Source: Perna viridis (taxonomy: Eukaryota). Taken from it: DNA of 64,000 bases. Numbering within the stretch: position 1 is the stretch's first letter; every line of letters begins with the position of its first letter. The position numbers and the translations under genes are program-made. The notes under the pieces were generated by a model that searched no databases, was not told where the DNA came from, and was given only the letters and a program-made list of their open reading frames with translations. Below are positions 1 to 64,000 of the stretch, one piece after another. The stretch spans positions 16,058,001 to 16,122,000 of the forward strand of contig CM074516.1 of the NCBI GenBank assembly GCA_037379345.1, given 5' to 3'.

Positions 1-14200: not shown

Positions 14201-17200
14201 TCATATAGTTTTCCTTTCCTCTTTTGTCTACCACGGACTTGACATTTGACTAGTACCTCTGGGAGGGTTTTTCTAGATATGTAGAGAACCCTTACCTAAC
14301 CGGTACACCTGGTCCGTGCTCATACTTTTTTATGCAGTCCGAGCTCACTTGCTTCTGTTTCTTTGTTCATGTTATTTTTGTTATTTCATACATTTTGCAC
14401 TCTTTGTTTTATGTGTCTGTTTTCCCTGTCCTTGAATCTTTTTTTTATTTTTGCTCGAATTTTATTCACTTGAAAACTCTTTCAATTTTAATATAACAAG
14501 ATGCAATAACATGGAAATTCTGGGTTTAAAGATAATACCATGGTAAAAAAATAATCATTACGTCATGTCTTTGAATATAGGTAGAACAAAGATATATAAA
14601 AGCAAATCTCAAAACTATTTTAAGACAAAACACTTGTATACTAACAAATTGAATACATAATTTAGCAAATCTGGTATAGGAGTAATACAATGGGGTCGAT
14701 ACAAAAAAATATTTAAAAAAAATATCAGTGGTTTGTTTTTCTCTCTACATTTAAATGAGATAAACGACTAATAAGAATAGCTAAGACGGTTATATCTCTT
14801 GTTGTACCGATATCGCATACGGTGAATTACTCTTTACCCAAGTCATATTAACGAGGCATCAATAAACGAGGCTTAGATATAAATGTATTTGTACAGTTGG
14901 TCCTGAAAGAAACAAGAAATACGAGCTGAATGCAAATGGTTCTGTATTAACAATAAAAGATATAAAGAAACCAGAGGACACATGTACTATCACGTGTAAA
15001 GCTGGCAATGTTATCCATGATTTGGATGGAGCAGATTTGTACAGTGAAAAGTATGCTGATGCAACTCTTAGAGTCATTGGTAGGATATTCTTATATTCTA
15101 TGTTAGAACACAGAATTCTTTGTAACTAGATGCATTATGACCAAGTTTCTTTCTAGAAAACATCTTTCTGTGTTATTGTTCTAGAAAGGACACTTGGTAA
15201 GTCGAGCATAAATATATATTTGATTTGATATTGAAGAGCTGTATTACTCTTCCTTATCCGTTTATTTTTATTTTTGTCGATATTTTAATGTGATGCATTC
15301 GTAGCCACGATTTGTAAGAAAATTTTCGAGCCAATCATTTTTTCTCGAAATCTATCACAGATGTATAGAAATATTGACACATACTGAGTTTGTGTATTAC
15401 TTGAAAAATAATTATATCAATAACACCAATCGAATAATTATTAAATTTGGAAATTCATCTTTAATCGGTCTGACATTTATTTTTATGTAGTGGATGATTT
15501 CATATAATCTGCACGGAATCCCATTTTCAAACGTGGCTTTATAGGTTTACCACTTTCAAAACTTTATTCTTAGCCAAAAATGTTGAACTAACTTAAACGG
15601 AACCACATTATATTTGTCTTCGAAAAGCGGGTGATGCTCTGTTATAAATGTGTGACCATTTGGTTTGATTAAAGTGCATTTGGCGTTTTTGTTGCCTGTG
15701 AGCACAAAGAAATACGGTCCCCGTTGTGCTGAACGTCAAAGTTTGAATATGAAATCATTTAAATAGGTATGTGTCGAAAACAATTATTTCACAGACTTAT
15801 TCAAAATAGCTGAATCGATATTGTCTTTTTATAATTTGTGTTTCTAATCCGTGAATAATTCTAATATTTGATTCCCTAATGAAATCAAAATTCTTGCATG
15901 TAAACCCTTTAATGTTGTCCATTTAAAGAACATATATTTTTCCTTGTAGATCCTATTTTAGTATCTTTACTTAGCAACACAACACAAAAACGGACAAGCA
16001 CAGAACCTTTCTCATTCGCCTTCATTGCCACAACTGATGAAAGTGTTTCACAGCTCTACTACAATTGGGAATATATTCGCCCAGACAACAAAACTGTTTA
16101 TGATGATGAAATTTTACAAAAATTGCCGTTTGTGAGCTTCAACTCAGACAGAACAAATATGACCATTATTCCGGATCTTGTGGACGAAGACATAAAAGAA
16201 AACCAAATTCATGCGGTTCTCGGTTTGTACAGAGTGGTCATTTATCACGAGTTTGATTCTGTCACCAAAAGTTTTAATGTGTTTACTACTGCTGTCGTCC
16301 CTGGTGAGTATATATCGTGTTGGGTCTATTTTTTTCCGAGTCTTTTAGATAAAAATCGTACATGTACGTATATTTGATTTAACTGAGTAGTCATAAGTCA
16401 TCAATTCTTTTAAACAGTGTCAGAATTTAAAATTAATTATCTCACTCTCAATTTCTAAAAATCAAAAGAATGTAATCCAGGGACAAAGACCAGACATGGA
16501 AAACAGACATACACAACAAAGAACACAAAGCAACTAAAACTACACACACAAAGTAACAAAAGTAAATGAGCAACTCAGACTCCACTAAAAACTGGGAGCA
16601 TGGACCAGTGCACCAGTAGGGTAAACGTCCTCTGTTTTTCTAGAAATACCCGCCGAGTTGCTCATAAAAAGTTAAGTCCGGGGTAGACAAACGAGGAAAG
16701 GAAAACTATGACCCGTTGAATACATCAGTTTTCATGGTGCTGATGGATACACCATAAACTAAGTTAATTGTGTCAATTGACTTATGTCTAGCAGTGGGCG
16801 GTATTCACGGGTCGTTTCTGTACTTTAATCAGCCATTAAGAATCCTTACGGAAAAATCCTACACAAAATCCGCCATATTGGTTTCTTCGGAACCTATTTG
16901 TTGAAAAACAATGTTCGTAACTTTTCGTAGTTCTCCGGTGAAAACTGTCAGTTTTTCCGCCAAATCAGATTCATAGGAGACAAACGGGTAATATGTCCGA
17001 GAAGTTCGAAGGTACCGAAGTGCATACTAGAATCATTGGTCTTTAGACAAACCACATAGAATAAACAAAATCTCTGTAGCAACCAATCAGCAATCAGAAA
17101 GAAAATGGCCGACTTTGACTATGTAAATATTGCCATTCAAATTTCCGAACTGGAAGGATTCGGAAGTTTGACGGCATAGGGAGATATTATTTCGTTATTT

Positions 17201-18054
17201 CAATTTTGTCATATAGAATCCACATTTAAAACACAGGTTGGTGAAAAACATGTTTTTTAGCCTTTTAAACTTAGTTTTTGATGGTTGTTGCCGAGCTGAC
17301 GTCGAGTACAATAATTTGACGGGGAATTTAATAGAATGGATAGCGGGAAGCAATGCATAAACATGATCCGTCAAAATCAGAGAATGTCCCCTACTTTTTG
17401 TTGATAAATTGTAAAGTTTTTTGTATAAAGCCATCCATGTTGGTGTATCTTATACATTACTTTACAAGAAAACTTTCTTTGTGTCAGATCGAATATGATG
17501 AAAATGATACAATGACTATAACCATCTTACTTTCAGATTATACAGTAGGAAGGTATTTCCTAGTAATTCTTGGAATTTTGGCTTTTATTGGAATAGTTGT
17601 GGTTGCTATCATTTTGTATCATGCAAGACAAAAAAAGAATAATAATAATAAATCAATGAACACAGATGAGAGTGCGTTACGAATTGAGAGATTATTTGAC
17701 TCCATTGAACCAGATGTCAGCGCAGTACCTTACCGAATCAACATGATTGAAGGTCATGAAAGTCCACCAATGTCTCATGAAAATGTCAATCCAGTACGGC
17801 CAACGATTGAACATGGAAATGACACAAACGTCGATAATTCACTAATAAACCTTTGTTCTACTAGAATTACCAAGAGTTCCTTTGTAGATCACGCCACGGA
17901 ACTGGATAAAAATGAAGGTTCCGAAGCCAGTGATGATGAACTAAATGTATATGAGTATGTCGCATTACCCAGAAACGGTTACGAAAGTCCATATAACGTT
18001 CCGGATCCAAAGAGGGCGACTGGACATGTTTATGAAGAAATACGCTCACCTTGA
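3964..18054 (+). CDS. Ig-superfamily type I membrane protein (neuroglian/hemolin-like Ig1-4, degenerate Ig5, TM, Tyr-motif tail), 731 aa; join(3964-4018,4748-4868,6030-6208,7554-7745,8675-8809,9796-9895,13088-13287,13545-13703,14897-15079,15950-16303,17537-18054)
   Basis: Hand-spliced. All introns are GT-AG and phases chain (1,2,1,1,1,2,1,1,1,1) to 2196 nt. Signal peptide MEKRNVHHHIILLLWLQLVQA; Ig motifs WQCRASGDPPPKYEW, DFGDYRCIARN, LQCVFASYPLPDVSW, EDEGEYTC, FSC..PEWFKNG; TM YFLVILGILAFIGIVVVAIILY. Confidence 0.88.
4748..4868 (+). CDS. Ig gene exon 2 (Ig1 N-half)
   Basis: ttttacag| VQAYDQPPQITTTFQDTYYLPEDNDVPATWQCRASGDPPP |gtttgt. Confidence 0.85.
6030..6208 (+). CDS. Ig gene exon 3 (Ig1 C-half)
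   Basis: catttag| YEWNLNG...GKLIIKRAQISDFGDYRCIARNRVGIAISS |gtaagc. Confidence 0.9.
6720..6978. repeat. Dispersed repeat, empty-site copy (paralog at ~10300-10921)
   Basis: Shared blocks atctgtctgctcttag.agataat, tattaatttctgtttac, gaaaatatgta.gctt.ccaac.atgaatcacatt and gctggagtactac. Confidence 0.7.
7554..7745 (+). CDS. Ig gene exon 4 (Ig2 N-half)
   Basis: ttttag| FIGLFSD...SMKCEGKPKCIPQNQCKIEWKRG...KRVALDKY |gtaatg. Confidence 0.85.
8190..8250. repeat. (TA)n microsatellite
   Basis: About 30 perfect TA units. Confidence 0.95.
8675..8809 (+). CDS. Ig gene exon 5 (Ig2 C-half)
   Basis: caatag| GTLHLLFATMEDSSTAVKPYSCVIGNENLKTFYKG |gtagta. Confidence 0.85.
9161..9373. mobile_element. Tc1/mariner-type MITE
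   Basis: Inverted ends tactgtgaaagta...tactttcacagta, including TA at both ends. A related partial copy ends at ~52677 (ccacgaa repeats, cacagta). Confidence 0.75.
9796..9895 (+). CDS. Ig gene exon 6 (Ig3 N-half)
   Basis: ttcaag| QTPNRKKPNLVFKHDAFGLLGGDAELQCVFAS |gtaagt. Confidence 0.85.
10467..10828. mobile_element. MITE with TIRs, flanked by TA, inserted into an older repeat
   Basis: tgaaccgatccgtgcaacaa and ttgttgcgcggatcggttca are inverted (19/20). Internal ggtcatc/gatccgtca repeats. The host paralog at 6720-6978 lacks it. Confidence 0.78.
11640..12850 (+). mobile_element. Decayed Penelope-like retroelement RT and 3' terminal repeat (intron 6 of the Ig gene)
   Basis: CYSRSGCNSMWILK; IDSIFVQCGGRVSHQTIGILMESNCAPLFSDLFLYSYEAEF; FRYIEDVL (YIDD decayed); SASYLD; LIRYARAC; GRHHELVDRYGVS. 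Contains frameshifts and stops. Confidence 0.85.
13088..13287 (+). CDS. Ig gene exon 7 (Ig3 C-half)
   Basis: ttttag| PLPDVSWTEPNG...TLKVNNLSIEDEGEYTCIGTNENG...LNVT |gtgagt; overlaps ORF 13077-13313. Confidence 0.92.
13545..13703 (+). CDS. Ig gene exon 8 (Ig4 N-half)
   Basis: tttcag| KPFFRRG...NARFSCKMYSVKGENPPSSPEWFKNG |gtaagc. Confidence 0.88.
13960..14490 (+). mobile_element. Penelope-like 3' fragment
   Basis: Homologous to 12440-12850 (caactcatacattatg, gctacaagattgaagtcatca, cttacctaaccggtacacctggtcc). Confidence 0.75.
14897..15079 (+). CDS. Ig gene exon 9 (Ig4 C-half)
   Basis: gtacag| ...NGSVLTIKDIKKPEDTCTITCKAGN...ATLRVI |gtagga. Confidence 0.88.
15950..16303 (+). CDS. Ig gene exon 10 (Cys-less Ig-like domain)
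   Basis: ttgtag| DPILVS...FSFAFIATTD...YYNWEY...LGLYRVVIYH...TTAVVP |gtgagt; 354 nt open frame. Confidence 0.85.
16455..16757 (-). mobile_element. Penelope-like 3' terminal repeat copy
   Basis: Reverse complement of the ggacgcttaccctaccggtgcacctggtccatgctcccagtttttagtggagtc unit, also seen at 12710, 31268-31520, 53100-53337 and 55275-55620. Confidence 0.75.
17537..18054 (+). CDS. Ig gene exon 11 (TM and cytoplasmic tail)
   Basis: tttcag| DYTVGRYFLVILGILAFIGIVVVAIILYHARQKK...HVYEEIRSP*; lies within ORF 17353-18054. Confidence 0.9.
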
Positions 18055-21000
18055 CTTACTGTTTTGTGCCTATGTGTGCGCGTTGTAATAATTTTAAAAA
18101 CATCATTGACAAGTTATAAAGTAATTTTAAATAGTACTTCGAGTATCAAAATTGCAAATAATGTGGGTTACCTCTCCTTTTTTGAAATATGAATGTGTTT
18201 AAAAGACTCTCTGTGTATGTGCATTTAACAAAAAATACCTGTTTGCTTTGATATATGTTTAATGAGTTTTCCCTCCCTTTATGTAATTATTTTTGTTCAT
18301 TTCAGTGAGGTTTTCTGTAAGAATGAGTGATACTAACTCAGGATTTTAAGGGGGAGGGTTGTGGTCACGCCAAAGTACTCTAACCCCGCCGAATGTCTGT
18401 GTATATGTCTTAAGTCAGGAATTTCTTACCTTTGTATGTCTTGTTTCGTTTTTCCCTTTAGAATATATATATGTTTTTGTTTGTTTGTATGTTTGGTTTT
18501 TTTTCGGGGAGGGGGGGGGGGGTATACGTTTACGACTATACGTTAGTTGTTCCCACTTTGAAGCCGCCGGACAATAAGAATGGTTACATTAAAAACTAGA
18601 TATGGTCTGATCAAGTAAATTAATCTAAATTGTAAAGAGTAAATCAGTTTGTATCAAGCAACGTCAAGCCAAACATTGTATTAAATATATACAGGGATCA
18701 TTTAGAGTATATATGTGTGTATACTGGGCACGTGTTGCTATTTCTTACAGATCTAACAACATTCTAAGTATTACCTTTAATTTAAAATTGTTCTATCTTT
18801 GGCTTAATTAACGAGATATTCTCAATACAAAATAAGTGTACATATACCCTAGCTATAGGTCTGCAACCGGTTAAATATTGTTATATTTAAACCACATGTG
18901 TGACCAAATGACAAAGCAAAAGTATGATTAGAAAATAAAGTTTGTTCAGGGCTCGGTCGTAAATCAACGTAAAGAACAGATCTCAGATGAACGGTAATGA
19001 ATTTAAACCAAATTTAATGAAAAAGATTTTAGATTTCTTGTAAATAAGCAACTAAATCTTTGCGCACTACAAAAACCTTTGGTAAAATAATAAATAAAAA
19101 AATATCTTTAGAATGTAAATATTTTCACAATTTAGAAAAGAATGTTTCCTGGTAAATAGTAATGGTCTTTGATTTAAACCTAACATGTGCAATTCAAAGC
19201 AAACATACAGATTAGGCAAAACAAAAATCGTCATTGTTTTATTTGTATTTCAGTAAAACCTAAAGCCCTTGACCTGATAAACCCTGGCACTGCTTATCTA
19301 AAACTATTGACATATTTCCAACTTAAAATACATAATGAAACGACTTAACGAATAATTGAATTAAATCTTCCTCGTGGATATGTATCCGGAAGGTCTTTTG
19401 ATCTTTGATGATCGTAAACTTTATTCACGGTTATTTTAAAATTTAGTGACCTAAAAGAATAAACTAAAACACACTGAAATACAGAGGTGAATCTTGTGCA
19501 TAACGTTGTGTTTGAAGGTGTTATAGACCACATAGTAAACTAAAAAATGAAGGATCAAAATTATTGAACTGATAGAATCTATGCAATAATCAAAACGAAC
19601 AGTCAAAACGAAAGTCCGAAAAACAAATGGTAATATCAAAGTAAAAACACAGACCCGGGTTCTTTTAGCTCAGATATATTAAAACAAATAGTTATTAAGA
19701 TGAATACTGCCATTGTTCCTTGAGCAACCTCAGTGTAGTCATAGTATTTTTTGTGTTATAAGCCCACTGAATTTTGTGTGTGATATATGCCCACTGAATG
19801 TATATAAAGCATCTGGAAAATCTAAACATTGTAACCGGAACCAATGCTAAATATATCTAAAACCTGTTTGTTCGGATTAGAATTATACTGCCGTGTTGAG
19901 ATTTGATTGAATTTATGTAATACACATTATTGTCACACCTACTGTTTTATTCCCGATTCGCAAATGTGTTTATCTGATTTAATGTCTGCTACTATGACTA
20001 CTTCAGACTTTTCAAAGATCGAAACTGATGTAACTTGTATTCTGGAATTCTTCAAAATGTAGTTAGTAACAGAAACTTGGAACAAAAACCTCTACCAAAA
20101 ACAGTAACCGTGAAAGGTTAACTTCCGCTTCAGTGCATTTGGAATGTTTGGGATTGAGAATTTGGGAGAAAGATCGGATTCTGCTTCGGGATAAGGATTT
20201 TAAGAAGAAATATATTTTGAAGTAATAATTATCTAATTGTTGATATTTCAAATTTCACTTTGTAATGTAGTGAATAATTTATAGAAAAATGATACTGTGA
20301 GGAATGACTATTCAATTTTTTGACGAGAGAAAATTCTCTATGAGGGAGTGTACATGTTGCAAACTGGAATTTAATGCTATATATAATATTAGATACATTT
20401 GTAATAATGGAATTTATAATGAATGAAATAGACAAAACAAACATGACAAAAATGCTTAAGTAAATATTTATATTTGACCATGACTTGAATTCTGAAAAAT
20501 TATATTTTTGTAATTAAGGGAAACGTTTAAAATGTCAAACGTTTGTTGTAATATAGGACGTTTATATGTTATTATTTTTTTTATGATGTAGTTTGTTTAT
20601 AATAATGAAAATAAAAGTATGGTAATAAAATTATAAAATCACGTTCAGACAATTCATTTTGAATTTATTTTCAAGAGTTTCAAAACTTGCAGACTTTGTG
20701 TAGGCGTGCGATAAATTACAATAACTAAAATGTTGAAAAAGCACACTTGTTCACAATAAAATTACGTTTGGGTATCCCAAATTCCACTAAATTCTAAAAA
20801 TAAATTCAAGTGAAATTACTCTCTCATCTAACATAACATTGGTTAAAAAAGATCACTGTATCTTTTAAGGTGAGAGGTATGTTAACAGTGCCTTTAACGG
20901 CGTATGGGAAAATAACATTAGTATTTAAGGGAACTGTCTCCGTTACTTCAGAATTTTTTTCGTAGATGCCAACGACGAAAAAGATGTGTGTATTGGATAA

Positions 21001-21260
21001 TTTCGTTCAATATTACGCCATTTTTTCTGAGTGTCCCAAAATTTTTTAATGGTCTCTTAATAACTGTCACATCAAACAAATTTGCATATAAAGTTTTGGT
21101 ACATCTAAACAAAGAAAACAAGAACTTGTTAAACCAACTTATATTCGCCTTTAAATTGATAAGGCAATTTCAAATTGACTGTACAAATGTCGATATTTGT
21201 TGGTTATGGATTTCATGGAACACAATTGTCTTTCCCATGAGAAAAAAAATATCATATTTT

Positions 21261-21455
21261 ATTCACGAAAGCTCGGATAGTATGAATTTCGTGAAAATTT
21301 GTCATGTAGGACTCTGAAAGCGAAGAATGTATCTATTGAATATGAAAAGCAGTATACATGCATCGGAGGTAACGAAAGTGGAATTTTATAGGCGAAAGTA
21401 TATCTGAATGTCATATATGCATTTGTCGACTTCTTTTGTGAAACAGAAATACAAA
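21261..21455 (+). pseudogene. Orphan decayed duplicate of Ig-gene exon 7 plus downstream intron
   Basis: Aligns to 13131-13325 (gtatgaatttcgtgaaaatt, tatctattgaa, agtatacatgcatcgga, gcgaaagt.tatctgaatgtca). Has a 1-nt deletion, an in-frame TAG and a lost GT donor. Confidence 0.85.
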
Positions 21456-22185
21456 ATACAAAACATTTGCCATCAAATAATTAATGACAAAAAGGAAACA
21501 TGGAAAATTGCTCCTTATGTCTCAAAAAATGCTAAAGTGAAAGAGTAATCAAGGGAACCAAGGTTCTAGCGGAAATCAAAAGAATGTAATACAGGGACAA
21601 AGAAATTTTACAGGGGTAGAGGACATAACTTTTTCTTTGTTTAAACTGGTATGAAGTTATCATGTTAGTTAACTGCTAGTTGGGCTTACTTCGTATATTT
21701 GTATACAGTATATTCAGTTTCTTTATCTCCGTTTTAACAAGGGTCTAGACATTTTTGAACTGATTTTTAGGTGTGTTCACCATGTAATATTCTTCTATAG
21801 TTTTAAGGGTGAATGTTGTGAGCAGGCCTAAGCACTTTAAACCACATTTTTTGCGCCAGTCTCAAGTTAGAAATTTTTGGCCTCTCTATGTTTTGTCACA
21901 TTTTCATTTTTAGTTTTTTATTATATGTTACTTGAGAATAGTGGAGCAACCCTTTTGTTGTAGGTTGTGGGTAATTATGATTTTGGGCCAGATGCAGTCC
22001 GTTATGAGATTTTGAAGTACTGACCAAATCAACCCTCGCTTTAATGCCGGTTGAGATTGTATTAAATAATGAAATACACATTAATTTCTTTGTGACGCAT
22101 ATTGTGTTGGATCAAATTTGCAGATATATTTATCTGATTATACTTCCGCTAGTGTGACAACTCCAGGCTTTTTAAACAAAATCTG

Positions 22186-22368
22186 NNNNNNNNNNNNNNN
22201 NNNNNNNNNNNNNNNNNNNNNNNNNNNNNNNNNNNNNNNNNNNNNNNNNNNNNNNNNNNNNNNNNNNNNNNNNNNNNNNNNNNNNNNNNNNNNNNNNNNN
22301 NNNNNNNNNNNNNNNNNNNNNNNNNNNNNNNNNNNNNNNNNNNNNNNNNNNNNNNNNNNNNNNNNNNN
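22186..22368. other. Assembly gap (183 N)
   Basis: Run of N. Confidence 0.99.
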
Positions 22369-22867
22369 TTTACCCTACAAAAGTTTGAAACAAAAACTTT
22401 TTTGATAAACCTCTGTTAGTTAGATCTCTAACCAAGGTCTTACAAACCACTTTCTGTTTGATTGGCCACCCATATGTGGTACCGAAACCTCACTGATTCA
22501 CTATCTATGCTCTGTAAGTATTGTTTGAAGTACGGTATTTGAAAAAAATGCCAATTATAGATGAAATTGAGGAAAATATTTTAATTCCCAAACAAAATCG
22601 TGCCTGAAATGTGAAGATATTTTAGATACATTACTAGTTAAAACAAAATAACCAAATATTGTACACCCTTTATTTGCCAAACATTAACATTTAAAGTCAT
22701 GTTGAGGCATTTTTCATGGCTAGAGGTGGCATTTCTCCACCTAACATGACATAAAAAAGTTCAAATATTCATAATTTCGGCCCGTTTTGAAGCTTAGACA
22801 TTATTTAAATGGTCTGTATCACATAAAAGCTTGTTTAACCTATGGTATTCTGAAAAAAGACAATGAC

Positions 22868-23460
22868 GGGTGATATAGAAGAAAATTCTGAAACTCTGAA
22901 AAATTCCCGTTTTTCCGATCTTATAGTAATTAACACCCTAAAAGGAAAAAATAAGCGCCTGAATTGATCAGGTATGTTTTGAACATCTTTGCCTTAATTA
23001 TGAATAGTAAAAATATGAGTTCTACACTGTCGGTATGCTGTGCATGAGAGTACAATTCTTTCTGATACTGTGACCAGTTTTCTAGGGGTATGTGTAATAT
23101 TTTTACCATTTTTTGAAAATTCGTTCTTGAAAAATTAGTTTTTCGTGGATTATTTATGAAGAAAATAAAATTATACGTATCCAGTGATATCAAATTTGAG
23201 ACGTTTCAGTTTATCAATAACTTGTAGAGTAGAGTTTATCTGACTTTTTACGGAAAAATCGAAAATCCCATTTTTTGCATTTTTAGATGAATTCTGACTA
23301 CGAAAATCACCAAATTTATCAAAAGAATCCCAGAAGTATGAATTGTGATCATACTAAACAGAAAAAACCAAATAAACCGTTTTAACTGAAGTGTAAATAC
23401 TCTAGGGGTTTTGACATTGGAAAATATGTCAATTAAAGTGATTTTTCGGCGGAGTTGGGG
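22868..23460 (+). repeat. Dispersed repeat, probably a non-autonomous DNA element; paralog at ~55905-56400
   Basis: Colinear similarity: gggtg.ta.agaagaaaat, taagc.cctga, tgatactgtgac, tctaggggta, aaaagaatccc/aaaagacctt, aaacagaaaa. Confidence 0.6.
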
Positions 23461-26400
23461 TACGTTTTATTCATTTCACCCAAAAATAATAAGTTTTAGT
23501 GCAACTGTATTGGTACTATTGTATAGCTGAGACATTAGGCTACATAATGATTAATAAATATCTAAGGTTACTTCGTTTTAAAGAAAGAAGAAGTTCGTAG
23601 AATCAAAATACTCAAAAAAATAAATTTTGCCACAACGAGGTCTAAAAAGTAGCCGAAAAAATACAAACATACTTCAATGAGTTTTTGGGGACAAAAACTA
23701 TTCTTAAATGAGAGGTATAAGGGTGCACATCGGGTATAGCAGCCCACGTACTAATTGGAACACACCAGCTTTAACAAAATAGTCATTTCTGCAATTGTTG
23801 CTTTTTTATCTGCAAAGAAAATGATGGTGTTCATGTATATCGTACGGGTGGATGAAAAGGTCAAGTTCTATCTCCTTTTCAATAAAAAGTAAAAAAAAAA
23901 TCTTCATCGATAAAAAAAAAAGTGAAGGCTTTTATCTAGTTTTCACAAGGTAGATTTGAATAATACATACAATAATGAATTCATCAACACAGTTTGTAAA
24001 CATTAATTCGACCAAGTAGAAGCGACCATTAAGCAGAACGTGATATGTATTTTCCTATACCATATTTGCAAACATCCAGTTGACTCTTCCAAACCCCAAG
24101 GAATAATATGGGTGCCCCAGCGAAGTTGCGGTTAAATTAAATGGTTATTTTTTGATAAAAATTATTTTAGGTTTTAGGGAGTCGTGATGGACAAAGGTTA
24201 TGAATATAGGCAGACGCCATTACGACTGCCTCAAACCTGACGCCGAAAATCGATACAGCAGATTGAGGCCAAAAATCACTATTTGACATAATAGATGCTT
24301 CATATAAAAGCATATAAAAATATATATAGGTCAGGACAATACATGTCATTTATCCGAGTCAAAATGCACAGCCCTTTAAAATGTGCCTTGCTCTACATCA
24401 AATAGTATCGGAAGAATTTTTTTGGTCATATATCTAATTCTTAATTGTCAAAAATTTGAAGTTGTGGCGCTTTGGCCACTTAGTTGTAATGATAACATAC
24501 AAAACAAAGATTAACATTTTCACACAAACTATAAAATCTTCATGCATCTAAGTGCATTTATGAATTACTTTGAATTAATTAAGAGAGTGCAAATTATGAA
24601 TTAAAACAGAGTAATTCCATGCGTTAGACAATCATTCTAAATTTGTTCAATGAATATTGTAATAAAATCAAAGTTCCTCTGGATAAGCTTTTGTTGGTAT
24701 GGCTAAAGTATGCAAATAATTCCTTATTTATCACTACGTTCCTTGTCTGTACTATGTACGGCATACACAATGTTAAATGATGAACTAATGAAATGATGAA
24801 GTTTTAGTCAAATCCCCCCGGCCCAAAAACAAAAAAAAAATAAAAAAACAAAAAAACAAAAAAAAAAAAAAAAACAAAACAAAACAAAAAAAAATAAAAA
24901 CAGAAGAACAACTGAAATGTGATTACAAAAATAATGATTACTATAATACATTGGAAACGAAAGTACTTTAGCCATCCATCTGTTCTTATATTTAATCCTG
25001 CGTAGCAATTTTACACATACAGACAACGGGTCAACATTCATGAAGAAACAGTTCTTGTTTACGAGAAGGTAAAGTAAAACATATAGACACAAAACTAATA
25101 ATCATATGTGAAAGTCTTTTTCTTTATTGCGTATATATTAAAACTACAATAAAAGGTTTAAAGTGGAATAAAAAAAAGTGTCCATCCATTTTAAAACTGA
25201 CATTGTCGAAATATATTAGTAGTACCTTCAGCGCAAGTGATCATGTCATAAAAAAAACAATAACAACACCAACATATATTTTGATTTTTTTTTTTAAGTT
25301 ATCAATTGTTTTTATTTTATTTAGAAGGCTATGATTGGCTGTGATTGGCAACTAGTAATGCAAATACGCTCTGACGTTTAATACTTGATGAAAAAGATTC
25401 AGAATAATGTGTATGCCTCTATGAATCTTGATGGTACTGGGCAATAAGAAGGCTGGTTGTAAACATATAAGGTACTCTTAGGTAGGCGACTATGAGTACA
25501 AACCCTGTCAATCAAGAGGTCTTCCCAGAAATGTTGTCTCAACGGGTAATTTTTTTTTTTGTTGATATGTAAAGAATATTACTCGATCACTTAATAGCCA
25601 ATCAAGCAAATAAAGCATTCAAAATAATTTGGATCTACATGAACATAAGCAAATGACCAAACAACAAGTTTAATGACACTTTTACCGATATAAAGTATTA
25701 TGTTAAATCAGAAAACTTATTTCGGGATCTATTAGAGTGGTGCTAGTGCATTGCATGAGCATTACACAAAAGTAATAGAAGATGAAATTGTATTTTACCA
25801 AGAACTGCAACAGTATCTACCTATAGATATTACCCATATTACCCATATGAAAGAGATACAAATTGTATAATAACCCCAAATACATACATATTCAGTTTGG
25901 ACTATTTGTCCCTGTTTTTGTTTTACTTTAAAAATATCATTATGATATAATGTAAAATTACATTTATTCCAAGCTTCTTTTTATTTTGCATCAGTAATAC
26001 ACTAACACCATACGTTTCAAAGGTACACAATCATTAGTAACTGTCTACCAAAAGGACAAAGAAAATGAATAAGGAAATCCTTCTAAGGTTATGTTTTACA
26101 TGAAATATATAAAGGTAATAAAACAAAATACAAACGTTATTTCAAGTTTCAGGAGATAATCAAACAATTGTTAATGTCTTGCCAATGTACATGTATATTT
26201 TGACGTATACTCTCATAATTTGTATGCAAACTTTTAACGTGAAAATGTGTCTTAGAAACATATTTGTTCTGCTTTGCATAATTTGATTTGATTTTCATGA
26301 TTTGATAATGTACAAGTACATTGTATATAGGGTTTCATGGATATCAGTCACTTAAGTCACTTTAGCACAAAAATTTACAAAGCTAAAACACAGTTTGACA

Positions 26401-28479
26401 GAAGATGAGAGTATTTGTTTCCAGTAGGTCAGAAATCAACGTTTGGTTCTTCAGTATTTCAATGTAGAATTAGAGAGCCAAGATGTATATAATTGAAAAC
26501 AAAATAGTCAGCAGATAAGGTATTTTGATGTTAATTTTCCTTTTACTTACTTTTCATTGTTCGTATTGGCACTTTGAAAGTAAAAGTTTTTTTTTTGTAT
26601 TTCAAATATATTTTTGCTCTATTATATTGATTTTGAGTATCATTGAATCAGTTGAATTGATTCGATGCTAATGTACCTTGTTATAGTGAGTACATATAAC
26701 GAACTTTAATTTTCTTCATTTAAATATATTTTGTATGTGTATTTAGATGTCTCTTTGTTCTTATTTTTTTAGATCTGTTCAATGCCTCCTATATCTGAAT
26801 TAAAAGTGATTCCACATTCGTGTTTTCTTTAAGCCATTAAATACCATCGAACCCCGCTAGGTCACAGAAATAACAAAATAATAGGATAGTTAAGGCACTT
26901 CAAGTACATTTTTCCACTACACAAAATAACAGTCATAAAATGCAACAGTTAAAGTAACGCTTATGTCATCGTTGTTCAATATAATTATTTATTCAGTGTT
27001 TTATTATTAAGTAAATTTTGCCCACGGGATAAAAAAAAAGTATATACATTGACCATTATATTGAAAACATTCATTAAATTATTAACATAGGCGTATAAAT
27101 ACAATAAAAAGAATCTCCTTCACAACGCTTTTCAGTGCGTTACATTGATCAACGAAATATGCAACATCATGCACACGTACATTACAAACTTTGCCTCACA
27201 ATTGATAAGTTACGAACGGCACTATAATAATATCGGAAAAAAATGACAGCAAAATCTGAAATCTTATAGTATTATAGCAATTTTGTGTCATATTAAAACA
27301 ACATTATGGTGGAATGCGACTTGAAAGTATACTCAAATTATTGTCGCAAAAACGGCCTTAACCATCCTGCGAAGACTGACAAATATAATATTTCCATTTG
27401 CTTTCTTGTCACTAGCATTTGCAAATTTGCAATCTGCAAACCCTTAAAAATGGGGATTTTATAATATTTGTCAAGTACATCTTTTTATAAAGAGTGAAAA
27501 CATGATTTTTTTATGTAAAATATTCCACATCTTATAGCTAGGGGCCCTACATGATGAACAAATAGAAACGGGTCTTTTAGGTACATGAAGCGTCAAAGTT
27601 TATTTTTTTATGTTAATGAAGCGTTGCACTTGACATACACTTCTATTGTCAACGTTCATGTTTTCTGTATTATATCTTGACTACACCTGGTTGGTCTGTA
27701 ATTTGAATATCGTACTTGCTAGTGTAAACTTCCACAAGCACATACAGACAAGAACTAAATTTTTGTAGTTGTTTTATTTTGTTTTGAAATAATGGCTTTT
27801 AAAACTGAAGTAATATGAATATGCTCATATTTTAAGTTTAACTGTATAAATAAGAACTTATATTGCAAGGGATTAGGTAGGTAAAAAACCCATTTTGTTC
27901 AATTTGTTTTCAAATTTATTGCAACAATAAGCCATTGTCGTTTTCTGAAAAGAAATACATTGTACTTTAACCTACAGGGATGCAATGAACAACCAATATA
28001 TCATTACAAAAACATTAAATATAATAAATAAGGCATGCTTATACTTAAAAAAGATACTATACTGCACGATTATACCTAAAACGATTGGTGTTACCATTGA
28101 TGTTTCAGTAGAATTAAATAGCCTTGAAAGCGAAAACATTAATGAACAATAATAGATAAAATTCAATACTCAATGAATTGTGTATTCATATTTAAATTAC
28201 AACTGACATTTATTTATGATATTGCAAATTTCAATGGACGTTCTATGATGATAGATTCGTGTACAAACATTACCCTTACCACTTCATTCAAGAAAGCGTT
28301 GAAGAAATATTAATACTGACATAAAATATATTCTGTTTGAATATAGAAATAAAAAGATTTGTGTTAAATGTCAGAGAGACTTCACTCCAACAGAGAAATT
28401 TCAAATCTAAGGCGTCAAACAAGGGGGAATTCAACTATTTATGAAAAATCAAAATCGCCCCAAATAAGCATAACGTGTT

Positions 28480-30388
28480 CAGTACATGTATGGGATAAAC
28501 TTTCCATTTTATGGGGTAATGGGCAATTGGACATGGCAAATGGGAATGGGGGTGGGACAATGGGGTGTGGGGAATTTGGCAATGGGGTATTGGGCAAGGA
28601 GAATGGGGTATATAAACAGGGCAATGGAGAATGGGGAGAGGGAATAATTTTGATTAGTCAATCGAAAAAAAATTGTTCTGTCTTAATGTTTCTGTAAGCA
28701 ATTTTCCTATCATAATTCTATGACTGTTACATCAATTGAAATAATTTGAAAATTAAACATCTTTTAGAATATTTTTCTTCTTGATTACAGATGTCACAGT
28801 TTATTATTTATATACATTCCTTTAATGTTTAGTTAATTTGTACACTTTTTAATTTCTGGTCATCACAGATTTAAAATGTTCGCGCCCATACAAGTGCGAC
28901 TTCTTAACAATTTTGAAAATTAGGACTGACATAATTTTATGTCACAGGCACTCGTATGATTTTAATATTGATATGTTAAATATATTGATCAATAAAAACA
29001 AGACCCCTTTTTAAATGGAAAATGTTGATTCTCTTTAAATTTTAAATATATGATAAGTGTTGCAACCACGAACCGGATATTAATATTGCCATGTTTGAGA
29101 AATTGTACAGAAATAAATGTGTGACATCCACACATACGATGCTCATTTTGACAATTTCTTTTACATTTTAAACAATTATTTTAGACCATTAAGGAAATTT
29201 CAAGTGTTTTCACAAATTTATTTTCAAAAAACAACTCATTTTAAAGAATTGATCTAAAATATATGGTTTACAGCATTCCACACGACCTTGTATATATCTC
29301 ACCGTTCAACATTATACTTATGACCATTTTAACATTTGGTACAATAGTTTTAGGTAAATTAAATGTTTTGCACAAATACACTTTGCAAAGAGTAATCAAG
29401 GGAACCAAGGTTATAGCTGTAATAAAAAGAATGTAATCCAGGGACAAAGACCAGACATGGAAAACAGACATACACAACAAAGATCATAAAGTAACTAAAA
29501 TCATTGCAAAAATATGTCATTTTGAAAATTTTGGAATAAAATATAGCGTTGAAACCAACAACTTGATATTAATATCACCACATTTAATATTTTAAACAGT
29601 AATTTTGAACCATTATTGAAATAAATGTGTCGCAGTAACACATATAATGCTCATTTTGACAATTGTTTACATTCTGAACAATTATTTGAGACCATTATAA
29701 AGATATTTCAAGTGTTCACACTCATTCAATTTGCACAAATTTCTCAATTTTACGAATTAGTTCTGATATACATGTATCACAGCCATCAACATAATATTTA
29801 TATTGATACTTTAAACATTTTATACAATAGATTAAGAGTGGAAGCTATGTTAAAAGTGTTCCCGAACATACACTTTGCCAAAATATGCCATTTTAAAGAT
29901 TTTTGATAAATATTTTTTATCTAATTAATTTTAAATTAAAACTGTTCGCACCTATACAATTTGCAGAAATATGTCATTTTTGAGAAAATGGATTGAAATA
30001 AATGTGTCATAGCCAGATATATAATGCTTAGTTTGGTATCGCTTACATTTTAAACAATAAGGTTAGTCAATTATTGAAATTTGGTTTTTTTTTTTGCACG
30101 CATATAATTAATTTTGTGGAATTGGGACTGAATATATACACTTGGAAATTAGTGTTTACCAAATTTAAATTTAACATAAAACTAGAATATCCATAAATAC
30201 ATTATTCAGAGTCCTTTTAAAAATTATCGTTGTTCACAATTTGGTACATTTATCTCTAGTTTTAAGAATGTTTTTCATGATAATTCCCCATGCAGCTCGG
30301 AGTGGCGATAATACACAATGCAAGGGAATGGGGGATGGGGCAATAGGGTATGGGGCAAGTTGGAAGTTTATCTCATACAGTGACTGTA
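28480..30388. mobile_element. ~1.9-kb non-autonomous element with TIRs, G-rich subterminal arrays and internal degenerate tandem repeats
   Basis: tgtatgggataaactttcca (28487) is inverted to tggaagtttatctcataca (30361). AATGGG-type arrays at 28510-28643 and 30320-30358. Internal unit aaatgtgt...aatgctcattttgacaat recurs at ~29116, ~29623 and ~30001. Confidence 0.55.
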
Positions 30389-31267
30389 CATTAAATTCAG
30401 CCTACCTTAGATTAAAACTATACAAAAAGACGAACACAAAATACTGATTTGACCAATATTTTTCGTCTCTGTTTTGAAGAGTCATAGAACAAAAAAAAAC
30501 AAAGTAATCATGATCATGATAGTAATGTGCCATACTGCTATTTATACAAGAATTCGATATAAATATAGATAATGTTAACAAGTACTATCTTTAAAAGAAA
30601 GATAGCCGACGCGGTGAAATTGTATTCTTTACTTAGAATATTCTACACTTCATTCAAGAAATAACACACGGCACGCAATTTCGGTACAGATAAGTTATCG
30701 GTATTGGCCAATCAGGTGACTTGCGTTTCCATGGAAGAACATCATTAACGTCAAAGGGTAAAAAGCGGAAATATACCGACTGCGTCGGAAAAAGGGAAAA
30801 AGAGAAAACTTTTTGGGATACGAAAGTCAAAGAATTGTCTAGATTGAAGACCATGATGCAAGCATACATAAATGTAATAAAAGAAACTAGACAGATTGTT
30901 TGGTAATGATTCCATAGTACATCCTAAGAACCTGTTCAGTAGTGAAAATCAAAGTTGCCTATCACAGATGCAAATGCAAATAGGGAAGATAAGCAGAATG
31001 AAGAAAGGGAGATGCAAAAGATAGGCAAGATATAAGTAGCGAACGAAATGACAAATCAAAACCCTGCAATGTAGCTAAATAAGTCTGTGAAATGTATTAA
31101 TGACAATGACATGACAGATATGATTTCTGAATATAATACATTGATAACCAGAAAGCATAAAAAATAAAAAAATAAGTAATGTATAAATGAAATGTGGAAT
31201 CATTAATGGTCGAATAGAAGTGATCAAGTTATTAATTGAAATAATGTTAGAGTAAAAGAGTATTCTA

Positions 31268-31690
31268 TTCGAGGGGCCAAAATACTAGCGGAAATCAAAG
31301 GAATGTAATCCAGTGACAAGGAGCAGACATGGAAAACAGAAAAACACAACAAAGAGCATAAAGTAACTAAATAATACAAACAAAGTAACAAACGTAAAAG
31401 GGAAACTCGTACTGAACTAAAAAATGGGAGCATGGTCCAGGTGCACCGGGAGGGTAAGCGTCCTCTGCTGCTCATTAAAAGTCCAGTCCGGGGTAAACAA
31501 ATGAGGAAAGAAAACTATGACATGTTAAATCATATTCCAGAAGTTTAATGTTAAGATGTGCGCGTGATAAAAAAAGAAGTTTGCATAGCAATGGGAAGCT
31601 CTTTCATTACATATTAGTTGTGATATGAAAACTTCATATGCAGGTGCTGTAGGGATGTAGCCACAGTCGAAAAAAAGTTGACAATTCTGA
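31268..31690 (-). mobile_element. Penelope-like 3' fragment
   Basis: Same terminal unit (ggagcatggtccaggtgcaccgggagggtaagcgtcctc) plus decayed RT-thumb sequence. Confidence 0.7.
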
Positions 31691-31859
31691 TTGTGTGTTT
31701 ACTGTTTTTCATTTAATCGTCAAAACACAGTTTTCTGCTGCTTACTATTAAATTGCAATGATTGAAACCAATCGCTCATGTCGCTATTTTTTTAACGCTA
31801 TACCAATATATCAAAGAATTAACTTTCATAAGAATCCTGGAAAAAATCATTGGAAGATT

Positions 31860-32750
31860 AGAAGTAAAGATTGATTACTGGGTTGATGAATATCTCACCC
31901 TTTGACCTAAAGCCATAATAATATCTACTGCTGTTCCATTCGCTGTGGTGTTGAGGAATTGCTGTCGACGAAAACAGCATTTCAACAGTCCAAAATGCCT
32001 TTTCGACAACTACCCTGAAGAATGGTAACGATTATATTTGTTTGATTAAAATAATTGTTGCCTTGGTATGACATTAAAGCCAAGGCCTGAGAGGTAAGTA
32101 ACAATTGTAAATAAATGATATATCATGTACACATGCAAAGTCCATTTTCCATCAGTCAGACAGCTATAAGATTCTCGCAACATGGAAACTCCAATGATGT
32201 CCAGTGAACTCATTTGTGAATGACATGTTTAGCGAACTAACTGCTTGTTATTGAATCGAACGATTTTTTTACGGTTGACGTATGACTGAGGGTGTTCTTG
32301 GAATGCGCTTGTTTTTATGTCAAAGGCTCCCATTATCCTCGGGAAACCATTTACCATCTGAAATTTATTTGTTTCCTATCTGAACGTATGTTGGCAAATT
32401 TATAAAATAATTAGGTAGAGTTTCTTGTAATAACTGAAATAATTTTATTTCTGCTTTCCATTACCTTAGATTCAGAAATACGAAATTCTATTAATTGTAT
32501 CAAGCCTGCCAACAAACCACAATTTCAAAACCAACTGCTTTTCTACAGGTAATGTCTCCTTATCTCTGCAATGAGTTTTAAGCTCTTTTTACGAATGACG
32601 TTTAATATTTGAGTGGAAGGGCCATCTCCACATAATTTAAAATTCTTTCACTGCTTATTGGTTTCATACAAAAACAGAACACACTCATTGATATGCAATA
32701 CATCAAAAAGAATATAGAAAGCAGGGTGTCATAATGTGCCAACATATGTT
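31860..32750 (-). mobile_element. Harbinger/PIF (HARBI1-type) transposase fossil
   Basis: Minus-strand fragments in family order: RILNYVE, LPVEKQLVLKLWFVG, GFPRIMGAFD, HPQSYVNRKK, SIQ*QAV, FTNEFTGHHWSFHVARIL (PGSVHDARIL equivalent), PLRPWL, YNRYHS..RVVVEKAF.GLLKCCFRR. Many frameshifts. Confidence 0.78.
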
Positions 32751-32810
32751 TTATAAACTGTTTAGCTAACATAGAATATAAGAACATTGATTTTGATCAC
32801 TTGCATGTAT

Positions 32811-32995
32811 CGTGTTCGAGTCCCGCGGAGGGAACGACAAAAAATTGCTTCGGAAATTTGACAGTTCTAACACCGATTGGAATTTTTCAGACCCTTCTAA
32901 AAGTTTACGTTATCTTCCCTGTATCAATTTGATCCGATGGAGCATTGTAGAGAATAGAGTCGTCACTTTCTTAGACGTTATATATATATATATAT
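32811..32995 (+). mobile_element. tRNA-derived SINE-like fragment
   Basis: B-box-like gttcgagtccc, then ggagggaacgacaaaaaattg, ending in a (TA)n run. Confidence 0.4.
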
Positions 32996-34118
32996 CTTGT
33001 AATTTTTGTAATTTACTCAAACCATGTAATGAAAGGATAATTTAGTGTAAAAAACATACGTAGCATCAGGAATGGCTGCTACCAGATGCCTTGGAAGAAC
33101 ATTTTCATAATTAAACCCAGAGTCACTTTGGAGTAACTTCAAAGCAGTAGCAACCAAACCCACTTTCATACCCTCAATATTGAAACCACTCAATTATCAA
33201 TATTATTCGGAATGTACGGACCATTGCATATAACATAATAATCAAGCACGACATGAGTTAAGAAATAGTATGTTACTAATCTAAATCCAAATCATGGAAA
33301 TTGAAGTGACCGATTATTCCTAATGCTAGTAGTTTGGATGATACTGCCATTTCTTTAAAATGTTCGGAGCTATTAGTAACTGCGAGAATTTGTCAAGTGG
33401 AAAATTCGTTTTGTATATCTGGTGTACGTTTAATCATTGCAGTGAAATTCCTTCTCCAGAAAGTTAGTATTATATAACATTAAACGAAGTTAAATATGCA
33501 TGTGCACTTAATTGTCAGTTTGGATACATGCTGTACACATAGTGGGAACAGAGGTATACCTGTATCTGAAAACCTCAACCTTACATGTGTTAAGATATAG
33601 AATAATGGTTTCTTCTGAAGAGAGAATACATTGTACTCAATTTATTTGTAAGTTAATGCACTAATAAGGTGTGTAGTTATTGTTGAAATTAAAAATCTAA
33701 ATCTTGGAATCATTGAGATTAAGATGAACATAATAAGAAATTACTTTCTATAAATTCCAAAAAAAAATTGTAATCATTAAAACATGCATCACCCAATTTT
33801 TATTGCAGTAGATAAGCACCATGTGTCTTGATTGAAAAAGAAGTGCAATCATGTCATTCTAAAATGGCCATGAGCACTAAAGACACGTCATCGAATATTT
33901 TTCAACCAGGTACAGTGTGCAATTTACTTATGCAATATTTTAATTGAATTACTATGGACAATACCATTTAAAAAAATATTTGTTTTTTCGATTAATGTAG
34001 CCAACAATACTACACAACAAAAAAACACATGCATATGTATAAAGTATATGTACAAACCTTTCTGTTTAATGTAAAATACATGTTATTGTAATTGAAACAT
34101 ACATGTACATTCAATGTA

Positions 34119-34191
34119 CAAACAAGTTTCCAGCTTATGTAAAAATACAATGTACTACATTGTATTTTTTACATAAGCTGGAAACTTGTTT
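34119..34191. repeat. Perfect 73-bp palindrome (36-bp arms, 1-nt spacer)
   Basis: caaacaagtttccagcttatgtaaaaatacaatgta-c-tacattgtatttttacataagctggaaacttgtttg. Confidence 0.95.
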
Positions 34192-34259
34192 GGTTTTTAT
34201 TGGAATATTATGGATGACAATTTAGTATTTCTTATTCCTCTGATTATATTTATTGATTT

Positions 34260-35103
34260 TTAGAACATTGCATAGAACATGACTACAGTTTTAATGCTGT
34301 TAAGGATTTTCCTGACATGTGTGATGCTGAAACACAGACTTGTCTGACAAAGGCCGACATCAATAAAGTGGAAGACCAGTAAAGAATCTTGAGGGTGGGT
34401 TGGAGGATTCCAAAAATAAAATACTGGTCAAGGAAGACAAGTGCAGCAAGGCAACAAGCAATGAGTTTCTCATATATTTACCACCTGGATCAATCTTATG
34501 AACAGCAGTTTTTTCCTTGCATAAAATGGCCAAAACGAGACAAAATAAAAAAGTACATGCCTCTATCTTTCAGAAACTACTGTCATTATAGACTGTACTG
34601 AATTATTTATTCAAACATCTGGATCACCAACAACACATATTATAACTTACAGTACCTACATACATCATAACACTTTTAAAGTTTTAGTGAGTATAACTCC
34701 GTCAGGTGCATTCAATTTCATTTCTGACCTGTAGGGAGGAAATACATCAGATAGGTTTATTACGGAAAATAGTGACTTTCTTGATATGGTTCGTCCAGGA
34801 GATGAAATTATGGCAGAGGTTTTACCGTAAGAGATCTTTTATTAGACAGGCGAGCAACACTAGTTCTTCCTCCTATTACTAGGAAATGTGAATGGGGTAA
34901 AGGTCGGCGTCTTACATCAGCAGAAGTAAAACTTACTAAAAATATTGCTTGTCATAGAATTCATGTAGAAAGGGCAATACAGAGATTGAAGAAATTTCGA
35001 ATGTTATCAGGTGTGTTGTTGGATTGAAAATATAAACCACTGGCCAATCAAATGGTAACAGTAGCTGTTTTTTTGCAACCTTGACAAACCACTTGTGAAG
35101 TAA
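34260..35103 (+). mobile_element. ISL2EU/Harbinger-superfamily (DDE_Tnp_4) transposase fossil
   Basis: [95 protein letters not shown]. Contains stops and deletions. Confidence 0.85.
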
Positions 35104-35739
35104 TGCTACATCTAAACTTTTGTATTTGTATGCTTTTTCAGGTTTTTATCATTATTATTTGAACATTGTTAGAGTTAAACTTTTTCAGCAATTGTCCAGC
35201 GAAAAGAGAAAGTCGGTACAGTGCTTACATGTTCCATTATCCCTAAGAAAGACTAAAAAACAATAAAATTATAATTTATGTCCATATATAAAATATCCTA
35301 AAAATGTATACATACTTTTACATGTACACGTATGTATCAATAAAATAAGTGGATCTGAAGGGGCAATAAGGCCACTGTCATGGAAGTATTTTTAATACAT
35401 TTTTATGTAATACTCAACAGTTTAGCTAATTGATTCCTCAAGTGAATTTATTTTTTAGCAATGTACTATATAATATAGTTTTCTTGAAAAAAAAATTGGG
35501 GCTCCTGATTTTGCCCTTTTAAGTCTGCCACCGTATAGACTAAGAAATTATGCAAGGCCTGCCTATATTGAACTGGCAGTTTTTGTTATGTTTGAGAAAA
35601 AGGGACTAGAAACTGGTCTATGATGATTTCATTCCTTTTTGGTGGTTCTTTCCATTGTGTCACCGGGTATTTTGTGGCATTAAGAAAAATGTCGTTCCAT
35701 ATAAATTTTTTTTATTCTGAAAATACAATTAATCAACTT

Positions 35740-36133
35740 TGTAATATAAAATTACAATAGCGAGATTAACATTTCTCGTATTGAACTATTAAATAATTCC
35801 GAACATTTATTATATTTATAATTAACTAACCTGAAAATACAGGGAACTGTGGCAAAACAGTCCACTCTGTGCCACGTATGCCCGTACAATGTAATGACTA
35901 CAGGTGTGACAGGCAGTTAGTAAACAGGTGATATTTTTCATGCAAGAGTGCATTCAAATTAAGGTGCGTTTGACTTTTAAGTTTGGTCCGTCAGTTAATA
36001 TGAACTGATGATGTAATGAATGATTAATGAATTAAATGACTTGGATAAAATGTATATCATATTTTATCTAAATCAATAGTTTTAATTAAATAAAACCAAA
36101 AATACGGAAAGCTAAATGGACCTTCCCATGACA
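35740..36133 (-). repeat. Gypsy 3' LTR (possibly truncated on its outer side)
   Basis: TG...CA, matches 49909-50293; AATAAA on the minus strand ~65 nt before the end. Confidence 0.82.
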
Positions 36134-36291
36134 TGGTCCCCCACAGGACAAAATGCGTCCCCGAATTTCTGTACATATAATACAAAAACATCAAATTAAA
36201 GAAATAATTAAACAAACATTAAACATATGTATGAATAGTATGTGGCAAATGCCTCGATACTATTATAAAATAACAACACAAGTTATACATA

Positions 36292-36953
36292 TTAATTGGA
36301 AACTCTATTTTCATTGTCCAATGTGACCTTCTGCATTTGTGACGCCCATTTCTCGCCAAGACCCTGTGATGGATGTAACCCATCTACAAGATGTGAATAT
36401 TTATATCTGATTATATCAGAACATCTCTGATGCACATAGCTGTGTAAGAACGGAGTACATAACTCATTTTGCGAGTTAAACTCGGTAATGAATCTATTTA
36501 GAGTTAAAAGAATAAAATTTAATCGGTCCTGCATGGCATTATACTGGGACTCGTGCGCAAGAAATGTTGTTCTGCGTGCTAACAACCGGTGATGATTCTA
36601 TTTCTCTAAATTCATAGTTGTTATAATAGCAAAAACTAAATAGCATCGCATACGTCGCAACTGTTCATATACGGTTTCCTTCGAGTTCTTATACGTATCA
36701 ATAATAGAATTCACACTAATATTCATAGTTAAATAGATTCCTGATATAAAGGATATTCCTTTGAACGTAACGTACAAATATCTGGTATGCTACGTACAAA
36801 ATACACGAATCTAGTCCTTTCAATCGAACGTAAGTCTCTTTTAGCCATGTCCAATAATTTCAATATCTTCCGATCGGGCCTCACAATTACTCCAGAACAA
36901 CTTAAACCTTCTAAATATCTCCCCCTACTGGAACAATAGACATACGAATTCAT
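36292..36953 (-). pseudogene. Gypsy ORF3 in the env position: SGNH/GDSL hydrolase-like, ~220 codons, one frameshift and one stop
   Basis: ORFs 36729-36953 and 36292-36585 join via a frameshift near 36735 and a TAG (probably TGG) at ~36600. Motifs YCSSRGRYL (block I-like), FVYFVRSIPDIC (block III-like) and LVDGLHPS..LGEKWA (DxxH block V). Confidence 0.62.
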
Positions 36954-36980
36954 GATCTGAAGATAAAAACGAAATAAAAC
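36954..36980 (-). promoter_or_regulatory. Candidate splice acceptor 3 nt upstream of the ORF3 ATG
   Basis: Minus strand reads gttttatttcgtttttatcttcag|atcATG; AG at 36958-36957. Confidence 0.5.
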
Positions 36981-36981
36981 T

Positions 36982-37528
36982 TGGAGCAGAGTGATTGCGC
37001 AGTGGAAGCGATTTCACGATTGTTTGTTCAACCATGCAATTGGGAAGCTAGACGACGAGCACTATAACTTTTGTCTACGACCATGATTTCGATTAAAAAC
37101 GATCTTTCTAATCCTACGTTTATTTACATAATATATACATTCACATATTTGAATACAATGTTTACCGATCGAACTCTGATTTCTAACTGACCATAATTAT
37201 GTGCCGAATCTGAACAAATAAACCCAATTAACCTAAATGTAACTCCCCAAATTACCAATTTGAACTTTTACCTTCTCATTGTCTGTCTGATACAGATCAT
37301 TAAATATGTTAAACAGCTGACCGCTATCAAAATAATTAATTAGTTCCAAGTACTGGATGACCAGACAAACAACGACTATCTTATCTTAACTAGATCAAGG
37401 TTACAATTCGATTTCTATGTAAAATTATCAATGAAAATTAAAAGTGAAAAGAAATAAAACTAGCTAAAAAAACGTTATCTAAAAACATATGAAAATTGAA
37501 GTCAAAAAACATAATTGTCTTCTAAACA
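36982..37528 (-). repeat. BEL/Pao 3' LTR
   Basis: Near-identical to 43331-43877; PPT aagaaggggagaa at 37541-37529. Confidence 0.96.
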
Positions 37529-37704
37529 TTCTCCCCTTCTTGATTGAGCATAGCCAATCAACAACAACAAAAAAAATAAAAAAAATAAAACGAAATAAAT
37601 GAAAATATTCGATAGTCTATAATTCATAACTATAGCGATAGTCCATATAAACGGAGAAAATTAAAGTCACTGCTTCTTGATAGTTATTGCACGTTAAATT
37701 TAAG

Positions 37705-40700
37705 TCAATTAACTTCCAACGGGCACAGTTTGGTAATTGGTCGTACTAAAACAGTTTGTCCAAGTCTAATTTTGGCGACTCGAACATGATTGTCCTTTCC
37801 TGAGTACACCTCGATGATTCTGCCTAACGGCCAATGTCCTCGTGGAAGATTGGGATTCATTACAAGCACAATGTCATTGGGTTTCAAGTCCTTTTCAGTT
37901 TCAGTCCATTTATGTCTTCTATTTAGTCCTGGTAGCCACTCTTTAATCCATCTTTGCCAGAAATGTCTAACTAATTCCTGGATTCGACGCCATCGTTTAC
38001 GTGGGTTAAAGTCAGTTGTATCAACGGTCTCTGGTGCAAACGCTCCTCCGATTTGTCCATGTAGGAAATGGTTAGGCGTTAACGGTAAGTCATCTCTGGA
38101 ATCTGCCGACTGGTATGTAAGCGGACGCGAATTAATGACTGCTTCGGCACCAATAAATGCAGTTAACAACTCTTCGTCAGTAATGTCCGCATTTCCTAAA
38201 ATGGAATAAATTGCTTTCTTTGCGGCTTTCATCATCGTTTCATGTACGCCTCCATAGTGAGGCGCGAGAGGAGGATTGAAATGCCACTTCACACCTCTAT
38301 TCGACGTATTGTCACATATTTTGTCTTTATCTAATAGTGAAACTAGTTCCTGTAATTCCTTGTTTGCACCGATAAAGTTTGTTCCATTGTCCGAAACAAC
38401 TTCTTGTGGCATTCCACGTCTACTGGCCATTTTATAAAACGCATTAAGAAAAGAGTCAGTATCTAGTCCAAAAGCAACTTCCAAGTGCACGGCTCTCGAT
38501 GCCAAGCACGTAAATAAACACAAGTATCTCTTTTCACGTCTCTTTCCTCGACCCTGCACTGTTATAAATGGACCACCATAGTCCACTGCGATACGCGCAA
38601 ATGCATGTAATGGCGTTCTGAAACGAATGTCCGGTAAAGGAGCCATTACTTGCTCTGCTGTTTTCGCCTTTCTCTTACGACACGTATAACACTCATTTTC
38701 ACACTCGCGTATTTCCTCTCTGGCGGATATAATCCAATATTTAGATGACATCATGGATAATGATTGATTTGTCCCGCACACATGTCTACCTTTGTCGTGG
38801 TAGTATTTCACGATTAGTCTTGTCACGCGATTTTTCCTCGGAAGTATTATAGGATACCTAGTGTCATACGGCAAGAAATCTGCATGTTCAAGACGCCCGT
38901 CACATCTAAGTAGTCCATATTCATCGATTTTCGGTTTTAAACTTAGAAGTTTACTGCCCGACGGTAACTGTTTTTCTTTCATAATTGAATTATAATCCTC
39001 TAGAAATTCACACCTCTGCGCGTCGCGCACGATTTGAGTCTCTGCCTCTTCGATTTCATCTACACTAAGTCCACCTTTTCTACGCAAGTCACGCGTAAGT
39101 TTACAATTTTCAACGAATCTGTTAACCCATGAACAAACACGAACGAGTCTCAACCAGCTCGAATAATGTTCTGGATTTAAACGCCAATCCTTCTCCGATA
39201 CAGACACAATTTTCATTGTAAATATTTCACTGTCCTTGGCAGTCTCTAATTTAGCACCCGATTTAGCGCTTTTAACTTCTTTTTCGCACGATAGTCCTTT
39301 GTTAATACGACATTCAGGCCAGTCACATTCTTGTTTTGATAGAAAGTCTGGACCTTCCCACCATATAATGTCCGATTTCAGCTGAATAACAGTCCTGCCT
39401 CTCGATACCAGATCCGCGGGGTTTTCTTTCGTTGGTACGTAGCGCCACTGTGTTGGACTCGAAGCCCTGTGTATCTCTCCAATGCGGTTCGCGACAAACG
39501 GCTTGAAGTCTCTGCTTCGACCACGTATCCACCATAAAACATCCATAGAATCTGACCAAAACACAAGTTGTTCCGTCGGTATTCTAAGCGGCTCCGCAAT
39601 GGAAAGTGCAAGTTTTAATCCTAAAACAGCAGCCATCAACTCTAATCTCGGAATACTAACTGCAATAATTGGTGCAACTTTCGATTTCGATGCAATAATC
39701 CTTGTCGAAATTAATCCACTCTTATACTCGATTCTCATATACGAAACGGCACCATATCCTTCTTCAGACGAATCAACGAATGTATGAATATTAGTATGAA
39801 TAATTTCCTCATTTTGATCCACAACTTGTAAACACCTTTGAACTTTGATTTGATTCAAATCATTTAGCTCTTTAAACCAAGATTTTGCTTTACATATTAA
39901 ATTTTCATCTAGTAAATTATCCCAATTATATCCAGTTAACCACATTTCTTGAAGCAACATTTTAGCTCTCACTATATACGGCGAAATAAATCCAAGAGGA
40001 TCGAATAACATAGCCACTTTTCTCAAGAAATTTCGCTTTGTGTACACAAAGTCCTCGCCTGGAGGATTTGCTTTGAATGTGAATAAATCTACATTCGCTT
40101 TCCACATAATTCCCAAGGTTTTCACAGTAGGCAAACTACCATCATCAAGATTAACTTCGGACGCGCGATCTTCCTTCGGAATAAAATCTAACACTGCCTC
40201 TGAATTTGATAACCATTTGCGTGCGTACATTCCAGCTTTCCACCATAAATCAGACAATTGATTATACAATAATATTCCCTCATGTTCATTCATTACTGAA
40301 TCCATGCTATCATCCATGTAAGTCGAATGAAGTACTGTTTCCGCAGCTCGCGGATGCGACGCTTTCATGCACTCGGCATGCTTCTGCACAACATATTGGG
40401 CCTGAAATGGCGAAGAATTAACTCCGAAGACAACACTATTGAATTCATATTCATCCGGTTCTCGATTTAATTCCATTGAGCGCCACAAAAACCTGTGAAA
40501 CTGCCTATCAACCGGAGCTATATTTATCCTCAGATACATTTCAGCAATATCACAAACTAACGCAACTGGATTCTTTCTAAATCGCAATAGAACATCAAAT
40601 AAATCCCTCTGTAATTTTGGACCTTGATGAATGACACTATTTAACGATGCATTTTCACACTTTGCAGACGCGTCGAATACGATCCTTGTCTTTGTAGTTT

Positions 40701-43217
40701 CCTTGTCTGGTCTTACAACTGGAAAGTGCGGTAAATACCATTTTCCCGATTTCGGCACCTCTTCTTCAGCTGGCACTTTACGGACGTAACCTTTGTCAAG
40801 ATACTTTTCAATAGTTTTAACGTAATCGTTCTTCACAGTCGCATCCTTAATTAACCTCTTCTCAGTATTCTCAAGTCTGCGATAAGCCATATTATAATTG
40901 TCCGGTAAATTAGCAGGGTCACTCTTCCAAGGCAAGGCTACTTCATAGCGACCATCTTTGAAACACATTGATTGTTCAACGATTTTGACAGCTTGTTTAT
41001 CTTCGGCACTTAACATCTCATTCTTATCGATAGGTTTGACGTGTTCAATGTCCCAGAATTTCTTTAACAATAAATCGTATTCATTTGATTCATTGATACT
41101 TCCGACGAAGTATGTGTAATTGTAATGTGTCAGATTGTCATCAGTGTCTGGATTCCCAATACACGTCCATCCAAGGGGAGTTAATCTTGCTATCGGCTCG
41201 CCTGGTTTACCACGAATATCCTTGTACGAATAATGTAAATCGGCATAATCCAAACCAATTAACATATCAACTTTAGGCTTCGAACCTATGTCCGGAAACT
41301 GTATGCCTTTCAAATGTTCCCACTTAGAACTGTGCTGTCGCCAATCTATGGGTTTCATATTCCCGGTCACCTTGTTTGTCGTGAAAGCTACGATTCGATT
41401 TCTTGTTCTGCCATTCACACTTTCAATTTCGAACTCAACTGGCATTGTTTCAAACGATTCACATTCATCATTTAAAACATTTACTGTCATAGTTTGTAAC
41501 TGTCCATGGAGACCTAACTCTGCGGCTACATCCGAATTAATATAAGTCTTTGTACTAGCATCATCGAGTAGTGCGTTCACTTTCAACTTTCGATTACCAG
41601 TTCTGACAATTACTGGTACAGTTCTTAAAATTACATTATTTACCTTTTCTCGGTCTTTAGCGATCATCGTTCTGTTTTGACGCTCCCCTTCAGTGTTCGG
41701 CTCTGTAACACTTTTGAATATTTCTGAATGTCTGTGCACATTGTTACTGTCCACTCGCCTGCGTTGATTAAAATTGTTAATCCTTTCATAATGTAACATT
41801 CTATTATGAAGCTCCCTACAACCATCGATTCCACACGTTCTACTTCTTGGACACCTTTGTCCGAGGTGATTATCTCCTAAACAACGATAGCAAAGTTTAT
41901 GCTCCTTTGCAACATTCCACCTTTTTTGCAAATCCATTCTTTTGAACATTTCGCAGTTCCACACACCATGCGGCTCATTACATTCTTTACATAGTCGTCT
42001 ACGAGCATTTCTATCTGTGTTTTCAGTGTTACTGACGAAAGTTCTGTTTGTACCCGGTCTCGGACGCCTGACGTCATTGTTGTTCAAGTTGTCTAATCCT
42101 CGGACAGTTTCGCTCGCGATAGTTTGGAATTCCGCTTTCTGAATTATCCACTCCCTCAACGATTCGACTGATTCCGGTCTCCGTTTCTCGAATACCCATC
42201 TATGGTACTGCGCAAGCATAGACTCGGGTAACTTTTGCTGTAATTTATTGTATAACGATCCATTACCAAGTTCTTCACTACGACCGGCATCCCTTAGATT
42301 CACAACAGTTACGTCAATTAAATCTGCGAATTTGTCAATGTCTCTTGAATTTCCCACTCGAATTGGTTTGAAAGTTTCTAACTCTTCTATATAACGTGCG
42401 ATCTGTCGTCGTTTACCTCCATATTTACGCTCCAATCTGTCTTTTGCAGCCACGTACGCTGATTCCGAATATCCAAGATTTTCAACCACTTTTAATGCTT
42501 CTCCCGATAAGTATTGTCTTAACTGTCTTAACTATATTCAGGTGTAGCCGGCGCTTTGTCCACACACGACATGAAGGCGGCCCTCCATGCTTCATAACTT
42601 CGTTTGTCACCCGAAAATATTGGAATCGCAATTCGTTTCAAGTGCTTCCACATGTCATTTCCGATTTCGATACGATTGTCACTTTGAACTTCAACTGGTA
42701 TGTCACGATTAATCCGATCTGCTAATTGTCCAATGTCATCTTTAATTTCACGTCTATCGCCACTATCGTCGGTAACTGGAACATCTTGTCTATCTATTTC
42801 TTCTCTATAGTTCGATGAACGCGATGAAACACTAGAACCGTCTTTTGTACTTATCAAAAAGTTTTGACATTCATTTATCGCTTCAGAAAATTCTGATTCC
42901 ATTTGTTCTAGTTCATTAGCTGTTTTCCGTACATTTAATATTTCGTTTCTCTTCTTATATTCGTCATATAATAATTCCATAATGTTCATAGCATTTTCTT
43001 CTGCATCTGTAAGTTTTTGTCTTATTTCTTTGATGATATCACGATCTGGAATTTCGTCCGGTTCATCGATTAATTGGAGAAGGTTATGTCTCAATTTTGT
43101 GAAGGCCGATTTAGCTTTTGCCTTGTCCTTTTTAATATCCTCGATTTTTTCATTTTGTTGTTCGATCATTGTCTCTTCCATTTTTTCGTTTCTAAGATCT
43201 AACTCCCAATTGCTCAT
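37705..43217 (-). CDS. gag-pol: BEL/Pao Gag-Pol polyprotein (ORFs 42528-43217 and 37705-42489, split by a frameshift at ~42530)
   Basis: IPIFSGD gag motif; three Zn knuckles (CKECNEPHGVWNC, CYRCLGDNHLGQRC, CGIDGCRELHNRMLH); protease LLDDAS; RT WYLPHFPV/RIVFDAS/YMDD; RNase H FVDSSEEGYG/PRLEL; integrase VDYGGP/SDNGTNF/LTPNHFL. Confidence 0.95.
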
Positions 43218-43307
43218 TTTCGATTAACGATCACTAAATGTCAATATTAATTCCGATTATGAATTATAATTTCGATACGATTTCGATAAGTCCGTTTTGT
43301 CCATATT

Positions 43308-43325
43308 AACCACGCTCTGCTACCA
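43308..43325 (-). promoter_or_regulatory. Primer-binding site, initiator tRNA-Met
   Basis: Minus strand TGGTAGCAGAGCGTGGTT, 5 nt inside the 5' LTR; complementary to the ...CTCTGCTACCA 3' end of tRNA-iMet. Confidence 0.85.
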
Positions 43326-43330
43326 GAAAA

Positions 43331-43877
43331 TGGAGCAGAGTGATTGCGCAGTGGAAGCGATTTCACGATTGTTTGTTCAACCATGCAATTGGGAAGCTAG
43401 ACGACGAGCACTATAACTTTTGTCTACGACCATGATTTCGATTAAAAACGATCTTTCTAATCCTACGTTTATTTACATAATATATACATTCACATATTTG
43501 AATACAATGTTTACCGATCGAACTCTGATTTCTAACTGACCATAATTATGTGCCGAATCTGAACAAATAAACCCAATTAACCTAAATGTAACTCCCCAAA
43601 TTACCAATTTGAACTTTTACCTTCTCATTGTCTGTCTGATACAGATCATTAAATATGTTAAACAGCTGACCGCTATCAATATAATTAATTAGTTCCAAGT
43701 ACTGGATGACCAGACAAACAACGACTATCTTATCTTAACTAGATCAAGGTTACAATTCGATTTCTATGTAAAATTATCAATGAAAATTAAAAGTGAAAAG
43801 AAATAAAACTAGCTAAAAAAACGTTATCTAAAAACATATGAAAATTGAAGTCAAAAAACATAATTGTCTTCTAAACA
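43331..43877 (-). repeat. BEL/Pao 5' LTR
   Basis: Near-identical to 36982-37528. Confidence 0.96.
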
Positions 43878-43979
43878 AAACTAAACAAGAAAGTAAAACT
43901 GGAATAAATGACTGGTGTCAAACTGATCTAGTTGTGGCAATGACCGCGCAACAGTCAATTCGACTTAACTTAATAAATA

Positions 43980-46900
43980 TCAATAATAAATAAAATCTCC
44001 AAATCTATCCGGAGGATTAACATTCCTTCTACTTCTGTGGACTAACTGATCAGAACTGTTAGAAACTGAATGACTTCTATCCTCAACTACAGATTGATCC
44101 GTATTATCATGAACATCCTCACCATGAAAAGTAGAATTTGAGAGAGCAAGGAACGGTTGTCTATCTATTGAATTAGGTGATACATTGTAAAGTGGCGAAT
44201 CGTGAGATTCAACCGTAACGCGGGGATCAGAGCTCGGAACGGTGTCCGTTACTTGAGACGGCGTAAATTCGGGCGCGGAAGGATTCAATTCCCTCGCAAC
44301 CGTAACTCGTCGTACAGTGTTCCTATATGGTACGAAACACTCAACGTCCTCTGAAGTATCAGATATAGAATCTTCTACCTCCTCCTTAGAATGAGTAATA
44401 GGATCGGACGTACACGTAACGTCAGCACGATCTTCTGACGAAGTTATCTCTGGTGTGGACTTACATGCATCAGCGGATGAAACTTTGCTTGTTAACTTCT
44501 CATAGAGTGGTAACGAACCGATCGGAAGCAATATGTTCCGGTGGACAGTTTTCATATCGCCTTGTCCATACTCACATTTCACGACATATACAGGTATATT
44601 GACATCGGGCTGAAATTTCACAATATATTGGATACGATTCCATTTGTTTGCGAGTTTGTGCATTCCTCTCAAACCTACGTTCTTAAGCAGAACTCTATCG
44701 CCGGGTTTAAGTACAGAGCTACGAACTCTGAAGTCGTATCCAGCATTGTGTCGTTTACCCGCCTTTTCTGCTTCCTTCTCGGCCGTTTTGTAAGCAAACC
44801 GGAGACGTCGCTCTAATCTCTGAACATACGAATCGCGAGATTTATCGCTCAAAGAATCAGTCTGAGTACCGAAAAACGCATCAATAGCAAGTCGCGTATC
44901 CCAACCTAAAAGTAGAAAATGTGGACTTTATCCCGTACTCGCATGGCGCGTCGCGTTATAAGCATGTACAAGAGGTGAAACAAAGCTCTTCCAATCTGAT
45001 TTGTGGTCATCATTTAGTGTACCAAGCATACAAAGAAGCGTTTGGTTAAATCTCTCGCACTGTCCATTACCCTGAGGATTATATAGGGTCATGCGAGATT
45101 TCTTAATTCCTGCTAGGTTACAGAGCTCCTTAATGAATTTGGATTCAAAGTTCCGCCCTTGATCACTATGCAATCGAGCTGGAAAAGAATAACGTTGAAT
45201 AAAATTCTCCCATAACACCCTCGCTGTCGTATGCGCGGACTGATTTTTGGTTGGAATTGCGTGCGCGAGACGCGTAAAATGGTCAGTAATTACTAGTATA
45301 TTCTCGTAACCTCCCTTACATCTCTCTCGCCATTCAAATCACAAAACCTGTACAATACACCATTTTTAGTGACAATTTATTCCACTCATTCAAAATTCTA
45401 CGAACCTCTTTCGATTTCCTCGCTAAAACACTTTTTGACGGTTTTCGACCAGACAAAAATATATCAATAATGTTCAAATCCGCATGTTGCTCATCAGACC
45501 AGATAACATCACCTATAGTATGATCTAAAGGTGAAAAAGTATCTTAACTCTCAGCATCCTTAGCCACAAATATAGATTCAACACTCGGATTATCTGAAAC
45601 TACAGCAGATGTACACACGGCCTTAACAACATGACAATCAACTGAATGATATATTCGGGACAGAATATCGGCGTCGACGTTAGTTTACCCGCTTCTGTGA
45701 GTAATAGTGAAGTCATAGTCGGCTAATGAAGCAACCCACCTTTGTGCAGTCGCGTCTAATTTTGCTTTATCCAACACATAAGTAAGAGGATTATTATCAG
45801 TTTTAACTTCAAAACGACTGCCAAACAAATAATCATGGAACTTGTCCGTTACAGCCCATTTTAAAGCCAAAAACTCTCTCTTATGTGCAGGGTAAAGTTT
45901 TTCCGCACCGCGTAAACCACGATTCGCGTAAGCTATAACTCGGTCTATGCCGTTTTGCCGCTGATATTAAATAGCCCCCAACGAATCTGAACTCGCATCC
46001 GTATGAACTTCGAACGGAAGCTATAATCTGCATAAGCTAGAATAGGAGGAGAGATAAGTTTCTCAATAAGGGTATATCTAGCCTGCTGCTCAATATATGT
46101 CCAACGCCAAGGAGTTTTAGCCTTCGGTTTCGTTTTCTTACCAACTGATTTGTTCGTAGGGTGTCCTACAAGGAGATCATTTACAGGTTTTGCTATTTTA
46201 CCGCAATCCTTAACAAAGTTGCGATAATATGAAGTAAACCCTAAAAACTTCCTTATATCTTTCACATTTTTTATCTCTGGCGAATCTCTAACAACCCTAA
46301 TCTCGTCATCGGGCAAAATACCGCCCTCAGAGACCACAAATCCCAAGTACTTAATTTCAGTCTTGAAAAAATCGCACTTGCTTCCTTTCAACTTAAGACC
46401 ATTATCCTTTAACCGACTGAATACGGAATCGAGGCGTTTTAAATGTTCGTCAGAAGTTTTCGAATATATAATTATATCGTCGAGAAATACCCAACATTCT
46501 CGTAAATGCATCTCGCCCATGCACTTTTCCATAAGTCTCTGGAAGCAAGCAACGGTGTTCGTTAGACCAAATGGGAGTCGATTGCATTCATAGAACCCGA
46601 GCGGACTCACCGAAAAAGCGGTCTTGAATTGATCGGACTCCTTAATTCCGCATTGCCAGTACGCCGATCGGAGGTCAATTTTGGAGAAATACTTAGACCC
46701 AGCTAAGAAATCGATCGTTTCGTCGACTCGTGGTGTCGGATAGGCGTCTTTAACCATTCGGGAATTCAACTTCCGGTAATCGATGCAGAAACGAAGTGAA
46801 TTATCCTTTTTACGAACAAGCACGATATTGCTCGAAAATGGGCTATTCGATTCACGAATCGCACCTGCTTCTAGCACCTCCTTTAAGTGTTCACGGACTT

Positions 46901-47830
46901 TGTTTGACATAGCCGGAGAAATTCGTCTATATGGCTCTTTGAGGGAAGTTTCGTCACTCAACTTAATCTCATGTTCCACCAACGTAGTGAAACCTAAGTC
47001 GGTCGGTTCCGTAGAAAAAATATTGACTTCTACTTACCTATAAGATCGTAAAATTACGTTTTGACATCGTCTGATAGATCCGCGTCTACCTTAAAACCTA
47101 TAGCATCAAAATACTCTCGAGCGTCTTGTTTAGATATATCAGCGCTGCCGACTGACTCGGTCTCGTTATCTGCGTTGAAAGGATCGGCGTGTCGAAATAC
47201 TTTACCTTCACTTGCACTACAAAGAATTGATTTGGGCTTAACCTTAATGACCTTTGCTGTCATGTTACAAACTCGTACCGGAATTCAACATTTACCCTCT
47301 TTCTTCAACTCAACAACCCGAGGACAAACCATAAGGCTATCAGAAAACTGACTATCGATACCCTCTGGAACAACTGTAATGGCAGAACTGTTGCCGTTAC
47401 GAACCACACCTGACAGAGTTTGGCTTGACATTGGCATAAGCGTAATAGGCTTTTTGTTCGTTGAATAGACCAGAATCGAGTTTGTATGTGTAAGTGAACG
47501 GAACGCCACGTTCCATTCCGGCGGAATGTTTTCATATACCTCGGTATAAGATCTTAACATGTTCAGTACATTTGTACCAATAATAACTGGGACATTCTGG
47601 TTATATTCAGTATTTGAAACTACCAACATAAGAACTGGAACAGTCTCGTTGTTCATGAATGGTACTGTCAAGTTAACCTCTATATAAACTGAATAAGGTA
47701 ATTTGTCACCAGAAGCTATACTTACGGATATGATTTCTTTAACTTTTGATGACACTTTTAATTGCTTTATCATCGTTTCAGAAATCGTCGAAATCATAGA
47801 TCCACAATCCAAAAGAGCTTTACATAGTTA
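43980..47830 (-). pseudogene. pol: Gypsy pol (PR-RT-RNaseH-INT), fragmented
   Basis: ALLDCGSMIST; LRFCIDYRKLN, IDLRSAYWQ, LPFGLTN, VFLDDIII; KTDNNPL; LHSDQGRNFES, NPQGNGQCERFN; C-terminal RSRRNVNPPDRF. Several frameshifts and stops, with the integrase N-terminus apparently deleted near 45330. Confidence 0.92.
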
Positions 47831-47931
47831 TTTATTGTGACGTCGGACTCATTCCTGTACCAACTTATCATTAAATGGGCCATCATTTCTTTCGCCCGAG
47901 TCCCTAACCTGCCCTACGTTTGAGACTCCTC

Positions 47932-49005
47932 CTACCCGTTTAAATGTCCGTCATTTGAGTCTCCACCGCGGCCCCGGTTATTTCCTCCACCTCGGTTACG
48001 ATTCCTGTCTCGGCCCTTTCCATTACCTCGATAATAGCCGCGATTCGATTGGTTCGAGGATTTATCAGTTTTCAGACTTTTAAGTTCCGACTCCATTGAA
48101 TCCATTCTTTTGTCGAATGTGTCTAGTTTTTTTAACACTTCGGTTATTTTCTGGAGTTCAACAGAAACGGAACTCTGTTGTACACTATTACATGTAGCCG
48201 CTGTGTCATTCGGACTCGAATTTGTTAGTTCAAGTTCGATTGCTCGGACCTCTCGCCTTAGCATATCAAAACTAGAAACAGAGTCATACTTATGTCGGGT
48301 GGCATTTCTCAATAAAGGGTCATGTAAACCAGACCAGAATTTAGATCTTAACATGTCATCCTTAGATTCAGGATTTACATGGCCTCGCTCTATAGCAGAC
48401 TGTACAAGAGACTCTAGTTTCATACCGTAGTCAGCCACTGTCTGATTAGGCTGCTGTTTCTCAGTATAAAATTTCTGGAGCAATGCTTCGCTCGAATATA
48501 CATTACCGTATATACCCTCCAACTTATCTATGATTTGCTCAGGACTTACATCCTCTGGCAAAGTCAATAAAAGGTTACGGGCTTGCCCTTTCAATGAATT
48601 ACTCAGGGACTGAACTATAATAGTTTCATCAAAATTCCCTTCTCTAAGTATACACCTGACCTCATACTTCCATACCTCAAAAGTTGCCTCTCCTTTTTGA
48701 TCACCAGAAAAAGTTGGGATCCTAGGCCTTTGCCAGTTGCCATGGGAATTATTCCCGTTCTGGTCAATAGGAATCAGGGAGTATTTCCCTATAGGAGTAA
48801 GAGGGTGTGGTCTAGGGGGTGCGTGCTCGGACTTAACCTTGGGTGCCGGGGTGCTACACTGAAATTTATCAAACTCCGCCTCAGTAACAACCATATACTC
48901 TGTATGATCAATCAAATAACTGATCATTCTCTGTATATCTGTGGTATCTAAACCCAAAAAGTCTAACTTCTGTTTTGTTACAGATTTGTCAAAACCTGTC
49001 GCCAT
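47932..49005 (-). CDS. gag: Gypsy Gag (PNMA-like capsid), 357 aa, frame open
   Basis: PRIPTFSG...FEVWKYEV...SLKGQA...LEGIYG...KFYTEKQQPNQTVADYGMKLE...FWSGL; Arg/Gly-rich C-terminus. Confidence 0.9.
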   Translation of the reverse strand: MATGFDKSVTKQKLDFLGLDTTDIQRMISYLIDHTEYMVVTEAEFDKFQCSTPAPKVKSEHAPPRPHPLTPIGKYSLIPIDQNGNNSHGNWQRPRIPTFSGDQKGEATFEVWKYEVRCILREGNFDETIIVQSLSNSLKGQARNLLLTLPEDVSPEQIIDKLEGIYGNVYSSEALLQKFYTEKQQPNQTVADYGMKLESLVQSAIERGHVNPESKDDMLRSKFWSGLHDPLLRNATRHKYDSVSSFDMLRREVRAIELELTNSSPNDTAATCNSVQQSSVSVELQKITEVLKKLDTFDKRMDSMESELKSLKTDKSSNQSNRGYYRGNGKGRDRNRNRGGGNNRGRGGDSNDGHLNG

Positions 49006-49908
49006 TTTAGTGTCTGAATGGCACTTAGTAAAATTTTAGCAAAAATGATAATCAATGAAAATGAATGATATATATGATGCACTTACCGTCCCCTAAGTAG
49101 TCAAGTGCATGCAAGTCATATTATTAATGGTGCAAACATGCAAACTGTAGTCTTCAAAATACACCACGCACTACAAAACATGAATAAACATATGAGTAAA
49201 TTTAAATTAAGCGAAAAACAATATTATATACAATTTATAATATTTCAATTTAAAGTTTTTGTTATTGTCAATATAATAAAAAAAAATAGCTGGAAATTTA
49301 TAAATGTTCATGAATAAAGTTAACGGACATTGCACATTCTTCCATGAAACATATTAAATTGACCGACTGGTGCACTCGAATGTTTACTGTTTATATATCG
49401 GAATGTCGATGCAATATTGGTGTTCTCAACTCGAAATGAAAGTTCAATAACTACGAATGAGTAATCAATAACATCAAATAACAGAATGCGCTTCAAGAAA
49501 ACGGAACATTTCTTATTCTGTCGTCGTGAAACAAAAACCCACTGTATGTACAAAGCATCATCGTAATACACAACGTTGTGATTTTTGTCGAGCTTCTTTT
49601 ACGCTATCGCACATATTTGTGCATGTCCATTTAACAAAAATCGTAAATAACGACTCTTTTCAATAATCTGGAGTTGCGTATTATCATGAAACCATAAACA
49701 GGTCAAAGATGAGCTGTGGTTATAACGATAATTCATACTACTATGAAATTCCTTGTGAAGTGAACGATGATAACGTCGTCGGCAGACAATGTCGTTGACA
49801 AGAGTCTTTGGCATAAGTCATTGACAAGAGTCGTTTGCAAAAGTCGCTGACAAAGACGTTGAGTCAAATTAAGGGATGAATTACCAAAACCAAGGTTTGT
49901 AAAAACTT

Positions 49909-50367
49909 TGTAATATAAAATTACAGTAGCGAGCTTAACATTTCTCGTATTGAACTATTAAATAATTCCGAACATTTATTATATATATAATTGACTAACC
50001 TGAAAATATAGGGAACTGTTGCAAAACAGTCCACTCTATTCCACGTATGCCTATACAATGTAATGACTACAGGCAGTTAGTAAACAGGTGGTATTTTCCA
50101 TGCAAGAGTGCATTCAAATTAAGGTGTGTTTGACTTTTAAATTTGGTCTGTCAGTTAATATGAACTGATGATATAATGAATGAATAATGAGTGAAATTAC
50201 TTGAATAAAATGTTTATCATATTTTATCAAAATCAATAGTTTTAATTAAATAAAAACAAAAATACGGAAAGTTTAATGGACCTTCCCGTGACAAAAATAC
50301 GGAAAGCTAAAAAAAAATACGGAAAGCTAAAAAAAATACGGAAAGCTTAATGGACCTTCCCGTGACA
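49909..50367 (-). repeat. Gypsy 5' LTR (49909-50293) with a tandemly re-duplicated outer terminus (50294-50367)
   Basis: aaaatacggaaag occurs four times; taatggaccttcccgtgaca occurs twice. Confidence 0.82.
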
Positions 50368-50410
50368 ATTGTAAATATCTAATGTACATGAATTATAATA
50401 CATAACTTAC

Positions 50411-51200
50411 ACAACACATGTGCAGCCTCCACTTTTAACATGTCCATCAGACATGACCAGTACCAAGGTTGAGTATGGCTTTTCTGACTGCATTGTTTCT
50501 GGTATGCAGCTGGACATTATATACATAAAATCTGTGTTAAATAACTGTGTGATTTCTACATTCTGTATATGGTTAGCCAAATGCAGTTTGTAACCATTAT
50601 AATCTTCCAGAGATGCCAACCTATCTTTACTCCAGCTACTATTCTTCATCAAATAAATCAGAACATCATAAGGCTCTATCATCGGAAGTGTTCTTAAATT
50701 GGTGGACCAGTTTTGCACATCGTTTATGTTAGGTAGAACCACTTTTGATCCATTCACCTGAACTGTTCGTCGTGTTATGTCCATATCGTGATAATCGTCT
50801 GCTGCTGTTACCACTTCCAAGTCTAATTCCATAGCTGTTTCAGACAAAGCCGGTATAAAACGATAGAGGCTATATATAGAATATGATAAACTTGCATTAA
50901 ACATATATATGTAATACTAGTCTTCTTAATTTGTTATGCATATTTGGTTAACAATTAATGCATCCCAGTTTACTGATCCTTGTCTTTCAATTATCCACCA
51001 TCGATGATATATATAGATGATGGCATCTGCATACAAATGATTAGATAATAGTGTAGGTGTGCCACATGCTGCTATTGAAATAGGTCAGAGTAAATTTTTA
51101 TCAGTGTGGGTCTTATTTTCCACACAAGTGCACTGAGCACACACTATTTAGAAGACGATTTAAAAGGACTGGATCTGTTCAAAAAGATGAAGGTACAATT
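50411..51200 (-). mobile_element. Accessory ORF fossil of an ISL2EU-like element (THAP-like remnant plus the N-terminal/SWIM-type part typical of the YqaJ-nuclease ORF)
   Basis: WSTNLRTLP..VLIYL..WSKDRL..GYKL..NHIQNV..CIPE..KPYS..DGHVKSGGCTCV ending at a gtaagt donor; VCSVH..RPT remnant at ~51110-51150; convergent with the transposase at 34260-35103. Confidence 0.62.
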
Positions 51201-53099
51201 CTTTGTTATAAGATAGTTAAAAACTGTATGCCAAAGAACTTTGAATTAGTCTGTGTAACATTTTTTATAAACATAACTGATTAATTAGTCATTTTACAAA
51301 GTTAGGACAAACACTCAAGTGATTTCTGATTTTGTTTTTATTTTATTTATGAAATGCCCCGAAAATTTGTACTGCTCCAGAAAATTAACGTGTTTCTCGG
51401 TTTCCGTTTTTTTATTCAATTGCATGTCTGGAGCTGTTAACCCTGCACGGAGAAAGTTTTTAACTTTTAATTATTTTCTGATGATAGATAAGTTTCTCAG
51501 TTAAATTTATTGATATATTTATATTGCTGAAGTTTGTGTAAATAGGTGTATTTTGAGCATCACAAAAACGTCCTAAATATTAATCCGATCACTAGTTTTG
51601 CCAATGTTTACATTCAAACTATACATTAATTCCTGATCAAACTTGGTACCTTTCGTGTATTTGTCAAAACGAACAATTTTTTTCTGAATATAGACGTTAG
51701 TTGTCAACAGTTTAAAATCATTTTGAAGAGTGTATTTTCCAGCAGTTTCGCATTATATATGTATGTTTAAACCGTTTTCATTGTCATGATAGTCGTGAAA
51801 ATTGTGATTATGTTTATGAATACTTAAGCTGATATTTTGCATTGAATCTGACCAGAACATTATTGTTGAAACTTTGCAAGTTATTTTTAGAACTTATAAC
51901 ATTACTTCATGTACTACGTGAGTGGAAAGCCAAATTGACAGAAACTTTGAAACATTTACACTACACATATTGTCAAAATTGGATTTATGATATTGAATAT
52001 GTTCTGTTAGTTTTGAATATTATGATTTTTGGTTATTCGTGTTTGTAAACCGTGTTTTTTATTTCTTAATTGTAGTGTTTTAACCTCTCCGGGGGTTTGG
52101 ATCAAGCTAATAAAGTTCACAGTTTTGATTATATAATGCTTGTTATTTTGAATTTATTTCTTTATAAAAAAATACACATGATTTCTCTCTTTTTTTTCAG
52201 GGAATATGGATTACATAGAAGCTCATACTTAATGATTTAATGTTCTCATTGGACGATTTTTCATTCCCTATTGTCAAAGATCATAGGGTGTTAACATATC
52301 ACAGTTTACTCGATTTGCTCATAGTTGTATCAATGATTCGAATTCTAACGAAAGAAAGGCCTCGTTGCAAAAGATTTGAATTTATTGAGTTTGGTGAAGT
52401 TAATGTAGCTCTTTTTTCAAATAGCAAATAAAAAATATTTCTGTTTCTGACTTGTCCTTCAACAAACGGGGGAGGGTTGGATGTGTACATTTCATTTTTG
52501 GTGTATATTTGTGGTAGTAAGTGTTTTAAGTCGACAGTAACTTAGAAAAAACAAGTAATTATTCAATAAGAATGTATGAAAGAGTTGTCAAATCCACGAA
52601 TTCAAGGATCCACGAAATGATATTGTTCCCCTAAACCACGAATATTGGGACCCACGAATATATGTACTGTCACAGTATTACATAAAATATCGAAGACATG
52701 TAGGTAATTGTTCTAATAGAAAATAGTGCCCAATACATACACGTACCTGTCCTTTTGTAAAACAATTTGCAAGTGTATTGGGTTTTATTTTTTTCTGCCA
52801 AGTTCTGTGTGCAAATATATGTTAACATCAATGAATGCTATCTTTATCTATATCCGTTGCGAGTTAGTCTATTCGATTTATTGGGTGCTTGCTGAGCTTT
52901 TCGTGCGTTGTATAGAATATTAATTTATAATATAGGATGGGAGATACCCGCACGTAATTACCGTTTTAAAGTACAACTGTTTTTAAGAATGAGTTCCGTG
53001 TATTGGTTGAAACATTTTCTGCATGCTTTTACGACCTTGTGATATCAAAAACATTGATGACGTAACTTGACTTGAATAATATGGTATTTCATCATTTCA

Positions 53100-53337
53100 G
53101 CAACTCAGCGGGTGTTTCTAGAAACGCAGAGGACGCTTACCCTACCGGTGCACCTGGTCCATGCTCCCAGTTTTTAGTGGAGTCCGGGTTGCTCATTTGC
53201 CTTTGTTACTTTGTATGTATGATTTTAGTTACTTCATGTTCTTTGTTGTGTATGTCTGTTTTCTATGTCTGGTCTTTGTCCATGGATTATATTCTTTTGT
53301 TTACCGCTATAACCTTGGTTCCCTTGATTATTCTTTT
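53100..53337 (+). mobile_element. Penelope-like 3' terminal repeat copy
   Basis: gaggacgcttaccctaccggtgcacctggtccatgctcccagtttttagtggagtcc...ccttggttcccttgatta. Confidence 0.78.
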
Positions 53338-53575
53338 TAATGTAAGTTTTAATGATACAAAATCAAAGAAACCATAGAAAGTAATTACTAAACCTATCAC
53401 TTGCCTTGCAGTGGGGACAACTGGAATGCATTGAATCCTAGATTTTATGGTATTCCAATCAAAATGTTTTATTTTTACCACTTATAGTACAAAAGGAGAC
53501 TGAAATATCTTTTAAAAAAGCACAACTTACGAATTGTATTTAATGGCAATGACATACACTTAGTTCTTTAACAGT

Positions 53576-54808
53576 CTAATTGAAAGCCACCTTTGAAAGT
53601 GGAATATTCTTTTCTAATTGATCGAGGCATTTCATCAATAGCATATGCTCTTTGCTAGACCGATTCACTTTGTTTATGATATTTACAATGTATCCAGTTA
53701 TACTATCGTGTTTTGGAGGCATTAGAGCAGAGACTTTAAGTAAAGTGAAAGTGTCTTTCATTTGTTTTAACTTCGATTCTAGTTCAAAAATTGATTTTTC
53801 ATAGTCTGCTTCTAATTTCAGAATCGTTGACTTAGTATCAACTATCTGAGTTTGGGCGTCGTTAAATGCTTCCACCATTTCTTTGTTTGGGACTTGTCTG
53901 ATTTCCCTAATCTCTACATATCTATATGGTCCTCGTTTATGGATTGCTTTATTGCACTCACAAATAGTACATTTACCGTCTTTGAAAATTTCACATTGAC
54001 CAATACACCAATCAAACTGAACCCAGCAGTTAGCATGGCAAGTTCTTTCATGTTCCGGACAATTGATTGAATTTTTGCCGGTATACTTTTGTTCATATCG
54101 AACGACTTCTGTATCAATAATATAATTCTTGTTTTCATGCATTGATTTTTCATGATTTTGTATTTTTTCCTTTAGATCGGAAATACGAACTGCTTCACGA
54201 GCTTTTCGGTTGATATCATCCTCTAATCCACTTATCTGTAATTCAAGTCGTGACCGATTTCTCATCACCTCAAAACTCGATTTTACAGTAGTACGCGGAA
54301 TTGTTGAAAGTACCTCAAAGACCTTTGAAAAACTTTCCGTTCTTGTTTCCCAAACTGAAAACTCTTTCTCGGGTTTTTCGGTTGTCGAAAATGCCGAAAA
54401 GATATTTGAGTTATTGAAACGAAAGTAAGGTTTATCACTATTGTACCTCATCCCTGCAGCTGTAAGAACATTCATGCACCCATCGATGCTGCCACCATCA
54501 TCAAAGGTAAAGAGAATGAAAATGTTTTGATCAATGTCTTTGTCAAATAATTCACATATGTTTGTAAACACGTTTTTTTGTCCTGTCGTTAAACGGTGAA
54601 CGGACATAGGCAAAACAATAAAGATGGCATCTAGGTGTTCAAGATAATTTTCAAATAAATTTGAAATCTGAGTTTTGATATTGTCGTCAAAGCTGTCTCT
54701 AGTATCATTGAATCCTGGAGTGTCTATTATATTAACCTTGCAGTTAACTCTTAAACCTTCCAGCTTAGGAATTCTATAGACGTTAATAGTTGAAGTCTGT
54801 GACCAAGT
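53576..54808 (-). CDS. GTPase gene terminal exon (G2-G4, coiled coils, Cys-rich region)
   Basis: tttttcag| TWSQTSTINVYRIP...IIDTPGFNDTR...; 411 codons to the stop. Confidence 0.92.
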   Translation of the reverse strand, partial: TWSQTSTINVYRIPKLEGLRVNCKVNIIDTPGFNDTRDSFDDNIKTQISNLFENYLEHLDAIFIVLPMSVHRLTTGQKNVFTNICELFDKDIDQNIFILFTFDDGGSIDGCMNVLTAAGMRYNSDKPYFRFNNSNIFSAFSTTEKPEKEFSVWETRTESFSKVFEVLSTIPRTTVKSSFEVMRNRSRLELQISGLEDDINRKAREAVRISDLKEKIQNHEKSMHENKNYIIDTEVVRYEQKYTGKNSINCPEHERTCHANCWVQFDWCIGQCEIFKDGKCTICECNKAIHKRGPYRYVEIREIRQVPNKEMVEAFNDAQTQIVDTKSTILKLEADYEKSIFELESKLKQMKDTFTLLKVSALMPPKHDSITGYIVNIINKVNRSSKEHMLLMKCLDQLEKNIPLSKVAFN

Positions 54809-57800
54809 CTGAAAAATAATTAAAAAAATCCTTAATAATACTTCTATTACTGCATCGGAAATTACTGGGGTTTTCACTGTCGTACACGATGGTTTTCGTT
54901 CTATGTGTATTTCATTGAAAAAAAAAAATTTAAAAACCCTTTTTAATTTAAAGTTAATGAAAGCGATTTATAATGATCAGTTCTATATTTTGAACCATAC
55001 TGAATAGTATCCGATGTGAGACATGTGTTAAATGTAAGATGAGACAGTCCACTATAAATTGTACTTTTCCATATATGAGCAGAATTTCAATTTCATTTTA
55101 ATTACAAAACCTTTCCTTCATTGGCTACAATAGGACATGAATATTACAGAGGAATAGAGAAATGTTATGAGTGTTTTTTTTCTTTTAATTGTAATATGAA
55201 ATCCTCGGTTTCTTTTGATGACTCACTATTTAAATGTATTGTATCATACAAAAACTTGTTTGAACTACGGTACTTGAAGGAGTAATCAAGGGATTCAAGA
55301 TTATTCTAGAATAATTCAAAGAATGAAACCCAGGGATGAGAAAAGACATGGAAAACAGACAAATACAACAGAGAACATAAAGCAACCAAAATAATACATA
55401 CAAGATTAAATGAGTAAGTCAAACTTCACTAACAACTGGGGCATGGACCAGGTATACCGGTAGTGTAAATGTCCTCCGATTTTCTAGAATCACTCGGCGA
55501 GTTACAAATAAGGAAATCAAGTCCGGGGTAGATGAAAGAGAAATGGAAAACTATGAGACGTTGAACAAATCAGTTTTCGTGTTGCAGATGAATACTCCGT
55601 AACGATCCACGAGTTCATGACTTCTGTAGTGATGACTTCAATCTTGTAGCAACATAACCCTGTTCCAAAAGCCTAATTGTAAGATGTCTTGCGCGATAGA
55701 ACAAATCTACGAAGTTTCGGCAAGCTCCTTCATAACATATGTGTTTTTATATCAAAACTCCGTACGCAGTTGATGAAGTAATGTTGCCACAGATAAAATG
55801 AAAGTTGACAATTCTGAATGAAAAGTAGTCACTTTTGTCTTATAGTTCGGTCAATAGTTTTCCTTTACCATCGACCTCTAAGTGTATGTAAAAAAAAACA
55901 AAAACGGGTGTTACAGAAGAAAATCTGGAATTCTCAAAATTACTCGTTTTACGATTTCATAATAACTGTAACCTTAAGGAATATTTAAGCACCTGAGTAG
56001 GTCATAAATGTTGGATACATCATTATCGGTTTTTCTGAGTCGATATACTGTGACAAGATGCTACGACTGAACTAGTCTAGGGGTAGGTTAAATAGTTTTT
56101 ACTTTTGTTGAAACTGTTTGGCCGACAATAAGTTACATATATTCGTGAGTTTATCAAGTAGAACAAAATTTCTATCGATAAGAAAGTCAAAACGTTTTGG
56201 TTAAGCAATAATTTGAGGAGTCGGAATTACGTGACTTTTCATGGTAAAAATTAAATATTTTTGTTTCGTTTGATAAAATTACTACAAATCATCAAAAGAC
56301 CTTCGGGAATACTAGTTATGATAGTACGAAACAGAAAATACAAAATAAGCTAGTTTTTTACAGACGCATAATAGCAAAAGTACAAAATGATTTTTCGACA
56401 AAAGACTTCTTCATGTCATTTTAATAATTTGGTTGATGAGTGGCAGGCGTTAACTGATGTTGTCTAAACCCACAAAAGCCAAAATTAAACGAACAATTAA
56501 GCTTCTACAGAACAACAAATAATATTAAATGAGAAACATAAACAAAACCATAAATCCAGCCGTGAAAGACCCTAACATAAATAAAGTTAATATATTCTTT
56601 AAAGCCATAAAAACGAAAAAAACTTAAAAACAAATGATAATGAACATATAAAACACAGCGACAACCACTTGACTACATGTTCCTGACTTGAACAGACACA
56701 TAAAGCATATGGCAGGATAAAATATGTTTGTGAGCTTTGCACTATATACAATATAAATATTAAAGATCAAAAGGCAGTACGTTTTACCAATATCGAAAGA
56801 GTACAAACCTTTTTTGTAAGCTGATTCTAAATCCAATTAAACAGTTACGAACAACAAGTTTTCTCAGTTTTTTTTTAAATCCAAGAACAATTCATTTGTA
56901 TCATTAAAAGATCTACTTGAACTGGTTCTAGTCGCGGATCTTCTGCTAGAACCTGAACTAAATCATTTCAATGAAATGATGCTCTGATAGATCCGTCAGA
57001 AAAACCACCCAAAAATTGTGGTTTTGCACTATTGAAACAGTCCAAGAACAATTTTTGTTTTGTTTTATTTTTTTTTCTACATTTCAAATTCGGTTGTTAT
57101 TACCTTGTTTGTTGCTCTGTATTTTTCTTCTTCTGTCTGGTTAATAAGGGCAAAACGATGATCTTCGCTATAGGCCACTTCGGTGATGTAGTTTATCAGA
57201 GCATCAATGAAAGTACTTTTTCCGGTTCCAGTGGCTCCTAACAGCATAATAGTCTTTTCTTCATTACTATTCCATTGTTGTTCATAACAGGAAACTGTAA
57301 CATGATGATACATCGTATACTAACATAACAATTCAACAACATTTTCTTCTTGACTTTATAACCAAAAAATTAACAATAGTCTATAAATTGTAAAATATAT
57401 TGAGACAGGCAAACATAACAAATATATTTTTGCCAAAGCTAAACATAGTAAACGGTTTGATATTTATTAAGAACCTTGTTCATTTTATCATCATGAAGCA
57501 CATCTCCGAATCTCCTATTTGATTTCATGCATTATATTTCGCCCTTATGTTTTATTTACGACATTCAAAGATGAACTTGCTATTTATTTAGCAAGACATC
57601 TTTAAAACTTTCATGGCCATTTATTACATTTCAGTATTAATTTCGATAAAGACCATATGGATGAGTATTTCAATTAAACAAATTATCTATGACTTTGTAA
57701 AAGACACAAAATTTAACATAAAATTACCACTCTTGTTTTGGAAAACAGGCAAATAATAAAGTAAACCAAATGCATTAGTTTCAGCTATCTTTTTACTTTT

Positions 57801-60800
57801 TCTTATTTACATGGTACAAAATCGTAAGGGTAAAAAGCAATCGTTAATTGTACTAGAAGGTGCACTCTGCCATTGTTTTTCTTTTGTAAATAATGAATCT
57901 TTAAGTATATAAAAGTATTAAATATATGTCATAAAATGCAATTGAACTCACCCATATCACAAATTCGTACATCAAAGCTATCTCCCTCATGGCCTTTTAA
58001 AACATTTGTATTCACAGGTTCTAGATGAAAAATAGTCGGGTTTCTAGTGTTATCAATGAACGACATTTTGCTTTTCTTTAACATTGTTGACTTTGATTCA
58101 GTAGTTGTTGCCTCATCACTAAACAAAGGAAAATTCTCTCCGCCTTCATCAACCCAAAATACTTTCAATTCGTATTTTGTGCATGGTTTCAAATTTGATA
58201 TTTTGATTATACTGCAAGGTGACTCCTGGCATTTGAACCTTTCTCCACCTTTTGAAATACGATATTTTATTTGAAACAAACGGACACCACGATTTCCTGA
58301 AGCACCCCATGCATGTGCATCCCATGAAACGGTCAATGTCGTCGATGTCGGTATGGTTACGTATTTCCCCAGTTGTGATTTTGCACCGTCACTAGTTTCT
58401 ACAATGAAATGATATATAACATACCAATGTACATGTCTGTATCTGATCTCATGATGAATACTTATTTCATGTAAATGTACACATTGGATAAAATCAAGAA
58501 GACATATATCAAAATGTGTAATATTTTCAACCGTTTCACACTCTCAACACCTGTGTGGAGTAAACTCCTTAGCCATGTTTTATAACAAAAATGAAATATT
58601 TACCTTTCATCAATTTTCGGTATTAAAAAGTAATAAAATTCATAATTGATTATTGTAAAATATAAACGTGAAGAAAAAAAATCATATTTATACAATGTAT
58701 ATAATATTTTGTTGAAGTAAACTTTAAGCTTGCAAATGCACTAAGGTAAATTCTAAATTGATAAACGTCTTGAAACTGGTTTTAAATTCCATCAGCTGAT
58801 TCAAACCTTTGGAAATAATAGTTGTTGATGAAAGTGTTGTAATAAAATCACTGAACAAAAAGGTAGAATTGCCCTCATTATCGATGAGGAATACTTTGAC
58901 TTCATATTCGGTTTCTTCCTTCAAACCATTTAATTCTGCTTCTGTAGTGTCAACTTCTTTTGTATGAAAACGTTTTTCCTTTGATGAGCGATACTTCACT
59001 TCGTATGACTGTAGGTCATTTATTGCCTGTAATGTCTGCCATTTCACCAAGATTGTTGCTGATGTGGGACGCAAGAAATAATCTTTTTTCTGCATTTGAT
59101 TGCACTCGATTATCGAACCGGCAATATAATATCATCCTAAATTCACATTTCTAGTATACTTATTACTCTTGTCTTGTGATCCTATTGGACATATGGTTAG
59201 CCCTGATTGGCAATACTTATAACATTTTATTAAAATAGGATCAGTAGTTTTGATCTGTCTTTGACTGTGCCGTTTACATTTATTTGCAGTTCACAATTGA
59301 ATTTACTAACGTACTTCATATCAAATACACCGATTGACGTTGTTTCGAATCAAAACGAGACAATGATTTTTTTTTTAATTTGTTTTACAATTTGGTGATA
59401 TTTTATATGAAAACTTGATTCCAAGTAAATAAGTATTGTCAAAATGAAATAATGGAATTGGTTTTTTTTAAATCAACTAGAAATTGAACATAATTGCACA
59501 TATAACATGACAAAGAATTATGGTATTAACAAAAACAAGACATTCGATACGTTAAAGAAACAGTAAAAACTATGGCATTTTGATCGCACGAGAGCTTTTT
59601 TCCAGGCAAAATTTTTAAAAAAATAACACACGGAATTTTTCTTAACATCACATATAAACTTATTATTTATATTACAAATATTGTGATTTAAAACAAAACA
59701 AATTTCTTTTATATTATCCTTTTTTTTAAAACGTATGATGGTGATCATATAACTCTATGGAATGCAACCGACACAGTAAATGTTACTACATTTTTCTAAT
59801 TCAAAGCATAAAACATGAAAACAGAATAAACCTATTCGTGTTAGATAGACAGATTGTAGAGTGTTTCACTTTAAAAACAATCGAACTTATCACCAATATT
59901 GTCGACAATCTATCTTGAACACACAATACGAACCTGCTTTGGAAGCATCTACATTTGCTACCGTCGTAGTTGCAAAATCGTGAAACATTAAAAGACTGTT
60001 ACCATCTTCATCGGTCCAAAACACTTTAACTTCATATTCAGTTTTTTCCTTTAAATCAATTATTTCAGCTTCTTCAGAATAAACTTCTATTGTGTGAAAA
60101 CGTTTTTCTTTTACTGAACGGTACTTCACTTGATATGATTGCAGATCTTTTGCTGTCTGTAGTTTATGCCATTTTAAGGAGACTGTTCTCGATGTGGGAC
60201 ACAAGGTGTAATTCCTCTTACGTATTTGTTCACACTCGCTTTTGTGGTCTGCAGTATAATATTATTAATATGAAAACATGGACGAGTTAAGGTTTATTAT
60301 GTATAGTTGTAACAGACGAAATTTCCGAAAGGGCAAAGTGAGTTGTTTTCTGGAAGATTATAATTTTACATTGTAGTAAAGGCATTTCAAGCGTCAGGTG
60401 ACCTTATAGGGCATGACACTGACCCTGGTTTATTGTACTTGAATAATTTGATCAAAAAGACCCAGTATGTTTTATCTATTTGTAGCTAAGCAAATTTGAT
60501 TTTATATCCAATACAGACATACAAGTCGTATTTTGTCATTCAAAATTGAATTCACTTCACTGATAATTTATAGTTGTTGCTCGGTGTATGAATGAAAATA
60601 GATTGACCGTATTCAAAGTCGAATTTTGAAAAAAAAACATACTAGAATTCGTCATAAATTCTTTTGCAATAAGAGGATTTTCTCATATACGAAATGTTGA
60701 CCATTACGACCATGATATAAAAAAAAAATAAAAAATGATATAATGGTATCCTTCTAACATTAATCAGAGTTCATAAATGACACATACAATTGCAAAGATA

Positions 60801-63528
60801 GTGGTCTGACATTTAACAAAACAAGACATTCGAAACATACAATAACTATAAAATGTAATAGTTTTTTTACACCAGAGTATCTTATTAAGAAAGATATTTT
60901 CTCTTAAAACACAGGGTTAACACAATTCCATTACACTTATTCTAAATATTATCTACTATTAAATGAGAGATGTGGTATGCTTGCCATTATGAAAACAACC
61001 CACAAAAGCCAAGCAACGAACAATTAAACCTCTACATGTCACCACACGCTTTTCGATGATGGGCAAAACCCATAACATGAGGCACGCTATGAAAGGCTTC
61101 AAAACCATTAAAAAAGGACAAAAATCGACCTTTTCTATAGATAAAAATGTTAAAGGAATAAAACAACAATGACAACCACTGGACCACAGTTTACTGGAGA
61201 AAGACAGGCACAAGCAATATTTTGCGTGGTTAAACATGTTTGTTAACGTTCAACTACTTCTTTACCTGATACAGTGGAGAATAAAATACACCAATAAAAA
61301 GAACTATAAAAATCTATCGATATTGGATTTAACCATTGAGAGCGATGCACAATACGAACACATTAACACATAGTACAAAAGACAAGCTGCATCTACCTCA
61401 AAAGAGTATGTGCTGTTTTTGTAAGCCGGTCCAAAATCCGAAAGCAACTGATTAACACTCCTTATTTACTCAAACAACAAATGTCAATAACAACATTTCC
61501 AAAAGGGTTAAGTGAAGATATATCATAAAATGTCTAAGTAAAACAAGGTCTTCATGAAAATTCCTCAATAAACAGCAATAGAAATTAGGTCTGTAACTGT
61601 AACTTTACGGTTTTGGTTTTCTTCTACAATCATTTCTATCAAAACTTGGTTAAGTTAAGGAAGTTAAGGTGTTCGTAATACATGTAGTTCATAGAAAAAC
61701 TACCATTTCTAAAAAGTTGTTGATGTTCTGCTGTCTATAATCATAAAAATGTCCGAGGAGCAAACCAATTCCTATTCGTGCTAGCAGTCAGACAGGTTGC
61801 AACACGTACGTATGACAGAACTTATGATAAAAGTATGTGGTTTTGGTTATAGCATATTATACACATTATACAATTCTGTTTTTTTACTTACGCAGTTGCA
61901 AAACTTGTCAAAATGTTCTTGGAAGATATTAAGATGTTGTATATCTATATACATGTAACATTTTATGTACACATGTTAATTAATATTTTTAAAATTGTTT
62001 TGGCCTAATCTGTTTGATCTATATCGCTATTCAAAGAAATTTTAAATGTAAATATTATAATAATTTGTTCTAGAATTTTTTGAATAGCACGTGTTGACTA
62101 TCCGAACCGTTTATTAAAAATTGGTTTCCAAATTACTTTATTGGCATTTTTAGAGTATGTATGAATTTATATATAAATATATGGCAAATGACAAGACAAT
62201 AAATCTATGGTAATTTGAAGACTTATCAATTAATGCAGTTTTGAAATAACTTCATGTCAGTACTTTCATTCTTTACTTCTAAACTCATGAATACATTTTT
62301 ATCTTTCAAATAAGTATTTGAATTTGCTGTGGACTCTACTTACTTGTACAATATCCCGTGTCTGGTGTCATTGTAGTTGCAAACTCCTGGAATATGAAGT
62401 TACTGTTACCATCTTCATCAACCCAGAACACTTTAACTTCATATTTGGTTTCTTCCTTTAAATCCTCTATTTCTGCTTCTTCAGTGTCAACTTCTATTGT
62501 GAGAAAACGTTTTTCCTTTGCTGGACGGTATTTAACCTGGTATGATTGTAGATCATTTGCTGTCTCTACTTTCTGCCATTTTACCAAGAGTGTACTCGAT
62601 GTGGTACACAATGAATGATTCCTGCTCATCATTTGATCATATTCAGTTGTTAAATCTATAGAACATTAAAACATTGTTAATATGTTAACGTGAATGGAGT
62701 TGAGGTTTGTCTTGAAATATTATCATAAAAGAAATAGCCAACAAGGCAAAGAGAGTTTTGTTCCTAAAGGATTCGAATTTTATTTATTATATGCCCCCCA
62801 ACATGCTTCTTAGCTTTTTATCGAAAATATCTTTCAATAACATAGTTCTGTTTTTCTAAGTTACCTCCTTCTATAGATAAATTATATCATTTTCTTGCTT
62901 ATGTGTGCCTTATTTAAGAGCCACCGTCACGTGCCTTATGTGCATTATATACACATTTCTGCCGAACCACAGATTTATCAATAAACAACCGTTATATTCT
63001 CAAGTATTATCAATGCTATCCAAATGGTTACCCATGTTTAGCTAATATTTAAGTATGCCAAACAAAAACAATATTCACAGTAAGACTAATTCAAACAGCA
63101 TCTGTGCATACGTTTGTCAGTGCTTGTTAATTAATTTGTTATTTTACGCTAATGCAACTAGGTCAATACGTCCGTAAAAATGATATCATGAGCCAGTCTA
63201 GAATAATTGTACCTACTTGCGCTCAATCCGGTGTATAGTGTCGTTGTTGTTGCAGAGTCTTGAAACATGAAGTGACCGTTACCATCTTCATCAACCCAGA
63301 ACACTTTAACTTCATATTTGGTTTCTTCATTTAAATCCTTAATTTCAGCTTCTTCAGTGTCAACTTCTATTGTGAGGAAACGTTTCTCCGTTGCTGGACG
63401 GTATTTAACCTGGTATGATTGTACGTCTTTTGCTGCCTCTACTTTTTGCCATTTTACAACAACTGTCCTTGATGTGGGACACAAGGAGTATTTCATCTTA
63501 AGCGTTTTGTCACTCTCTGTTTTTGATT
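53576..63528 (-). CDS. FN3-repeat plus AIG1/septin-like P-loop GTPase with Cys-rich region and coiled coils, 5' incomplete; exons 63528-63217, 62655-62344, 60248-59934, [59118-58807], 58398-57952, 57294-57104, 54808-53576
   Basis: Phases chain 1-1-1-1-1-0. G1 LLGATGTGKS, G2 SQT, G3 IIDTPGF, G4-like LFTFDD; NCPEHERTCHANC...CEIFKDGKCTICECNKAIH; FN3 signature W...YQVKYR...L.EET.YEVKV. At least ~935 aa, or ~1039 aa with the bracketed exon. Confidence 0.85.
55275..55885 (-). mobile_element. Penelope-like RT C-terminus and 3' repeat
   Basis: Minus strand: RIVNF.FICGNI, QGYVATRLKSSLQK, HELVDRYGVFICNTKTDLFNVS*, followed by the terminal unit. Confidence 0.8.
57104..57294 (-). CDS. GTPase gene Walker A exon
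   Basis: ttacag| SCYEQQWNSNEEKTIMLLGATGTGKSTFIDALINY...HRFALI...ATNK |gtaata. Confidence 0.9.
57952..58398 (-). CDS. GTPase gene divergent FN3 exon plus linker
   Basis: ttgtag| ...PTSTTLTVSW...FQIKYR...ISNLKPCTKYELKVFW... |gtgagt; 447 nt, phase 1-1. Confidence 0.87.
58807..59118 (-). pseudogene. FN3 exon with an open frame but a mutated acceptor (CG instead of AG); probable skipped pseudo-exon
   Basis: 312 nt, the same length as sister exons; attatattgccg| versus paralogous attatactgcag| and attatactacag|. Confidence 0.7.
59934..60248 (-). CDS. GTPase gene FN3 exon
   Basis: ctgcag| ...LCPTSRTVSLKW...YQVKYR...YEVKVFW... |gttcgt; 315 nt, phase 1-1. Confidence 0.87.
60960..61440. repeat. SINE-like dispersed repeat; paralog at ~56440-56830
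   Basis: Shared cccacaaaagccaa...aacgaacaattaa...ctac, gacaaccact.gac, gacag.cac and tttttgtaagc blocks. Confidence 0.55.
62344..62655 (-). CDS. GTPase gene FN3 exon
   Basis: ctatag| ...LCTTSSTLLVKW...YQVKYR...YEVKVFW... |gtaagt; 312 nt, phase 1-1. Confidence 0.88.
63217..63528 (-). CDS. GTPase gene FN3 exon (most upstream one recognised in the window)
   Basis: ctacag| ...LCPTSRTVVVKW...YQVKYR...YEVKVFW... |gtaggt; 312 nt, phase 1-1. Confidence 0.87.
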
Positions 63529-64000
63529 CTGTAGTATAATACCTTGTATATTATAATACATGAACATGTAAACAATGCTGATCTTGAGCAGTAATCGTAA
63601 AGAAGGTTATTGTCGGTCATGTGCAAATTTAGTTATATCATTTTATTTCACAGTTAATTATATTATTTGTCATTATTGTAAAACGATATCTGCTGGTTGA
63701 CAGCACTTGCAATACTTCTTCAAAAACGGTCAAGCAGAAATTAATAAATTGTGTCAATGCACTTAAGATTAATTTGCTATAAAGAATTGTTAGTTGTATT
63801 TTGTCGTTCGCGAACCAGTTCCATATATTGATAACCGTTGTTGGTTACACTGATCAACAAAGTAACTACAATTTACCCTTACCATGTATACGTTTGAGGA
63901 GATTGACCATACGAAAGTTAAACCGTACAAACCACGCAACCAATCTTAATTAATTTATTTAGTAAAATCGAAAATCATAAAAAATGAAAGATACATCGAT

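Follow-up and report, generated by a model that had tools for sequence, protein, structure and literature searches.

An SGNH-fold accessory gene at the 3' end of mussel Gypsy elements with and without an envelope gene

The locus and its nested elements

The window, that is, the whole 64,000-nucleotide stretch of Perna viridis DNA analyzed here, carries a retrotransposon of the Ty3/Gypsy plan (gag, followed by protease, RT, RNase H, then integrase, with direct LTRs and a polypurine tract), which ends in a broken accessory open reading frame (ORF) and is interrupted by a second element. The features are as follows.

35658..36133, minus strand: Gypsy 3' LTR (LTR comparison)
36134..36145, minus strand: Gypsy polypurine tract
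36292..36953, minus strand: broken ORF for a predicted SGNH/GDSL-fold accessory protein, the last gene of the Gypsy element (six-frame translation)
36957..36976, minus strand: predicted splice acceptor, a pyrimidine tract and AG, 3 nt ahead of the ATG (matching joint in a related family)
36982..43877, minus strand: young nested BEL/Pao LTR element, separate from the Gypsy (547-nt LTRs, target duplication)
43980..47830, minus strand: Gypsy pol (protease, RT, RNase H, integrase), split over several frames
47932..49005, minus strand: Gypsy gag, PNMA-like, frame open (PF14893, E 9e-13)
49081..49086, minus strand: predicted splice donor GTAAGT, 81 nt ahead of the gag start (same position in copies L043, L055 and L082)
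49904..50293, minus strand: Gypsy 5' LTR, which shares 91% identity with its 3' counterpart along 399 nt

The ORF spans 662 nt, or about 220 codons. In six-frame translation it starts with the ATG at 36953, and its first piece reaches about 36732; the second frame begins about 36789, so that the frameshift lies between about 36730 and 36790, and after an in-frame stop at 36598-36600 the last piece terminates at 36292. The peptides of an earlier sequence-only reading of this DNA are thus recovered on the minus strand with the single frameshift, the single in-frame stop and the length of about 220 codons that it gave, and the ORF does lie upstream of the polypurine tract and 3' LTR, as it had stated. 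The catalytic Ser is kept in this copy and the block II Gly is absent, likewise in the sister copy L082; none of the three pieces gave a GDSL match in Pfam, and it is very unlikely that the window copy makes a working protein. The 91% identity of the two LTRs indicates an old insertion. The 5' LTR lacks the final ~75 nt that the 3' LTR has in common with L082, and, with its inner end absent, no target-site duplication was called for the element.

The pol that adjoins the ORF (37705-42531) belongs to the BEL/Pao element, as seen from the Pfam matches Peptidase_A17, DUF1759 and DUF5641. This 6.9-kb element sits between the ORF and its Gypsy pol, which ends at 43980, beyond the insertion. Its 547-nt LTRs (36982-37528 and 43331-43877) are 99.8% identical, it is flanked by an AAACT target duplication (36977-36981 and 43878-43882), and its insertion point is about 20 nt upstream of the acceptor of the ORF. 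All three sister copies spanning the insertion site (L045, L050 and L082) have no BEL sequence there, and the end of pol is joined straight to the ORF. Hence the earlier placement of the ORF behind pol stands once the nested element, which went unmentioned, is discounted.

At its inner end the BEL LTR carries a sequence complementary to the element's own primer-binding site (CTCTGCT/AGCAGAG, at 36982-37010 and 43310-43360 of the window), and this end resembles the sequence complementary to initiator tRNA-Met at its 5' end; these features suggest that the primer makes contact in two parts. The Gypsy is flanked at 34283-35100 and 50407-50916, on one side by Pfam-matched remnants of a Harbinger-like transposon (DDE_Tnp_4) and on the other by an ORF that may come from it, and the Gypsy may be nested inside this transposon. 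The segment 53576-63550 on the minus strand presumably belongs to a host gene, judging by the motifs of its repeated fibronectin-III-like exons and a GTPase-like domain.

The ORF family, its fold and active site

Searching the genome with a 101-aa C-terminal piece of the ORF gave at least 64 matches, and searching it with a distant open copy gave at least 84, split copies being included in both counts; given the 64 matches, the window ORF is not a product of chance. Fifty-six copies, picked for longer frames and diversity, were fetched as 10-kb stretches. A same-strand Gypsy pol was found upstream of the ORF in 38 of them, an env-like gene in 13, and both in 10; pol without env was present in 28, and 15 had neither inside the fetched 10 kb. 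The linkage of the ORF to this gag-pol lineage, which the sequence-only reading had supposed, is therefore supported by the 38 pol-bearing copies, and open copies were found as well.

Lineage A is env-less and has a PNMA-like gag. One of its families accounts for nine fetched copies with LTRs 99.9-100% alike, at least two of which keep gag, pol and the ORF open. In lineage B, pol ends with a chromodomain and is followed by an env matching Baculo_F (Pfam E 1e-20) and by the ORF; across the 13 env-bearing copies two env frames match Baculo_F, at E 1e-20 and 1e-16. The env of a third group (L061, L065, L083) is divergent; it is open over 837 codons in L065 and has no Pfam match there.

Some further features of these copies were observed in passing. 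The LTRs of an env-bearing family are unusually long, about 1.86-1.90 kb (L068:4843-6705, L069:334-2196), and 99.7-99.8% alike, which points to recent insertion; directly upstream of this Gypsy in L068 (1227-4914) lies a tyrosine-recombinase (DIRS/Ngaro-like) retroelement. A 1.9-kb mini-element (L035:7299-9189) consists of an LTR, a PBS, an open esterase ORF and an LTR, the LTRs being 97.9% alike. It did not arise by retrocopying of the spliced RNA; since the intron pyrimidine tract is kept and the donor is lost, it is an internal deletion of the L055 family.

The close database relatives are named Mytilus proteins. A profile search with an E cut-off of 0.001 retrieved 1,131 clusters, and databases give this family no name: none of the ten clusters looked up had a functional one. 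No longer protein matched the 101-aa piece in a word-indexed search, a scan of IMG/VR gave no relative, and a scan of JGI metagenomes one short matching contig, without gene context.

The natural open ORF of L043, modeled with 102 aligned relatives, gave a confident structure (pLDDT 98, pTM 0.93). Its best VIA match is the GDSL-like lipase 3p94 (Z 16.4, rmsd 2.9 A, 173 residues), and SGNH/GDSL enzymes occupy the top of the structural match list; Foldseek also returned SGNH/GDSL hydrolases (E 3e-8), and the ESM Atlas agrees. In addition, Pfam Lipase_GDSL (PF00657) scored above cut-off in two of six open copies. A search of solved structures by sequence gave weak matches only, the best at E 0.004, and a viral fold library, probed with an earlier and poorer model, gave no hits other than SGNH esterases of phages (best E 2e-5). 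By its model and structural matches the protein has the SGNH/GDSL hydrolase fold, which the earlier reading had expected.

The same reading had pointed to an N-terminal Ser and a DxxH motif, and both are almost invariant: Ser11 is present in all 102 relatives, and Asp195 and His198 in 101 each, in columns that, like that of Gly30 (96/102), have variable neighbors. We take S11, G30, GxND and D195/H198 to represent SGNH blocks I, II, III and V, respectively. The catalytic residue set that we used is that given for the ZfL2-1 esterase in the accessible part of PMC3905857. These conservation counts are inflated, because the relatives were chosen by a profile containing the same residues; among the genome copies covering each position, Ser is kept in 41 of 43, Asp in 51 of 53 and His in 48 of 53. 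Block III departs from this pattern. Its Asn, positioned by motif and not by atom-level superposition, is found in only six of 102 relatives, the usual residues being Pro (62) and Cys (28), with the flanking Gly (102/102) and Asp (92/102) held. The oxyanion hole of this SGNH-fold protein would thus be non-canonical, and, with the Asn so rare, catalysis may be weak or unusual. An Arg directly follows the catalytic Ser in all 102 relatives.

The protein is basic (pI 8.9-9.5 in six of six open copies). No transmembrane segment was found in any of the six, in which the top 19-residue hydropathy mean is 0.86-1.42, and there is no signal peptide, because residues 2-9 build a core beta strand in the L043 model. 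Signal peptide, fusion domain and membrane anchor, the hallmarks of env, are missing from the ORF protein, in agreement with the earlier statement that it is not an envelope protein. A [P/E]KRxW motif was seen in 28 of the 102 relatives (distant ones in alignment A4), close to the C-terminus in those inspected and often behind an acidic stretch.

Probable splicing, selection and possible movement between elements

Four sequencing runs (X1, X2, X8, X21) were aligned to L043. Contigs of X1 and X8, which come from different studies and whose status as RNA, like that of X2, is only presumed, join position 2302 to position 7812. This joint has GT..AG borders, skips gag and pol and connects a GTAAGT donor 87 nt ahead of gag with an acceptor 6 nt ahead of the ATG of the ORF. 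Depth at this acceptor climbs from 7.2 to 22 in X1 and from 4.6 to 12 in X8. No such joint was listed for X2 or for X21, which is the single run recorded as RNA and has thin cover (about 0.3-8x); a separate look-up listed no recorded RNA data set for the stretch. The window copy keeps the same donor (49081-49086) and acceptor (36957-36976). Moreover, a pyrimidine tract and AG precede the ORF by no more than 12 nt in nine of 11 family representatives, compared with 129 of 2681 ATGs in the window.

In three copies of lineage B the frame of the ORF opens right after the AG without an ATG, so its start must come from upstream. L068 and L070 have GTAAAT after gag codon 44, and in the NCBI gene model P0011 (XP_063417676.1, Mytilus trossulus), which is a model only, the ORF is fused to this beginning of gag. 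In L038 and L057 the env frames too begin just past an acceptor-like AG. The ORF is therefore likely to be made from a spliced subgenomic RNA that joins the leader to it, and in the env-bearing lineage splicing probably leads either to env or to the esterase, as far as these candidate sites indicate.

Pairwise NG86 estimates on natural single-frame stretches, with bootstrap intervals, show that the ORF is under purifying selection between families. The six pairs with finite dS gave dN/dS of 0.18, 0.19, 0.24, 0.23, 0.31 and 0.19 (upper bounds 0.32-0.49), rough values for the five pairs with dS above 1.4; the least saturated pair gave 0.24 (0.13-0.46), and two pairs with saturated dS were left out of the count. 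The integrase gave 0.03-0.24 between families. Within families dN/dS of the ORF ranges from 0.27 to 1.58 with wide intervals and that of the integrase is 0.97, and values about 1 are ordinary decay after insertion. The dN/dS comparison suggested earlier thus proved informative between families, whereas a value near 1 among copies, which was to count as refutation, is unfit for that purpose because the integrase behaves likewise. The ORF diverges much faster than the integrase, with dN of 0.35 versus 0.06 in the pair L043/L055.

RT identity is 35-42% between lineages A and B and 62-75% within A (the window RT, which is read out of frame with 21 stops, was excluded), whereas identity of the ORF is 35-45% between the lineages and 35-57% within A. 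Since the ORF far outpaces RT within a lineage, it is closer across lineages than simple descent would leave it, and these distances suggest that the two very distant Gypsy lineages have exchanged it. Tree shape gives no proof: under the AU test on 12 rows, a single clade for lineage A is not rejected (p 0.078). RNase H rows were kept out of the trees. A 24%-identical member of the family adjoins Helitron-like Rep/helicase remnants in three near-identical segments, where most Pfam scores are below cut-off. These segments (L092, L095, L097, about 2800-8400) lie on different contigs within near-identical stretches that are 20 kb or longer, in which Rep/PIF1 remnants are followed by the distant esterase member; in L094 the upstream ORF has a tyrosine-recombinase-like motif without Pfam support.

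Possible role of the gene and comparable genes in other elements

The reading that we prefer, with a confidence falling a little short of even, is that the gene encodes a serine esterase working inside the cell, which is produced from spliced subgenomic RNA, attaches to acidic membranes and aids particles with or without env. As the last gene of the element, it would be expressed from spliced RNA in the manner of env, and its soluble product would act inside the cell or the particle on acidic membranes or an acylated substrate, helping the particle to traffic, bud or uncoat, alongside an envelope gene or without one. Catalytic activity is suggested by the conserved Ser/Asp/His triad, and a membrane role by the basic charge and by analogy with the ZfL2-1 esterase, which binds acidic liposomes via its surface charge according to the accessible part of PMC3905857. 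A basic surface is equally compatible with RNA binding. Against a membrane role stands the distant member beside the Helitron-like Rep/helicase, and Helitrons are not known to form a membrane-bound particle.

That the esterase replaces an envelope, letting env-less particles cross membranes and spread from cell to cell, would accord with the position of the ORF in the env-less lineage, where it takes the place of env and is apparently spliced like it, and with the 28 of 56 copies that carry pol and no env. However, an env-like gene precedes the same ORF in 13 of the 56, including the two Baculo_F matches and the env open over 837 codons, which speaks against the role peculiar to env-less particles proposed in the sequence-only reading; moreover, the protein has neither signal peptide nor transmembrane segment. 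Because env-bearing elements retain the gene, we find substitution quite improbable; since related elements carry the ORF alongside a true env, the esterase likely assists the particle. The main rival, though rather unlikely, is counter-defence by an active esterase or deacylase directed against a host immune or silencing molecule, which would be useful whatever the particle. It would explain why the family is common to two very distant Gypsy lineages and has a distant member beside the Helitron-like genes, and why the ORF outpaces the integrase as conflict genes do, while the invariant Arg after the Ser and the altered block III suggest a specific, perhaps anionic, substrate. Fast evolution is, however, common among accessory genes, and there is no known host target.

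The basic pI, the missing block III Asn and the presence of the Oskar OSK domain among the structural matches (Z 14.4, level with many enzymes) could also fit a nucleic-acid-binding scaffold of the OSK type that catalyzes little or nothing. The accessible part of PMC3905857 describes Oskar as lacking catalytic function, whereas the mussel family retains the triad in 101-102 of 102 relatives and in most genome copies; for this reason we regard such a scaffold as improbable. Finally, a captured host gene useless to the element would show the within-family dN/dS near 1 that we observe. But the integrase shows the same within families, between families the dN/dS of the ORF is 0.18-0.31, and the acceptor sites are maintained across families, so that a neutral passenger is hardly credible.

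Possible, though somewhat doubtful at present, is that the env-bearing, errantivirus-like elements of mussels carry four genes in the order gag-pol-env-esterase, in which a single donor within the gag region would be spliced either to env or to an esterase whose active site is non-canonical, and in which the esterase with its acceptor would form a cassette moved between distant Gypsy lineages, Helitron-like elements and host genes. If true, this would define an enzymatic accessory gene of invertebrate retrovirus-like elements working together with the envelope.

SGNH esterases recur in unrelated mobile elements, and nobody has demonstrated their use to the element. The closest precedent is the GDSL/SGNH ORF3 of bdelloid Vesta LTR elements, for which membrane penetration and env substitution were discussed by Rodriguez et al. 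2017 (PMC5408684), a finding repeated in the accessible parts of two reviews (PMC6431247, PMC5718144); the novelty as a Gypsy-like ORF3 assumed in the sequence-only reading is thereby preceded. Compared by description, both ORFs are of SGNH/GDSL type, lie behind pol in an env-less LTR element, have no transmembrane segment or coiled coil and have a putative membrane or auxiliary role. Vesta differs in having a dUTPase between protease and RT, of which Pfam scans of the L038 and L043 pol gave no sign, and in an ORF3 of about 1.3 kb with S, G, N and H all kept, versus 0.66 kb with the Asn mostly replaced in mussels; the Vesta paper has no env-plus-esterase element.

The ORF1p found in ZfL2-1 and in further CR1/RTEX/Penelope elements (accessible part of PMC3905857, Schneider et al. 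2013) shares the SGNH fold, basic charge and triad with the mussel ORF. Its esterase is a domain of a protein with a coiled coil, an oxyanion Asn and shown activity, whereas the mussel ORF is the stand-alone last ORF of an LTR element. In the available text of 10.1101/2021.08.05.455354, Ngaro-like tyrosine-recombinase elements likewise have a stand-alone SGNH ORF of putative function at the 3' end, after YR, but, unlike the mussel Gypsy, they have no LTRs or DDE integrase and their ORFs overlap. The SGNH hydrolase of a platyfish Helitron, described as a captured host gene in the accessible part of PMC4021074, is likened here by description, as mobile-element cargo, to the mussel family with its distant member beside a Helitron-like gene. 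Gag, a chromodomain pol and an F-type (Baculo_F) env, as in lineage B, characterize errantiviruses of Cnidaria, Mollusca and Annelida in a 2026 survey (PMC13524379), the supplement of which lists Mytilus F-types. The likeness is one of gene content, and the ORF behind env in lineage B is absent from the survey's descriptions: as far as accessible, the main text has no lipase, esterase, hydrolase or ORF4, and seven supplement files have no SGNH, GDSL or lipase.

Our literature search found no SGNH ORF reported for a mollusc Gypsy or behind env, although Repbase and subscription journals may hold one, and neither env and esterase in one element, nor env-like splicing, nor sharing by two very distant Gypsy lineages. 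Thus the mussel ORF is a known kind of cargo that is new in being short, in its non-canonical block III, in occurring both without and behind env, and in probably being spliced. The main published idea is membrane crossing, possibly replacing env, and the mussel elements weaken its env-substitute version. They offer a natural comparison, because one gene occurs in lineages that have env and in lineages that lack it. Its natural copies include open ones, its model is confident and its active site is sharply conserved, so that a single small soluble protein would suffice to test for the substrate.

Two open copies, both on contig C7, have no retroelement genes nearby (L052:1468-2142, minus strand; L053:7820-8971, plus strand). 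In L052 and L053, which pair in the tree, the catalytic Ser and His are replaced and the frame begins at an acceptor-like AG; L053 continues into an Arg/Asp-rich tail and has Gln-rich and Arg-rich frames upstream. From their sequences, the two look like catalytically dead copies adopted as host-gene exons, and the protein P0016 (2135 aa, with six profile-matching stretches) may be a similar case.
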